From an uncultured bacterium (GTDB lineage: Bacteria > Oederibacteriota > Oederibacteriia > Oederibacteriales > Oederibacteriaceae), in assembly GCA_965112635.1 (NCBI GenBank), contig OZ218778.1:896001-960000 (forward strand): DNA of 64,000 bases, read 5' to 3'. Both the position numbers and the translations under genes were made by a program. This document shows, piece by piece, positions 1 through 64,000 of the stretch (within the stretch, counting starts at the first letter, position 1; every line of letters starts with the position of its first letter). Below the pieces are notes generated by a model, which was not told the DNA's origin, made no database searches, and was given only the letters and a program-made list of their open reading frames with translations.

Positions 1-399
1 GCCCATACCAGCGGAGACGCAGTTGTATTTTTTCCAAAAGAAAGAGTTGTATTCGCCGGAGACTTAATTACATTTGGTCGCGATCCGTTGATCCATATCA
101 CGAAGCATGGCTCATCATTTGGTCTGGTTAAAAATTTAAAATCAATGCTGGAGATTGACGCGGATATTTTTATCCCCGGGCACAATGACCCCTGCGGTAA
201 AAAAGAAATACAGGGGCTGATCGAAACCGTGGCAGAGAGGCAAGCCAAAGTCAGAGAGCTGGTCCAGCAGGGGAAAAGCCTGGAACAGGTCAAAGAGATT
301 CTAAAAGCCGCGGACAGGATACTGCCCAGCGGAAGACGGTTCCCGTGTTTGGAGGAAGCCATGTACCTGGATATTACCGAGAAAGCTGAAAAGGTTTGA
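1..399 (+). CDS. MBL-fold metallo-hydrolase, 5'-truncated by the window edge
   Basis: Frame 1 is open from base 1: AHTSGDAVVFFPKERVVFAGDL...IFIPGH. This carries the HT.GD, F.GD and PGH motifs of the metallo-beta-lactamase fold. Confidence 0.85.
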   Translation, partial: AHTSGDAVVFFPKERVVFAGDLITFGRDPLIHITKHGSSFGLVKNLKSMLEIDADIFIPGHNDPCGKKEIQGLIETVAERQAKVRELVQQGKSLEQVKEILKAADRILPSGRRFPCLEEAMYLDITEKAEKV

Positions 400-489
400 C
401 AGAGAAAGGGAGAAAGAGCAGAATTATTATATTGTTATCTTGATCCTGATTTCGTTATAAAGTTTTGGAAAAAAATATAGGGAGGGTTT

Positions 490-1515
490 ATGATAAAAAA
501 TCGTTATGGTTTGGGGGGGCTGGCTTTTTTGCTCCTAACCTTTGTTCTGCCCCTGTGGGTCTGCAGCCAGGGCATGTCAGGGGAAAACAGTTCCAAAACC
601 ACCAAATCCTTTGCCAATAACATGCCCCAGGAGATCACATATTTTTCCGGTGACAAACATCTGGGTGTAGAAACCCTGGACGAAGAGGGGAATGTGGTCC
701 ACGTGGAGGGGAATATCCCCGACGGGACTTATAAAGAAAATTACGCGGACGGGAAGGTAAGGACCGAACGGACCTATAAGGACAACAAGAGGAACGGAAC
801 GGTAAAGCACTACGATCAGGCAGGCACCAAAGTATATGAAGCGGACTTCCAGGACGGCGTCCTGGTCAAAGCGAGAGAATATTACCAGAACGGCAAATTA
901 AAAGAAGAGAGCTCGTTTAAGAACGGCAAATTGGAAGGCCCTCGGAAACGGTATTACCTGAGCGGAGAGCTCAAGGCCGAGTGGGCCTACAAGGACGACC
1001 AGCCCGTGGGAACGAGCAACCGCTATTATAAGAACGGTAAAGTCAGAGAAGAGTATGCCTACGCGGATGGCAAGGTACAGGGGCAGCCCAAGAAATATTT
1101 TGAGAGCGGGAAGCTGAAGCATTCGGTTACTTACAAGAATGGAGAGGCTGACGGGCCGGCCATCGGGTACTATGAGAGCGGAAAAATTCGCGAAGAGTTC
1201 ACCTGGAAGGAAGGTCTTTTGGAGGGACCCGCGAAGCGTTATTTTGATAACGGTCAGGTTCAGGAACAGGTCACTTACAAGGACGGCGCACCCAATGGTC
1301 TGGCCGAGTTCTTTTATAAGGACGGCAAGAAAAAATCCACCCTTACCTACAAGGATGGGGTCAAAGACGGCCCCGCTGATCTTTACGCGGAAGACGGGAG
1401 TCTGGTGGGTGAGTTCGACTTTAAGGACGGCAAGCTGGCCGAGGTCCTCAAAAAAGGACCTTCGTTCAGCCAGTTTTCAGAAGAGGACCTGTCTGGAGAG
1501 CGAGGTGGGTTATGA
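490..1515 (+). CDS. Exported MORN-variant repeat protein (YwqK-like family)
   Basis: Hydrophobic N-terminus, then about 10 repeats of ~24 aa (YY.NGK.KEE..YKDG...G). SD GGAGG upstream. Confidence 0.85.
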   Translation: MIKNRYGLGGLAFLLLTFVLPLWVCSQGMSGENSSKTTKSFANNMPQEITYFSGDKHLGVETLDEEGNVVHVEGNIPDGTYKENYADGKVRTERTYKDNKRNGTVKHYDQAGTKVYEADFQDGVLVKAREYYQNGKLKEESSFKNGKLEGPRKRYYLSGELKAEWAYKDDQPVGTSNRYYKNGKVREEYAYADGKVQGQPKKYFESGKLKHSVTYKNGEADGPAIGYYESGKIREEFTWKEGLLEGPAKRYFDNGQVQEQVTYKDGAPNGLAEFFYKDGKKKSTLTYKDGVKDGPADLYAEDGSLVGEFDFKDGKLAEVLKKGPSFSQFSEEDLSGERGGL

Positions 1516-2930
1516 TTAAAAAAACCTTACTTTTGATCATTCTCATGGGACTGGGCAATCCCGGTTTGAGCCTGGCACAGGACAATAGCACGCTAGATCA
1601 GGAAAAATCCCTACCTGAGCTCATTCAGGAGTTCCGCGATATTCAGGATAACCAAGGCTCGGAAGAGGAAGATTTCTCCAACCAGCTTATGAACATCACT
1701 CCCCAGACCGATGAAGACAAAGAGGCGGTCAGAGACCTGCTGAACGACAACGATTACATCCACATCAAGACCGCCTTGCGCATGCTAGGCAATGCCAAAG
1801 ACACGGAATCCGAGACTGAGATCATCGACTTGCTGGGAGATTCCCAGGCGGCCGGCGACGCCCTGGCGGCCCTGGTGGCCATCGAGGACGGCCATGCCGT
1901 GGACATCGTGCTCCAGGATTTTCCTGGTGATAAAGGCGGAGCCCAATTGGCCGCCCAGATAGGGGCAGCGGGACTGGACCGGCTGGCCGAACTGGCCGGA
2001 CAAAGCAATGGCGACGCACTGGCCGCCATCGCCATGATGAAAGATCAGGCAGCTGTACCCCAACTCCAAGGACTGCTGGGGGACACCAACCCGGATGTCC
2101 GCTTAGCCGCCAGTAAGGCCCTGGCAGCTATGAATATCCCCGAAAACAAGGTCGTTTTCCAAGATCAGTTGCGCGATGCAGACCCGGAAGTACGCTGCAC
2201 TGCATTGGAATATCTGTTGCAAGTAGACGAGCCCACCTATTACCCGGTAGCCATACGCTGGTTTGACCATTGCGACGATTACAGTTACTGGGGCTGGCCG
2301 GAGGACGTTTGGAGAGTACGCTACCTGGAACTCGAGCCGTTTTTTACCAGGTGGATATGGTATGTCCGGCATGACCACCGGTTCGACCGTCATTGGTTTG
2401 ACGCCAGATGGGACAGGTTCCACCGTGCAGGATTTTTCGTGAAATATTCCTTTGACCAGGTCTTTACCAGGCAGGTCATCCATGCTTCCTGGGAGTCCAG
2501 GCCCGCCCGATGGCAGCCAGGGCTGGCCCAGCCAAACCATGTGACCATCAGGAATACCAGGGTTACGATCAAGTCGCCGGGCGCTCAGCGGGCCATCCTG
2601 CCGTCCCTGCGCAAGAACAACAACTGGAGCATCCGTGTTACTGTAAACAATAGAACAGTACCGCAACGCCAGAAACCAAACCCGGCTCCCAGTGTCCATA
2701 ACTGGACGGTCAAGAGCACCAACCCGGTCAGGGTCGCGGTGCCCCGGATTACAACCCAGAACAGGAAATTAAGTCTGCCAGCCGTGCATCCAAGTGTAGA
2801 AAGGGCTCCGGCTCCTTATGCCCGGCCCGCGAGAAATCAGGGATTTACTGCCAACACTAATAATAACGGACTCAATAAGGACGACGGCAATAACACGGAC
2901 AGACCCAGATTTAAAAATGGAGGAAGATAG
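1512..2930 (+). CDS. Exported HEAT/PBS-lyase repeat protein with low-complexity C-terminal tail
   Basis: Signal peptide (MIKKTLLLIILMG...SLA). HEAT-like motifs LLGDTNPDVRLAASKALA and LRDADPEVRCTALEYL. ATGA overlap with the upstream gene. Confidence 0.75.
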   Translation: MIKKTLLLIILMGLGNPGLSLAQDNSTLDQEKSLPELIQEFRDIQDNQGSEEEDFSNQLMNITPQTDEDKEAVRDLLNDNDYIHIKTALRMLGNAKDTESETEIIDLLGDSQAAGDALAALVAIEDGHAVDIVLQDFPGDKGGAQLAAQIGAAGLDRLAELAGQSNGDALAAIAMMKDQAAVPQLQGLLGDTNPDVRLAASKALAAMNIPENKVVFQDQLRDADPEVRCTALEYLLQVDEPTYYPVAIRWFDHCDDYSYWGWPEDVWRVRYLELEPFFTRWIWYVRHDHRFDRHWFDARWDRFHRAGFFVKYSFDQVFTRQVIHASWESRPARWQPGLAQPNHVTIRNTRVTIKSPGAQRAILPSLRKNNNWSIRVTVNNRTVPQRQKPNPAPSVHNWTVKSTNPVRVAVPRITTQNRKLSLPAVHPSVERAPAPYARPARNQGFTANTNNNGLNKDDGNNTDRPRFKNGGR

Positions 2931-2957
2931 GGCCCTAAAAATCCCAATCTTTTGAAC

Positions 2958-2996
2958 AAAAAGCGGCACTATTTATACACTAGTGCCGATTTTTTT
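2958..2996. terminator. Likely bidirectional intrinsic terminator
   Basis: Stem CGGCACTA (2964-2971) / TAGTGCCG (2981-2988), with an A run before and a T run after, between convergent genes. Confidence 0.7.
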
Positions 2997-3040
2997 ATAG
3001 GTGAGGATTGCGCGTGGCATTAAAATTATTTTCTGTCACC

Positions 3041-5185
3041 CTAATGTTTTAGCCTGAGGAAGGCACGGTCAGGCAGTCCCGCCAGGTCGTAAAGCTGCAT
3101 GCCTCTGCCCCTGCGGCCGTTTCGAAATCCGTTCGGCTGGTCCGGAGGAATTGCTGGGGCCTCTTTGAGCAGAGCCGCGATCCTGGCATTTTCTTCGGCT
3201 GACCGCCATAATTTCGGATCAACCGGTTTGCCGTATTTCCGAACCCAGTTGGCGATATCCGCGCTGGAACCATTTGGTATTCCCGTCCAACCCCAGTTGT
3301 TTTGGATATTTTGGGAAGGCTGGGGAGCATTTTGATTTTCCGGCCTGTTGTTGCGGTCAACACCGGCAAGCAAGATATAGCGGAACTGCTTGGTTTTGAC
3401 CATTTGAAGGAATTGTTCCAGGGTGACCACAGGGTCCCTCCCCATAAAACCACCTAGGGAGACGGCAGGTTCGCCAGTTTTTATGATTATGGGGGCGACT
3501 GTTTGGGCGTTTTGGGCCACCAGAAGCAGTTTTTCTCCATGGCGGTGGGACTGCAAGAATTTTAGAAGTTTTTCGTTATTCATATCCATGTTGCCAAAAA
3601 ACCCCAAACCCGGTGCATTATTTTGCGCTTGGTCTTGGTAGAGTTGGTCGGGGTTAGCATCCGCCGAAGCATGCTGGGCCATCAGTGGGACCAAGGACCA
3701 ACTCACCGGGCAAAGAAATAAAATGGCTAGTCCCACAGAAAAGGCTGCGGATAGAGAGCCTTCAGAACCTCGGTGTTTGACCAGCCATATTATACTGGCC
3801 ACAGAAATAGCAGTTCCCATGATCAGGGTGGGGAGCATCCACTTTGCCCATGATGGATATTGGATCAGAGTGTAAGCTTGCCACGTGGCAGCCAGCAAAA
3901 GGCTTAGCGGCATTAAACGCCATTTCCCCTGCTTAAAAGCGAGCCAGATGGCCCGAGTCCCAATACCTGCGAGAGCGGACAGCGGGGGTGCGAGCATGAC
4001 CAGATAATAGGTATGCACGCCGCCATTCATGAAAGTGAACACAAGTGCATAAGAGAGGAACCACCCAAGCCATAACCAGAGGGATTGATTCATGAGGGAT
4101 AGTGGCCAGCTCCAGCCGGATTGCTGCAGAGCCACTAGGAATCCCACCAGGGCAAGGGGTAAGAACCATAATATTTGGCCAGACATTTGTTTGTCAGCCA
4201 GCCTGAAAAGGCCTGGTCTAGCACCCATAAATCCATTTCGCCTATTGAAATTGCGGTTGGCAGGGTTTCTGGGGGGTGTTGCAGTGGTGACCGGTGTTGG
4301 GGCAACGGAGGCTGTGCCTTCTAGCTCCCTTCCCATTGGATTACGGCGCCGGGACAAAATCCTTTGAAGGCCGTTCCAACCCAAGGATAGGCTGATCACA
4401 GAATTATCCTGAGTGCTTCCCACGAACGGGCGTCCATCGGGAGGGGTCAGGTCCACGAATAAAGGCCAGGATAGGGCAACTGTGGCTAAGATCACGGAGG
4501 CAAGGATCAAGTGCAACAACCTTTTTCTCCAAGAACCCGAGGCGCCTGAAAAATATAATAAATAGAAAGCTGGAAGCACGATGAACGCAACCACCATCTT
4601 GGTATTGAATCCTATGCCTACGAGCACCATCGACAGTAACAACAAACTTAGCTTGGATTTTTCCGTAGCCAGAAGGATTGCCCAGGTTGCCAGTAATAAT
4701 ATGGTCACAAGACAGGTGTCCACATTATTGAAACGGTCGAGAGCCACGCAAATCGGCCCCACAGCCATTGTCAGGGCGGCTAGAAGGGCCGCCCAAGCGT
4801 CGAAGCGACGCCGGACCAGATAATAAACCAGGACCACGGAAAGCAATCCTTCCAAAACCTGGGGAAACAGCACGCTGAAGATGCTAAACCCAAGTATTTT
4901 CACGCTGGCTACCTGCGCCCATAATGCCACAGGAGGTTTATCTACAGTCACGTATCCCGCAGGGTCAAAAGAAGCAAAAATGAAATTATGCCAGCTTTGA
5001 GACATGCTACGCGCCGCTGCGGTGTAATAGGTGTTGCCAAAGCTATTTTGACCGAGTTTCCACAACCGCAGGACTGTTGCGCCAAGAACGATCATGGCCA
5101 AAACAAATCCCTCCCCAAGAGTGTAGGGGGAAGAGGGTACTATAGGGGCTTTTGGGGATATGGCAGAGTTATTTTGGGTCATCAA
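3041..5185 (-). CDS. Membrane glycosyltransferase, GT39/ArnT-PMT family (YkcB-like)
   Basis: N.YY.AA.RSM.QSWHNF.FASFDPAG.VTVDKPP, GFNTKM, RPFVGS...NS and LGGF.G.DP motifs, with many TM segments. Confidence 0.85.
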   Translation of the reverse strand: MMTQNNSAISPKAPIVPSSPYTLGEGFVLAMIVLGATVLRLWKLGQNSFGNTYYTAAARSMSQSWHNFIFASFDPAGYVTVDKPPVALWAQVASVKILGFSIFSVLFPQVLEGLLSVVLVYYLVRRRFDAWAALLAALTMAVGPICVALDRFNNVDTCLVTILLLATWAILLATEKSKLSLLLLSMVLVGIGFNTKMVVAFIVLPAFYLLYFSGASGSWRKRLLHLILASVILATVALSWPLFVDLTPPDGRPFVGSTQDNSVISLSLGWNGLQRILSRRRNPMGRELEGTASVAPTPVTTATPPRNPANRNFNRRNGFMGARPGLFRLADKQMSGQILWFLPLALVGFLVALQQSGWSWPLSLMNQSLWLWLGWFLSYALVFTFMNGGVHTYYLVMLAPPLSALAGIGTRAIWLAFKQGKWRLMPLSLLLAATWQAYTLIQYPSWAKWMLPTLIMGTAISVASIIWLVKHRGSEGSLSAAFSVGLAILFLCPVSWSLVPLMAQHASADANPDQLYQDQAQNNAPGLGFFGNMDMNNEKLLKFLQSHRHGEKLLLVAQNAQTVAPIIIKTGEPAVSLGGFMGRDPVVTLEQFLQMVKTKQFRYILLAGVDRNNRPENQNAPQPSQNIQNNWGWTGIPNGSSADIANWVRKYGKPVDPKLWRSAEENARIAALLKEAPAIPPDQPNGFRNGRRGRGMQLYDLAGLPDRAFLRLKH

Positions 5186-5241
5186 ATCGCATCTCCTTAA
5201 AAATCGTTGCCTTGATTCTCTCCCTGTCCAGTGACCAGCCC

Positions 5242-6087
5242 TTATTCCAAATTACTGTTATTGGGCTGGACCCCTTGATTGATGAGGGGAGGTACATGGG
5301 GGGTAACATTGCGGGGATGGTAGCGATGATAATTATTTGGTAATACTCTCATGGCTGGTTTTGTTGGAGTATCAGGGGTATTGACGAGATTAAAATAAAT
5401 GGACAAACCGCATTTTGTGATCATCCCGCTAAAATCCGCTGAGGCGACAGAGCCTTGGCTCGTCTGCAAATTGCCAGTATTCCAACCAGACAGGGTCACG
5501 GGGTTTAATCTGACCGAGCGATAGCCGACATCCATTCCTATAGAAAAGTTGGGTGCGTAGAAATATTCTACGCCCACTGTATAAATCAAACCAAGGCCTG
5601 AGGCGTTATAACTTGTCCCAGAATAAAAAGGGGAAGGAACATTACTGGTGTCATGGCCGTTCAGTATTTCATAGGCTACGGCTACATCCGACCGCAAACT
5701 CAAGCTGGGCAAAACATTTGGCCAAATATAACCTCCTTTTACAGCCAGTTCATATAAAGGAAGGACCAGGTTGTAACTGTAACCATAAGAGTCTGTGTTG
5801 ACGCTGGATGCATAAATATAATCAAAAGATATTCCACCTTCGATATTGGGGCTAAATCCATACATCAGAGAACCCCCGGATCCCATTCCACTGTTAATCG
5901 GAGCTAGGCTATTGCTACTCAAAGGTGAGATGGTGTTGTTGTTCAAACAATCATTGATGTCACCCATTGTTTCACTTGCAAAATCAATATTACCGCTGAC
6001 ACCCAATTTGCCTTCCCGTCCTTCAGCAAAGGCATCTATGGTTATCAAAATAAAAAGGAGAAAAAAGGTTAACTTTTTCACATTCAA
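5242..6087 (-). CDS. Hypothetical exported protein, probable outer-membrane beta-barrel
   Basis: Signal peptide ending AFA. Alternating Gly/aromatic strands (VGVEYFYAPNFSIGMDVGYR). AT-richer than its neighbours. Confidence 0.6.
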   Translation of the reverse strand: MNVKKLTFFLLFILITIDAFAEGREGKLGVSGNIDFASETMGDINDCLNNNTISPLSSNSLAPINSGMGSGGSLMYGFSPNIEGGISFDYIYASSVNTDSYGYSYNLVLPLYELAVKGGYIWPNVLPSLSLRSDVAVAYEILNGHDTSNVPSPFYSGTSYNASGLGLIYTVGVEYFYAPNFSIGMDVGYRSVRLNPVTLSGWNTGNLQTSQGSVASADFSGMITKCGLSIYFNLVNTPDTPTKPAMRVLPNNYHRYHPRNVTPHVPPLINQGVQPNNSNLE

Positions 6088-6255
6088 ATTCCTTCTTCAG
6101 AGATGTAAAAACATTTTATGCTAATATAATACTTTAGAATTATCAATTTTGTACCAATTTGTAACTATTTGTATAATGATTTTTTTCTGGAGCCCTGTCT
6201 GTGATGATTTATGGTGTTATGATAGTATTAAATATGTTGTTAGAAGTGATTTAGA

Positions 6256-6443
6256 GGAATCAGAGGTTAAGGGCCATCGGGCCGCTTAACCAGCCGGGAG
6301 CGAGGTTTAAAAGCTCAAGCGTCCCTTGGAGGGCGTCCGGTGCCGGTTCAATTCCGGTGCAGGCAGTTCCTTGATAAGTGAGAACTTAAAAAGAAAAACT
6401 GTCAGTTCCTGCCTGTTTTCCTCTCCTAGAAAGGTGTCTGAGT
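6256..6443 (+). ncRNA. Candidate structured cis-regulatory RNA (riboswitch-like leader), class unassigned
   Basis: GC-rich island of nested stems in an AT-rich intergenic region, including a T-loop hairpin GCCGG-TTCAATT-CCGGT and an alternative downstream helix followed by a pyrimidine tract. See findings. Confidence 0.5.
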
Positions 6444-6953
6444 ATGGCCATATCCAAGAAAGTTTCCCCGGTAAAAAAACTTATCCGTAAATTGACAAAT
6501 TTCAGTTTTGGCGGCACCTCGGCCATTATCACCAACATCAGCCTTATCATTGGTTTGGGCACCTCGGATGTGTCCAAATCGGGCATTATTGGCGGCTTGC
6601 TGGTCATTGCCCTGGCTGACAATATTTCCGACTCCCTGGGCATCCATATTTATAAAGAATCGGAAAGCAACAAAATCAGAGAAACCTTGATATCAACCCT
6701 GAGCAATTTTTTTACGCGACTCCTTGTTTCCTTCACCTTTATTGGTGTCGTTCTCATGTTTTCGACAGGACAAGCGCAGATCATTGCGGCAGTTTGGGGT
6801 CTGTTCTTGATCGGAGTCATCAGCTATTTCATCTGCCGCAAAAACCAGAGCGATCCTACCGTTGAAATCGCCACGCATATCGCCATCGCCATCCTGGTCA
6901 TCATAGCCAGCAAGTATATGGGTTATTTGATCCATGAACATCTGACGAAGTAA
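6444..6953 (+). CDS. Small VIT1/CCC1-like membrane protein (putative Fe/Mn transporter family)
   Basis: About 5 TM segments. FSFGGTSAIIT and LVIALADNISDSLGIHIYKESE resemble VIT-family TM1/TM2 motifs. SD GAAAGG. Confidence 0.65.
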   Translation: MAISKKVSPVKKLIRKLTNFSFGGTSAIITNISLIIGLGTSDVSKSGIIGGLLVIALADNISDSLGIHIYKESESNKIRETLISTLSNFFTRLLVSFTFIGVVLMFSTGQAQIIAAVWGLFLIGVISYFICRKNQSDPTVEIATHIAIAILVIIASKYMGYLIHEHLTK

Positions 6954-6979
6954 TAGCTGCAAGGCCGGAGAATAGGGAT

Positions 6980-7852
6980 ATGTACCTGGGAGCGCATGTT
7001 TCTGCGGCGGGGAAATTATGTCATGCCTCAGAAAAGGCCAGAGCTTTGGGCTGCAATTGCATGCAGATATTCGTGGGCAGTCCGATGATGTGGCAAAAAC
7101 CCCATTATTCCATCCAGGAGACAGAGCTCTTTAAATCCAAGAACAAAGAATACGGGATAGGCCCTGTATTCATCCACGCCCTTTACCTGGTCAATCTAGC
7201 TTCTTCCAATAATACTTTATGGAAGAGGTCCATAGCTTTTATCGTCCATAGTATGGAGATGGGTGGAAGGATGGGCGCTCGAGGAGTGATCGTTCATCCG
7301 GGAAGCTTTGGGGAAACCAGCCGGGAGCAGGGAATCCGGCGCATCATTTTGGCCGTCCGATCCATATTCATGATGACCAAAGTAGAAATACCTCTCCTGC
7401 TGGAAACAACAGCCGGGATGGGCAACAGTTTAGCGTCGAGCTTGGAGGACTTGCAGGAGATCTATCAAAGACTGAATAAACCCAAGCGATTAAAAATTTG
7501 CCTTGATACCGCCCATCTTTTTGAAGCCGGTTATGATCTCAGTTCCAAAGAAGGGGCCAACAGAACACTCCACGACCTTAGAAAGACCGGGTTGGGCAGG
7601 TTGGCGCTTGCTATCCACGTCAATGATTCCAAAACACCTTGCGGGTCCAAAGTGGATCGTCATGAAAATATCGGCCAGGGACAGATAGGATTGGGCGGTA
7701 TAAAATATTTCCTCCAAAACAAGATGTTCAAGGATGCCTCCCTTATTCTGGAAACGCCAGGCTTTGACCAGAAAGGTCCTGACCTAAAAAACATGGCCAT
7801 CTTGAGAAAACTTTTGAAGAAGAACTTTCCCGCCCATACAGGGAAACTGTAG
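6980..7852 (+). CDS. nfo: Endonuclease IV (AP endonuclease)
   Basis: GAHVS, HALYLVNLAS, HPGS, LLETTAG, CLDTAH, HVNDSK, DRHENIG and LETP motifs. Confidence 0.95.
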   Translation: MYLGAHVSAAGKLCHASEKARALGCNCMQIFVGSPMMWQKPHYSIQETELFKSKNKEYGIGPVFIHALYLVNLASSNNTLWKRSIAFIVHSMEMGGRMGARGVIVHPGSFGETSREQGIRRIILAVRSIFMMTKVEIPLLLETTAGMGNSLASSLEDLQEIYQRLNKPKRLKICLDTAHLFEAGYDLSSKEGANRTLHDLRKTGLGRLALAIHVNDSKTPCGSKVDRHENIGQGQIGLGGIKYFLQNKMFKDASLILETPGFDQKGPDLKNMAILRKLLKKNFPAHTGKL

Positions 7853-7987
7853 GGGATAGCTTTTTCCCTTGATACTGCTCGCCATTTCTTTGATGCTGGT
7901 GTTAATTTTCGTTATCGATATCTTCGCTTTAAAAAGCCATTTTTGTCCTAGTTTTTCCTATATAATTATCTAAAAGGACCCAAAAAT

Positions 7988-10872
7988 ATGAAAAGCCCAC
8001 TCGCCTATATTGTTAAAACACCTGTTTTCCTCTTTTCATTGTTTCTTCTTATCCTTCCTCAAAGTTTAACCGGTCAAGCATGGACCCAGATGGGAGTAGG
8101 AGGCGGGGGCTCGCTATACGCGCCCTCCATCTCGCCGGTAAATCCTAATTTAGTACTGGAAGGTTCTGACATGAGCGGCGTTTACCGGTCGCAGGACGGC
8201 GGTACCACCTGGCAGATGGTAGACTTTATGCAGATGACCTCATATATCAAGTTCAGTTCCCGTGAATGGATGTGCCCGTTTGCCTGGCATCCCGTTAACG
8301 CCAATACCGTCTTTGGTTTTGGGACCAAGGCAGGGGCGGGAGCGAGACTTTTGAAGAGCACGGATGCCGGGGTGACCTGGAATCCGGCCCTGGCCGGTCC
8401 TTCAGACCCCTGGTTTGCGGTAACCCAAATTTGTATTGACCGGATCAACCCTAATTTTATGCTCGCCGGGCATATCACCGGAGTTTATGTCAGCACGGAC
8501 GGCGGCAGCACCTGGACTTCCGGCCAGGGACCCAATGCCTATTGCGTCGGGATCGTGGTGGATGAGACCAGCCCTGTGGGCAACAGGACCTGTTATCTCG
8601 GGACCATGACTGCGGGAGCCTATAAATCCGTGAATAATGGTCTTAATTGGAGCGCCATGAATACAGGGCTGGGATCCATGAATCTCTCCAGCCTGGCCGG
8701 AGGCAGCCTGACCAGCACTGGCAAGGTCGTGGTTTACGCGGCCGCCAACGGCGTTGTTGATAAATCCATCAACGGGGGCAATTGGTCGGCCACGACCTCG
8801 GACGGCATCACGACCAATAATTTCCTTGCCGTGACGGACAACAATCCGGATACCGTGTATGTGACGCCCTCGGACAGTTATGACCATATCTATAAATCCA
8901 CCAATGACGGCGGCGCCTGGAACAAAGTTTTTAACCCGGCCTTATCCGGAGGCAATGTGACCCTGGGTTGGACGAACTATGACGGCGGATTCGAGCTCGC
9001 GGGCATGGGACAGGCTTATTTCCAGCCCTTGGCCATAGGGGTCAATCCCGTCAACCCGGACCAGGTGATCTTTACCAACGGCATGGAGTCCTACGGCTCC
9101 ACGGACGGTGGCAACACCTGGCAGCAGGATTTTACTAATGAAATGGACACACCGCCTCCCCAGGCCGGACAGCGCTGGACGAGCCGGGGGCTGGAGATGA
9201 CCGGGGCCTGGTATTATCAGATCAATCCCTCCAACACCAATCTCCATTACATCTGCTTCACGGACATCGCCTATGCCCGGAGCACGGACGCAGGCGCTAC
9301 CTGGTATTGCGAGACCAAACCAAACCTGGTCAATACTATTTACCAGCTGGCATTTGACCCTGCCCAGCCTAATGTGGTGTATGCGGCGATCTCCGGCCAG
9401 CACGACATACCCCATAAACCCTTTGATGCCTCTTTGTCCGGTTCCTGGGGTTATGGAGGGGTATGGAAAAGCACGGACCAGGGCGCTACCTGGGCTAATT
9501 CGTCCAACGGACTGCCTAGCGGGCCCAATCCGGGGGAGCCTTATCCCGCGCCCTCGATCATTGCCGATACGAGCACCAACCCGGCCACGCTTTATGTTTC
9601 CATGTGGGGAGGCGGAGTTTATAAATCCACTAACTCAGGAGGTTCCTGGGCTGCCACCACGGCTTTTTCCATCGGGGCTAATACCCATACCTATTTTCTA
9701 AAGCTTCACCAGGATGGCACCTTGTTTTGCATGCTGGGTCCCCGCAACAATAACACGGCATCTCCTTATCCAGACCCGGGAGGACTATTTAAATCAACCA
9801 ATGGCGGGGGCACCTGGAACAATATCACGACCAAAATTGACACCGCCAACGGAGGCATCCCTTTGTACTCCCCGATGCAATTTGACGTGGACCCCAATAA
9901 CAGCCAGATCATTTATATAGCGGCCACGGACGGTCTTTGGGACCCGGCCCCGGGCCATTATTTCCCCCCCAGGGAGGCATCTACAAAACCATCAATGGGG
10001 GCACCAACTGGACAAAATTGACCCTGACCAATGACTTTCCCTACTATGACGGGATCGCGCCTACGATCGATCCCGCCAATACGAACAGGGTTTTTTTGAC
10101 CACCGAGGCCCAGGGAATATATGAGAGCCTGGATGCAGGGAACAGCTGGGCCAGGGTGACAGGGGTTCCTTTTAGCAGTCCGCAGAGGGTCACCTTTGAT
10201 TCCGCCCATAGCACCCTTTATCTGGGGACCAATGGCGGTGGGGTCTTTAAACTTATTGAACCAACCACGACGGTCACGCCGACCTATACCCAAACGCTGA
10301 CTTCCAGCATGACCTACACCTGCACCCAGACCCCCACGCTCACCCAAACCCAGACTTGTTCGGTGACAAGTACCGTCACTTTGACCTCCAGTCAGACGCT
10401 GACGCCAAGCCAAACCCTGACCAGTTCCATGACCCCCACGGTCACCAGTACTTCGACCACCACCGCCACCACGACCCAGACGGGCACGGTAACGCTGACG
10501 CTGACTTTGACGCCAACCCCAAGCGGGATATTGCAGATCTTGCGGCACTGTCCCTATCCTGATCCTGTAAAATTGTCCAAGAATATCTTTCTCTATGTTG
10601 AAATGACGGATGTTCCGGATACCCTGTCCGTCAAGATCTATACGATTTCTGTCAGGCAGGTTCAGCATTGTATCTTAACGGATCTTAGCGGTTCACCTAA
10701 CTTGCAGATCGTCTATGAGGGTAATGTCGCCCGGTTTGCTTATACGATCCCGTTGACCCTCAAAGACGGGCAGGGAAACGATCTGGCCAATGGGGTGTAT
10801 TATTACTGGCTGGAAGCGAAAAAAGCAGGCGTTGATTATAAAGTTATTGGAAAATTTGTTGTTTTACATTAA
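7988..10872 (+). pseudogene. Secreted BNR/Asp-box beta-propeller protein (GH74/VPS10-like) with Thr-rich linker and C-terminal YP(D/N)P domain; split by a 1-nt frameshift near 9964-9970
   Basis: ORFs 7988-10021 and 9937-10872 both carry S.DGG.TW Asp-boxes. One extra C in TTTCCCCCCC would join them as GHYFPPQGGIYKTINGG. May be a sequencing error or a phase-variable tract. Confidence 0.75.
10261..10520 (+). repeat. Thr-rich low-complexity linker (T-x-T repeats) coding region
   Basis: Translation PTTTVTPTYTQTLTSSMT...TLTLTLTPTP, with recurring ACC/ACG codons. Confidence 0.8.
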
Positions 10873-11046
10873 TGAAGACTATTGGGCCTGTTTAAAGAGT
10901 GGAAAGGGAAACCATTAGAAAGATTAAAAAGGATATTAGTTTTTGGTTGGTTGACACTCTATTTGCCCCAAATTTTTTTTAACATTATAACATAAACAAA
11001 AAAATATGATTGTCTACACGCCTCTAGGGGATTAACATACATCCAA

Positions 11047-12753
11047 ATGGATAATATCAAATATGATCTCAGGATTGTGCCCTTCAGCCGGTACGGCTCT
11101 TATTTCGGCGTCTCCAGGCTGGCTTTGGAAAAAGGCCGCAGCTTTCTCTACCTGCGCTCTGTGCGCGGCGGAGCTGATGACGCCGAACTTTTCAGCCTGG
11201 AGCTGATCCATCACGATAAACCTATCCCCTACAAGGAAACGGCGACCCCCAGCCTGCTGAGCCTGCGTTCGGCCAAAGGGCGGGTGGATATTTGCTTGGC
11301 CAGCCCGGAATGTGTCAGGCTGAGAGGCGAAGGGGTAGGTTTGCGGATGGTTTTTTATAAACCCGGGGGCATGGACTATATCTTCTGCAGGGACGGACTG
11401 CATTGGGAGTTGAACGCGCGGTCCCGCTGCCTCAAGCTTTTATTGACCCCCCTGGCCGGAGAGGTCAGAGTCAACGCGCCTTGGGACAGGACCTATTGCA
11501 AAAGCATGGCGGTCGATCTCCTGCCAGAGACCGGGACCGGGATCTGGGAAGCGGCCCTTGAGGACTATGAAAGCGAAAAAACCCCGCGGGAATATCCGGA
11601 AACCTTTGCCTCCTGCGTAAAAGCCGTGGAAAAAGATTTTAGGCGTTGGCTCGCGGAAACCTTGACCGTGCCCACGAAATATTCCAGGACCCGTTCCCTG
11701 GCCGCTTACATCAACTGGTCGTGCGTCGTCCATCCCTCAGGTCAGCTCAAGCGGTCCGCCATGTTCATGTCCAAGAACTGGATGACCCGCATCTGGAGCT
11801 GGGACCACTGTTTTAACGCCATGGCCCTGGTGCCGAAAAATCCGGTCCAGGCCTGGGACCAGTTCATGGCCTTTAGCGGGGCCCAGAATGAGAACGGCAG
11901 CCTGCCGGATTTTCTGACGGATACTTCCACGCTCTGGAGCTTCGTCAAGCCGCCGGTCCACGGCTGGTCGCTGCGCTGGATGATGCGGCGCGGCCTGCGT
12001 TTGGACCGGCAGCAGCTTTCCGCCGCTTATCGGTTCCTGGCCAGGTGGACGGACTGGTGGTTCCAATACCGCGACGACGACCAGGACGGCATCCCCCAGT
12101 ATAACCACGGCAATGATTCCGGATGGGACAACTCCACGGTCTTTAACAACGGCGTCCCCATCGAGGCGCCGGACCTGAGCGCTTTTCTCATTATCCAGAT
12201 GGATGTGCTCGCGGAGCTGGCCGGGCGATTAGGAAAGACAGCTGAAAAGAAGAGTTGGAAAGAGCGGGCCGACCGTTTATTGGGTCTTTTGCAGGCCCAT
12301 TCTTGGAGAGGGGACCGCTTTGTGGCCCCCCATTCCGGCGACCATCGCGTGGACGCATCCCAAAGCATGCTCCTGTATATGCCTTTGGTCCTCGGGAACA
12401 GGCTGCCCCAGGATGTTTTAAAACCTCTTTTGGCGGGATTCATCAGGAAAGGGGTCTTCCTAACAAGGCACGGGGTTGCCACAGAAGCCCTCCAAAGCCC
12501 TCTATATGAGGAAGACGGTTACTGGCGCGGACCCGTCTGGGCTCCGACCACCTTGCTCCTGGTGGACGCGCTGAAAAACATCGGTGAGAAAAAGCTGGCC
12601 CGCAGGTTGGCCGGCCAATTTTGCGGCCTGGCCTCCAGGCAGGGAATGGCCGAAAACTACGGCGCCCTGAGCGGCCGGGGTTTGCGCGACCGGGCCTATA
12701 CCTGGACTTCCAGCGTTTTCCTCATCCTGGCGCATGAATATTTAGGCCGATGA
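11047..12753 (+). CDS. (alpha/alpha)6 glycoside hydrolase, MGH1/GH63-like (amylo-alpha-1,6-glucosidase/trehalase-like)
   Basis: WSWDHCF, KPPVHGW, NDSGWDNS, YWRGPVW and AENY motifs. Confidence 0.85.
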   Translation: MDNIKYDLRIVPFSRYGSYFGVSRLALEKGRSFLYLRSVRGGADDAELFSLELIHHDKPIPYKETATPSLLSLRSAKGRVDICLASPECVRLRGEGVGLRMVFYKPGGMDYIFCRDGLHWELNARSRCLKLLLTPLAGEVRVNAPWDRTYCKSMAVDLLPETGTGIWEAALEDYESEKTPREYPETFASCVKAVEKDFRRWLAETLTVPTKYSRTRSLAAYINWSCVVHPSGQLKRSAMFMSKNWMTRIWSWDHCFNAMALVPKNPVQAWDQFMAFSGAQNENGSLPDFLTDTSTLWSFVKPPVHGWSLRWMMRRGLRLDRQQLSAAYRFLARWTDWWFQYRDDDQDGIPQYNHGNDSGWDNSTVFNNGVPIEAPDLSAFLIIQMDVLAELAGRLGKTAEKKSWKERADRLLGLLQAHSWRGDRFVAPHSGDHRVDASQSMLLYMPLVLGNRLPQDVLKPLLAGFIRKGVFLTRHGVATEALQSPLYEEDGYWRGPVWAPTTLLLVDALKNIGEKKLARRLAGQFCGLASRQGMAENYGALSGRGLRDRAYTWTSSVFLILAHEYLGR

Positions 12754-12778
12754 TCCCGTCTCATCAGGATAACTCAGC

Positions 12779-15664
12779 TCAACTCCTTTTGTTCAACCCG
12801 TAGGCGAGGAAGTTCAGCAAAAGACGGTCGGCCGCAGGGTGGCGGTCGAGATTCGCGAGCAAAGGCAGGCCGTTCAGGATGAAACACCCCTTACCCAGAC
12901 GATATTCCCCGACCAGCACTCCGGCGTTGTAGGACCTGGTGTCTTTCCATCCCCTGAGCTGGCTCAAGCCCGTGGCAAACCCGGCCACGATGACCGTGTC
13001 GGGCGTGTCGCCGTCCAGGAGCATCTGCCGTCCGGCGACCTCGTCGTAAAAGTCCCAGTCCAAGATGCCCGGAGCCGGCAGGCCGTTAAAAACAGGATGG
13101 TTCTTGGCCACGGCTTCTTTGTGATAGAGCCAGTCAAAGATGCGGACCCAGCGGCCTTTGTTCCTGAGCGGCAGGCGGGTTGTTCCTCCGCTGGCCAAAG
13201 GATCGAGGAATATGGCGCAAGCCCCCTCCTTGACGCAGCGCAGCAGCAATTTCCATTGGCTTTTTTTGCTGACATCCTTTGGAATTCCCACCAGGATGAC
13301 CCGGCCCTGCGTTGTTCCATTTAGGGGCTGTGTAAACAGGCCCTGGCGCTCCAGCCACTTTTGCGCTTTTTCCTCCACCCCCCAAACCGTTACTGCGCCA
13401 TTTAAACGGGGAAGCTGTGCCCCTTGGCTGAGCCGGAAAGGGCGCCTGTCCCCGGCCGGTACTCCGCCTTTTTCCAGGCAGGCCGCGAAAACATACTCGC
13501 CAGCCGCTACATCCAGCCGGATGCTGGCCTTTAAAACCGATACGGCGAGAGGCGGGAAACCGCTTTTTCCTTTTGCCGGTAAGCGCATTTGCACTTTTCT
13601 TTCCCAGACCACGCCCTGTTTGCCCCAGATCCGGAAAGTCACCGGGTAGGTGCCGGGCTGGAGAACATCCTCGTTGGCCAGCACCGCTTCTATATTTATA
13701 GGGCGGTTGGCGTAGCCGTGCAGGGAATCCACGAATAAGCACCAGCGTAAAGGCTGCCAACCGTCCCGCATCACATCCACAATCCCGGGCTTGGGTTCCC
13801 GCCAAAAGCTCCAAATGCCCTCGCCGGACGTGCCGTCCAGCATACTGGTCATACTGTGGCCGCAGAGATTGGGATTGGAACGGACCAGGTCGAACCAGCG
13901 GCGGCGCTGGCTCCCATGGATACGCTGACTTTCCCGGAGCATATCTTCCGCGGAGGGATAGACGTCAGTCATCTTGAAACGTTTCCAGTCCGCCTCGAAT
14001 CCCTCCACGATTTTTCGGAAGAACACGCGGTCCTCCAGGTTGGGGGAGAGCTCCGGCTTCTCCTCAAACTTCTTGAGTTCCGCGATGGCGTTCAAGGCGC
14101 TGCCGATGCCGCCTTCCGAGAGAAATACCGGCCGTGCTTTGCTGCCCAGGTTGCGGAGCCTGGCGCAGGCTTCAGGTGATATGGGGTATTCGGGATAATA
14201 ATGGACGTCGCCGGGGTCACCCACAGGCCCCAGAGGCCGGGAGCGGGTCTTTTGTTTGAACTTTTTGCCTTCTCCGCCCCACTGGCATTCCCACACCTTA
14301 GACCCGGGGTTGCTCAAGGAGCCGATGTCCAGCTGTTGATCCCAGCGGCCGCTTTGGAGCAAGACCAGGCGGGTCGGGTCGAGCGAACGGATAAGGGGGA
14401 GCGAAGCGGCCGCGCATTGGGTGATCAGCCCAAAGGGCACTTCGTTGAGCAGGCCCCAGATGGTGAGGGAGGGATGGTTGCGGTCGCGCAGGATCATTTC
14501 TCCGATGGCAGAGGCAAAGCGCTGTTTCACCTTGGCCTTATCTTTAACCCCGGTTTCCTTTTGGTTGAACCCGCTGAGGTGCCACCAGGCGGCATAGCTT
14601 TCCGCGTAGACCATGATGCCTATCTCGTCGGCAATGTCCAGCTGTCCGGGCAAAGGCATTTTGGAGAGGAAACGCACGCAGTTGAACCCGCAGGCCTTGG
14701 CATACACCATATCACGGCGCATCAAGGCAGAGTCAGGTGCGCCCATCTGGACCACGGGAAAGGAAGGAACCGTGTGCATGGAACGCAGGAATACCCGCCG
14801 GCCGTTCAAATGGAAATAGCCTTTGACTACGCGGAACTCCCTAAAGCCGAAACGCACGGAATGTTCGTGGCTGGAGGGTCCGGTCAGCCTCGCCGATACC
14901 CGATAGAGGAAAGGGTCATCCAAATCCCAGAGGTGGGGCCGGGAAATGGTCAGCACCGTAGTCAGGGTGTTCTCCCCAGAAACGAGGCCCGCGGAAACCC
15001 TGGTTTCCACAGCGGTTTCAGCGGTTTTGTCCGGGTTGATGGCCAGGGTAAGCGTTCCCTGGACAGCAGCGTGGGTGTCGTTGCGGAGGGTGATGCTCAG
15101 ACGGACTTCACCGGTATGGATATCCGGGGCGGTAAACATATCCGTGATACGCACTGCCGGGACCACGGTTAGTTCCACAGGAAGGACGATCCCTCCGTTA
15201 TTAAAGTCAGCACCGCAGGCTGAATTTCCTTTTTGGGAATGGGGCGTTTCCGCGAGCTTGATGCCGTCGATCGGTTTGTTGGTAGGGTTGAGCACGCGCA
15301 CGGCTATGAGGTTTTTTTGGCCAGGCTTAAAAGCGGCGGTGATATCCAGGCTGAACGGCGTCTCGCCGCCTTCATGGCCGCCCACAGGCTGGCTGTTGAC
15401 CCACACCTGGGCAATGTAATCGCAGGCGCCGAAACACAGCATCACCCGTTCATTAGCGTAAGGCGCGATATCCGGCTGGAAGGCCAGCCAATACCAGGCC
15501 AGGCCGTGATAATTAGGAAAGACCTGCTGGATAATCCCAGGAACTGGCGCTTCTTTGGTCTGGGAGGGCACTTGTGCGTACCACTTTTTTAGCCGTCCAA
15601 TATTTTTCGGGTCCGTGGCCAGGCGCCAGCCAGCGGTCAATGTTTGCGATTTTATGGAGTTCAT
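12779..15664 (-). CDS. Glycoside hydrolase family 2 (beta-galactosidase/glucuronidase-like)
   Basis: GACDY...VWVN...GHEGGETPF, PHLW...PFLY, RFGFR, LNGRRVFLR and RDRNHPS..IWGLLNE motifs. Confidence 0.9.
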   Translation of the reverse strand: MNSIKSQTLTAGWRLATDPKNIGRLKKWYAQVPSQTKEAPVPGIIQQVFPNYHGLAWYWLAFQPDIAPYANERVMLCFGACDYIAQVWVNSQPVGGHEGGETPFSLDITAAFKPGQKNLIAVRVLNPTNKPIDGIKLAETPHSQKGNSACGADFNNGGIVLPVELTVVPAVRITDMFTAPDIHTGEVRLSITLRNDTHAAVQGTLTLAINPDKTAETAVETRVSAGLVSGENTLTTVLTISRPHLWDLDDPFLYRVSARLTGPSSHEHSVRFGFREFRVVKGYFHLNGRRVFLRSMHTVPSFPVVQMGAPDSALMRRDMVYAKACGFNCVRFLSKMPLPGQLDIADEIGIMVYAESYAAWWHLSGFNQKETGVKDKAKVKQRFASAIGEMILRDRNHPSLTIWGLLNEVPFGLITQCAAASLPLIRSLDPTRLVLLQSGRWDQQLDIGSLSNPGSKVWECQWGGEGKKFKQKTRSRPLGPVGDPGDVHYYPEYPISPEACARLRNLGSKARPVFLSEGGIGSALNAIAELKKFEEKPELSPNLEDRVFFRKIVEGFEADWKRFKMTDVYPSAEDMLRESQRIHGSQRRRWFDLVRSNPNLCGHSMTSMLDGTSGEGIWSFWREPKPGIVDVMRDGWQPLRWCLFVDSLHGYANRPINIEAVLANEDVLQPGTYPVTFRIWGKQGVVWERKVQMRLPAKGKSGFPPLAVSVLKASIRLDVAAGEYVFAACLEKGGVPAGDRRPFRLSQGAQLPRLNGAVTVWGVEEKAQKWLERQGLFTQPLNGTTQGRVILVGIPKDVSKKSQWKLLLRCVKEGACAIFLDPLASGGTTRLPLRNKGRWVRIFDWLYHKEAVAKNHPVFNGLPAPGILDWDFYDEVAGRQMLLDGDTPDTVIVAGFATGLSQLRGWKDTRSYNAGVLVGEYRLGKGCFILNGLPLLANLDRHPAADRLLLNFLAYGLNKRS

Positions 15665-15705
15665 TCCATACCACCTTTCTATATATTAGATATCCGAGAG
15701 CACGC

Positions 15706-16044
15706 TCAGCCGAGCAGGGCAACTGCGGTCCCGGCCAGGGCCAGGCCAATGCCTCCCCATTGCAGGAGAGACAGCCTGGAGCGGAACACCAGGGCCAGGG
15801 CCAGCTGGCAGCCGATGCCGGCGCCGACCCCGGAAAGGACCACGGCCAGGTTCGGGTTAGCGGGCATTTTCTCGTAAACTTTCATAAGGAAAATGATGCT
15901 GGTCGCGCCGATGGCATTGCCGATGATAAAACCCGTCAGCCAGCGATGGGATTTCTGGGAAGCGGACAGGCTGCCGTACTTGAAAGACAGGTAGGCCGCT
16001 ATCTGCATGATCCAGAATATCACCAGCAGGAGTCCGAGGTTCAC
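15706..16044 (-). CDS. Small 4-TM DMT/SMR-like membrane protein
   Basis: Likely GTG start at 16044, overlapping the upstream stop (GTGA), with a G-rich SD. About 112 aa, hydrophobic, ending LSLLQWGGIGLALAG. Confidence 0.7.
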   Translation of the reverse strand: MNLGLLLVIFWIMQIAAYLSFKYGSLSASQKSHRWLTGFIIGNAIGATSIIFLMKVYEKMPANPNLAVVLSGVGAGIGCQLALALVFRSRLSLLQWGGIGLALAGTAVALLG

Positions 16045-16421
16045 GCGTTGACCCCCTGTTTTCCCAGGGTTTGGCTGGGGCTCCAGGCCGCCATCAAGGT
16101 GCCGGCCAGCACCAGGGCGATGCCTGACCACTGGAGCCAGTCCAGGGGCGAATGATACAAGAGCCAATAGGCCAGCTGCACGCTCACGAAGCCCAGGCTG
16201 GAGGTCAGGGCCATGGCCACGTTCGCGTTCACCCTCTGGTAGAGCCGCATGACGAACCAGGTGCTGGTAATGCCCAGGATATTGCCGACCACGAAGAACA
16301 CCCAGCGCAGGGCCGGATCAGTCCCGCCCTCCTTGAAACAGATACTGGCGGCCAAGTTGAGCGCCAGAAATGCGGCCAGAACCCCTCCCACGGCCATGGT
16401 CAATTGTTTACGCATACTCAT
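16041..16421 (-). CDS. Small 4-TM DMT/SMR-like membrane protein
   Basis: ATG at 16421 with SD AAGGA. About 126 aa, ending LDWLQWSGIALVLAG. Visibly paralogous to the downstream gene. Confidence 0.7.
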   Translation of the reverse strand: MSMRKQLTMAVGGVLAAFLALNLAASICFKEGGTDPALRWVFFVVGNILGITSTWFVMRLYQRVNANVAMALTSSLGFVSVQLAYWLLYHSPLDWLQWSGIALVLAGTLMAAWSPSQTLGKQGVNA

Positions 16422-16597
16422 TATCCTTTGCCAGGCTTCGTATCTAAGAAGAACATTATACTCTGAAACAAAAAAAGCTACAGGAGCCCAGCGACAGCCC
16501 TTTTCCCGGCATTGACCAGCATTGGTGCAGGCGGTATCCTTTTGTTTAACAAAAATTACCTTGTGGATATTCAAATTCATTGAGAAAGGACTATTCC

Positions 16598-19264
16598 ATG
16601 AAACCTGTTTGTCTAAGATGTGAGTATAAAGAAAATCCCCTGGGCCTGGACACGGCGACACCGCGGATGACCTGGAAACTGGAAGCCAAAGGACGCCACC
16701 AGGTCCAAAAAGCCTACCAAGTGCTGGCCGCCAGCAGCGAAGGAGCGCTGGCTAAGGACCAGGCAGATCTGTGGGACAGCGGAAAAGTGATTTCTGACCA
16801 GTCCGTACTCGTAGCTTACGCGGGAAAACCATTAACTTCGGCTCAGCGGGTTTTTTGGAAGGTCCGTGTGTGGGATGGAGCTGACCGGGCCACAGCCTGG
16901 AGCCCGGCAGCATGGTGGGAAATGGGCCTTTTACACCAAAAAGATTGGACTGCCAAGTGGATAGGTTCTTTGGTGGTAGGCGGGCCTACCGCTCCGGTAG
17001 CCTGCCCGTTCCTGCGCAAGTCTTTTAAGCTGGACCGAAAAGTTACCAGCGCCCGGCTGTATGTCACGGCCCTGGGGCTGTACGAGTTTTACCTCAACGG
17101 TAAACGGGTGGGGGACGGTGAGTTCACGCCCGGATGGACGGATTACGCCAAAAGGGTGCAGTATCAGGTTTATGACGTGACCAAACTACTGGTGCAGGGC
17201 GCTAACGCTGGCGGAGCCATTCTCGGTGACGGCTGGTATTGCGGCCACACAGGATGGAAACAGCGGCAGAATTACGGCGACCGGCCCAAACTCCTGGCAC
17301 AGTTGGTAATCCGCTATAAGGACGGAACCAGCCAGACCATTGCGACCGATGGTACCTGGAAAACCAGCACCGGCCCCATCTTATCCTCTGACCTGCTGAT
17401 GGGTGAGAGCTATGACGCTAGATTGGAGCTGGGGGAGTGGAGCAAAGCAGGATACGATGATAAGGAATGGAGCAGCGTCAAGGTATTTCCCGAAATAGGG
17501 GCGAAACTGGCAGCCTCTCCCTCCCGGCCTGTGCGGCGGTTCGAGGAGATAAAGCCCATCAGTACCCCCAAAAACATGGGAGGCTGGCCCTCAGGTAAAT
17601 GGGTCTTTGATCTAGGGCAGAACATGGTGGGACATTTGCGCATCAAAATAAGCGCTCCGGCCGGTACCACCATCACCCTGCGCCACGCCGAAATGCTCAA
17701 GCCGGACGGCAATATCTATACCGATAACCTCCGGGGAGCCCTGCAGACCGATGTTTACACCTTTAAAGGCAAGGGCACAGAGGTCTGGGAACCGCGTTTT
17801 ACTTTCCACGGTTTCCGCTACGCGGAGCTGACCGGTTTAACGGGTGAGGCTCAGGCCGATATGCTGACCGGAGTGGTCCTGCACACGGATATACCGCCAG
17901 CTGGGACTTTCGAGTGTTCCGACCCTCTTATCAACCAGCTCCAGCACAACATCCTCTGGGGACAAAAAGGGAATTTCCTGGAAGTACCCACGGACTGCCC
18001 CCAGCGCAACGAGCGCCTGGGCTGGACCGGCGACGCCCAGGTTTTCTCGTCCACAGCCGCGTTCAACCGGGAAGTGGCTCCCTTTTTTGCCAAGTGGCTC
18101 AGGGATATGGACGATGCCCAGACCAGCAAGGGTGCCTATCCCATGTACAGCCCCAACATTGGAGGGGTTGATAGCCAAGACGGCGGCCCGGTGTGGGCTG
18201 ACGCGTCTGTCATCTGCGCGTGGAATATGTATTTGTATTACGGCGACAAGGGCATCCTAGCAGAGCATTATCCGGCTTTAGAGCGGTTCATGGGTTATCT
18301 GGCCAAAACCAGCGCCGACAAGATCCGATGCAAGCCCGGCTGGGGAGGTTTTGAAGGTTTTGGGGACTGGCTTTCCATCAACGCGGAGACTTCCAAGGAC
18401 CTCATTGGTACGGCTTTTTACGCCTACAGCGCTGGGCTCATGGCGGGGATAGCGGCCGCATTGGGTAAAAAAGAAGATGCCAAAAAGTATAAGACCCTGG
18501 CCGACGAAGTGCGCAAGGTTTTTATCCACAGGTTCGTGACCCCGGCTGGTCTGGTGGCCGGGCAGACGCAGACCGCCTATGTGCTGGCCCTGAAATTTGA
18601 CCTGCTGCCAGAGGCTCTGCGGCCAGTGGCTGTGGCCGAGTTGGTGCGAGATATTGAGGGAAGGGGCAACCATCTTTCCACCGGGTTTGTGGGAGCGTCC
18701 CATCTGCCGCATGTGCTTTCGCGTTTTGGCCGGATGGATACTGCCTACACCCTGCTTTTCCAAAAAACCTGGCCGTCGTGGCTCTATCCCGTGACCCAGG
18801 GCGCCACCACCATCTGGGAACGGTGGGACGGCTGGACCCATGACAAGGGGTTCCAGGATGCCGGGATGAACTCTTTTAACCACTACGCCTACGGCGCTAT
18901 CGGGTCGTGGCTGTACCAGGTGGTGGCCGGCCTGCAGGCTGACCCAGAAAAACCCGGCTACAAGCACTTTATCCTGCATCCGCACCCGGGGCCTGGTATT
19001 ACCTCGGCCAAGGCTGTGCATGAGTCGGTCTACGGCAGGATAGTGACCGATTGGAAGATTAAAGGCAAGGAGCTGGCCTGGAACGTGGAAGTGCCGGTCA
19101 ACACCACGGCTACGGTCATTATCCCGGCCAAGAACGGGAAGGTCCGGGAAGGCGGCCAGCCGATCCGCCAATCCAGGGATATCAAGGTGGTCAAGGCCGA
19201 TAAGAAGTCGGTCGCCCTGTCCCTCGGCTCCGGCAAGTATGCTTTTATGTCTAATTATTTTTAG
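16598..19264 (+). CDS. Alpha-L-rhamnosidase (GH78)
   Basis: LRCEY..NPLG, YVTALGLYE, DLGQNMVG, FTFHGFRY, PTDCPQRNERLGWTGD, GATTIWERW and MNSFNHY motifs. ATG at 16598 follows GAAAGGA. Confidence 0.95.
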   Translation: MKPVCLRCEYKENPLGLDTATPRMTWKLEAKGRHQVQKAYQVLAASSEGALAKDQADLWDSGKVISDQSVLVAYAGKPLTSAQRVFWKVRVWDGADRATAWSPAAWWEMGLLHQKDWTAKWIGSLVVGGPTAPVACPFLRKSFKLDRKVTSARLYVTALGLYEFYLNGKRVGDGEFTPGWTDYAKRVQYQVYDVTKLLVQGANAGGAILGDGWYCGHTGWKQRQNYGDRPKLLAQLVIRYKDGTSQTIATDGTWKTSTGPILSSDLLMGESYDARLELGEWSKAGYDDKEWSSVKVFPEIGAKLAASPSRPVRRFEEIKPISTPKNMGGWPSGKWVFDLGQNMVGHLRIKISAPAGTTITLRHAEMLKPDGNIYTDNLRGALQTDVYTFKGKGTEVWEPRFTFHGFRYAELTGLTGEAQADMLTGVVLHTDIPPAGTFECSDPLINQLQHNILWGQKGNFLEVPTDCPQRNERLGWTGDAQVFSSTAAFNREVAPFFAKWLRDMDDAQTSKGAYPMYSPNIGGVDSQDGGPVWADASVICAWNMYLYYGDKGILAEHYPALERFMGYLAKTSADKIRCKPGWGGFEGFGDWLSINAETSKDLIGTAFYAYSAGLMAGIAAALGKKEDAKKYKTLADEVRKVFIHRFVTPAGLVAGQTQTAYVLALKFDLLPEALRPVAVAELVRDIEGRGNHLSTGFVGASHLPHVLSRFGRMDTAYTLLFQKTWPSWLYPVTQGATTIWERWDGWTHDKGFQDAGMNSFNHYAYGAIGSWLYQVVAGLQADPEKPGYKHFILHPHPGPGITSAKAVHESVYGRIVTDWKIKGKELAWNVEVPVNTTATVIIPAKNGKVREGGQPIRQSRDIKVVKADKKSVALSLGSGKYAFMSNYF

Positions 19265-19279
19265 AGGGGCAGCAAGACC

Positions 19280-19987
19280 ATGAAGGATCAGTTTACCGAA
19301 CATACTGGTTTATGTTATGAAGCCATGGCTGGCAAATATTCAAAATCAGTCGATACAAAACCATGGAATGCCTTCTACGAACGACCAGGGATGCTTTCTT
19401 TGTTGCCGCCTCTGGCAGGTACTCATGTGCTTGATGCTGGATGCGGATCTGGATGGTATGCTCAATACCTTCTCGATCAAGGCGCCACGGTAACGGCATT
19501 TGATCTGATCCAGAAATTTGTGGATATGACAAAGTCCCGGGTCAATAATCGCGCCAAGGTGCTACAGGCAGATCTGAGCAGACCTCTGGGGTTTGCAGCA
19601 AATGCTGAATTTGATTTAATTGTCTGTCCCTTAGTCATGCACTATTTGAAAGACTGGAATCCTCCCCTAAAAGAATTCTATCGTGTTCTCAAGCCATCCG
19701 GATCGCTTGTTTTTTCAACTCACCATCCTTTCAATGACTGGAAACTATTCAACAGAGAAGATTATTTTGCTGTGGAACTTTTGGAGGATGAATGGGATGA
19801 GGGGAAAGTTACTTTTTATCGACGGCCACTTACAGGGATCAGCCAGTCCCTGCGTGATGCTGGATTTTGGATTGACCGTATCTTAGAGCCCCAACCCACT
19901 GAAGATTTCCGCCGTGCAGATCCGAAAGGATATGAACGCTTGACCAAGAATCCATGGTTCCTTTTTATTCGTGCCTGCAAGAAATAA
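19280..19987 (+). CDS. Class I SAM-dependent methyltransferase
   Basis: VLDAGCGSG motif I, RVLKPSG.LVFS..HP. Confidence 0.9.
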   Translation: MKDQFTEHTGLCYEAMAGKYSKSVDTKPWNAFYERPGMLSLLPPLAGTHVLDAGCGSGWYAQYLLDQGATVTAFDLIQKFVDMTKSRVNNRAKVLQADLSRPLGFAANAEFDLIVCPLVMHYLKDWNPPLKEFYRVLKPSGSLVFSTHHPFNDWKLFNREDYFAVELLEDEWDEGKVTFYRRPLTGISQSLRDAGFWIDRILEPQPTEDFRRADPKGYERLTKNPWFLFIRACKK

Positions 19988-20034
19988 ATAAGAAGAATAG
20001 GCTAGAAACAACACAAAATCAGAAGGAGCCGTTG

Positions 20035-21963
20035 ATGAGCCAGCGATCCAAGCCTGAGGTTAAACCCCGATGCTTCGACTTGTCGGCCTTAGCGTGGACC
20101 CTGCGGGGGTGGCGGGCGAATTCCTGGAATTTCGGTCCGCCGGTGCCTGAAGTAGGTCCTCTGCCGGTTCGCGTGCCCGGATCCGTACAGCAGGCACTGC
20201 GAGAGGCAGGCCTGCTCCCGGACTGGAACGTGGGGCTAAACTCCCGCCTCTGCGAGTGGGTGGAAAACCGCCATTGGAGTTTCGAAACAACGATCCCAAA
20301 GGCATGGGCGGATCTACCGGGGCGCAAGCAGCTTTGTTGCGCCGGACTGGACTACAAGGGTGTTGTACGGATCAACGGAGCTGAAGTTGGACATTTTGAT
20401 AACGCTTTTGTCCCATGGCAATTCGACCTCTCCCCGCAGTTGAAGGCCGGGGATAACCGCCTCGAAATCATCTTTACTGACAATCCGCGTGACCTGGGAC
20501 AGATTGGGTATGCGTCTGCGATCCGCGACTGGAAGCCGCGTTTCAACTACGGATGGGACTGGGTTCCGCGTCTGGTACAGGTCGGCATCTGGGATTCCAT
20601 CTTCCTGAATGTGACGGACGGGCCCCAGATCGTAGGTGCGCGATGCTGGACGGAGGGACACGCTCTGAATGTGACGGCATCCGGCGGACGCATGCGTCTT
20701 GTGTTATCCGATGGGGTAAATGTGCTGCGTGAAGGCGAATTTGAAGGCGCAGTGACCTGGGACAACCTGCCTGTCCGGTCATGGTGGCCCAACGGTCAGG
20801 GTGATCAGCCTCTGTACACGGTTACATTGAGGACGGCGGGGTCTGGATCCAGCGAACGGCCTGAAGTGCATACCTGGCGGGTTGGTTTCAAGTCCGTGGC
20901 GTGGCAACCCTGCACCGGCGCGCCTGCCGGGGCCGAACCATGGCTCTGTGTCATCAATGGCAAGCCTGTCTTCCTGCAGGGAGTGAACTGGACGCCGATC
21001 CGGCCGTTCTTTGCGGACGTGACCGAAACGGAAATCCGTGAACGGCTCGAGCAGTACCGGCAGATGGGCGTCAACCTTGTGCGTGTCTGGGGCGGCGCGG
21101 TGCTGGAGACAGAACGCTTCTACTCGCTCTGCGACGAATTCGGCATCATGGTCTGGCAGGAGTTCCCGTTGAGTTCGTCGGGGATTGACAACTGGCCGCC
21201 GGAAGAACCTTTAGTGATCGACGGCATGCGTGCGATCGTGGCCAGTTATATCGCGCGCCGCCAGCATCATGCCTCTCTTCTGCTCTGGTGCGGGGGCAAC
21301 GAGTTACAGGGCGCGCTCGATGGCGGCAAGACCGGCCTCGGCAAGCCCGTGGACGTTTCTCATCCGATGATGGCCGCAATGGCAGAGATCGTCCGACGGA
21401 TGGATCCCGGGCGGCGTTTCCTGCCAACCTCGTCTTCTGGACCCAGGTTCGGGGCCGATCCCGCCGATTACGGCAAAGGGGTCCACCACGACGTGCATGG
21501 CCCCTGGAATCATGAAGGGACTTTGGACAAGTGGCGTGTTTACTGGGACGGCGACGATGCGCTGTTCCGTTCCGAAACAGGCATGCCCGGCGCGAGTTCC
21601 GCGGCTATGATCCGCACCCTGTGCGGCGACATTTCCCCGGTCCCGTGCGATTTGAGCAATCCGGTGTGGAATCACGCGTCTCCCTGGTGGATCCAGTGGG
21701 CCGATTACCTTAAACAGGGGGGCGATGCGGCCAGTCTGGACCGGTTCGTGGCCTGGAGCCAGGCACGTCAGGCCGAGGGGCTGGCTTATGCGGCAGCCGT
21801 GACCAAGCGGCGTTTCCCGGCTTGCGGCGGCTTTTTGGTCTGGATGGGGCACGACTGTTTTCCTTGTCCGGTCAACACGGCAGTTGTTGATTTTAACGGC
21901 AAACTAAAGCCGGCCGGCGAGGCGCTGGCAAAGGTGTTTCAAACAAGGCCTGATCCCATTTAA
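20035..21963 (+). CDS. Glycoside hydrolase family 2 (beta-mannosidase-like)
   Basis: FNYGWDWVP, GVNW.P, RVWGG, MVWQEF and WCGGNE motifs. ATG at 20035 after AAGGAG. Confidence 0.9.
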   Translation: MSQRSKPEVKPRCFDLSALAWTLRGWRANSWNFGPPVPEVGPLPVRVPGSVQQALREAGLLPDWNVGLNSRLCEWVENRHWSFETTIPKAWADLPGRKQLCCAGLDYKGVVRINGAEVGHFDNAFVPWQFDLSPQLKAGDNRLEIIFTDNPRDLGQIGYASAIRDWKPRFNYGWDWVPRLVQVGIWDSIFLNVTDGPQIVGARCWTEGHALNVTASGGRMRLVLSDGVNVLREGEFEGAVTWDNLPVRSWWPNGQGDQPLYTVTLRTAGSGSSERPEVHTWRVGFKSVAWQPCTGAPAGAEPWLCVINGKPVFLQGVNWTPIRPFFADVTETEIRERLEQYRQMGVNLVRVWGGAVLETERFYSLCDEFGIMVWQEFPLSSSGIDNWPPEEPLVIDGMRAIVASYIARRQHHASLLLWCGGNELQGALDGGKTGLGKPVDVSHPMMAAMAEIVRRMDPGRRFLPTSSSGPRFGADPADYGKGVHHDVHGPWNHEGTLDKWRVYWDGDDALFRSETGMPGASSAAMIRTLCGDISPVPCDLSNPVWNHASPWWIQWADYLKQGGDAASLDRFVAWSQARQAEGLAYAAAVTKRRFPACGGFLVWMGHDCFPCPVNTAVVDFNGKLKPAGEALAKVFQTRPDPI

Positions 21964-21965
21964 AT
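21933..21965 (+). repeat. 33-bp direct repeat, copy 1
   Basis: GGTGTTTCAAACAAGGCCTGATCCCATTTAAAT; 32/33 identical to 23412-23444. Confidence 0.95.
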
Positions 21966-22003
21966 GATAAAATTCTAACCGCTACAAAAAAGGAGGCCCA
22001 CTC

Positions 22004-23410
22004 ATGAAGATCGCAATCATCGGCGCAGGTTCGATGGTGTTTTCGAAGAACGTCATCTCGGATATTCTGTTCTTCGACGAGCTTAAGAACGTCCGCTTCA
22101 GTCTGATGGACACGGACCCTGAGCGCCTAGCCGTGGCCGAGGCCCTGGCGCGCTCGATCAATGCCACGCGCGGGGCCCGGGCCGGGATCAAGGCCACCAC
22201 GAACCGCAAGGCCGCCCTCGAGGGCGCGGACGTGGTTGTCAACACGATCGGGGTCGGCGGCTTCGAAGCCACGAAAAAGGATCTGGAGATCCCCATGCGT
22301 CACGGCCTACGGCAAACTATCGGGGACACCCTCGGGATCGGCGGCATCTTCCGCACGCTTCGTTCCCTTCCGGTGGTCCTCGGCCTTTGCCGTGACATGG
22401 AGGAGGTCTGCCCGCAGGCCCTGCTCCTGAACTACGTGAACCCGATGGCCACGCACTGCATGGGCATCGCCCGCGCCACTAAGATCCGCGCCGTCGGCCT
22501 CTGCCATGGCGTCCGCTACACCCGCGGCCGGGTCATCATGCTCGCGCGCATGGCCGGCATGAGCGCGAAGGAGCGCTCCGCGATCATGCAGGGCTGGGAT
22601 CCGACCGAGACCGGCGTGCCCCAGCTCGGCGACTTTTACCACGAGTGCGTCATGGACGAGAAGGTCGAGACGCTTTGCGCCGGCATCAATCACATGGCGG
22701 CCTTCCTGACGCTGCGCGAAAACGGGAAGGACCTGTACCCGCTCGTCCGGAAGGCGGCGGGCATCAAGCCCCTGTGGGACCTCGAGCCGGTGCGGCTCGA
22801 CCTCTTCCTGCGGCTCGGCTACTTCTTCACCGAGACGAGCGGCCACATCGCCGAGTATCTCCCCTGGTACATGAAGAGCGACTCGGAGATCAAGCGGTGC
22901 TCGCCGATGCTGAGGCCGCTCATTTACCTCAAGACCTGCAACGACCTCGCCGCGGTCTTCAAGGAATACAAGCGCAAGGCGAAGAACCAGGAGCCCTTCA
23001 TCGGCCCGCGGGAGCCGGTCAGCGCCGAGTACGCCTCGCGGATCATCCTGGCCAAGGCCACGAACCGGCCGTACCTTTTCAACGGCAATGTGCCGAACCA
23101 CGGCGGGGCGCTCATCGCGAACCTGCCCGGCGATGCCTGCGTCGAGGTGCCGTGCGCGGTGGACGGGACCGGCGTGCATCCCACCCGGATCGGCGACCTG
23201 CCGCCGCAGCTCGCGGCCCTGATGCGCACCAACGTGAACGTCCAGGACCTCACGGTCCGCGCCATCCTCGAGGAGAAGCGGGAGCACCTCTACCACGCGG
23301 CCATGCTCGACCCGAACACGTCCGCCTCGCTCACGCTGCCGCAGATTTGGAAGCTGATGGATGAGATGATCCGCGCCCATGGCAGTATCCTGCCGCGCTT
23401 CGCGAGGTGA
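22004..23410 (+). CDS. NAD+-dependent glycoside hydrolase family 4 (alpha-galactosidase/MelA-like)
   Basis: KIAIIGAGS, QTIGDTLGIGG, NYVNPM, GLCHG, AGINH and HAAMLDP.T motifs. Very GC-rich third codon positions. Confidence 0.92.
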   Translation: MKIAIIGAGSMVFSKNVISDILFFDELKNVRFSLMDTDPERLAVAEALARSINATRGARAGIKATTNRKAALEGADVVVNTIGVGGFEATKKDLEIPMRHGLRQTIGDTLGIGGIFRTLRSLPVVLGLCRDMEEVCPQALLLNYVNPMATHCMGIARATKIRAVGLCHGVRYTRGRVIMLARMAGMSAKERSAIMQGWDPTETGVPQLGDFYHECVMDEKVETLCAGINHMAAFLTLRENGKDLYPLVRKAAGIKPLWDLEPVRLDLFLRLGYFFTETSGHIAEYLPWYMKSDSEIKRCSPMLRPLIYLKTCNDLAAVFKEYKRKAKNQEPFIGPREPVSAEYASRIILAKATNRPYLFNGNVPNHGGALIANLPGDACVEVPCAVDGTGVHPTRIGDLPPQLAALMRTNVNVQDLTVRAILEEKREHLYHAAMLDPNTSASLTLPQIWKLMDEMIRAHGSILPRFAR

Positions 23411-23411
23411 G

Positions 23412-23444
23412 GGTGTTTCAAACAAAGCCTGATCCCATTTAAAT
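23412..23444 (+). repeat. 33-bp direct repeat, copy 2
   Basis: GGTGTTTCAAACAAAGCCTGATCCCATTTAAAT, immediately after the GH4 stop codon. Confidence 0.95.
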
Positions 23445-23559
23445 ATGGATGCCATAAAAAACTATATTTTAGAGCATAAATAGTGTTTATTAAACAAAAC
23501 AAAACTGTATAAAAATATATATACTATTTCATGCACAAAATATGGGGAATATTAACTTG

Positions 23560-24091
23560 CTTAATTCCGCCCAGCTTGCTGGGCGGTTACCACATGAGGT
23601 ATTGTAAGTGAATGAGAGCGGTTAAAAAGACTGAAAACAGTGCCTATCAAATACATTATCATTTTGTATGTCCAGTAAAGTACAGGAGAGCGATTTTTGG
23701 TCATCAGGACCGCTCTCATTCACTTATTGAGATATGTAGAGAAATCGAAGAGCGGTACGAGATTGAGTTTGAGCAGGTAGGAATAGACCGCAACCATGTG
23801 CACTATTTATTGAGCGCTGCTCCAAAATATTCTCCATCACAAATCATACAAATGGTGAAGAGTATAACGGCAAGGGAGTTACTAAAGCGGTACAAGGAGC
23901 TAGAGGTGGAGCTATGGGGAGGTGCGGTCTGGACAGAGGGATTCTTTGTTGCGACCGTTGGAGAGGGTGGAAACAAAGATATAATTAAACAGTATGTAGC
24001 AAAACAAGGGCAGCACGAAGGTTTAAAACAGTTAAAGCTCTTCGATTTCTAAACCAATAGATACCGCCCAGCTTGCTGGGCGGAGAATCAT
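23560..24091 (+). mobile_element. IS200-type insertion sequence (TnpA only, no TnpB); exact ends approximate
   Basis: Identical 20-nt hairpins CCGCCCAGC-TT-GCTGGGCGG at 23567-23586 and 24064-24083 flank a Y1 transposase. Confidence 0.88.
23612..24052 (+). CDS. tnpA: IS200/IS605-family Y1 HUH transposase
   Basis: YHFVCPVKYRR, HVH (HUH motif), KSITAR, W..GFFVATVG and catalytic YV..Q. Confidence 0.95.
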   Translation: MRAVKKTENSAYQIHYHFVCPVKYRRAIFGHQDRSHSLIEICREIEERYEIEFEQVGIDRNHVHYLLSAAPKYSPSQIIQMVKSITARELLKRYKELEVELWGGAVWTEGFFVATVGEGGNKDIIKQYVAKQGQHEGLKQLKLFDF

Positions 24092-24196
24092 TATTTTGGA
24101 TGAGGTGTTTGGACGGGTTGGCGAATAGTTGGCGATTAGGTGGAGATTAACGCATAAATGTAAATAAAAAGTTAATTAGGCCATGTTTAAGGCAAA

Positions 24197-24237
24197 ATTA
24201 ACGATATATTGACAAAAAACCGTTAATGGAGTATGTT
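24197..24237 (+). promoter_or_regulatory. Sigma70-type promoter with overlapping inverted repeat, upstream of the Fic gene
   Basis: TTGACA (24209-24214), 17 nt, TATGTT (24232-24237). Inverted repeat ATTAACG (24197-24203) / CGTTAAT (24221-24227). Confidence 0.6.
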
Positions 24238-24243
24238 TCTTAT

Positions 24244-25125
24244 ATGGCAACACCAAATCCTGTAAAAACCAGCATTAAAGCTCTTAAAATCGAATACGAC
24301 CGGCTTCGTAAGGGTAAGGAATCCCTTCTCAAAATTATAGACGAATCCGAGATTTCAGAGAGCGTTTTTAACTCCAACGCCATTGAGAATTCAACGCTTA
24401 CCCTCAAGGAAACAGAGCGCATTCTGATGGAGCTGGAAGTTTCCCGCAATGTTTCGGTGCGGGAGGTTTTTGAGGCAAAGAATCTCGCGCGGGTGATGGA
24501 ATATACCAGGGGCAAAGCCATGGAATCCGAGCTTTCCCTGGATATGATCCTGCTTCTGCATAAAATGCTGATCAGCAATATCAATGATGCTTACGCGGGG
24601 CGTTTTCGCGTCGCGGGCGAATATGTCCGGGTGGGGACGCATATAGCCCCGGCCCCTGAGCATGTCGAAAGCATGATGGAGGCGGTCCTGCTGGAATTTG
24701 CCGCGGACAACGAGAATTATTTCTCCGACAAGATCGCGAAATTCCACCTTGATTTTGAGACCATCCATCCTTTTTGCGACGGTAACGGCAGAATGGGGCG
24801 CGTGATCATCAATTTCCAGCTTATGCGGGCTGGTTTTCCCTGCATTATCATCCGGGATAAGGAGAAGGGGGTCTATTACACCTCGTTCACGGAATACGGC
24901 GGCTCGAAAAAAACGAAGACAATGGAAAAAGTCGTGACGCTGGCCCTGATGGAATCGCTCCATAAAAGAGTCGCCTATCTCTGTGGCGAGAACATCACCC
25001 TGCTGGCGGATTTCGCCAAGTCCCATCAGAAATCTATCAACGTCCTGCTTAATGCCGCCCGCAGGCAGACGATCCCGGCTTTCCGTGAAAAGGGCGTTTG
25101 GAAGATCGGTGATCACAAACCATGA
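24244..25125 (+). CDS. Fic-domain protein (probable AMP transferase, N-terminal autoinhibitory motif, C-terminal putative HTH)
   Basis: HPFCDGNGRMGR Fic motif and SNAIEN inhibitory motif. The start could instead be 24226. Confidence 0.92.
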   Translation: MATPNPVKTSIKALKIEYDRLRKGKESLLKIIDESEISESVFNSNAIENSTLTLKETERILMELEVSRNVSVREVFEAKNLARVMEYTRGKAMESELSLDMILLLHKMLISNINDAYAGRFRVAGEYVRVGTHIAPAPEHVESMMEAVLLEFAADNENYFSDKIAKFHLDFETIHPFCDGNGRMGRVIINFQLMRAGFPCIIIRDKEKGVYYTSFTEYGGSKKTKTMEKVVTLALMESLHKRVAYLCGENITLLADFAKSHQKSINVLLNAARRQTIPAFREKGVWKIGDHKP

Positions 25126-25206
25126 ACGAATTTAAAAATGTTTGGGGTTTTAGGAGTTAAAATGTAAGAAATACGACACTTTTTTATAGTTATTATTTTT
25201 GGAATA

Positions 25207-25452
25207 GTGATGTTAGATAATATTGGATTCTTTGGAAGACCCGATAACATTGTGCACCTACTAGGGTTGCCTTTTGGCTGGTTTTTGATTTACGTTTTTG
25301 TAACTCAACATATAAGACGGTTTCATGATCTTGATAAACCAGGACATTACATCTGGTCGATTCTTGTGCCCATTGTATATTTATATTTTTTAATTTTTCT
25401 ACTCTTTAAAAAAGGTACTTTAGGAGCAAATAGATATGGAGATAAAGAGTGA
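25207..25452 (+). CDS. DUF805-family membrane protein, apparently N-terminally truncated
   Basis: IRRFHDLDKPG and KKGTLGANRYG motifs. In-frame TAG at 25186 upstream. Low GC. Confidence 0.7.
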   Translation: MMLDNIGFFGRPDNIVHLLGLPFGWFLIYVFVTQHIRRFHDLDKPGHYIWSILVPIVYLYFLIFLLFKKGTLGANRYGDKE

Positions 25453-25528
25453 GCGGAAGTACTAGACATTCAACTAAATGTGAATTGGGTTCAAACATTA
25501 GATAAAGGAAAGTTTTATTTTTTGTTTA

Positions 25529-26422
25529 CTAAACCTCTTTTTGAAAAGGCATTCCGGGTTGGGCGCCGGGGCGGGTCACAGAAATAGACGCGGCTTTGAC
25601 CGCCTTCTGGACTGAACGGTCCAGGGTCAGGCCCTGGGCCAGGCCAACGCTGAGCCAGGCAGTAAAACAGTCTCCGGCACCCACCGTATCCACTGGACGG
25701 ACATGGGGAGCTGGGATTATTCTCTCGCCCGCGGAGTCGCAAATAAGAGCGCCTTTTGACCCCAAAGTGATGACCACCTGATGACAACCCAGTTTACGCA
25801 ATTGGCGGGCGGACTTTTTCAAATCCCCGATGCCGGTCAACAGAGCGGCTTCGTGTTCGTTGGGCGTCAAAGTGTGGACCATTTTTAAAAGAGAGACGGG
25901 GAGCTTTTGGGCCGGAGCAGGATTTAAAATAAAAGGCACCTCAGCCAGATAGGCCAAACCAGCCACAGTCATCACGGTCAGCAAGGGTATTTCCAGCTGG
26001 CACACGACCGCCTTACTATTATTGATGGCCGGAGCCGCCTGCCTGATGTCAGCCGGGGAAAGAGAGTCATTGGCGGACTTGGCCACGGCGATCATATTTT
26101 GTTTGGAGCTGCCGCCTACCAGGATAAGGGCAATGCCACTGGGCTGTTTGGGGTGGACTTTAAAGTAGCGGACATTGATGCCTTCTTTTTTCAGGCCCAG
26201 CATAGCTTTTTTACCGAAGTCATCGTTGCCCCTGGCTCCGACAAAGACCACCCGGGCTCCTGCTCTGGCCGCGGCCACAGCCTGGTTGGCGCCTTTTCCT
26301 CCGGCAAATTGTTTGAATTCACCGCCCAAAAGGGTTTCTCCAGGCTGGGGCAGACGGTCACAAACCAGGACCAGGTCTGTATTGGAACTTCCTACTATGG
26401 TTATTTGAGGTTTATGACTCAT
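25529..26422 (-). CDS. rbsK: Ribokinase (PfkB family)
   Basis: VGSSNTDL, GGKGANQAVAAAR, NPAPA, PNEHE and DTVGAGDCF motifs. Confidence 0.92.
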   Translation of the reverse strand: MSHKPQITIVGSSNTDLVLVCDRLPQPGETLLGGEFKQFAGGKGANQAVAAARAGARVVFVGARGNDDFGKKAMLGLKKEGINVRYFKVHPKQPSGIALILVGGSSKQNMIAVAKSANDSLSPADIRQAAPAINNSKAVVCQLEIPLLTVMTVAGLAYLAEVPFILNPAPAQKLPVSLLKMVHTLTPNEHEAALLTGIGDLKKSARQLRKLGCHQVVITLGSKGALICDSAGERIIPAPHVRPVDTVGAGDCFTAWLSVGLAQGLTLDRSVQKAVKAASISVTRPGAQPGMPFQKEV

Positions 26423-26440
26423 TGTTACCCTTCTAATAAA

Positions 26441-26575
26441 TTCCTCCCCTTTGTACGCCAAAGGCGCGCAGAGCGACGGGAGGAAAAAGGTGGGGTAGAA
26501 CGGCAGACCAATCTACCTCCCCTTTGTCCCCTCCTCCCCATACGGGGACTGTAAAGAGTTACAAAGGAGGGGAGA
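26441..26575. repeat. REP-like composite palindromic element
   Basis: CCTCCCCTTTGT occurs twice (26443, 26516), with complementary ACAAAGGAGGGGAG at the right end and an inner GGGGTAGA/TCTACCTC pair. Confidence 0.6.
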
Positions 26576-26739
26576 TTCGTTACTTACCAAGGATTTTAGA
26601 ATATAAAGCTTCAAGATAAAACAATAAAGATGCGCCAGATAAATGGAGTTTTGAGCATGTCCTTACGTGTTGTCCGTTGTGGTAAAATACCCATCTATCC
26701 AAAAAGCTCAAAAAATCTTATTGTCGGCAGGGAGCAACC

Positions 26740-28092
26740 ATGAACTTGATCTGGCTGATGCTTAAACCCAACGATGTCGAAGTGGAGAGAGAGCAGCTCC
26801 TCGACGAAGGAAGAGATATTTCCTCGGTGGAAAGGGAACTGAAAAAATTAGCCAGCCTGCCTAAAGGAACAAATTTAGAGAAGTTACAGCCCAAAATAGC
26901 TGCCCTGCTGGATAAAACCCAAAAACTTCCCATGAAAAAAGGGTACACCTTTGTGGAGCCGTCTGATCTGGCCGGCATCAAAAAAGCCCGGCCCAAAGGG
27001 CCCCGCAGGATAAAAGACAAGTTAAGCGACAAGGTCCTTTTCAATAAAGTTTTGGGAGCCTGGCTGGGACGCTGCAGCGGCTGCTTGCTGGGCAAGCCCG
27101 TGGAAGGCGTGCGTTCCTATAATATCTGGGGCTACTTAAAAGAGCTCAGGCGCTATCCTTTGTCCGATTATTTCCATTCGGACGTACCCAAACGCATCCT
27201 GAAAAAATATGGAATGGCGGGGAGAAGGACTTTTATCAATGAGGTCCCATATATGGTGGAGGATGACGATACCAATTACACGGTGACCGGCCTGGCGCTT
27301 GTCAAGGAAAAGGGCATTAACTTTGTGCCGGAGGATATGGCGGATTTTTGGATCAACAATATTCCCCTGACCCATACCTGCACGGCGGAGCGGGTCGCCT
27401 ACAAGAATTTTGCTCTGAGCATGACCCCTCCCCACACAGCCAATTTTCGCAACCCCTACCGGGAGTGGATAGGCGCGCAGATACGGGGGGACTTTTTCGG
27501 GTATGTGGCCTTGGGCAATCCTGAGCTGGCCGCGGAACTGGCCTGGCGGGACGCCTCTATCAGCCATATCAAGAACGGTATTTACGGCGAGATGTGGGTG
27601 GCGGCCATGCTAGCGGCCGCGCCTTTTTGCCAAGATACCAGGGAAGTGATAGAGATAGGACTGACCGAGATACCGGCCAGATCCAGATTGACCCGGGATA
27701 TCCACGAAGTGATGTCCTGGTATGACCAGGGAGTGAATTACGAGGAAGCGGTCAAAAGTATCCATCAAAAATGGGATGAGAAAAGCTCACACCACTGGTG
27801 CCATACCAACAGCAACGCGCAAATCGTGGCTGTCGGCCTGCTGTGGGGCGAGGGGAATTTTGAAAGGTCCATCTGCCGGGCTGTCCAGCCCGGGTTTGAC
27901 ACGGACTGCAACGGCGCGACCGTAGGTTCGATCGTGGGCATGATGCTGGGTGCGGCCAAACTGCCCCGCAAATGGGTCGGGCCTTTGCACGACAAAATTG
28001 CCACAGGCATCGCGGGATACAACCTGGTCAAGATATCTGACCTGGCCAAAGAAGGATTTGAGCTATACAAGAAATACAGAAAACATTCGTAA
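26740..28092 (+). CDS. ADP-ribosylglycohydrolase family protein
   Basis: GAWLGR..GC.LGKPVEG, EDDDTNY, WIGAQIRGD, SHIKNGIYGE and DTDCNGAT motifs. Confidence 0.9.
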   Translation: MNLIWLMLKPNDVEVEREQLLDEGRDISSVERELKKLASLPKGTNLEKLQPKIAALLDKTQKLPMKKGYTFVEPSDLAGIKKARPKGPRRIKDKLSDKVLFNKVLGAWLGRCSGCLLGKPVEGVRSYNIWGYLKELRRYPLSDYFHSDVPKRILKKYGMAGRRTFINEVPYMVEDDDTNYTVTGLALVKEKGINFVPEDMADFWINNIPLTHTCTAERVAYKNFALSMTPPHTANFRNPYREWIGAQIRGDFFGYVALGNPELAAELAWRDASISHIKNGIYGEMWVAAMLAAAPFCQDTREVIEIGLTEIPARSRLTRDIHEVMSWYDQGVNYEEAVKSIHQKWDEKSSHHWCHTNSNAQIVAVGLLWGEGNFERSICRAVQPGFDTDCNGATVGSIVGMMLGAAKLPRKWVGPLHDKIATGIAGYNLVKISDLAKEGFELYKKYRKHS

Positions 28093-28107
28093 TTTAGGAG
28101 GAAAGCG

Positions 28108-30582
28108 ATGATAAAAACCCTGAGTTTGGACGGTGCCTGGAAATTACGCTGGAGCGACGGCACGCGGGGCAGGCCTGAATACGCGGAAGGCATAGAAACG
28201 GACGAGCGCAAATACATCAAAGCGCAGGTGCCGGGCGAAGTGCACTGGGACCTGTTCCAGGCCGAATTGATACCCGACCCCTATATCGGGGCCAATTGTC
28301 TGGCGTCACGCTGGGTGGAACAGATGGTATGGAGCTACCGCAAAGAGTTTATTGTTCCCGCAGAAGCCCTAAAATCCAAGGCCTGGCTTCATTTTAACTG
28401 CCTGGATCTGGGAGCCATCATTGTGCTGAACGGGAAAGAAATCGGACGGCATAATAACTTTTTTTATCCCTGCCGCTTGGAGGTCACGGGCAAACTAAAA
28501 GAGGGCAAGAATATTCTGGCTGTGCATGTGGAGAGCGGGGTTTTTGAGGCTACGGACAAACCCAGCAAGGGTTTTTCAGGCCGACCTTTCGAGGACATTT
28601 ACCTGAACAAACGGCAGTGGCTGCGCAAGCCCCAGTTCCAGTTCGCTTGGGACTGGTCGCAGAGGTTCATCAATGTAGGTGTGCAGGGTTCGGTGTGCCT
28701 GGAATGGACAGGGGAGCCGGCCAGGATAGACCAGCTGGTGGCTCTGCCGGAAGTTTCCGAAGATTTACGCACCGGCCGGGTCAAGGTGAGGTTGTTCGTG
28801 GAAGGGCTGACCCCGGAAGCCCAGAAGGCAGAGCTGGAGATCAGCCTGGGTTCTCAATTTAAAAAAATTCCGGTGGTAATAAAACCCGGCCTGCATCCCT
28901 GCGAGGCTGAACTCACAGTCAACCGGCCTGATTTATGGTGGCCGACCGGCCACGGCTCCCAGCCGCTCTATGACCTGAAGGTTTTATTAAGGGTCAACGG
29001 TAAAGAAGTGGGGACAAGGACCAAGCGCATTGGTTTCCGCAGGGTGGTCATCAACCAGGAGCCGCATCCCAAGATGGGCAGGTATTTTATTATAGAAGTG
29101 AACAACAAAAAAATATTTGCCAAGGGAGGCAATTTTGTCCCCGCTGACATGATCCTGTTCAGGACCGATAAAGCCCGCTACCAAAAACTGGTGGACTTGG
29201 CCCTGGAGGCCAACTTCAACATGCTGCGCGTCTGGGGCGGAGGGCTTTATGAGCACGATGATTTTTACGACTACTGTGATAAAAAGGGCGTGCTGGTCTG
29301 GCAGGAGTTTATTTTTGCCTGCGGCCGGTTCCCGGGCACGGACGAAGAGTTCCACCGCAGCGTCAAGGCTGAGGCGGTCTACCAGATCCGGCGCTTGGCT
29401 TCGCACCCCAGCCTGGTGGTCTGGTGCGGGAACAACGAGAACGAAGGCATCCACTGGAACGTGGAGCAGGGCGTGATCCTGCCCGACTACGGGATATATC
29501 ACCAGACTTTGCCGCGGCTGCTGAGCGAGGAAGACCCGGGACGCTTTTACCAGCCGAGCTCTCCTTATTCACCGGACCATCAGGATCCGGGGCGGGATGA
29601 CATCGGCGACCAGCATCCCTGGTCCGTGGGATTTAATAACACGGATTTCAGGGACTACCGCAAGATGATCTGCCGGTTCCCCAACGAGGGCGGCATCCTG
29701 GGTCCCACGGCTTTGCCCACGATGAAAGCCTGTCTGGAGGGCGGGCCCAATGAGATCGGCTCGTTCAACTGGCAGGTGCACGAAAACTCCGTGGACAGCT
29801 GGGGAGCGCCGAGCTGGGTGGATGCCATCACCACCCAGTGGCTGGGCAAGGATATCCGCAAGATGAGCGTGGAGGAATACACCTACTGGGGCGGGCTGGT
29901 CCAGGGTGAGGGTTTAAGGGAGTATTGCGACAATTTCCGGCGACGCATGTTCGATACCAGTTCAGCCATATTCTGGATGTACAACGACTGCTGGCCGGCC
30001 ACCCGCAGTTGGACCATCGTGGACTATTATCTGAGGCGCACGCCCTGCTTTATGCCGGTCAAGAGGGCCATGGCTCCGATCAGCGTGGTCGTGGCCCAGG
30101 AGGATGACGGGAATATCGGCGTTTACGGTATCAATGAAACTGGCCAGGCGATCAAGGCCACCCTGCGTTACGGGATATTCAATTTATCCGGAGGTTATCC
30201 GCTGGACCGGCAGCAGGCAGTAAGCTTGGCTCCCAATGCCTCCACCCGGCTGGCCGGGTTTAAAATGTCAGAATGGAAGGATGTGCGCTCGTCCGCGGGA
30301 TTTGCCCTGCTCCAGGGGCCACAGGGGCTGATCAGCCGCAACCGTTTGTTCCTTCCGTTCTACAAAGATTTAAAATGGCCAGCGGCCAAGGTCAGGGTAA
30401 AAATGGAAAAAGGGACCGCTGTGTTTGAGAGCAAAACATTTGCTTGGGGCATCTGCCTGGACCTGGAGGGCGAAGAAAAAATTCCGGATAATTTCTTTGA
30501 TGTCTATCCCGGGATACCTTATCGGTTACCTTGGACAGGCAAAAAACCGCCTCGGATACTGCATATCGGGAATCTGAGATAG
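28108..30582 (+). CDS. Glycoside hydrolase family 2 (beta-mannosidase-like)
   Basis: RKPQFQFAWDW, KGGNFVP, NFNMLRVWGGG, VWQEF, HPSLVVWCGNNE and WMYNDCWP motifs. Confidence 0.92.
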   Translation: MIKTLSLDGAWKLRWSDGTRGRPEYAEGIETDERKYIKAQVPGEVHWDLFQAELIPDPYIGANCLASRWVEQMVWSYRKEFIVPAEALKSKAWLHFNCLDLGAIIVLNGKEIGRHNNFFYPCRLEVTGKLKEGKNILAVHVESGVFEATDKPSKGFSGRPFEDIYLNKRQWLRKPQFQFAWDWSQRFINVGVQGSVCLEWTGEPARIDQLVALPEVSEDLRTGRVKVRLFVEGLTPEAQKAELEISLGSQFKKIPVVIKPGLHPCEAELTVNRPDLWWPTGHGSQPLYDLKVLLRVNGKEVGTRTKRIGFRRVVINQEPHPKMGRYFIIEVNNKKIFAKGGNFVPADMILFRTDKARYQKLVDLALEANFNMLRVWGGGLYEHDDFYDYCDKKGVLVWQEFIFACGRFPGTDEEFHRSVKAEAVYQIRRLASHPSLVVWCGNNENEGIHWNVEQGVILPDYGIYHQTLPRLLSEEDPGRFYQPSSPYSPDHQDPGRDDIGDQHPWSVGFNNTDFRDYRKMICRFPNEGGILGPTALPTMKACLEGGPNEIGSFNWQVHENSVDSWGAPSWVDAITTQWLGKDIRKMSVEEYTYWGGLVQGEGLREYCDNFRRRMFDTSSAIFWMYNDCWPATRSWTIVDYYLRRTPCFMPVKRAMAPISVVVAQEDDGNIGVYGINETGQAIKATLRYGIFNLSGGYPLDRQQAVSLAPNASTRLAGFKMSEWKDVRSSAGFALLQGPQGLISRNRLFLPFYKDLKWPAAKVRVKMEKGTAVFESKTFAWGICLDLEGEEKIPDNFFDVYPGIPYRLPWTGKKPPRILHIGNLR

Positions 30583-30599
30583 TTCAGAGAACACGGGAT

Positions 30600-31286
30600 A
30601 TGCCTGTGAAAATAAAAACCCTCCAGCAAGCCGCGGAATTTTTGGATGAGGCGGGCATTGCTTTTTTGTTCCCGCAAAAGCGGGCGCCTCTACCCTCACT
30701 TTTTGAGGCCGTGACGGGCTGGAAGGACAAACCCAGCTGGGACAACTGGGACGCGTCCTGGGATAGGGTGTGGGAATGGAAAGACGAGCTTCCGGAAAAA
30801 CATTATGCCTGGTACGGCCATTTTTTCCTGGGCAAACCCACCCTGATTTCCAGGTGTTTATTGCCCTGGGTCATGGCCCTGAGAAAAAATAAGGATGTGG
30901 AAGAGGCTTACCAGAACGGAGAACTCAGCCAGGACAGCCTTAGCGCGGCCAAGAAATTGGAAGAGCTGGGCGAGGTCCCGACCCGGTTCCTGAGGGAGTC
31001 CTTGGGCTGGGTGGGACGCCAGGGGAACAACCGTTTCCACAGGGCATTGCTCATGCTGGAAAAGGGGCTCTGGGTCACCAAAACCGGGGTCCAGCCGCAG
31101 CCCAACGGCTGGGACGTGGAGGTCGTTGAGCTGACGGCCAGGCATTTTCCCGTGGAAACGGCCAAAATCAAGCGCTTTTCACCAGAAAAGGCTTGGAAAA
31201 ATTTACAACAATACCTTAGAATCGATGCAAAAGCCCTGCGGCGCCTTATAAGGCCTTTGCCGGGATTTGGAGGAGAGCAACCTTGA
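30600..31286 (+). CDS. Conserved hypothetical protein, AlkZ-related winged-helix family (tentative)
   Basis: LPSLFE, VWEWKD.L, YGHFF.GKPTLIS pattern, recalled from AlkZ-related proteins. Coupled to the next gene. Confidence 0.5.
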   Translation: MPVKIKTLQQAAEFLDEAGIAFLFPQKRAPLPSLFEAVTGWKDKPSWDNWDASWDRVWEWKDELPEKHYAWYGHFFLGKPTLISRCLLPWVMALRKNKDVEEAYQNGELSQDSLSAAKKLEELGEVPTRFLRESLGWVGRQGNNRFHRALLMLEKGLWVTKTGVQPQPNGWDVEVVELTARHFPVETAKIKRFSPEKAWKNLQQYLRIDAKALRRLIRPLPGFGGEQP

Positions 31287-32152
31287 CCGGTTTCAGCTAC
31301 GAGGAATATTACCAGTTAAAAGAGCAGCCTTTTTCCAACGCGGCGGACAGCCGTTTCTTTTACGACAGCGACCAGCATTCCGAGGCCATCGTCAGGATCC
31401 TTCACGGCATCAAGACCATGAAGGGGCTGGTGGTGATGGTGGGGCAAATGGGCGCCGGCAAGTCCCTGCTGGCGTCAAAACTTTTGGACCACCTGGACCC
31501 GGCTGAATACGAGGTCGCCCTGATGGTGGTCGTCCACCACGAGATCACCGCCGAATGGCTCCTGGGCAAGATCGCGACGGAACTGGGGGTCGAGGACCCG
31601 GCGCCGACCAAGAGCGCTATCCTGACCCAGCTGTATAACCGGCTCATGGAGATCTACGAGCAGGGCAAAAAGGCCGTGGTCATCATGGACGAGGCCAACA
31701 TGCTCAAGACCAGGGAGATCTTCGAGGAGTTCCGGGGGCTGCTCAACCTGGAGGTCCCCGGCAAAAAGCTCATCTGCGTGGTCATGGTCGGCCTGCCCGA
31801 CCTGGAGGAAGGCCTGGCCCTGGACCCGCCGCTCAAGCAGAGGATCGCCATCAAGTTCACCCTGAAATACCTGGACCTCAAATCCACGGAGAACTACATC
31901 AAGCACCGCCTGGCCGTGGCCGGGTGCAGCCGCGACCTTTTTGTCCCGGAGGCCTACCCGCTGATCTTCCAGTTCACCAAGGGGGTCCCCCGGCTGATCA
32001 ACACCCTCTGCGACAACTGCCTGCTGGAGGGTTTCATGGCCAAGCAGCAGGTAATCGGCAAGGAGATCGTGGAGCGGGTCATCCAAGACCTGGGTTTTGA
32101 CTGCGCGCCCGAGCCGGGTCCGGCCGCTGCTCCCCAACCGGGGACGGCTTAG
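31283..32152 (+). CDS. ExeA/GspA-like AAA ATPase
   Basis: LKEQPF, Walker A GQMGAGKS, Walker B IMDEA, LKQRI and GVPRLIN.LCD motifs. TTG start. Confidence 0.9.
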   Translation: MTGFSYEEYYQLKEQPFSNAADSRFFYDSDQHSEAIVRILHGIKTMKGLVVMVGQMGAGKSLLASKLLDHLDPAEYEVALMVVVHHEITAEWLLGKIATELGVEDPAPTKSAILTQLYNRLMEIYEQGKKAVVIMDEANMLKTREIFEEFRGLLNLEVPGKKLICVVMVGLPDLEEGLALDPPLKQRIAIKFTLKYLDLKSTENYIKHRLAVAGCSRDLFVPEAYPLIFQFTKGVPRLINTLCDNCLLEGFMAKQQVIGKEIVERVIQDLGFDCAPEPGPAAAPQPGTA

Positions 32153-32192
32153 GACAGAGTTCAATCAGTCAGAAAAAGGATAAATAGAACCA

Positions 32193-32963
32193 GTGGGAAA
32201 GATCATCTCCGTAGCCAACCAAAAGGGCGGGGTCGGCAAGACGACCACGGCCATCAACCTGTCCGCCTGCCTGGCGGCCATGAAAAAAAGGACCCTTTTG
32301 ATCGACCTGGACCCCCAGGGCAACGCCACCAGCGGCCTGGGGCTGGACGTGGAAAAGCTGGAGCACAGCATCTACGACTCCCTCCTGGACAAGAAGCCGA
32401 TCAAGAACATCATCCAGCCTACGGAGATCACGGGGCTGGAACTCATCCCTTCGGACAAGGACCTGGCCGGGGCCGAGGTGGAGCTGGTGAGCGAACTTTC
32501 CAGGGAATACCGGCTCAAGGAATGCCTCAACGACATCAAAAGCCAGTACGACTACATCCTTATCGACTGCCCTCCCTCCCTGGGACTGCTGACCATCAAC
32601 GCGCTGACCGCGTCCCATTCGGTCCTCATCCCGGTGCAGTGCGAATATTACGCTCTGGAGGGCATCGGGAGGCTTTTGGGCACCGTCAGGGAGGTCAAAA
32701 AGATGCTCAACCCCCTTTTAAAGATCGAGGGGGCGGTGCTGACCATGTTCGACAGCCGGACCAACTTGTCCCAGGACGTCATCGACGAGATCAGGACCAA
32801 TTTTCAGGACAAGGTGTACCAGACGCTGATACCCAGGAACGTGAGGCTGAGCGAGGCGCCCAGCCACGGCAAGCCCATCATCCTTTACGACGTGAGGTCC
32901 TCGGGCAGCCAGGCTTATCTGCAATTCGCCAAAGAGTTCATCGCCGGCCACGGCCAATTCTAA
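32193..32963 (+). CDS. parA: Chromosome partitioning ATPase ParA/Soj
   Basis: NQKGGVGKTTT, DLDPQGNAT, DCPPSLG and IPRNVRLSEAPSHG motifs. Confidence 0.97.
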   Translation: MGKIISVANQKGGVGKTTTAINLSACLAAMKKRTLLIDLDPQGNATSGLGLDVEKLEHSIYDSLLDKKPIKNIIQPTEITGLELIPSDKDLAGAEVELVSELSREYRLKECLNDIKSQYDYILIDCPPSLGLLTINALTASHSVLIPVQCEYYALEGIGRLLGTVREVKKMLNPLLKIEGAVLTMFDSRTNLSQDVIDEIRTNFQDKVYQTLIPRNVRLSEAPSHGKPIILYDVRSSGSQAYLQFAKEFIAGHGQF

Positions 32964-32985
32964 GGAGCTAAGAGAGGGGAAGGAT

Positions 32986-33855
32986 ATGCCAAAAAGGGCT
33001 TTGGGCAGGGGGTTGGGAGCGCTCATCCCCACCGTATCCGTGGAAAAGGAGATCGCCTCGGCCAGACCCAGCGAGGTCAGCTTGGACTCGATCGTCCCCA
33101 ATCCTTTCCAGCCCCGGGAAGAGTTCGAGGACAGGGATTTCAACTCCCTGGTCGCGTCGGTCAAGGAGAAAGGCGTCCTGGAGCCGGTGCTGGTCAGGCC
33201 GTCCAAGGGCGGATACCAGCTCATCGCCGGTGAGCGCCGTTTCCGGGCGGCTAAAAAAGTAGGGCTAAAGTCCATCCCGGCGGTCGTCCGGGAGACCACG
33301 GACCAGGAGATGCTGATGCTGGCCCTGATCGAGAACCTCCAGCGCAGCGACCTCAACCCCATCGAGGAGGCCCTGGCCTACCAGCGGCTGATGGAAGAGT
33401 TCAAGTTCAGCCAGGAGTCCGTGGCCAGGCAGGTGGGCAAAGACCGCAGCACCATCGCCAACATGCTCAGGCTCCTGCACCTGCCCGGAGAAGTGCAGCG
33501 GATGCTCAAGGAGCGGGTCCTGTCCATGGGCCACGCCCGGGCCCTGCTGGCCCTGGAAAACTCGGAGGAGCAAAAGAACCTGGCCCGCCAGATCGTCCGC
33601 GACCAGCTCTCGGTCAGGGAAGTGGAAGAGATGATCAAGCTCAAAAAACCCGCGAGCGCCAACCACCGCCGGCCCCGGGGTAAAGGGGGCAGGCAGGACG
33701 CCCAGGTCACGGCCATGGAAGAGGAACTGCAGAGGCTGTGGGGCACCAAGGTCAAGATCAAGGCCAAGGCCCACGGCGGCGGGTCCATGGAGATCTCTTT
33801 TTATTCCCATGACGATTTCGCGAGGATCTTGGAGCTGCTCAAAGGAACCCCATGA
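32986..33855 (+). CDS. parB: Chromosome partitioning protein ParB/Spo0J
   Basis: ALGRGLGALI, PNPFQPR, IAGERRFRA and ENLQRSDLNPIEEA motifs. Confidence 0.97.
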   Translation: MPKRALGRGLGALIPTVSVEKEIASARPSEVSLDSIVPNPFQPREEFEDRDFNSLVASVKEKGVLEPVLVRPSKGGYQLIAGERRFRAAKKVGLKSIPAVVRETTDQEMLMLALIENLQRSDLNPIEEALAYQRLMEEFKFSQESVARQVGKDRSTIANMLRLLHLPGEVQRMLKERVLSMGHARALLALENSEEQKNLARQIVRDQLSVREVEEMIKLKKPASANHRRPRGKGGRQDAQVTAMEEELQRLWGTKVKIKAKAHGGGSMEISFYSHDDFARILELLKGTP

Positions 33856-34787
33856 ACTCTTTTTTCTCACCCATGAAAAAATACTTTCCCTGCCTGATCT
33901 GCCTTATCGGCCTAGGCTGCTTGATGCTGGCCATCCTGCCGTGCTACAGCCAGACCGCGGACCAGGATTTCACGGCTCTCAAGACCATGGACAGGGGAGG
34001 GGGCCAACCCAGCGACATCATTGCCAAAGCCAATGCTTTTATCCAGGCCTACCCGGACAATTCCTATGTCCCCGAAGCCGAAGTCATCAAAACCAAGGCG
34101 CAGCTCAAAGACCCGGCTGCGTCCCAGGATAACGCCGCGGTCAAGAGCTGGCTGGACGAGGCAGACCAGTCCCTGGACCAGGTCTTTCAAAAATACTCCT
34201 TTATGGCGGTCACCAACGAGCTCAACGACTGGCTTTTCAGGGAGCAGGCCAAGATAGGGGATATCGCGGGCATGACCAAGACGGCCCAGAGGATGGACAG
34301 CCACGCCACGCCGAACGACAAAAAGCGTTACGCCGTCGTTTTGTCCGCCGGGGAGGCTTTTGCGGACGGACTGCCTGATTTTGACGAGAACAGCATCGAT
34401 AATATTCCCATCAGCACCAAAGCGAACAGGGGCAAAGTCCTGGTCCTGGATTTTTGGGCCACCTGGTGCGGACCCTGCAGGGCGGAGTTGCCCCATGTCA
34501 AAGACATTTATGCCAAATACCACGACCAAGGCCTGGAGATCATCGGTATCAGCGGCGACAATATGCCCCTTAAAGACCTTTCAGACTGGCTGCAACAGAA
34601 CGGTATCGTATGGAAGCAGTTCTGCGACCAGCAAGCCTGGCATAGCAAGCTCTTTCAGCTCTACGGGGTCCCCTATATCCCCTATACCATCGTGATAGAC
34701 CGCAGGGGAAACCTGGCGGGGCTGGACATGCGCGGCCGGGAACTGGAAGAGCGGGTAGTCCGGCTCATCGCCCAAAAAGCCGAGTAA
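33852..34787 (+). CDS. Exported TlpA-family thiol:disulfide oxidoreductase
   Basis: GKVLVLDFWATWCGPCRAELP motif and an N-terminal hydrophobic segment. Confidence 0.9.
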   Translation: MNSFFSPMKKYFPCLICLIGLGCLMLAILPCYSQTADQDFTALKTMDRGGGQPSDIIAKANAFIQAYPDNSYVPEAEVIKTKAQLKDPAASQDNAAVKSWLDEADQSLDQVFQKYSFMAVTNELNDWLFREQAKIGDIAGMTKTAQRMDSHATPNDKKRYAVVLSAGEAFADGLPDFDENSIDNIPISTKANRGKVLVLDFWATWCGPCRAELPHVKDIYAKYHDQGLEIIGISGDNMPLKDLSDWLQQNGIVWKQFCDQQAWHSKLFQLYGVPYIPYTIVIDRRGNLAGLDMRGRELEERVVRLIAQKAE

Positions 34788-35276
34788 ATGCAAGCAGCGC
34801 TCTCTCAGGATGCCGGGTTCATGGCCCAAGCCCTGGCCCAGGCCCGGCTGGCCGCCAAAAGAAATGAAGTGCCGGTCGGCGCGGTCCTGGTCAAGGACGG
34901 CAAAGTGCTCAGCCGGGCCCATAACCTCAAGGAAACCAAGGCTAATTCCCTGGCCCACGCGGAGCTTTTAGCCCTGCAAAAAGCCCACGAGAAGCTCAAG
35001 AACTGGCGTTTGACCGGATGCACCCTGTATGTCACTTTGGAACCCTGCGCCATGTGCAGCGGAGCCCTGATGGAAGCCAGGGTGGAACGGGTGGTCTTTG
35101 GGGCCAAGGACCCCAAGGCGGGCGCCGCAGGCTCGGCCCTGGACCTTTTTACCCTCGACCCTTTGAACGCCAGGGTAAAAGTCACGCCTGGGGTGCTCAG
35201 CGGGAAGTGCCAGAAGATATTAAAAGATTTTTTTAAGAAACTTAGAAGTTCAGTGAGAAAAAGAAAGGGAGGCTAG
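34788..35276 (+). CDS. tadA: tRNA adenosine(34) deaminase
   Basis: EVPVGAV, HAE, NWRL and TLEPCAMC motifs. Confidence 0.95.
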   Translation: MQAALSQDAGFMAQALAQARLAAKRNEVPVGAVLVKDGKVLSRAHNLKETKANSLAHAELLALQKAHEKLKNWRLTGCTLYVTLEPCAMCSGALMEARVERVVFGAKDPKAGAAGSALDLFTLDPLNARVKVTPGVLSGKCQKILKDFFKKLRSSVRKRKGG

Positions 35277-35279
35277 GAC

Positions 35280-37265
35280 ATGAAAATATCTTTGCGGGTC
35301 CCTCTGCTGGTCTGGCTGGACGACGGCCATTGCGCGGAATTGCTCACCCGGCTGGAGCGTTACCGCGAGACCGTCAAGGAGCTGGCGCTTTTCACGGGCA
35401 TGACGCACCCGGCCCTGCCGGAAAAGGTCATGATGGAGCGGGCCAAGAGGCTCAACGAGGTGATCCCCTTGTTCAAAAGGGCGGGACTTACGACCGGCAT
35501 CAACCACCTGGCCACTTTGGGTCATTTGCCGGAAAACCTTCCCAATTCCCTGAGCGAGCCCTGGCAGCGCATGGTCAACCTGGACGGGGTGGTCGGCGAC
35601 GGCGTCTACTGCAGCGCGGACCCCATGATGCAGCAGTATATCAGCCGGGTTTACGCCAGCCTGGCCCGGACCAAACCGGATTTCATCTGGATCGATGACG
35701 ATGTCAGGCTCGAAGGACACGGGGTCGGCATGGCCATGTCCTGTTTTTGCGAGCGGTGCCTGGCTGATTTTTCCAGCCAGACCAACAAGACCTGGACGCG
35801 GAAGGGTTTACAAGACGCCTTTACGGGAGGCGGCCGGGCAGAACGACTGGCCCTGCGGAAAAAATGGCTGGAGCACAACCGCCGCTATCTCGATGACCTT
35901 TTCCGTTTGATACGCACTGCCGTGGACACCGTGGATACCGGCCTTGTCCTCGGTTACATGACTTGCGATTTCACCTACAGCGGCATGGATTTTGAGCGCT
36001 GGTTCCAGACCCTGGCCGGCAAGCAGGGTAATGAGGTCAAAAACCGGCCTGGCGGAGGTTTTTATTCCGACGATATGCCGGTCGGGTTCATGGCCAAGGC
36101 GCATGTGACCGGCCGTCAGGTGGCGGCCCTGCCGGAGAGCGTGGCCGACATCCAGTACGAGCTGGAGAATTTCCCTTACCAGCGTTTGCAAAAAAGCTCG
36201 GCTGTTTTCCTGGCCGAGATCACGGCAGCCCTGGGCGTGGGCTGCACAGGCGTGGCCCTCAACTGCCTGGGCTATCCGGAGCAGATGGCCGAACTCGAGC
36301 CGTATTTTCAGTCCGTGCAGGAGCACCGGCCTTTTTTGGAGCGCTATACGGATCTGGTAGGCCAAAGCCCCTGCGAAGGCCTGTGGTTCGCCAGCCACAA
36401 GGACCGCTGCGCCAGTCTGATGCCGGACGCTGACTGGCTGCAAGCGCCTTTGTTCGGGAGCGACCTGGTCCCGGGCACGCCTTTATCGGAAATAGGCCTG
36501 CCTTTCGCTTACAAGAGCGCTAAAGCGGCCGTTACGGTCCTGATGGGTGACCAGGTGTTGTCCTTTTCCAAGGAGGAGCTTAGTCAAATGCTCGGGGCCG
36601 GTGTTTTGATGGATGGAGCGGCCCTTACGCGGGTGCAGGAAGCGGGTCTGGGAGAGCTTACAGGGTTTAAAGTCAAGGAAACCAAGGTCAGGGATGTTGT
36701 CGAGCGGTATGTGAGCGACCCCCTGGCCGCCAGGTTCTCGGGCTGGCAGCGGGACTGCCGTCAGTCCTTTTGGCCGCAGACCGCGTATATTTTAGAACCG
36801 CTTTCCAGCAAGGCCCGCGTTCTCTCCGAAGCCGTGGATTACACGCCTGTGGCCAGCGGGCCGGTGAGCGGGATATTTGAGAATAGTTCAGGAGGGCGGG
36901 TGGGTATTTTAGGCTACTACCCCTGGAACTCCATGTATTCGCTGGCCTGGACCTCGGTCCTTAAATCTTTGTGTTGCTGGCTTTCCCAGGACACCCTGCC
37001 GGCCTATGTGGAGTCGTACCATAAGGTCGGAGTATGGTGCCGCAGGACAAAAAACAGTGAGCCGGCCGTCCTGCTCATCAACCTGTCTTTGGACGAGGCC
37101 AAGGATATAGACCTGATGGTCAAAGGGTCTTTCCAGAAAGTGACCCTCATCAGCCCCGGAGCGCAGGACAAAGCGGTCAGAGGTAACCTAGACAACGGCT
37201 ACACCAGGGTCAAGATCCCCAGCCTCAGTCCCTTTAATGCCGCTATATTTGTGGCAAAATCTTAA
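35280..37265 (+). CDS. Hypothetical protein, probable TIM-barrel glycoside hydrolase-like domain plus trimerisation/GATase-like domain
   Basis: 661-aa ORF with PDFIWIDDD.R and CFC..C (GH42-like Zn-site pattern) and RPGGGFY. Family unassigned. Confidence 0.55.
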   Translation: MKISLRVPLLVWLDDGHCAELLTRLERYRETVKELALFTGMTHPALPEKVMMERAKRLNEVIPLFKRAGLTTGINHLATLGHLPENLPNSLSEPWQRMVNLDGVVGDGVYCSADPMMQQYISRVYASLARTKPDFIWIDDDVRLEGHGVGMAMSCFCERCLADFSSQTNKTWTRKGLQDAFTGGGRAERLALRKKWLEHNRRYLDDLFRLIRTAVDTVDTGLVLGYMTCDFTYSGMDFERWFQTLAGKQGNEVKNRPGGGFYSDDMPVGFMAKAHVTGRQVAALPESVADIQYELENFPYQRLQKSSAVFLAEITAALGVGCTGVALNCLGYPEQMAELEPYFQSVQEHRPFLERYTDLVGQSPCEGLWFASHKDRCASLMPDADWLQAPLFGSDLVPGTPLSEIGLPFAYKSAKAAVTVLMGDQVLSFSKEELSQMLGAGVLMDGAALTRVQEAGLGELTGFKVKETKVRDVVERYVSDPLAARFSGWQRDCRQSFWPQTAYILEPLSSKARVLSEAVDYTPVASGPVSGIFENSSGGRVGILGYYPWNSMYSLAWTSVLKSLCCWLSQDTLPAYVESYHKVGVWCRRTKNSEPAVLLINLSLDEAKDIDLMVKGSFQKVTLISPGAQDKAVRGNLDNGYTRVKIPSLSPFNAAIFVAKS

Positions 37266-37301
37266 TTACCGAATGACGCTTTGGGAAAGGAGCTTTTTTT
37301 A

Positions 37302-38576
37302 ATGAGCCAGTCAGCGTGGCAGGTCACCAAAGAAGAAAGGGAATACCTGAAAAACCTGGCGGCCAAGCAGGCCGCATACGCCAAGCTGCCGGTCATGGCC
37401 AAACGCAAGCAGCAGTGGACAGACCTCAACGACTTTAACGCCATCGTCAAACCGCCCATTGTCATCGAGACCTGGACCTTTGACCGGGATTTTATGCCAG
37501 GGTCAGTTTTCCGCTGCACCACGGAAACGGGCCGGGACATCGAGGGCCAGCTTTTAAAGCATATCCGCAACTACGAGCTTATCGGAGACGACAAAGTCAT
37601 GCCCGACACCTTTGACATCAGCTGGTTCGCGGATATAGACCAGTTCGGTATTGAGATACCGCGGGAAACCCTGCCGGACAGCCAGGGCGTGGAAACAGGC
37701 TACCGCTGGGACCATCCCATCAAGGATATTGAAAAGGATTTTGGCAAGCTCAAGCCCGTCACCTGCAAAGTGGACAGGGAAAAAACAAGGGCATGGCAGG
37801 CTTTTGTCCAGGAGATCGTGGGGGACTCCCTAGCGGTCCGGATCCGGACCTGGCCCTACGGGGCCACCATGCTGACCAATAGCGTCATCATGCTCATGGG
37901 CATGGAAAGATTTTTCACGGCCATGACCGACAACCCCGAGGCCGTGCACCGCCTGATGGCTTATTTGCGGGACAACTGCCTTTTTTCCATGCGCTGGGCG
38001 GAAAAAGAGGGGCTCCTGAGGGCCAACAGCGGGAACCAGGACAGTTTTGGCTCCAGCTACAACTTCACCCGCAGGCTGCCTCCGGACACGGAGGATGTAG
38101 CGGTCAAATTAAACCAGATGTGGGGAGCGGCCAACAGCCAGGAAACAGTCGGGATATCGCCCTCCATGTTCGGCGAATTTTGCTTTCCCTACTACGAAAA
38201 AGTGTGCGAGCCTTTGGGGCTCCTGTATTACGGCTGCTGCGAGCCGGTGCATGTCCACTGGGCCTACATCAGCCGTTTGCCCCACCTGACCAAGGTGTCC
38301 ATCTCCAAATGGTGCAACCAGCGTTTCGTGGCGGACGCGGTGAGGGGCAAGAACATCGTCATGTCCCGCAAGCCCGACCCCAACCTTTTGGGCGTCAACC
38401 CCAAGCTCGACGAAGAGGCCTGGAGCGCTCATATCCGGGAGACTTTGGAGCTCACCCAGGGCGTGCCCCTGGAAATCCTGGTCAGGGATGTTTATACGGT
38501 GCACGGCGACCTTACTAAGCCCAAGAGGGCCGTGGAACTGGCCAGGCAGGAGATAGAAAAGCACTGGAGACCGTAG
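37302..38576 (+). CDS. Uroporphyrinogen decarboxylase / methyltransferase (MtaA-like) fold protein
   Basis: LMGME.FF..M.DNPE.VHRLM, SQETVGISP.MF.EF..PYY and YYGCCEP motifs. SD AAGGAG. Confidence 0.7.
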   Translation: MSQSAWQVTKEEREYLKNLAAKQAAYAKLPVMAKRKQQWTDLNDFNAIVKPPIVIETWTFDRDFMPGSVFRCTTETGRDIEGQLLKHIRNYELIGDDKVMPDTFDISWFADIDQFGIEIPRETLPDSQGVETGYRWDHPIKDIEKDFGKLKPVTCKVDREKTRAWQAFVQEIVGDSLAVRIRTWPYGATMLTNSVIMLMGMERFFTAMTDNPEAVHRLMAYLRDNCLFSMRWAEKEGLLRANSGNQDSFGSSYNFTRRLPPDTEDVAVKLNQMWGAANSQETVGISPSMFGEFCFPYYEKVCEPLGLLYYGCCEPVHVHWAYISRLPHLTKVSISKWCNQRFVADAVRGKNIVMSRKPDPNLLGVNPKLDEEAWSAHIRETLELTQGVPLEILVRDVYTVHGDLTKPKRAVELARQEIEKHWRP

Positions 38577-38990
38577 CATCTTTGGGTCAGGTTTGCCTCT
38601 TAGGATCGAGTGGTTTATGGCTCCCACAATTTATGACAAGTGTATGCCGAAGCACCCTTGGCTTCGGTGCGGGTCTCGCTGGCATGAAGCCAGCGGCCCC
38701 GTGACAACCACCCTGGCTTCCTTTTCCGCAATTTTATCCAGGAGGGTTTTTAGCCCTGCATTTCATCCCTAGAATCAGTAAATCTGTAATCCTGGATTTG
38801 TAACTTTTACGTTTGCGTAAATGTGAAAGTGACAATTTTCAACGTCTTGGCAGGTAGCGCTAGAGCAGGGAAAAGATCAGAGGAAAATCTTGACATGTGA
38901 CTTTCAAAAAATGAAGGTTCAGTAATAAACCTGAATATTTAAATTTATTTACTTATTATCTAAGTCGCACTAACTATTAAAAATTAATTT

Positions 38991-39839
38991 TTACCAGAGA
39001 AGACCCACGTTTACATTGACTGTACTGAAGGAACCCGTTTTCATTAAATAATCAACATAGAAGTTACTACTTACAGTATCAATTTGTCTTATAACAAAAT
39101 TAAGATTTAAAAGTAGACTTAAACTATCGTTTAGCTTAAAAGCATATCCGCCGCCTAAAAGAATTCCTAGGCCTGAACCATTCGCCTGATAATTTGAATA
39201 GGTATCTTGAGCCAAAATTGATGCTAATCCTAAATCTCCCCTAAAAAATAAACCGCTGCCTATTTGTTCAAGAGGAAAATACATAGCGCTGAAAGAGTAC
39301 AAATATTGAAATAAATATAAGTGTTCGCCTGTAATAGAACTGTTATAACTATCACCTGTTCCGTTGATAATAAATCCAAGTAGCCACTGTTTTTCATCAC
39401 CTACAGGCCAATAGAAGCCTAAAAAATCTAAGCTCACAGGTAGGTCTTGTGAAGCACCCGGAACTTGCTTTACAAGATTAAGTGTGTTTTGTGTGTTTGA
39501 AGGGTATCCTACACCACTTAACCCAAGACCTAATAGGTTTGCATACCATCCTTTTTCCCAGAATTCTCTTTTTCGGTTCATTGATGAACCTGCCAAGTTT
39601 GTTACTGATCTCTTATTTTGGTTTACGCTGGCAACAGGTTTCCCATTAAGAGTACTAATGTCATTCCATTCGATTTGAAAGACCCTGTCTTCTGTGGTTT
39701 TGATTCTGACATACTCATTCAATTGAATATCTTGGATATTTCCAGATATAACTTCCCCGTCTTTTTTTATTATTTCTGCACCAAATGCAAAAGTTATATT
39801 TAATAAAATGACAAAAATAATAACCAAACATTTCTTCAT
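38991..39839 (-). CDS. Hypothetical exported protein, probable outer-membrane beta-barrel; low GC
   Basis: Signal peptide, beta-strand pattern, and a terminal aromatic residue (VNVNVGLLW). Confidence 0.65.
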   Translation of the reverse strand: MKKCLVIIFVILLNITFAFGAEIIKKDGEVISGNIQDIQLNEYVRIKTTEDRVFQIEWNDISTLNGKPVASVNQNKRSVTNLAGSSMNRKREFWEKGWYANLLGLGLSGVGYPSNTQNTLNLVKQVPGASQDLPVSLDFLGFYWPVGDEKQWLLGFIINGTGDSYNSSITGEHLYLFQYLYSFSAMYFPLEQIGSGLFFRGDLGLASILAQDTYSNYQANGSGLGILLGGGYAFKLNDSLSLLLNLNFVIRQIDTVSSNFYVDYLMKTGSFSTVNVNVGLLW

Positions 39840-39972
39840 TTCCCCCCCCCGTTATTCCTATTTAAAGGCTAAAAGATATTATAGCTTGCCTGTAGTGTTC
39901 ACGTAATTCTTTCCGGTACAAAGTGTTAGGCAGGGGCCCCGCCTCCCAAAATTCCGCAATTTTTTCGCCTGA

Positions 39973-40209
39973 TTATTTGCCGATATTTTTTAAAGCCTCC
40001 CTCACTGCCTCGCATTGGTCCTGCCTGACCATCAGCACCGCCGGGCCCATCAGGACAGACCACTGGCTCAGGTATTCACCGGTAAAGTAATAGGTCTGGC
40101 CTTCCCGCAGACCGATGCTTTCCAGCATGGATTTGATGAGGGCGATTTCAGCGGCATTGGTGGTGGCTAATACCTTCTCAAATCTTTCTTCCGCCTCAGC
40201 AGAGGACAA
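39973..40209 (-). CDS. DUF2007-like small putative signal-transducing protein
   Basis: TTG start after GAGGAGG. V..T.N.AE..LIKS.LES.G and LMVR..Q.E..RE.L pattern. Confidence 0.7.
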   Translation of the reverse strand: MSSAEAEERFEKVLATTNAAEIALIKSMLESIGLREGQTYYFTGEYLSQWSVLMGPAVLMVRQDQCEAVREALKNIGK

Positions 40210-40306
40210 GGCAAACCTCCTCAGTCGAACTGTAAAGTTGTATCTTCAAGCTTGCGTGCCAGCATACTTCAGCGAGATGCCGAAAGAAAAGGGAATTCGG
40301 CACCAA

Positions 40307-40894
40307 TTATTTGGCCTGTTCTTTCAGATAATTGGGCAGAAGGGACTCCAGGGCGCTTTTTTCCGTGTCTATTTTGGCGAGGGCCTCGGTGAATTCAAAA
40401 TCCTCCTCGTCCAGGGGCCAGACAATGATGGTGCTTTTTGTGGTGGAAAAGGTCTGGCCGTTGGAGCTCACGATCTTCCTGTCAGAGGGCAAGAAAAGGT
40501 AAATTTCGTCCTGGATGACCATAAAGCGGTAGTCCTTGCCGAAGGACAGAAGGATATTGGTCTTGTCCGGCTTGTTTTTGAAATCCAGGAGCGTGTAGGT
40601 CACCTTGCCGGATAAGCCCTTATTTTCCTGGTATAAGGAGCGCGACACTTCTTTAAACAATGTTGGAACGCTCTCTTCTTTATGGGACCGCAGTTCGTCC
40701 TTGAGCTTGGTCCAGTCCGCTGAGACGCTGTAGTCCTTGTTGTCCGGTTCTTTCATGGAGCAGAGGTCGTGGAAGGTCAGCTTCAGGGTGCCGGTCTTGT
40801 CGTCAAAAAGGAACGATTCGCTTTTATAGATGACGCAGCCGGAAAGGGAAAAAACAACCAGAAGCCCCAAAAGCACGATCTTTAACTTGTTCAT
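40307..40894 (-). CDS. Hypothetical lipoprotein
   Basis: ATG at 40894 after AAGGAGG. Lipobox LSGC. Confidence 0.75.
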   Translation of the reverse strand: MNKLKIVLLGLLVVFSLSGCVIYKSESFLFDDKTGTLKLTFHDLCSMKEPDNKDYSVSADWTKLKDELRSHKEESVPTLFKEVSRSLYQENKGLSGKVTYTLLDFKNKPDKTNILLSFGKDYRFMVIQDEIYLFLPSDRKIVSSNGQTFSTTKSTIIVWPLDEEDFEFTEALAKIDTEKSALESLLPNYLKEQAK

Positions 40895-41000
40895 ATCTGC
40901 CTCCTTAAAATTTAGTATCGGTAATTTTAACCCCTGGCTGGAGCAGTTGCAAGAAGGCAAGTCTAGCCAGGAACAGGGCCCAGCCTTACGCGCTAAAGTG

Positions 41001-41708
41001 TCAAAAAGGAACAGCCAAAATGGTTGAGGAATAGAAATAAGAGGTGTTTTTGTCACTGCAGATCTGGCTAAGGTTATATTGGGCATAGGCGTGGCCTACG
41101 GCATAGCCCAGGGCAGCCCCAAAGACAACATCAGAAAGATAGTGGACATTGACAGCCAGACGGCAAACGCCGGTATAGCCCGCCAGCAGGAGGGTCGGCA
41201 CCCCGACCCAGGGGCCGTAAAAGTCCATGAGGCTGGCGGCGGAAGCGAACATGATGGAAGTATGGCCGGAAGGGAAAGAGGTCAGGCTGCCGTGGTCAGG
41301 CCGGTCACGCCGAAAAAGCACTTTCAAGACTTCGGTATAAATGCCGGTGGCGGCCAAAGTTTCCAGGTGGGTCTGGCCGGCTCTTTGGTCATAGGAATGG
41401 TCGCCCCAAGCTCCGGCGCAAAGGGTGCCCAGGCCAGTAATACCGCCGGCTATTCCTGTGCCCAGATAGTCGTTGCCGACGGTTTCCCAGCCTCCCAGCC
41501 GGTTGTGGCCTTTGAAATAATCTTCCACAGATTTGTCCAAATACAGGGCTCCGACTGCGGCGGCTGTCCCGGTACCCAGGATAATGAGATCGTCCTGGCT
41601 CACCAGATACTTGGAGCCGTTCCAAAAATGGTTCCACTCAGTCTCGGCCCGCAAACCCCGGCTGGTGAACAAGACTATAAGGATGAGCAATAGTTTGGTT
41701 AATTTCAT
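41001..41708 (-). CDS. PAP2-family phosphatase
   Basis: K....R.RP, SFPSGH and R....HYLSDV motifs. Confidence 0.9.
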   Translation of the reverse strand: MKLTKLLLILIVLFTSRGLRAETEWNHFWNGSKYLVSQDDLIILGTGTAAAVGALYLDKSVEDYFKGHNRLGGWETVGNDYLGTGIAGGITGLGTLCAGAWGDHSYDQRAGQTHLETLAATGIYTEVLKVLFRRDRPDHGSLTSFPSGHTSIMFASAASLMDFYGPWVGVPTLLLAGYTGVCRLAVNVHYLSDVVFGAALGYAVGHAYAQYNLSQICSDKNTSYFYSSTILAVPF

Positions 41709-41754
41709 GAGGACATCTTACAACATTTAGGAGGGTTGTTTACAGCCGGCCAAT

Positions 41755-43362
41755 TCAATTGATAATCGTGAGTTTTTGGCGCATCTTCAGATGGGAGGAC
41801 CGGACAAAGTAAAAGTACATGCCCGTAGCCACCACCTTGCCGCTGCTGTCCTTGCCGTCCCATCTGGCCCATCCCTCGGTGGCATGGATGCCCGCGACCG
41901 GGACCGTGGCCACTGTTTCACCCACGAGATTGACCACGTAGATGACCACATCGTTGGCCGGTTCAGGCGGGAAAGCAAAGGTCACATAGTTTTGCTTGTC
42001 GAAATCAACCGGGTTGGGATAGCTGTAGGTCTGCTGGGGCGGGGTGGGCACGGTCGTGGGGGTGTTGGTGATGGTGCCTGTCGGCGTTATCGTGCTGGTT
42101 GACATAGGTGTGGGAGGCGTCACGACCATAGTGGCTGTGCTGGTCGGAAGCGGCGGCGGAGTCGCGGAAGCGGTGGCTGTGTTGGTGCTGGTCGAGCCTG
42201 GCGGGACCGTGGAAGTATCGGTGACCGTGCAAGTGTTCGTGCTGGTGAACATCACAGGCGGGGTAGGGGTGGAGGTGGGGCCGCCTGGAGTAGGCGAAGA
42301 GGTCGGAGTGCCGGTCAGGCATCCCCAGGTGCCGTCCCAGGGAACGCCTTGCAAGCCGAGGTTATAAAGACATTGAACCTCTGCGGGACTAAGAGATTCA
42401 TTGTTCCATAGGATAAATTCAGCGACACCCAGGGTACAGCCTAATTCAGCGCCCCCGCCGAGCCACTCCCCGATCTCCCATCCGTCCGAATCCTGTCCTG
42501 CAACAAAATTGTTTATCTGGAATCCTCCGGACCAGGCATAACCAGCCGGGGGGTTGGGAGCGGTCTGGTACTGCGCTTCAACGCCGTTGAAATAAAATTT
42601 AAATAATCCAGCCGTAGGGTCCGCGCTGACCACGATATGGACCCAGTGCCCTCCAGCCGCCACGTAATAGGGCAGAGGAGCTTTGGGGGAGTAGGCGTGA
42701 GCGCCTCCCAAGCCTCCTCCGATGTCCTCCGTATACCACCTGCCGGGATCGCCAAAATCATGGATCCTTCCGTCCATAGGGCCGGAACGGAGAAGGGCCA
42801 TATCACCCTGTTCCTCTACATAAGCGGGGTTTCCTCCGCTATTTTGAGTTTGGAGAAGATACCAGATGGAGATGGCGAATTGGTTCATGGTCCCTCCGGA
42901 AGCGCCGACCAGGACCGTGTCCAATCCGGGAAAGTGGACCCAGTTGTACGGAGCGGGATCAGTAGAGCTGCTGGCAGAGTGGACCGCCAGGGCATGCGGG
43001 CCGACCGGCGTGTTGATCCCAGGGTTCAAGCCGTTATTATTGACCAGGGTGCCGAAGGTCGCCCACCCGCTCTCATTGACCATCGGGTCGGTTTCGGTGG
43101 CCCCATTGTAATTTTTAAAAGGAATCATGGTGCTCTGATCGACCCCTGAAGTGGCCGTGGCATCATAACCTCTCAGGTTGGCGGGAACGGTCTGACCGGG
43201 AGCTTGATTGGCGGAAAAAGTCCCGGAGCTTTCATTGAAATGCCAGATGCCGATGACCGTGGCGCGGACAGGGATAGATTGGAATAAAAAACAGAATAGC
43301 AATATCCCCAGTCCTAATGCCAGAGGGGTTGGTTTGTAAGTTTTTGTTCCGGGCATGGTCAT
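41755..43362 (-). CDS. Secreted LamG/concanavalin-like protein with Thr/Pro linker and C-terminal FlgD-Ig/T9SS-CTD-like domain
   Basis: Signal peptide. GIWHFNE.SG, WVHIVV, FYFNG and LSPAEV..LY (LamG-like). C-terminal YSYPNP...WDGKD..GK.VATGMYFY. Confidence 0.75.
   Translation of the reverse strand: MTMPGTKTYKPTPLALGLGILLFCFLFQSIPVRATVIGIWHFNESSGTFSANQAPGQTVPANLRGYDATATSGVDQSTMIPFKNYNGATETDPMVNESGWATFGTLVNNNGLNPGINTPVGPHALAVHSASSSTDPAPYNWVHFPGLDTVLVGASGGTMNQFAISIWYLLQTQNSGGNPAYVEEQGDMALLRSGPMDGRIHDFGDPGRWYTEDIGGGLGGAHAYSPKAPLPYYVAAGGHWVHIVVSADPTAGLFKFYFNGVEAQYQTAPNPPAGYAWSGGFQINNFVAGQDSDGWEIGEWLGGGAELGCTLGVAEFILWNNESLSPAEVQCLYNLGLQGVPWDGTWGCLTGTPTSSPTPGGPTSTPTPPVMFTSTNTCTVTDTSTVPPGSTSTNTATASATPPPLPTSTATMVVTPPTPMSTSTITPTGTITNTPTTVPTPPQQTYSYPNPVDFDKQNYVTFAFPPEPANDVVIYVVNLVGETVATVPVAGIHATEGWARWDGKDSSGKVVATGMYFYFVRSSHLKMRQKLTIIN
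42040..42315 (-). repeat. Thr/Pro-rich linker coding region
   Basis: TPTSSPTPGGPTSTPTPP...TPTGTITNTPTTVPTPP. Confidence 0.8.
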
Positions 43363-43498
43363 AAAGGCTCCACCCTTTCCTACCTATTAGTCTATTAAAA
43401 CAGGAAAAAGTTGCAATCAAAGTGACTATTTTTCAAAAAATATTATTTACAGGGAAAGTGCAGAGGAAAACACCCAAAAAGCCTTTAAAAATGACTTT

Positions 43499-44812
43499 TT
43501 ATTTAAGGAAAAAAACGGGAATGACCCTTTTGTCACCGGATTTGAGGTTGTCCAGGGCCACGGGTGGCAGGGGGACCTGAACGCCATCAAGAAGTTGGAG
43601 GCTCAGGCCCAGATTTACCGACCCGGCAGGGACCAAGACCCTGGCCAGGTGGAAACGGGCCGGCAAGACCCTCCAGGAGCGCGTGTCCGCGGTCTCGGAC
43701 GCCAGTGTGTAAACATTGGTAATAAATGAGAACAGCGGATTATTGACCGCCTTGTCCACTTCCTGGGAGGCCAGATATTTGGCAGTGGCCCGGGCAATAG
43801 CCTTGGCGCTGATAAAGCCGATGCGCTGTTCCAGATTTTTAACGGCGATCTCCGCGATGTCCTCGGCAGGCCGGCTCTGTCCCAGGAGCGTGCCGCCGTT
43901 ATAGACGCTGAGGAACTTCACCCGATAGGGCCGCTTCACGAATTTGGGGAAGGCCACCTTGAGCAGGTAGGGATGGCCCTGGCTATCCTTGATCCAGACA
44001 TCAAGGCTGGTAGAGATCTTAAAAGGCGCCAGGCCGTCGTAAACGACGAAAAGCACCTCGGCCTTGGCCTGGTTATCCTGGAGGCTGGTGAAAGATGAGG
44101 TGTCCGTGTCTTTGAGATACTCCTTGACCTGGTCTCCCATGCCCAAAGGCGTGCCCGTGCGCCAGAGGTCCTCCAGGAGAAAGTCAGGGCGGCCGGTCTT
44201 GAATTCGCCTTGGTACTTGGCATAGGCCTTAAAGCTGTTCTTGTAGTCGATGAAGGCGTCGTTAGTGTTGCGGCCGGCCTCATAGGCGAATGCGGACAGG
44301 TAGCGGGCCAGGGCGTCCTCTGCGAACACGGCTTTTTTGCCGTACTTGTCCGAGAGGAGGTTGAGTTTATTGTTGACCTTGCGGGCCTCCACCTGGCTGT
44401 TGATCCAATCGCCCAGGTAGAGGTAGTTAAGGCACTTAAGGACGTTGATGTAAACCTGCTCGAAATCCTCGCCGGAGTACGGCAGGGTGAGGTCGTTGCT
44501 GAGCATGGCCGTGACCTCGCCTGTGACGCTCTTGGTGTAAAGCTGGTCGATCAAGATGTCCGCAGCGTCAAGGGCCTTGTTGCTCCTGGCGAAGTCCCCC
44601 TGCATCTGCAGAAGGGAGCCCATGTCCAGGTCATAGAGCAGTTTGCTCGGGCCCTCGTAATTCTTTGCCGATCTTTCTATGTCCGCCACGCCGTCCGCGT
44701 AGCGGTCCGACACGATCTCGGAGTCCAGCTGAGCATAGTAGTTGATCCCGGCGCATCCCGCGGCGGCTATCAGGGCCGCCAGCAGGATGATCCGGAACTT
44801 GTTTTTTAACAT
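43499..44812 (-). CDS. COG3014-like TPR lipoprotein
   Basis: Lipobox AAGC. LLY.LD.G.L, PY.GEDFE, VEARK and E.ADTRSW..LP motifs. Confidence 0.8.
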   Translation of the reverse strand: MLKNKFRIILLAALIAAAGCAGINYYAQLDSEIVSDRYADGVADIERSAKNYEGPSKLLYDLDMGSLLQMQGDFARSNKALDAADILIDQLYTKSVTGEVTAMLSNDLTLPYSGEDFEQVYINVLKCLNYLYLGDWINSQVEARKVNNKLNLLSDKYGKKAVFAEDALARYLSAFAYEAGRNTNDAFIDYKNSFKAYAKYQGEFKTGRPDFLLEDLWRTGTPLGMGDQVKEYLKDTDTSSFTSLQDNQAKAEVLFVVYDGLAPFKISTSLDVWIKDSQGHPYLLKVAFPKFVKRPYRVKFLSVYNGGTLLGQSRPAEDIAEIAVKNLEQRIGFISAKAIARATAKYLASQEVDKAVNNPLFSFITNVYTLASETADTRSWRVLPARFHLARVLVPAGSVNLGLSLQLLDGVQVPLPPVALDNLKSGDKRVIPVFFLK

Positions 44813-44819
44813 TGTTATT

Positions 44820-45422
44820 TTAGAAACCCATACCGCTCTTCTCAATGATCTTCTTGATCTTTTTCTGGCCCAACCAGACTTTGGTATTGGTGGCCATATC
44901 GGTCAGGGTCATATCCACCTGGTAATAAACGGCCTTGGTGCCTTCCTTCTGGTCGGTCACTGAGGAGATGATCCCCTGCATCATGTAATCAGCACCGATC
45001 TCTTGCTTGAAAGCCTTTTTGGTCGCATCCGAAGCATAATCCTGCTGGTCCGTGCGCTCGTCGCGGACTTCCTGGCGCTGATCTTTATTGGACACGAAGG
45101 TCACCTGGCCGGAGTTGGTCAGGTCGCGTTCAATATCGCCCTGGAACACATCAATAGCGATATGCTCGTCCGTTTTATTGACTATCGTGCCCACGATGAC
45201 CGTCGGGTTCTTGCCGCTAGCCTTCATAAAATTGGTCAGCCACGGGTAGGTCAGGGCTTCTTTGACCATTTCCTCGGATACAAGGTGCGAATCCGTGTCG
45301 TTCCAGCGTCCGGACAAGTCGGTGATGGTGTTCTCATTTACTCGCTGTACCGCGGTGCCGCCGCAGCTTATCAAGCTGCCGGCCACCACAACGATAAACA
45401 TTAGCAAAATTACCTTTCTCAT
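44820..45422 (-). CDS. lpoB: LpoB-family lipoprotein (PBP activator / CsgG-like fold)
   Basis: Lipobox LISC. DLSGRWNDTD, NKTDEHI, GADYMMQG.I and YYQVD..L motifs. Confidence 0.75.
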   Translation of the reverse strand: MRKVILLMFIVVVAGSLISCGGTAVQRVNENTITDLSGRWNDTDSHLVSEEMVKEALTYPWLTNFMKASGKNPTVIVGTIVNKTDEHIAIDVFQGDIERDLTNSGQVTFVSNKDQRQEVRDERTDQQDYASDATKKAFKQEIGADYMMQGIISSVTDQKEGTKAVYYQVDMTLTDMATNTKVWLGQKKIKKIIEKSGMGF

Positions 45423-45460
45423 CGATTCCTCCTTTATTAAATAGGTTTATTCCAGGCTGT

Positions 45461-46024
45461 TCAGAACCTGAAGTGCATGGCTAATTGGGCATTGGCAGCG
45501 TCCACTTTATCGGTAATATTCGTGGGGCTGTCAAAAGGATCGACCGAGTTATCCGCAAACCTGACATAAGTGACCCCAGCACTGATACCCCAGCCATGCG
45601 CAAAAGTATAATCCAGGCCGGCATCCGCGTGCCAAGCCAAAACATTGCAGTTCGAATTAATATAATAGTAGGTCAACCCGGCGCCTAGATAGGGGGACAG
45701 TTCGGTGGGCAAAAGATACCCGCGGAACTGGGCATTGATCGACGTCCCATCCAGGAAAGATCCGACACCCATACCCACGGAAAAATAAGGATTAGGCGCC
45801 TTGTCGAATTCAACACCGAGAACGTCCGGAAGACCGACGACCAGCGAAAAATCATTAGGGAACATCTCCCGGGGGCTATAAGACTGCATTTTTTGATTGA
45901 CCATATTGGTCACCGTCATATCCGGCGTATAGACCGGAGTGGGCGAGGCCGTATCGGCCCAGACCACGGCTTGCGGCAGGACCAGCAAGCCCACACAAAA
46001 AAGCCAGATCATTTTCTTTACCAT
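45461..46024 (-). CDS. Hypothetical small outer-membrane beta-barrel protein
   Basis: Signal peptide, SPYLGAG, AGLDY and a terminal Phe (AMHFRF). Confidence 0.65.
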   Translation of the reverse strand: MVKKMIWLFCVGLLVLPQAVVWADTASPTPVYTPDMTVTNMVNQKMQSYSPREMFPNDFSLVVGLPDVLGVEFDKAPNPYFSVGMGVGSFLDGTSINAQFRGYLLPTELSPYLGAGLTYYYINSNCNVLAWHADAGLDYTFAHGWGISAGVTYVRFADNSVDPFDSPTNITDKVDAANAQLAMHFRF

Positions 46025-46045
46025 TTTCTAACCTCCTCCTTTTAT

Positions 46046-46570
46046 TTACTTCTGGGCTTCCGCAGGCAGCGGTTTGTTGGGTATCAAGGCAATAGGGCCT
46101 TTCAAAGCTTTGACCTGAAAGGCGAACTTTTTATCCAGTGATTTGATCTGCCTTTTAATGTTCACGACCTCATTCACATTGGTAGTGCTAGTGCCCACCA
46201 CGTCAACCAGCTCCTGGACCAGGCTGTGTTTTTCCCAGATAAAATCCTTGATCTTTTTCAAGCGGACCACATCCTCCGGCACCGTGCTGGTGTACATGAC
46301 CGTCCAGGCAGCCACCTCGTCCAGCAGTTCTTGCCCATCCACGAGACTGTCATTGGCCTCATAGGCGATCAGAGCGCCGTCGGTCACGAAGGTTTCGCGC
46401 ACCTCGCGCAACCCTTTATTGATCAGGTCCGCGGATTGATTATACGCGTTCACGATCCGTTCGTTAAAGGAGTTTTCAGGGACGTTTTCGGCCATTTCGG
46501 CGAACAGCGGAAACGCCGATCCCAAAACAGCCAGCATAACGATGACCCATAAACACTTAATCTTAAGCAT
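46046..46570 (-). CDS. Hypothetical exported helical protein
   Basis: SD AAGGAGG, signal peptide ending LFA, no recognised motif. Confidence 0.7.
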   Translation of the reverse strand: MLKIKCLWVIVMLAVLGSAFPLFAEMAENVPENSFNERIVNAYNQSADLINKGLREVRETFVTDGALIAYEANDSLVDGQELLDEVAAWTVMYTSTVPEDVVRLKKIKDFIWEKHSLVQELVDVVGTSTTNVNEVVNIKRQIKSLDKKFAFQVKALKGPIALIPNKPLPAEAQK

Positions 46571-46594
46571 TTGTTCACCTCCTTAAATGGTATT

Positions 46595-47587
46595 TTACAG
46601 TATTTGCTCCTGAGAAGGAACATCCCTGGTGATCTGTTCTCTGATCTTTTGGGATCTTTCCAAAAAACCACGCGATTCACGGGTCCTGCCCAGATCCTGG
46701 CACAACGCGGAGAGTTGAGACAACACCACGGATTTATCGTAGGTCCGCAGGATATTTTCAGAGCTGTCGCGCAGGGCCACGATCTGCCGCAGGGAAGCGT
46801 CGCCAGCAGGCCCCAAAATGGGGCCCGGGACCGGAGCGCCCCGTTCCGCTTCAAAGATATCCAAGGCCCTTTTCAGGGCGGACTCGGCTTCGGGATATTT
46901 TTTTTGGGCCAGATAGATGATGCCCAGGTTGGTCAGCGCGTGCGCGACGTTGGGATGCGACGGAGACCAGAGCATCTCGGCCTGGTCCACGGCAGTCTGG
47001 GCAAGGCCGAGAGCTTGCGGAAGATCGCCCTGTTGATAGGACCGGTACGCTTTGATGTTCAGATCGAACCATTGTTTCTGGGTCTGGTAGGCCTGGTTCA
47101 AAAGCGGGGCCATGGTATTGGACGCGCCGCCTTTTTGCTGCAGCAGGGTGGCTATTTCTAGCTTGACCTGGTTATCGTTGTTCTTCAGCGATTGGATCAG
47201 AGAAAAGAGCACCTGGTCGGCTTGAGCCGAGGCAAGCTTTACCGGGGGGTTTGCCACGGGTACAAAGGGGAACCAGCCGGCGCCGACGAAAAATCCTATG
47301 ACCAGGCAAAGGGCGGCCGCAGTCGCGGCCCAGCCCCACTGGGGCACCAACGGCCTGGTTTGGCCTGGCCTGAGGCGGACCATGACCTTGTCCGCGAACC
47401 AGTTCGGGGCCCTGTGCATCGAGGTCCGGCCAACTCCTTGTGTGACTTTTTTCAGGAAAAGCAGGTAATCCCTGCAAACAGGGTCCTGTTCCAGCTGCTT
47501 GGTTACAGCGGCCCGGTCAGCTTTGGAAAGGGTGCCGTCCAGATAGGTTTCAAGTCTCTCGGCCAATTCAAAGGATATTCGTTGCAT
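46595..47587 (-). CDS. Anti-sigma factor-like protein (degenerate zf-HC2, single TM, TPR domain)
   Basis: L..YLDG.LS......V...L...P.C, a TM segment, and TPR motif HPNVAHALTNLG.IY..Q.KY.EAE...KRAL.I. Follows the ECF sigma gene. Confidence 0.8.
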   Translation of the reverse strand: MQRISFELAERLETYLDGTLSKADRAAVTKQLEQDPVCRDYLLFLKKVTQGVGRTSMHRAPNWFADKVMVRLRPGQTRPLVPQWGWAATAAALCLVIGFFVGAGWFPFVPVANPPVKLASAQADQVLFSLIQSLKNNDNQVKLEIATLLQQKGGASNTMAPLLNQAYQTQKQWFDLNIKAYRSYQQGDLPQALGLAQTAVDQAEMLWSPSHPNVAHALTNLGIIYLAQKKYPEAESALKRALDIFEAERGAPVPGPILGPAGDASLRQIVALRDSSENILRTYDKSVVLSQLSALCQDLGRTRESRGFLERSQKIREQITRDVPSQEQIL

Positions 47588-47628
47588 GGTTACCTCCTAT
47601 TTCTCTTTATCCCTGGGGCAGATATTAG

Positions 47629-48228
47629 TTACGGCCTTGTATTCAAAGAACTTTTGTACTTGTCCCATAGCCGTATTTTAGCCCTGTAGATCCGGACCTT
47701 AACTTTGGCCAGTGAAATCCCCAAAATCTGGGCGATTTCGTCATAGGCCAGCCCTTTGAAATGCCTCAAAATAAAGGGGTATTTCAGGGAATCCGGCAGA
47801 AAACCGACCAGTTGCTGTGCCAGGGCTACTGATCTTTTGCGGTCCACCTGCTCTTCCACCGAAGGGCCGGGATCGGGGAAATCCTGGGGCGTATCCTCAT
47901 CCCAACCCGGCCTGGAATGGTCCAGGGAAAAAAAACGGACTATTTTTTTGCGCCGGAGTTTTTTCCGGCACAGGTTCAAAGCGATGGTATAAAGCCAGTT
48001 GGAAAGTTTGAACTCCGTTTTGTAGCGGGACAGGTTGCGGTAGAACTGCAAAAAAGTTTCCTGGGCCGCGTCCTCAGCGTCCTGGGCGTTAGCCAGAACA
48101 CGGAAGCAAAGGTCAAAGATATAGTCCTGGTATTTTTCCATGAGCCGGCGGAAGGCATCCTGGTCACCGGACTGGCTTTTGCGGATGAGGGTCAATTCGT
48201 GGGTTGAAGGGTCGCTCTGGGGTTCCAT
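47629..48228 (-). CDS. ECF RNA polymerase sigma factor (SigW/RpoE-like)
   Basis: GDQDAF..L, DAEDAAQETF, WLYTIA.NLC and GLAYDEIAQILG......VK.RI.RA motifs. Confidence 0.95.
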   Translation of the reverse strand: MEPQSDPSTHELTLIRKSQSGDQDAFRRLMEKYQDYIFDLCFRVLANAQDAEDAAQETFLQFYRNLSRYKTEFKLSNWLYTIALNLCRKKLRRKKIVRFFSLDHSRPGWDEDTPQDFPDPGPSVEEQVDRKRSVALAQQLVGFLPDSLKYPFILRHFKGLAYDEIAQILGISLAKVKVRIYRAKIRLWDKYKSSLNTRP

Positions 48229-48415
48229 CTTGGTCCCTTAATTATTGAATTGAGGCTTTGCGCCGAAAGGACGCGCAAAACTAAGTATTATCATATCACG
48301 GCCTTCTGGCGGGGAAAGGCTATTTATCCTTTTAAAAGGTTAGGCCCGTTGTTATAATCAACTACCAGTGAACCAGGTCAATCGTAAAATCTGCTCCTCC
48401 GGAAGACAATAACCC

Positions 48416-49150
48416 ATGGAATACAAGGTCGTTAAAGGCAGGAAAGCAATGGGCGAAGCGGCCGCCCAGCAGGCCGCCGAGTGGATCAACCACAGCGTCC
48501 AGCAGAAGGGCCGCTGCGTCTTTATCGCGGCAACCGGCGCCTCCCAGTTCGACTTTTTAGAGGCTTTGGTGGAGATCAAGGAAATTGACTGGTCCAAGAC
48601 CACGATGTTCCATCTCGACGAATACATCGGGATGCCGGCGACCCATCCAGCCAGCTTCAGGAAGTACCTTAAAGAAAGGTTCGTGGACAAGGTCCATCCC
48701 GGGATCGTCCACTTCGTGGCGGGTGACAACCCGCAGGGGGCCAGCGCGGAGTGCCAAAGGCTGGGACAACTGATCAAAAAAGTGCAGGTCGACGTGGCTT
48801 TTGTGGGGATCGGCGAGAACGGGCATCTGGCTTTTAATGACCCGCCGGCCGATTTTGAACGCCAGGACCCTTATTTTCCCGTGAAATTGGACGAGCCCTG
48901 CCGCAGGCAGCAGCTGGGCGAGGGCTGGTTTAAAAACCTGGACGAAGTCCCTCAAGAGGCCATCACCATGTCCATAGCCCAGATCATGAAGTCCACCCAT
49001 ATCCTGGCTGTGGTACCGGACCAGCGCAAGGCCCAAGCGGTCAAAAACTGCCTCACCAAACCGGTCTCCAACCTTTATCCTTCCTCCATCCTACAAAACC
49101 ATAGCCAGTGTCTCGTGTTCCTCGACGAGCAGGCGGCTTCATTATTATGA
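48416..49150 (+). CDS. nagB: Glucosamine-6-phosphate deaminase-like protein
   Basis: ATGASQ, FHLDEYIG, HPASFR.YL and GIGENGHLAFNDP motifs. Confidence 0.88.
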   Translation: MEYKVVKGRKAMGEAAAQQAAEWINHSVQQKGRCVFIAATGASQFDFLEALVEIKEIDWSKTTMFHLDEYIGMPATHPASFRKYLKERFVDKVHPGIVHFVAGDNPQGASAECQRLGQLIKKVQVDVAFVGIGENGHLAFNDPPADFERQDPYFPVKLDEPCRRQQLGEGWFKNLDEVPQEAITMSIAQIMKSTHILAVVPDQRKAQAVKNCLTKPVSNLYPSSILQNHSQCLVFLDEQAASLL

Positions 49151-50049
49151 ACATGCCTGGTCTGGTCGACCTGCAGGTCAACGGCTACGGCGGGGTGGAT
49201 TTTTCCAGTCCGGAGCTTAGCCTTGATAAAATCCATTTGGTCACAAAGAAATTTGAAGAGTTGGGTATCGAGTTTTTTTGCCCCACCCTCATCACCAGCC
49301 CGGCCGAAGTTTACGAAAAGAACCTGCCTTTGCTGGCCAAGGCCATGGATGATCCCTATTTAAAAAAGCATATCCTCGGCGTGCATCTGGAGGGGCCGTT
49401 CATCTCGCCCCTGGACGGCGCAAGAGGAGCCCATGAGCTCAATGATGTCAAAATGCCCAATCTCGACCTGTTCCAAAAGTTTTTTGACCTGGCCCAAGGC
49501 AAAATTGTCCTGCTGACCCTGGCTCCAGAGCTGGAGGGCGGGCTGGAACTGATATCCCGTTGCGTGAGCCTGGGAGTCAGGGTTTCCCTGGGGCACCATC
49601 TGGCGGAACAGGGGGTCATTGAACAGGCTGTCCAGGCCGGAGCCCACCTGTGCACCCATCTGGGCAACGGCCTTCCGGCCATGTTGCCCAGGCATCCCAA
49701 TCCTCTGTGGTCGCAAATGGCCCAGGTGCAGCTGACCGCGATGATCATCACGGACGGGTTTCACCTGACGCCGGAGTTCATCCAAGTCGTCCTCAAGGCC
49801 AAGGGGGCGGATAAGGTCATCGTAACCAGCGACTGCGTTTTCGCCGGAGCGATGCCAGCGGGCCGTTACGGAAAATATACTTTGGACGAAAAGGGCAAGT
49901 TCTTTTATCCGGCTGCCGGCACCTTGGCCGGCTCCAGCCGCAATATGGTAGAATGCATAAAATATCTTGATTCGTTGCACCTGTGTTCCAGTGAAGATTT
50001 GGTTAAAATGGGCAGGACCAATGCCCTTAAAATTATAGGTAAAATCTAG
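49147..50049 (+). CDS. nagA: N-acetylglucosamine-6-phosphate deacetylase
   Basis: PGLVDLQVNG, PTLIT, HLEGPFIS...GARGAH, TLAPE, THLGNG and LAGS motifs. ATGA overlap with nagB. Confidence 0.9.
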   Translation: MNMPGLVDLQVNGYGGVDFSSPELSLDKIHLVTKKFEELGIEFFCPTLITSPAEVYEKNLPLLAKAMDDPYLKKHILGVHLEGPFISPLDGARGAHELNDVKMPNLDLFQKFFDLAQGKIVLLTLAPELEGGLELISRCVSLGVRVSLGHHLAEQGVIEQAVQAGAHLCTHLGNGLPAMLPRHPNPLWSQMAQVQLTAMIITDGFHLTPEFIQVVLKAKGADKVIVTSDCVFAGAMPAGRYGKYTLDEKGKFFYPAAGTLAGSSRNMVECIKYLDSLHLCSSEDLVKMGRTNALKIIGKI

Positions 50050-50061
50050 GAAAGGCGAGAA

Positions 50062-51405
50062 GTGGGAAGTATCCAGGAAGCCACAGATTCATTGAAAAAA
50101 GCGGTGCAGGGAAGCGAACGTTTGAAGCTCGATGCCGGAACCCTGGCAACCTATGAAGTGGACGGCCTGCGTCCGCAAGCCGTGGTTAAACCCCTGAACA
50201 AGGAAGAGCTGTCCGCAGTCCTGAGCAGTGCCCATGCCCATCAGTTGGGCGTTATCCCGTGGGGCGGCGGGACGATGATGACCGCGGGGCAGGCCCCTAG
50301 TTCCTACGACCTGGCCATTGACCTGAAATCTATGGATCATATCGTGGACTATCCAGCCGAGGATCTGACCATCACCGTGGAAGCAGGAATCACCCTGGCT
50401 GCTTTAAATGAGAAGCTGCACCAGAACAGGCAGTTCCTTCCTTTTGACCCGCCTTTCCCGGAAAAAGCCACCATCGGCGGGCTGATCGCCTCGGGGGCGA
50501 GCGGCCCCATGCGGCTTGGTTTTGGGGGCATCAAAGATTCCCTGCTGGGGCTGCAAATGGTCCTGTCGGACGGCACCATCGCCAAGTCCGGGAGCCGGGT
50601 GGTCAAGAACGTGGCCGGGTACGATCTGGGCAAACTATTCACAGGCTCCTGGGGAACTTTGGGTGTCATTACTTCGGCCAGTTTCAAGGTCAGGCCCCTG
50701 CCGGAAAAGATCGTTGTCGTTTCCCTGGCCTGCGGGACCTGGGAAGTTGCCGTGGATTTTTTTAAGAGCTGCCGGGAATCCGCCATGGACCCCTGCGGCC
50801 TGGAACTCTTGAACCCGGCTGCGGCCCCGGAGATCGCGGGGGCACTGCCGAAAGAGATTACGCTGGTCGTGGGTCTGGCCGGGTTTCAGGAAGACGTGAC
50901 TTGGCAGCTGGAACTTCTGGCCGGCATACAGAAAAAGAGCAAAGCCGCGAACCTCAAGATATGGGAAGGGGATAGCCAAAAGACACTGATGGCCAGCCTG
51001 AGGGATTTCCCGGGAAAGTTTTCGGGTGAGACCAAGGACCAGGTGACTTTTAAGGCCAACCTTTTGCCCTCGGAAATCATTGGTTTCAGCCGCATTATAG
51101 AACAACAATCCGCCAGTGCCGGTTTGCGGCAGGTTTTGCTGCTGCACTTGGGGCTGGGGACTCTCTGCGGCAGGTTTTATTTCAACCAGGGCAAGGGCGT
51201 TGAAGCGGAGACGGAGCTTTTACTGCAGCTGCAGGAAAGGGCGTTCGCCAGTGGAGGGAATCTGGTCGTGCAGTCCGGCCCAGGATCCCTCAAACAAAGG
51301 ATCCCTGGATGGGGCAAAGCCCGGGGAGATTTTGAGCTGATGAGGCAGATCAAGGACAAGATAGACCCCAAACATCTTTTAAACCCAGGCAGGTTCATCG
51401 GATGA
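50062..51405 (+). CDS. glcE: FAD-binding oxidoreductase, glycolate oxidase GlcE-like
   Basis: DLTITVEAG, LPFDPP, ATIGG, VVKNVAGYDL.KL..GS.GTLG and DP...LNPGRF motifs. Confidence 0.85.
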   Translation: MGSIQEATDSLKKAVQGSERLKLDAGTLATYEVDGLRPQAVVKPLNKEELSAVLSSAHAHQLGVIPWGGGTMMTAGQAPSSYDLAIDLKSMDHIVDYPAEDLTITVEAGITLAALNEKLHQNRQFLPFDPPFPEKATIGGLIASGASGPMRLGFGGIKDSLLGLQMVLSDGTIAKSGSRVVKNVAGYDLGKLFTGSWGTLGVITSASFKVRPLPEKIVVVSLACGTWEVAVDFFKSCRESAMDPCGLELLNPAAAPEIAGALPKEITLVVGLAGFQEDVTWQLELLAGIQKKSKAANLKIWEGDSQKTLMASLRDFPGKFSGETKDQVTFKANLLPSEIIGFSRIIEQQSASAGLRQVLLLHLGLGTLCGRFYFNQGKGVEAETELLLQLQERAFASGGNLVVQSGPGSLKQRIPGWGKARGDFELMRQIKDKIDPKHLLNPGRFIG

Positions 51406-52688
51406 GCAAAGAGACTTTTTTGTGGTCAGAGCTGATACAGGAAAAACGGTTCAGGGAGTGCGTTCACTGCGGGTTTTGCCTGGCCAGCTGCCCCACCTAC
51501 CGCCTGACCGAAAGGGAAATGGATTCTCCCCGGGGCAGGATCTACGCCATGAACGCCGTGTCCAGCGACAGGTTTGGTTTGACCTCCCCGATTGTCCGGC
51601 ATCTTGACCTGTGCCTGGGCTGCCGTGCCTGCGAAACAGCCTGTCCTTCGGGGGTCCGCTACGGCCAGATCATTGAAGCGGGCCACATCGTGGTCCAGCG
51701 CGACGCCAGACGCAACCTTATGCAAAAATTCATTCAGATGTTCTTTTTTGATTTTCTCCTGCCCTATCCGGAGAGGCTGAGACTGATGCTCTGGCCCATC
51801 CAGATCTGGAGCCGGGTGCCGATGAAATTAAAAAAGGCTGTTACTATTTTTGTTCCCGCAGCGCTGCGGCCGTTCCTGTTCCTGGCTCCTTCTCCCAAAA
51901 AGAAGGAGGCAGCCCCGGCCTTTCCCGCACTCTACACTCCCGGAAAAGCCAAAAAAAAGGTGGGGCTTTTGCGGGGCTGCGTGGCCAGCCTGTTCTTTGA
52001 CGAGACCAACAAGGCCACCGTACGGGTGCTGGCCAAGAACGGGTGCGAGGTGTTTATCCCTAAAAAGGCGGTCTGCTGCGGGGCGCTGCCTCTGCATACC
52101 GGCAACCTGGAGCTGGCCAAAAAAATGGCCAGAAGAAATATCGATGATTTCAGCGGACAGGGACTGGACGCCGTGATCGTCAACGCGGCAGGGTGCGGGG
52201 CGGCTATGAAAGAATACGACCACCTGCTGCGGGATGATCCGCAATACAAGGAAAAGGCCAAAGAATTCAGCGCCAAAGTCAAAGACATCACCGAATTCCT
52301 GGTGGACCTTCCTTTCGTGAAGCCCACAAAACCCCTTCCTTTTAAAGTGACCTATCACGAGGCCTGCCATTTGTGCCACGCCCAGGGCATCCGCAGGCAG
52401 CCCCGGGAGATCCTCCAGGCGATCCCGGGACTCACCCTGGTCGAAATGACGGACAGCGACTGGTGCTGCGGCAGCGCCGGCACTTATAACCTGCTCCAGC
52501 CGGAGATGGCGGACCAGCTGCTGGGCCAAAAGCTGGAGTCGATTTTGGCTACCCAGGCGGACTTTGTGGCCACGGGCAATCCGGGCTGCAACCTGCAGAT
52601 CAGCAAGGGTCTGGAAGAATGCGGGTCCAAGATCCAGGTGGAACATCCAGTGGTCCTGCTGGACAGGGCTTACGACTATAACCATTAG
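51402..52688 (+). CDS. glcF: Glycolate oxidase iron-sulfur subunit
   Basis: CVHCGFCLASCPTY, SPRGRI, CLGCRACETACPSGV.YG and two CCG domains. Confidence 0.9.
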   Translation: MSKETFLWSELIQEKRFRECVHCGFCLASCPTYRLTEREMDSPRGRIYAMNAVSSDRFGLTSPIVRHLDLCLGCRACETACPSGVRYGQIIEAGHIVVQRDARRNLMQKFIQMFFFDFLLPYPERLRLMLWPIQIWSRVPMKLKKAVTIFVPAALRPFLFLAPSPKKKEAAPAFPALYTPGKAKKKVGLLRGCVASLFFDETNKATVRVLAKNGCEVFIPKKAVCCGALPLHTGNLELAKKMARRNIDDFSGQGLDAVIVNAAGCGAAMKEYDHLLRDDPQYKEKAKEFSAKVKDITEFLVDLPFVKPTKPLPFKVTYHEACHLCHAQGIRRQPREILQAIPGLTLVEMTDSDWCCGSAGTYNLLQPEMADQLLGQKLESILATQADFVATGNPGCNLQISKGLEECGSKIQVEHPVVLLDRAYDYNH

Positions 52689-52772
52689 TTTTCTTCATCC
52701 AACAAACAAAAAACACACGGGAGATGGCTTACGGCATATATCCTATTTACCCTGATCTATCTTCTTTACTAT

Positions 52773-53876
52773 GTGGGGTTGGTCAAAAGCGCCATCGCCT
52801 TCGCCAATATGACCATGACCGCCCTGGTGACCATGGCTTCTAAAAGCTTTTGTTTGATGATGTGGATCTGTTTCCTGGTCTGCGGCCATTTGCTCAGCGT
52901 TTCCGGGGTCAACAGCCCGGTCCTCCTGTGGCGCGTCCTTTCGCTGGTATGGTTTGGCGTCTTCATCATCCCGGCGATTTTCTTTGTTCTCAAGTTCCTC
53001 TGGAATATTTTCCTGCGCAGGAAACGCATCGTGCCCCATATCCACAGCAGCGATATCACGGGGGAGTTCAGGCCTGTGCCCACTCCCGATCTTTTCAAGC
53101 CGCCTTTTGCGTTCCTGAGAAAGATCGGTCTGCGAAACGAGCATCATTACCCTGTTTTTTTACGGCACGAATTGTTCTTCAAGGACCTGCCCAAAGCTTT
53201 TGACGGGTTCGCCTTTATCCATTTGAGCGATCTCCATTATGTGGGGGAATTTTCAGGCGCTTATTACGCCCAGCTGGCCCGGTGGGTTCGCCAGATCAAG
53301 GCATCCACTATCCTGATGACCGGGGATTTTGTGTCCCGGGTGAGGGATATCCCAAAATGCGAAAAATGGATCAGGCAGCTCACCCGGGACCACCGCGTGA
53401 TCGGGGTTTTGGGCAATCATGATTACTGGACCCACGTGAAGACCGTCACCCAGGCCATGCGCCGGGGAGGGGTGGAGCTTCTGGTCAACCAGAGGACCTT
53501 GATCAAAAAAGGCGGCCAATCCCTGATGATCATCGGGCTGGACGACCTTTGGAAAGGCCTCAAGGCACCCGCGAGTTTGTGGGAAGGCAAGGGGTTCAAA
53601 ATAGTCCTGGCCCACACGCCGGACCAGTTAAGGGAATCCGTGGGCAAAAGCGTTGAGATGCAGTTGAGCGGGCACACCCACGCCGGGCAAATACGCTTTC
53701 CCTTGATCGGTCCTATTTTTATCCCCTCGCTTTACAGCCGTAAGTTCGACCGTGGTTTTTTTCAACTCCAGCATATACTGCTTTACGTGAGCCAGGGCAT
53801 TGGGGGCTTGCCGCCTTTCCGCCTCAACTGCAGACCCGAGATATCCACCTTTGTTCTTAGAAGAAAAAAAGCCTAG
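52773..53876 (+). CDS. Membrane-anchored metallophosphoesterase (YkuE-like); true start may be 52731
   Basis: LSDLH, TGDF, LGNHD, LAHTPD, LSGHTHAGQ and YVSQGIG motifs. Confidence 0.9.
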   Translation: MGLVKSAIAFANMTMTALVTMASKSFCLMMWICFLVCGHLLSVSGVNSPVLLWRVLSLVWFGVFIIPAIFFVLKFLWNIFLRRKRIVPHIHSSDITGEFRPVPTPDLFKPPFAFLRKIGLRNEHHYPVFLRHELFFKDLPKAFDGFAFIHLSDLHYVGEFSGAYYAQLARWVRQIKASTILMTGDFVSRVRDIPKCEKWIRQLTRDHRVIGVLGNHDYWTHVKTVTQAMRRGGVELLVNQRTLIKKGGQSLMIIGLDDLWKGLKAPASLWEGKGFKIVLAHTPDQLRESVGKSVEMQLSGHTHAGQIRFPLIGPIFIPSLYSRKFDRGFFQLQHILLYVSQGIGGLPPFRLNCRPEISTFVLRRKKA

Positions 53877-53884
53877 GTCCAGCG

Positions 53885-54976
53885 ATGACCCTCAACGAAC
53901 AAGTTAAGAGCCTGGCCAAACAACTTGGGTTTACGATGACCGGAGTGGTCCCTGCGGCCAAAGCAGGGCGGGACCATGCCAAAGTCCAGGCCTGGGTCGA
54001 GCAAGGGTTTTCCGCGGGCATGCAGTATATGCAGAATTTTTTCAAGCGGGCGGACCTTCTCCGAGACAAGCTATCCCCAGCCGGTCATATTATTTCCCTG
54101 GCGGTGCCTTATGGCGGAGAAGTTTTGGGCCCGCGGTCTAACCACAAGGCCGGCGCAGGACGGATTGGCCGCTATGCCCTGGGCCAAGATTACCACCAGG
54201 CCGTCCTGGCCAAGATGGAGGAGCTCCTAGGGCTCATCCGGCAAGCCTACGGCCAGCCTTTTTATGCCGCGGCTTTTGTGGACACGGCGGCGCTTTTGGA
54301 GCGCTCCCTGGCTGAACAGGCCGGGATCGGCTTTATCGGCAAGAACAATTGCCTGATCATCCCGGGACAGGGTTCCTTTTGCACTCTTTCGGAAATCGCC
54401 ACCGACCTTCCCCTGAAAGACGACCAGCCTTTAGCGCAGACGGAGAACAAAAAGTATGTGGGCTGCGGTTCCTGCGACCGGTGCGTCAAAGCCTGCCCGA
54501 CCGGCGCGTTGGCCAAACCTTACCAGTTGGACGCGGGGAAGTGCATCGCTTATCTGACCATCGAGAATAAAGGAGCCATTTCAGAGGAGTGGCGGCCCAA
54601 GATGGGGAACTGGGTCTATGGATGCGACGTGTGCCAGGAGGTTTGCCCATACAATCAAATCGGGAACCCAAGGCCAAAAGGGCAGGCTGTCTTTTTCCCG
54701 GAGGGTCCGTGGCTTGACCTCAAGACGGTCTTGGGCCTTGAGAATGAGGAAAGTTTTTCAAGATATTTTAAGGGGTCGGCGATCTTGAGGCCAAAAAGGA
54801 AAGGGCTCTTGAGGAACGCCTGCGTGGTCGCGGGGAACAGCCAGGACCTCGGCCTTGTTCCTATCCTGGAAGGCCTAAAGGAGAAAGACCCGGAACCCCT
54901 GGTCCGGGAACATGCGGTCTGGGCTTTGGGACGACTGAATGCAGGGAAAGTTCCCGGTAAGAGCTTGGAAAATTAA
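53885..54976 (+). CDS. queG: Epoxyqueuosine reductase
   Basis: RYALGQDYH, VDT..LLER..A..AG.GFIGKN, CGSCDRCVKACPTGA, CIAYLTIE and GCDVCQEVCPYN motifs. Confidence 0.95.
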   Translation: MTLNEQVKSLAKQLGFTMTGVVPAAKAGRDHAKVQAWVEQGFSAGMQYMQNFFKRADLLRDKLSPAGHIISLAVPYGGEVLGPRSNHKAGAGRIGRYALGQDYHQAVLAKMEELLGLIRQAYGQPFYAAAFVDTAALLERSLAEQAGIGFIGKNNCLIIPGQGSFCTLSEIATDLPLKDDQPLAQTENKKYVGCGSCDRCVKACPTGALAKPYQLDAGKCIAYLTIENKGAISEEWRPKMGNWVYGCDVCQEVCPYNQIGNPRPKGQAVFFPEGPWLDLKTVLGLENEESFSRYFKGSAILRPKRKGLLRNACVVAGNSQDLGLVPILEGLKEKDPEPLVREHAVWALGRLNAGKVPGKSLEN

Positions 54977-55041
54977 TCCAAAAAAACAGCTCTGTTTTGA
55001 TATGATAGGCCAAGGTTTTTTATCCTACCCGGAAGGCTATT

Positions 55042-55734
55042 ATGCACGAAAGACGATTAAAAATATTTTTATTCTTATTGTTCATGCTGGTGCTTTTTTG
55101 CTTCTTTTATTTCGGGGTACCGAAATATTTGACCTTCGAGAACATCAAGAACAGCCAGGACGATCTTGTTGATTATTACGGGGACCACACCTATTTTGCC
55201 CTTCTTGTCTTTTTCATGATCTGCACCGCCTGGACCGCGTTCTCTTTCCCGGTCCCGCTTCTGCTCACCATCACCGGAGGGGCTATCTTCGGGATCGCCG
55301 TGACCGTGCCGCTGGCTGTCCTGTCCGTGGCCCTGGGCGGGACCATGGCCTTTCTTTCCTCAAGGTATATTTTTGGAAAGCTGGTCGGGGACAAGTTTGG
55401 GGGCCATTTGAAAGCTTTTGAGGAAGAGATAGAACGGAACGGGGTTTATTATCTTTTGTTCGTCAGGCTGATCCCGGGGGTCCCGTACTTTTTGGTCAAT
55501 ATCCTGGCCGGGGTCACCCGGGTCAAATCCATGACTTTTTTCTGGACGACCCTGGTCGGGCTGATCCCGCTCGTGGTCATTGAGGCCAACGCGGGCCAGC
55601 AGCTGGCCAATATTGACTCTCCCGAGGAGATCTTCACGCCGGGGATCATGATCTCTTTGGGATTGCTGGGAGTGATCTCGATCCTGCCGGTGCTCTACAG
55701 GAAAATCAAGAGGAAGAAACCCGCCGCTGCCTAG
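55042..55734 (+). CDS. TVP38/TMEM64 (VTT/DedA superfamily) membrane protein
   Basis: GGAIFG, GGT.AFL.SRY, RLIPGVPY.LVN and FFWTT.VG.IP motifs. Confidence 0.9.
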   Translation: MHERRLKIFLFLLFMLVLFCFFYFGVPKYLTFENIKNSQDDLVDYYGDHTYFALLVFFMICTAWTAFSFPVPLLLTITGGAIFGIAVTVPLAVLSVALGGTMAFLSSRYIFGKLVGDKFGGHLKAFEEEIERNGVYYLLFVRLIPGVPYFLVNILAGVTRVKSMTFFWTTLVGLIPLVVIEANAGQQLANIDSPEEIFTPGIMISLGLLGVISILPVLYRKIKRKKPAAA

Positions 55735-55753
55735 CGACTGGAACCGCTCGCCT

Positions 55754-56599
55754 TTAAACCCCGCTAAAAGCGCTGAATCCGCCATCCACCGGCACCACGA
55801 TCCCGTTGATAAAGCTCGCGCCCGGGCTGCAAAGCCAGACCAGGGTGTTGACCAGCTCCTCGGCCTCTCCGAAACGGCCTGTGGGGGTGTGGTTGATGAT
55901 GGTCTGGCCCCTTGGGGTGAGGCTGCCGTCGGGGTTGGTGAGGAGGGACCTGTTCTGTTCGCCGATGAAAAAACCGGGGGCGATGGCGTTGACCCTGATG
56001 CCCGGTCCGTATTTTTGGGCCAGGTCCGTGGAAAGCCATTTGGTGAAGTTTTCCACCGCGGCCTTGGCCGCGGAGTAGCCCACCACCCTGGTCAGGGGGC
56101 GGGACGCGTTCATCGAGGAGATGTTGACGATGCAGCCTTTTTTGGACCCTGTTTTACCCGTGGAAAAGCCGGTCAACACCGGCCCAAAGACCAGGGTGGG
56201 CAGGATGGTGCCGAACAGATTGAGCTCCACCACGTCCCTTAAAGCCTGGATCGGCACGTCAAAAATATGGCCGTCCGGAGGAAGGGTCGCAGCGGGCTTG
56301 TTGCCGCCGGCCGCGTTGACCAGGATGTCCACCTTGCCCCATTTGGCAAGGACGATGTCGCGGGCCTTTTCCAGCTGAGCTTTGTCCAGCACAGAGGCCG
56401 GGAGGGGGATGGCCTCACTGCCCTCTTTTTGTATCTCTGCGGCCACTTCGTTATAGCGGTCGATGGCCAGAAGCCCCACTTTGGCGCCGGCCAGGGCCAA
56501 TCCTTTGGCCATATGGGTGCCCAAGACGCCCGTGCTGCCGGTCACAACCGCGACCTGACCTTCTAGGCTGAACTGCTTTTTCAGAAAATCTTCCAACAT
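55754..56599 (-). CDS. SDR oxidoreductase, probable D-mannonate (fructuronate) oxidoreductase
   Basis: TGSTGVLG, NAAGGN, PLTRVVGYSAAK, NAIAPGFF..QNR.LL and VDGGFSAFSGV motifs. Lies downstream of uxaC. Confidence 0.85.
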   Translation of the reverse strand: MLEDFLKKQFSLEGQVAVVTGSTGVLGTHMAKGLALAGAKVGLLAIDRYNEVAAEIQKEGSEAIPLPASVLDKAQLEKARDIVLAKWGKVDILVNAAGGNKPAATLPPDGHIFDVPIQALRDVVELNLFGTILPTLVFGPVLTGFSTGKTGSKKGCIVNISSMNASRPLTRVVGYSAAKAAVENFTKWLSTDLAQKYGPGIRVNAIAPGFFIGEQNRSLLTNPDGSLTPRGQTIINHTPTGRFGEAEELVNTLVWLCSPGASFINGIVVPVDGGFSAFSGV

Positions 56600-56614
56600 G
56601 GTTTTCTCCTTTTC

Positions 56615-58036
56615 TCAATCTAGGCGGTAGGCTTTTTTAGCCAGCGTGTAGGCGAAAGCTTCGGCCAGTTCAGGCGCCTGCTCCCTGTCGATAAGTCCGT
56701 GAACGACCTGTCCGGCCAGCCAGTTGCAGGTGACCCGGCGCCAGACGTCGTGACGCGCCGGGATAGAAGCGAAGGCGCGGGTGTCGTCGTTGAACCCGGC
56801 GGTGTTATAGATGCCGGCGGTCTCCACAACCTGGTCCAGGTAACGTTGCATCCCATTGACGCTGTCATGGAACCACCAGGGCGGGCCCAGGACCAGGGCC
56901 GGGTAGTGCCCGGCCAGGGTGGCCAGCTCACGGCTGTAATTGGTCTCGTCGAGGGTGAACAGGATGAGCTTTAAGCGGGTGTCCGAGCCGTAGGTGTTCA
57001 AAAGTTTATGGAGGTTGTGGGTCCATTCGACCTGGACCGGGATGTCCGCGCCCTTGTCCAAGCCAAAACGGTTATAGACGGAACGGTTGTGGTTGCGGAA
57101 ACTGCCGACATGCAGCTGCATGACCAATCCGTCCTCGCAACTCATCCGGGCGAACTCCATCAGCATGTGGGCGGTGAAGCGGGCGGCATCATCCTTTTCC
57201 AGCCTGCCTTTAAGAGCGTGCTGGAAAATGTTCTCCGCCTCCGGGTCCGACAGGCGCTCCGTATAGGGGGCCAGGGCCGCGTGGTCCGTGGCCACAGCGC
57301 CGTTTTGTTGGAAAAAGGCCCGCCGGTCCTCTATGGCTTTGATGAACTTTTTATAACTGTCCACGGCGGTCCCCGTGACTTCGCTCAAATGCTGGATATT
57401 GTTCAGCCACCCTTTCATGTCCAGGTTGACTACGGCATCCGGCCTGAAACAAGGGAGGACCCTGCCTTTGCCCAAGGCTTTTTGTATCTTCCGGTGCTCC
57501 TCCAGGGTGTCTGTGGCAGGGTCCGTGGTGCTCATGACCTCTATCTTGAACTTTTTGAACAGAGCCCTGGGACTGTAAGCGGGGCTCGCCAGTTTTTCCT
57601 GCAATTCATCATAGAGAATCCGGGCATTCTTAGGGCTGGGTTTTTCTTTGATCCCAAAAACATTAATGAGTTCGTCGGAGATCCACAGGCCGCTGGGCGT
57701 GCCGGCGAAAAGATGAAAATTTTCGGCGAAGAGCTGCCAGATGCGGCGGTGGTCGGTTTCCACCGCAGAGCCATCCTGGCTAGGGACTCCCAGGCGCTCC
57801 ATCGGGATGCCTTGGCTAAAGAGCATCCGGAAAACATAGTGGTCGGGGATGATGAACATTTGGGCCGGTGTGCCGAAGGTGGCTTTTTCAGCGGCCAAAA
57901 GGCCAGGGCTCACGTGCCCATGCGGGCTTATGATGGGAAGGGATTTTACCTTGGAATAAAGCTGGCGGGTCAGCTTGCGCTGGGACGGCTCCGGGTCAAA
58001 ACAACGGTCTGGGGAAAGCTGCCAGGTCTTTTTCAT
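56615..58036 (-). CDS. uxaC: Glucuronate (uronate) isomerase
   Basis: LPIISPHGH, DHYVFRML, QLHVG, PWWFHDS and FNDDTRAF.SI.ARHD motifs. Confidence 0.95.
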   Translation of the reverse strand: MKKTWQLSPDRCFDPEPSQRKLTRQLYSKVKSLPIISPHGHVSPGLLAAEKATFGTPAQMFIIPDHYVFRMLFSQGIPMERLGVPSQDGSAVETDHRRIWQLFAENFHLFAGTPSGLWISDELINVFGIKEKPSPKNARILYDELQEKLASPAYSPRALFKKFKIEVMSTTDPATDTLEEHRKIQKALGKGRVLPCFRPDAVVNLDMKGWLNNIQHLSEVTGTAVDSYKKFIKAIEDRRAFFQQNGAVATDHAALAPYTERLSDPEAENIFQHALKGRLEKDDAARFTAHMLMEFARMSCEDGLVMQLHVGSFRNHNRSVYNRFGLDKGADIPVQVEWTHNLHKLLNTYGSDTRLKLILFTLDETNYSRELATLAGHYPALVLGPPWWFHDSVNGMQRYLDQVVETAGIYNTAGFNDDTRAFASIPARHDVWRRVTCNWLAGQVVHGLIDREQAPELAEAFAYTLAKKAYRLD

Positions 58037-58185
58037 GAAAAGAGAATAACATTCTCCGGAATGACCTGTAAAGATGGTGTTTCTTTTCTCTTTAGACGCT
58101 GGTGGGTTTACGCCTTTTTTCATATCAGATTCAGTGCCCTATGATAGGATATTTTTATTCGTGAGCAACCCGAGAAAGGCAAAAA

Positions 58186-59067
58186 GTGCAAACCAACCCT
58201 GCTGTTTTGGAGAGGCGCTCCTGGACGCCCAGCCAGGCGTTCAGCTACTGCGAGTGGCTCACCAAACACCATTACGAGAACTTCCCGGTCGGGTCCTTTT
58301 TTATCCCCAGAGAAAAAAGGCCTTATGTCTGGAGCGTCTATGCGTTTGCCCGGATCGCTGATGATTACGCGGATGAGCTCATCTATAAAGGAAAGAGGCT
58401 GGTTAATCTACAGGAGTGGCAAAAAAAGCTGGCCCTTTGCTCCAAAGGCCAAGCCAAGCACCCGGTTTTCATAGCGCTGGGGCAGACCATCAGGAAATTC
58501 TCCCTGCCGGTATCCTTATTGCGGGACCTTTTGACCGCTTTTGAGATGGATGTGAAAAAAAAGCGATACAAAACCTTTCGGGAGGTGCTGCATTACTGCT
58601 GCTATTCAGCCAACCCCGTGGGACGGCTGGTCCTGCTCCTTTTCGGCATCAAGAACTCGAAGCTTTTCAAATATTCGGATTCCATCTGCACGGGCCTGCA
58701 ACTGGCCAATTTCTGGCAGGATGTGGGCGTGGACCTGGAAAAAGACAGGATCTACCTGCCCCAGGAGGACCTGATAAAATTCGGTTACAGCGAAAAAGAC
58801 CTTTTTAAGCGGGTGGGGGACCAGAGATTCATCCGGCTGATGCAGTTCCAGGTCGACAGGACCAGAAAGATTTTTTTGGCCGGCCGGCCTCTCCTGAAAT
58901 TTCTGAAAGGCAGGTTGAAATTTGAGATCAAGCTGACCTGGCTGGGAGGGAACAAGATATTGGATAAGGTCCAGAGGCATCCTGCTTCTGTTTTCAGCCA
59001 TCGTTCCATCATCGGCCTTTCCGACAAGATGGACATCCTTTGCAAAGCGCTGAGCCAAAAGGACTGA
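58186..59067 (+). CDS. hpnC: Hydroxysqualene synthase HpnC
   Basis: HYENFPVGS, YAFARIADD.AD, SANPVGR and QLANFWQD motifs. Confidence 0.92.
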   Translation: MQTNPAVLERRSWTPSQAFSYCEWLTKHHYENFPVGSFFIPREKRPYVWSVYAFARIADDYADELIYKGKRLVNLQEWQKKLALCSKGQAKHPVFIALGQTIRKFSLPVSLLRDLLTAFEMDVKKKRYKTFREVLHYCCYSANPVGRLVLLLFGIKNSKLFKYSDSICTGLQLANFWQDVGVDLEKDRIYLPQEDLIKFGYSEKDLFKRVGDQRFIRLMQFQVDRTRKIFLAGRPLLKFLKGRLKFEIKLTWLGGNKILDKVQRHPASVFSHRSIIGLSDKMDILCKALSQKD

Positions 59068-59070
59068 GCA

Positions 59071-59895
59071 ATGACAGGCAACCAAGAGACCATCCGCCGC
59101 ACCAGCAATTTTTACCCTTCCTTCGGGCTCCTGCCGTCCCGGGCTCACCGGGCCCTGGGGACCCTCTATGATTTTTGCCGGGAGAGCGACGACCGAGTGG
59201 ACGCGGACCTGCCGGTCCCCAAGAGGCGGAAGCTTTTAAGGGAATGGGAAAAAGAGCTCAAACGGTGTTACCACGGTGAACCCGAGCACCCTGTCGCCAA
59301 GGCGCTGCAGTCCTTGCTGCAGGAATTTCCCATACCCCAGAAATATTTTGAGGACCTTCTGCGCGGTATGGCCATGGACCTGGACCGGAGGCGGTACCCC
59401 ACCTTTAAAGCGCTAGCCTTATATTTTTACCGGGTTGCCGGGGTCGTGGGCCTGATGTGTCTCAAGGTTTTCGGGGTCAGCGAAACCGCGGGCAGAGCCT
59501 ACGCCCTCCATCTGGCCACGGCGCTGCAGCTGACCAATATCATCCGTGATGTCAGGACCGACCTTATAATGGAAAGGATCTATTTCCCTCTGGAGGATTT
59601 CAAGCGTCTGGGTTATTCCCTGGAGGATTACCGGCAAGGCGTATGGAACAAAGAGGCGGAAAAATTCTTTTCTTTTCAAATCCAGAGGGCCAAAGGATAT
59701 TTTGAGTCAGCCCGGCATCGTTTACCCGTCCAGGAAAGGAAAAAGATCCGAGCCGCGCGGGTCATGGGGATCATTTACGAGAAGATCCTCAATAAGATCG
59801 CCAAAGACCCGCAGAGGATTTTCCGCGGAAAGGTCAGCATTTCCAAGTGGGCGAAGTTCACCGCGGTGCTGCAAGCCGTTTTCACCAGCCGTTAA
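59071..59895 (+). CDS. hpnD: Presqualene diphosphate synthase HpnD
   Basis: SNFY..F, Y.FCR..DD, VAGVVG and LQLTNIIRDV motifs. Lies between hpnC and hpnE. Confidence 0.88.
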   Translation: MTGNQETIRRTSNFYPSFGLLPSRAHRALGTLYDFCRESDDRVDADLPVPKRRKLLREWEKELKRCYHGEPEHPVAKALQSLLQEFPIPQKYFEDLLRGMAMDLDRRRYPTFKALALYFYRVAGVVGLMCLKVFGVSETAGRAYALHLATALQLTNIIRDVRTDLIMERIYFPLEDFKRLGYSLEDYRQGVWNKEAEKFFSFQIQRAKGYFESARHRLPVQERKKIRAARVMGIIYEKILNKIAKDPQRIFRGKVSISKWAKFTAVLQAVFTSR

Positions 59896-59938
59896 AAGAG
59901 CGCTGGATCCAGGCAACCGGTTAAGAGGAAGAGGTTAG

Positions 59939-61267
59939 ATGGCAAGAGATCCAGAAGCCATTATTGTGGGGGCGGGATTGGCCGGGCTGGCCGCCGGCGT
60001 GGACCTGGCTGAGCAGGGGATCAAGGTGCTGGTCCTGGAAAAAAGGGAGACGCTCGGGGGCCGGGCCAGTTCTTTTAAGGACCCTAAAACCGGCCAAAGC
60101 GTGGACAACGGCCAGCATCTTTTTATGGGATGCTACACCCAGACCCTGGAATTCTTTAATAAGATCCAGGCCCTGGATAAACTGGAGTTCCAGAAAACCC
60201 TTCTTTTGAACTATTTTGAGCCCGGAGGCAGACAAAGCCATCTTGCTTGTCCGAACCTTCCAGCGCCTTTACATCTGTTGTGGGGCCTGCTTAGTTTTAA
60301 GCCTCTTACTTTTTTCTCCAAAGTCGCGGTCTTCAGGGCAGGATCAAAGCTGTCCAGGGGAAACACAGGCAGCGCCAAAACCGTGAGAGAGTGGCTGGAG
60401 CAGGAAAAACAACCGCAGGCAACCAGAAAATATTTTTGGGAACCCCTGGTCCTGGCCACGCTCAATACCGGCCTGCAAAGAGCTTCAGTGAGACTTTTGG
60501 CCACGGTCCTCAAGGCGGGGGTTATGGCCGGCGGAAAATATTCCAGGCTGGGATTTGCCAGAACAGGTTTGAGCCAACTTTACGCCGAGGGCGCCAAAAA
60601 GTTCATTGAGGACAGGGGAGGACGCGTGGAAAGCAAGGCCTCGGTCCAAAACTTCGTGGTCAGCAAGAGCCGGGTCGTTGGGATTAAAATGTACGGGGGC
60701 CGAGTGCTTCCGTGCCCTGCTGTCATCAGCAGCGTGACCCCACATGACCTGCGATCCTTGCTGCCCGTTTCCCTGCAAACCTCCGGCCAGCCTTTCCACT
60801 ATCTCAAAGGTTTACACTCCTCGGCTATCCTGTCGGTGCATCTTTGGCTGGACCGGGAGGCTGTCCCGCTGGAATGGGCAGGGATGCTGGGTACCAGCGT
60901 GCAGTGGATCTTTAACAAAAAGCGTATGTTCCGGCAGGCGGAAGGGGATTATCTTTCGTTGGTCATCAGCGACGCGGACAAGTTCATGAGGATGAAGAGC
61001 AGCGACATCGCAGCGTTGGCCGTAAAAGACCTCCAAAAAGTTTTTAGCAGCGCCAGGGGAGCCAGGGTTTTGCGCCACTGGGTGGTCAAAGAACCTTTTG
61101 CGACCCTTTCCGCCGACCCCAAGGTGCAAGCGCTCAGGCCCGGATGCCGGACCAACCTAAAAAATCTTTTCCTGGCCGGCGACTGGACCGATACCGGTCT
61201 GCCAGCCACCATGGAGAGCGCAGTAAAAAGCGGCAGGATTGCGGCCAAAGCGGTCATGGACAGGTAG
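59939..61267 (+). CDS. hpnE: Hydroxysqualene dehydroxylase HpnE
   Basis: GAGLAGL, GGRASSF, DNGQHLFMG and LAGDWTDTGLPATMESAV.SG motifs. Confidence 0.92.
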   Translation: MARDPEAIIVGAGLAGLAAGVDLAEQGIKVLVLEKRETLGGRASSFKDPKTGQSVDNGQHLFMGCYTQTLEFFNKIQALDKLEFQKTLLLNYFEPGGRQSHLACPNLPAPLHLLWGLLSFKPLTFFSKVAVFRAGSKLSRGNTGSAKTVREWLEQEKQPQATRKYFWEPLVLATLNTGLQRASVRLLATVLKAGVMAGGKYSRLGFARTGLSQLYAEGAKKFIEDRGGRVESKASVQNFVVSKSRVVGIKMYGGRVLPCPAVISSVTPHDLRSLLPVSLQTSGQPFHYLKGLHSSAILSVHLWLDREAVPLEWAGMLGTSVQWIFNKKRMFRQAEGDYLSLVISDADKFMRMKSSDIAALAVKDLQKVFSSARGARVLRHWVVKEPFATLSADPKVQALRPGCRTNLKNLFLAGDWTDTGLPATMESAVKSGRIAAKAVMDR

Positions 61268-61339
61268 TTTTTTAAAATGTTAAAATATGTTAGATTATGG
61301 CTGGTTTAACATCGCTTTGTAAAGGAACAGGAGAGAACG

Positions 61340-61666
61340 TTGGCTAAAAGCACAAGACGAAGCGTTTCGAAGAGCAAGGGAGAACTGCTCAACGGGAAGA
61401 TGAGGCGGTTTTTTCTGGGCATTTTCAGGCCCCTTTATATCAAGCGGCAGATGGCCCTGCGCCGGGGAGCGTGCAAAAGGTGCGGCAACTGCTGCGCGAT
61501 CGCCTTTAGCTGCCCGTTTTTAAAGACCGCAGATGGCATCACGGCCTGCGCCATATACGGTTTTCGTCCTTCCCAGTGCGCCCTGTTCCCCATTGACGAA
61601 CGGGACCTGGCAGAAATACCCAAGGGATGCGGATTTTATTTTAAAGCCGGGAAAAAGAGGGTTTAA
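61340..61666 (+). CDS. Small cysteine-cluster protein (YkgJ/CxxCxxCC-like)
   Basis: CKRCGNCC...CPFL...CAIY..RP.QC..FP pattern. TTG start after AGGAG. Confidence 0.7.
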   Translation: MAKSTRRSVSKSKGELLNGKMRRFFLGIFRPLYIKRQMALRRGACKRCGNCCAIAFSCPFLKTADGITACAIYGFRPSQCALFPIDERDLAEIPKGCGFYFKAGKKRV

Positions 61667-61667
61667 C

Positions 61668-63062
61668 ATGAGGTCCAAAGCAAAATTATTAATGTTCGTT
61701 TTGGCCGTTGCCTTCAGCGGGATGGCCCTGACCAAGCCCGGAGTTTCAGTGAAGCCGCTTACCGTCAAATTCCAGGACCAGTTCGTTTATACCTCGCCGG
61801 TCGTGGCTGATCTGATGCACAACGGCTCTTTTGAGATCATCGCGGCGGGCACCCAGCAGGTCTATGTCCTGAATCCCGACCTTACGGCCCTGGACGGCTG
61901 GCCCAAGGAACTTTTGAGGACCGAGGGAGTATCCGTGTGCGGCACCCCGGCTGTCGGGGATGTCGAGGGGACCGGACACGAAGACATCGTGGCGGTCACC
62001 AAAGGGGACGGCGGGATCCTCAAAGTGTTCGTCTGGGACTACCAGGGCATCGTGGTGCCGGGATGGCCGCAGACCGTCAGGGGCATCATTGATTACGGCG
62101 CGTCGCCGGTCATCGCGGACCTGGAAGGGAACGGCAAAAAGGAGATCATTTTCACGGCGAGCCTGCCGGAAGCCAACGGTAACCCCGGCGTGGTCTATGT
62201 TTTCCAAAGCAACGGCAAGGTCTATCCAGGATGGCCCCAGCAGGTACCGCCCGTGCAGGGGAGTTCCCAGTGGCTTTCGACCCCGGCGGTAGGCCCCCTG
62301 GAAAAAGGGGATAGTCCGGCCATTATTGTCGCCACCATCAACGGCCAGGTCCTGGCGTGGGATCCTACAGGCAAACCGTTGGAGCACTGGCCTGTGCAGG
62401 CCGAGCGGGGGGACCGGTTCTACGTGGCCCCTATCCTGGCGGATATCGACAGGGACGGTTCCATGGAAATAGTGGTGGGCTCGTGCAACGACAACCAGGA
62501 AGGCAATTTTTACGTATGGCGCAGCGACGGCAGTCCGGCCAAAGGCTGGCCCCGCCGTGTCCCCAGCAACATCCAGTCCGAGGCTGCCGTGGGCGACCTG
62601 GAGGGCGACGGAGGGATAGACATCGTGTTCGGGACCAATGTCGGGTCCAGGGTCTACGCGTTCAGGGCCAACGGGCTGATGGTCAAAGGATGGCCGCAGA
62701 AAAAAGGCGAGAGTTATTTTTGCAACTATCCCATCCTGGTGGACCTCAAAGGCGAATCCAAATCCAGCGTGATCATCGGGGCCATGGACCAAAAGATATT
62801 TAATTTCCAGAGCGACGGGAACCTGGCGCCCGGCTGGCCGCAATTGCTGGGCGAACAAAATTCCAGCTTGAGGGCTCCCGCCGTTGCCACGAGGGAACAG
62901 GACCGCTATTACAGCCTGGTCTACCTGGCGAACGATAGTATCTCGCTATGGAAGATGCCCAAACCGCATTTAAAGAAAGGCAAAAAGTCAAAAACTCCTG
63001 ATTGGCCGATGTTCCGCTACTCGCCGGATCACGCGGGTGTATGGCCGCTGACCGAGAAATAG
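61668..63062 (+). CDS. Exported FG-GAP/VCBS-repeat beta-propeller protein
   Basis: Signal peptide, seven P...D...G..EI...(G)WP repeats and a C-terminal DWPMFR. Confidence 0.8.
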   Translation: MRSKAKLLMFVLAVAFSGMALTKPGVSVKPLTVKFQDQFVYTSPVVADLMHNGSFEIIAAGTQQVYVLNPDLTALDGWPKELLRTEGVSVCGTPAVGDVEGTGHEDIVAVTKGDGGILKVFVWDYQGIVVPGWPQTVRGIIDYGASPVIADLEGNGKKEIIFTASLPEANGNPGVVYVFQSNGKVYPGWPQQVPPVQGSSQWLSTPAVGPLEKGDSPAIIVATINGQVLAWDPTGKPLEHWPVQAERGDRFYVAPILADIDRDGSMEIVVGSCNDNQEGNFYVWRSDGSPAKGWPRRVPSNIQSEAAVGDLEGDGGIDIVFGTNVGSRVYAFRANGLMVKGWPQKKGESYFCNYPILVDLKGESKSSVIIGAMDQKIFNFQSDGNLAPGWPQLLGEQNSSLRAPAVATREQDRYYSLVYLANDSISLWKMPKPHLKKGKKSKTPDWPMFRYSPDHAGVWPLTEK

Positions 63063-63064
63063 CC

Positions 63065-63871
63065 GTGCGCCTCGGAATCTCCTCGCTATTCGCAGAAAAT
63101 CTCCCCCTCTTCGATTATTTCCCTTATTTACAAACCGCAGGGATATCCCTCCTGGAGGTCTATTGTTACGGCTATCCCTCCTCTTTGGATGAGGAGTATT
63201 GGAAAACCTTTGCCAGGAAACTCAATGAAAACAATCTCCAGGTCTATTCTTTCCATACCCCGTTTGTAAAGGATGTCTCGTCGGTCGTGGCTTCCAGCAG
63301 GGAGGAGGCAGTCCGGGATATCCAAAAGAGCCTGGTTGCGGCCAAATTTTTGGGAGCACAGTTCGTCATCGTTCACCCGGGAGTTTCCTGTGACCAAGAT
63401 GAAAGAAAAGCCAAGGAGCAGGCGAGCCTCAAGAGCTTAAAGCAAATTTATTTTGACTGCCGGGAAAAAGGGCTGAAAATGGCAGTGGAAAACATGCCGC
63501 TGGGTTATGTGGGAGGCGGGCTGGAGGGCCTGGCCCTGATCATGGAAGGGCTGCCCACGCCGGTGGGAGTGTGCCTGGACGCGGGCCATGCGTTCCTGGC
63601 CAATACCCCGCCGGAAAAGTTCGTGCAGTATTTCGGCCCAAGGCTTTACACCCTGCATTTACACGATAATAACGGCATGGAAGACCAGCATTTTTTGCCC
63701 GGAGAGGGTAAAATAAGATGGCCCGAATTTATTGAGGAGCTCAAACGAAACGGGTTCAAGGGCGTCTTGATGATGGAAGTAGGGAATTATAAGGATCCAA
63801 AGGAGATCATACGCCGGGTCAAGAGCATTGAGGACGATTTTTTGACCGGCCAAAGGGAGGTTAGGCTATGA
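63065..63871 (+). CDS. Sugar phosphate isomerase/epimerase (xylose-isomerase-like TIM barrel)
   Basis: [39 protein letters not shown] and MMEV motifs. Confidence 0.88.
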
Positions 63872-64000
63872 GACCGGACGGCAGGATGCCGGAAAAAATG
63901 AGAGAGGTCAAGATCCAGCGCGGGTTCCTGGCGCATGCGGAAGGGTCTGTATTAGTGGAGATCGGGACGACCAAAGTGATTTGCGCGGTCACGGTAGAGG
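63868..64000 (+). CDS. rph: Ribonuclease PH, 3'-truncated by the window edge
   Basis: [44 protein letters not shown] matches the RNase PH N-terminus. Confidence 0.93.

Follow-up and report, generated by a model that had tools for sequence, protein, structure and literature searches.

A strand-biased, GC-rich candidate leader RNA upstream of a VIT1-like gene in an uncultured bacterium

The spacer between two divergent genes in the window (the whole 64 000-nucleotide stretch of DNA that was analysed, to which all positions refer) holds a GC-rich block, and the evidence favours this being a real, strand-specific and unusually well-folding block in the place where a 5′ leader would be expected. 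We tentatively explain it as a cis-acting, lineage-specific leader RNA of the downstream VIT1-like gene, with its trigger left unspecified; this is the best explanation that we can offer and it is put forward with rather less than even confidence. The analysis shows directly the sequence itself, a bias between the strands, two strong hairpins and that no known RNA family includes the block. The sense orientation of the block between a TATAAT hexamer (6172–6177) and the start codon counts for a leader RNA, as do its GC contrast, its folding z-scores of −3.2 to −3.9, the strand bias, the two robust hairpins and the VIT1 fold of the protein encoded downstream. Counted against it are the lack of a homolog in any collection searched, a z-score of −1.7 for the core, a T hairpin that occurs at the rate of chance, homologous genes that are usually leaderless and the weak masking of the Shine–Dalgarno (SD) sequence. 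A first-pass annotation had described the block as a new or variant metal-sensing riboswitch; its observation was accurate but over-read, and the block is a single-genome candidate and not a demonstrated metal switch. Its present value is that of a flagged locus.

The features of the locus are collected in Table 1. The block has a GC content of 55–59%, compared with 22–29% in the flanking intergenic DNA, a range into which the 160 nt at the start of the spacer also fall, and the jump in GC content starts at ∼6253. On a crude ORF map, the intergenic region that contains the block ranks third of 488 for GC contrast. Local coding DNA has a GC content of 40–47%, compared with 51% for the genome. 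About 40 codons are open through the GC-rich block on both strands without start codons, as expected by chance at such a GC content. The promoter scan omitted the site on the + strand at 6149–6177, the −35 hexamer of which matches at three of six positions; judged from the sequence, a promoter at this site, upstream of the block, is possible. A Fur-box-like sequence over the −10 hexamer was dropped, as it has 11 of 19 matches by eye. From their 27 nt spacing, the VIT1-like gene and nfo probably share one transcript; if the leader RNA is real, a minimal VIT1-type transporter would be tied to oxidative DNA repair.

Table 1. Coordinates of the features in and around the GC-rich block.
Feature	Position	Strand	Details
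Spacer between the divergent genes	6088–6443		356 nt; holds the structured block
Outer-membrane β-barrel gene (PF13505)	5242–6087	−	Diverges from the VIT1-like gene
Promoter-like site for the β-barrel gene	6146–6118	−	Promoter scan
Putative promoter TTGTAC-17-TATAAT	6149–6177	+	By eye; perfect −10 at 6172–6177
16-codon upstream ORF, MIYGVMIVLNMLLEVI	6204–6254	+	Predicted; stop TAG at 6252–6254; GGAG at 6189–6192
Closing helix, AGAGGAA/UUCCUCU	6253–6259/6418–6424	+	Predicted; MFE of the 196, 181 and 276 nt constructs
Hairpin A, GGTTAAG-GGCC/GGCC-G-CTTAACC	6265–6291	+	11 bp, one bulged G, loop AUCG
Branched middle arm	6293–6341	+	GCCGG (6293–6297)/CCGGT (6337–6341) enclose GAGC/GCTC and GCGTCC/GGGCGT
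T-arm-type hairpin, GCCGG-UUCAAUU-CCGGU	6342–6358	+	5 bp; two wobble-extended pairs take it to 6340–6360
Long 3′ arm, GCAGGCAG/CUGCCUG(C)	6359–6415	+	Inner hairpins; CAGGCAG (6360–6366) pairs with CTGCCTG (6409–6415)
Pyrimidine-rich 3′ segment, GUUCCUGCCUGUUUUCCUCUCCU	6405–6427	+	23 nt; partners 6295–6301, 6261–6263, 6253–6259, 6360–6366 and SD
SD-like GAAAGG	6429–6434	+	9 nt ahead of ATG
VIT1-like ORF	6444–6953	+	169 aa, five-helix membrane protein; ORF list
Endonuclease IV gene (nfo)	6980–7852	+	TIGR00587 (229 bits), PF01261; 27 nt past the VIT1-like gene

All of the complementary segments from which the first-pass annotation had assembled a multi-stem RNA were found on inspection of the sequence. 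The pair probabilities separate them: hairpin A and the T-arm-like hairpin are robust, with pair probabilities of 0.99–1.0 and 0.98–1.0, respectively, in both the 117 nt core and the full leader, but the three-way junction between them and the GGAA/TTCC closure that had been drawn around them are not. The outer stem of the junction has a pair probability of 0.13–0.21 and the GAGC/GCUC hairpin inside it one of 0.2–0.37; the GCGUCC/GGGCGU hairpin reaches 0.65–0.99 in the full-length context. The middle arm competes with the pairing of 6295–6301 to 6405–6411. Closure by GGAA (6256–6259) and TTCC (6367–6370) has a probability of ∼0 in the full leader, and enforcing it costs about 14 kcal mol−1 (−59.4 versus −73.7 kcal mol−1 for the MFE structure). 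Whenever the 3′ flank is part of the construct, AGAGGAA (6253–6259) and UUCCUCU (6418–6424) pair instead; this 7 bp closure is better by about 12 kcal mol−1 in the full leader. The modelled folds point to a ∼172 nt multi-arm domain (6253–6424) as a better description of the architecture than a 115 nt cloverleaf. This domain would have four arms and paired ends and would end 4 nt before GAAAGG; the closing helix is itself a prediction. The CAGGCAG/CUGCCUG helix of the long 3′ arm has an ensemble probability of 0.08, and the domain with this helix enforced has an energy of −71.6 kcal mol−1 versus −73.7 kcal mol−1 for the MFE structure; in this fold, 2.1 kcal mol−1 above the MFE, the long arm forms alongside hairpin A, the T hairpin, the junction and the closing helix.

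The sole basis for calling the leader a switch is that the pyrimidine-rich segment has competing partners, and any switching by the leader is a reading of predicted folds. In the mechanism that we propose, transcription would run through the element and the ∼172 nt domain would sit in the ∼260 nt 5′ leader of a two-gene transcript. With the 6405–6427 segment locked in the domain the ribosome site would be open, and with the segment released the ribosome site would be masked. Candidates for the trigger include a metal ion or some other ligand, a protein, and a ribosome that ends translation at the stop codon of the 16-codon upstream ORF. In four of six predicted folds, the unconstrained fold included, AGG (6432–6434) of the SD sequence pairs with CCU (6425–6427) in a 3 bp hairpin; the alternatives that mask the SD sequence are weak, with an energy difference of about 0.2 kcal mol−1. 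The stop codon of this upstream ORF abuts the closing helix at its foot, a position suggestive of ribosome-coupled control, but ORFs of such length are common by chance in AT-rich DNA. Leader-peptide and SD-sequestering attenuators likewise have a short upstream ORF at the foot of a structure with alternative pairing, and the element shares with them an anti-SD-like sequence, CCUCUCC, immediately upstream of the site of ribosome binding. In the element, however, the SD-masking helices are weak and no regulatory codons are evident, and the upstream ORF is a prediction from the sequence.

The strength of the fold depends on the length considered. For the 117 nt core (6256–6372) the structure of the first-pass annotation has an energy of −46.5 kcal mol−1 versus −48.1 kcal mol−1 for the MFE structure, and the z-score is −1.70, with 13 of 200 shuffled sequences folding equally well. 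The 196 nt stretch gave z-scores of −3.22 (+ strand) and −3.47 (− strand), and in a second run, using the same measure as for the controls, −3.9 (+ strand) and −3.65 (− strand). As a GC island amid AT-rich flanks might inflate such values, 21 other intergenic GC-contrast peaks from the same genome were measured alike; on the + strand these mostly lie between +0.4 and −2.1, and three of the 21 reach −3.9. The + strand folds 7.5–11 kcal mol−1 better than the − strand. The helices drawn in the first-pass annotation contain four G–U pairs, and the extension of the T stem adds a U–G pair; on the − strand the G–U pairs would be A–C mismatches, which agrees with the bias towards folding of the + strand. 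Among 20 other top GC-contrast intergenic regions there is no member of an Rfam family and no paralog of the element, and GC contrast is no predictor of known RNAs in this genome. A GC island that pairs well is weak evidence alone, as is a tRNA-like T-loop hairpin.

The near-perfect 11 bp palindrome at 6265–6291 can also be read as a DNA operator, bound by a transcription factor that acts on one or both of the divergent promoters. In favour of this is the placing of the near-perfect inverted repeat, ∼90 bp past the putative promoter of the + strand and ∼120 bp upstream of the promoter-like site on the − strand. It sits downstream of the likely start site, however, and not over the promoter; its GC-rich sequence, 4 nt centre and single bulge are more hairpin-like, and an operator leaves the rest of the block and the G–U strand bias unexplained. 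We regard this reading as very improbable.

A functionless relic, for example the remnant of a tRNA-like sequence or a piece brought in with an acquired gene, is a more serious alternative to the leader RNA: somewhat unlikely in its own right, it is nearly as likely as the leader RNA. The z-score of the core and the fact that no conservation was found both speak for a relic. Acquisition is compatible with the patchy distribution of the VIT1-like gene, which is found in three of 99 genomes of the phylum, and with a local GC content below that of the genome. On the other hand, a block of 62% GC without constraint in a spacer of 22–29% GC should decay, and the element folds better than most of the control GC islands and has a clear strand bias.

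The long 3′ pairing had been taken in the first-pass annotation for a possible terminator-like helix. This part of the proposal does not hold: a terminator scan of 5900–7100 gives no such site in the leader. The criterion for an intrinsic terminator was a compact GC-rich stem with a loop of 3–8 nt and a U-tract of at least five U in eight, and the proposed helix has a 42 nt loop and four U. Genuine terminators in this genome consist of a compact GC hairpin with UUUU directly behind it, and the proposed helix is unlike them. Terminator-like sites are not enriched in the window (16 versus 25.9 ± 5.2; 27 versus 26.6 ± 5.1), and in a divergent intergenic region no terminator is expected.

The protein encoded downstream was described in the first-pass annotation as VIT-like, and this is borne out by its fold (TM-score of 0.83 to PDB entry 6iu3) but not by Pfam for this particular protein. 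The AlphaFold model of the 169-aa protein has a pLDDT of 89. According to Foldseek, the model is most similar to PDB entries 6iu3 and 6iu4, which are crystal structures of VIT1 (TMq 0.83, r.m.s.d. 1.7, probability 1.00); the other matches have a TMq of 0.37 or less. On the basis of the model, the protein is a minimal VIT1 fold without the cytoplasmic metal-binding domain (169 versus 224 aa). No Pfam family matches it at E ≤ 0.01, the only match being DUF1516 at E = 0.46; it does not reach the gathering score of VIT1/CCC1 (PF01988), and a profile search against the PDB sequences gave no VIT1. Its homologs number 671 at E ≤ 0.001, many of them named VIT1/CCC1 by JGI, and weak matches to VIT1 were obtained for 17 of 38 homologs (best E = 0.005). 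Identity to the closest homologous protein is 60–63%.

Metal-transport genes are a class that is controlled by metal-sensing leaders. At the homolog loci, the gap to the upstream ORF, which could be evaluated at 129 of 162 loci, has a median of 60 nt with quartiles of 11 and 175 nt, and 18 loci have a gap of at least 250 nt; in the closer relative from the phylum the gap upstream of the VIT1-like gene is 10 nt. In an Rfam scan of 40 of the 162 homolog loci, 20 of which rank among those with the longest gaps, tRNA genes were the only matches and no riboswitch was seen, from which the VIT1-like family does not appear to be a habitual riboswitch target. A literature search on riboswitches, VIT1 and iron together listed no paper with VIT1 in its title or abstract.

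A new class of riboswitch that senses Fe2+, Mn2+, Co2+ or Ni2+ and controls a metal exporter is one form that the leader RNA might take; we count it within the tentative leader-RNA reading and judge it improbable as stated. The VIT1 fold of the downstream protein is in its favour, as is the arrangement of several helices around a junction within a 5′ leader. The czcD/NiCo riboswitch offers a precedent, as it is described as responding to Fe(II), Co(II) and Ni(II), with many examples preceding metal-efflux ATPases (PMC9389577). The models of the known metal riboswitches are nevertheless unmatched at the element. NiCo (RF02683, a four-helix junction with conserved junction bases, gathering threshold 37 bits) gives no match at E ≤ 10 in 6050–6550, and a search of the whole genome with this model gives three weak places of at most 16.3 bits, none of them at the element. 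The yybP-ykoY model (RF00080, gathering threshold 45 bits) likewise has no match at the element, its best place in the genome scoring 8.7 bits and lying elsewhere. The suggestion in the first-pass annotation that the element is a variant of a known metal riboswitch is thus rejected, since the NiCo and Mn models fail there even at E ≤ 10.

The comparison with these two classes is otherwise one of placement. The usual targets of NiCo are P1B4 ATPases or CDF exporters. Like NiCo, the element would place a junction of several helices in the 5′ leader of a transition-metal transport gene, but its gene belongs to the short VIT1-like family and not to the typical P1B4 ATPases or CDF exporters. The yybP-ykoY Mn2+ riboswitch is a leader RNA ahead of Mn2+-exporting membrane proteins, which is a similar placement, although its model is unmatched here. 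Further points against a metal riboswitch are the absence of any Rfam riboswitch at the homolog loci scanned, the absence of a conserved aptamer and of a canonical terminator, and a short protein that has no metal-binding domain and a putative substrate. If real, such a riboswitch might be a second RNA route, besides czcD/NiCo, for sensing an excess of iron or manganese.

More widely, Rfam 15 at gathering thresholds has no match in the whole window. A sensitive search of 6050–6550 (501 nt) returned three snoRNA-type chance matches only, with E values of 2–6, outside the element or at its edge. A comparison with Rfam had been proposed in the first-pass annotation, and its outcome over the whole window, together with the sensitive search, is that no known family matches the element.

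The T-arm-like hairpin agrees with the definition of a tRNA T arm, a 5 bp stem ending in G53–C61 and a loop of UUCRANN; over 17 consecutive nucleotides, T stem and UUCAAUU loop together, it does not differ from the T arm of the tRNA-Leu(UAA) encoded in the same genome. In the 2.88 Mb genome there are 60 T-arm-like hairpins, 45 in tRNA or tmRNA genes and 15 outside them. Fourteen of the latter are inside ORFs of the crude map and one, the leader hairpin, is intergenic, compared with ∼1.1 expected from the 7.4% non-coding fraction; the hairpin thus occurs at chance frequency. It has a 7 bp stem, however, as none of the other 14 non-tRNA copies does. A hairpin and a 5 nt linker beside the T arm resemble the anticodon arm and variable loop of tRNA-Pro and tRNA-Thr, with local scores of 28–34; in shuffled sequences the maximum-of-49 tRNA scores have a mean of 20.6 ± 2.3 and a maximum of 29, and none of 300 reaches 34. 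Both of these resemblances would suit a decayed tRNA-like fragment, as would the fact that a single-sequence model of the element picks up real tRNA-Leu(UAA) genes in three other genomes.

The element is, however, no tRNA as judged from its sequence: of the cloverleaf, which has a 7 bp acceptor stem, a D arm and a 7 nt anticodon loop, it lacks the acceptor stem and the 7 nt anticodon loop, and it has no CCA. The first-pass annotation had also named tRNA identity as a point to be checked; ARAGORN finds no tRNA genes in the window at the default setting and misses the element at 95% too. At -ps80 ARAGORN does call a 'tRNA-Leu(taa)' here, but the call is meaningless, since there are 2217 such calls genome-wide and the acceptor has four of seven pairs. 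The Rfam tRNA model (RF00005) recognizes 47 places in the genome at E ≤ 10 and the element is absent from them. The blindness of this model, the call by ARAGORN at 80% only and the missing acceptor stem all tell against the relic.

The same T arm raises the possibility of an independent small RNA or tRNA mimic, acting in trans or bound by tRNA-handling enzymes and lying beside the gene by chance, which we consider quite improbable. The T arm is a perfect one of the tRNA type, the loop CUUGGA and the adjacent GG could mimic the D-loop/T-loop contact and the domain would be closed, with paired ends. Against these features, the scan shows no terminator after the domain, and there are no acceptor stem, CCA or homologs. 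Y RNAs of the YrlA type, which are bound by Rsr and usually encoded near its gene, are non-coding RNAs that combine paired ends with a T-arm module resembling that of tRNA. The paired ends and the T-arm module are common to the element, which differs in its position in a putative mRNA leader. No Rsr/TROVE (PF05731) gene was found in this 96.9%-complete genome, and the positive controls Deinococcus and Bacteroides were detected; a Y RNA of the YrlA type is therefore excluded, and the absence of the gene also weighs against the small RNA acting in trans. Returning to the leader RNA, the most specific version that we can envisage is a riboswitch class not seen before, and so far limited to one uncultured lineage, in which the T loop docks on the GG hairpin loop within a multi-arm junction, Fe2+ or Mn2+ is sensed and the ribosome site of the VIT1-fold exporter is opened. 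This would be a long shot, but if true it would link metal overload to the repair of DNA damage through co-transcription with endonuclease IV.

Relatives of the element were sought by sequence and by structure. The element is single-copy in its genome. Blastn against 40 other genomes of the phylum returned only fragments of 14–37 nt, of which many belong to tRNA T arms. A covariance model (R1) was built from the single sequence, entered twice, and the structure of the first-pass annotation. Run over all 99 genomes of the phylum, this model gave no convincing match in the other 98; the best non-self match (24.2 bits) is contained in a 330-aa ORF that runs antisense to it, and three matches in other genomes are true tRNA-Leu(UAA) genes. 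Nor did three further sets of genomes around other centres, of 5, 9 and 151 members, give a convincing match. No relative came from viral contigs, which were scanned with patterns, or from plasmids and phages, which were searched by blastn.

Conservation or covariation in homologous leaders had been set as a test in the first-pass annotation, and the outcome over 162 loci is negative in both sequence and covariance-model searches. The loci are the best 80 of 139 confirmed in genome contigs, the best 80 of 540 in metagenome contigs and two from the phylum. Nhmmer gave no matches among these leaders and blastn-short gave only chance words of 11–15 nt; R1 gave no convincing match at the 160 homolog loci and in the two other genomes of the phylum that have the gene. 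One match of R1 at a homolog locus (12.4 bits, E = 0.43) was rejected, as it is positioned downstream of the gene. Since the nearest homolog is only 60–63% identical and most homologs are almost leaderless, this negative result shows that there is no conserved class on the gene family and not that the element is inert. As far as the sequences searched go, the element is specific to its lineage; if real, its contribution would be a regulatory RNA from an uncultured phylum that has been little studied.

A search for sequencing runs that carry the stretch listed seven, none of them RNA; parts of the stretch are carried by five metagenome runs. The organism is present at low depth in metagenomes of peat and freshwater sediment. 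Contigs from four of the runs cover parts of 6072–6922 with no differences in the pieces from the same organism, and two pieces with 7–10 differences cover only the coding part 6601–6661. As the metagenome copies are identical, no covariation is possible among them.

One further match of R1, in a genome among those around the other centres (28.3 bits over 54 nt, agreeing with the core of hairpin A at 21 of 23 nucleotides), was rejected because it lies within, and antisense to, a conserved membrane-protein ORF of 255 aa. Hairpin A was also considered as a relic of a membrane-protein gene of this type and this too was rejected, as the spacer shows no similarity at the protein level; an intact copy of a gene of this type is present elsewhere in the genome.

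The VIT1-like protein encoded downstream of the structured element, A1, and its homologues form a widespread family of about 160 residues. Its members have the five-helix fold of VIT1 and lack the cytoplasmic metal-binding domain; an A-D-N-x-x-D-S ... E-x-E motif is invariant. The VIT1 model of Pfam misses this family or barely detects it, and within the source phylum its distribution is patchy (three of the 99 genomes). One metagenomic homologue locus, L142, carries a tRNA-Tyr gene that precedes the VIT1-like gene by 68 nt and has the same orientation; the sequences of this tRNA gene and the element are unrelated.

The covariance-model match in G122, an unrelated genome, contains a stretch of 23 nt that shares 21 positions, the bulged G included, with the core of hairpin A (the 6265-6291 hairpin of the element). 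It lies within the 3' end of an ORF for a 255-residue membrane protein, and illustrates how a covariance model built from one sequence can reach a 28-bit match in coding DNA.

Three further tRNA-like calls lie elsewhere in the source genome, outside the window. One of them, at 22.3 bits, is a weak Rfam tRNA match that falls under the cut-off of the model (29 bits) and has no ARAGORN call; it may represent a degenerate or unusual tRNA-like gene. In both ARAGORN calls the stems are mismatched and the extra regions are long and unpaired. Both are probably false, since the Rfam tRNA model has no match to either at E <= 10.

Coordinates of the features discussed (G000, source genome)
Feature	Coordinates	Strand	Length
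A1 gene	window 6444-6953		
Hairpin A look-alike	L222 1501-1554 (G122:C25:4342-4395)		
tRNA-Tyr gene	L142 930-1014		
Weak Rfam tRNA match	G000:C1:1405262-1405350	+	89 nt
ARAGORN 'tRNA-Ala(ggc)'	G000:C1:1279584-1279679	-	96 nt
ARAGORN 'tRNA-Lys(ttt)'	G000:C1:1910050-1910146	+	97 nt
L217, intergenic	G000:C1:1422955-1423451		
Intergenic region in window	window 38577-38990 (G000:C1:934577-934990)		
L214, intergenic	G000:C1:168420-168975		

Among other intergenic regions of the source genome, L217 contains an imperfect long hairpin of ~150 nt (at about positions 150-310), with a folding energy of -95 kcal/mol (z = -8.2) that was equalled by none of 200 shuffles; it matches no Rfam family. A second intergenic region, within the window, ranks high in GC contrast (6th of 488), folds moderately (z = -2.1/-2.5) and has no Rfam match. 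L214 (z = -4.8) holds two compact GC-rich hairpins, each followed by UUUU, and these illustrate the form that canonical intrinsic terminators take in this genome.
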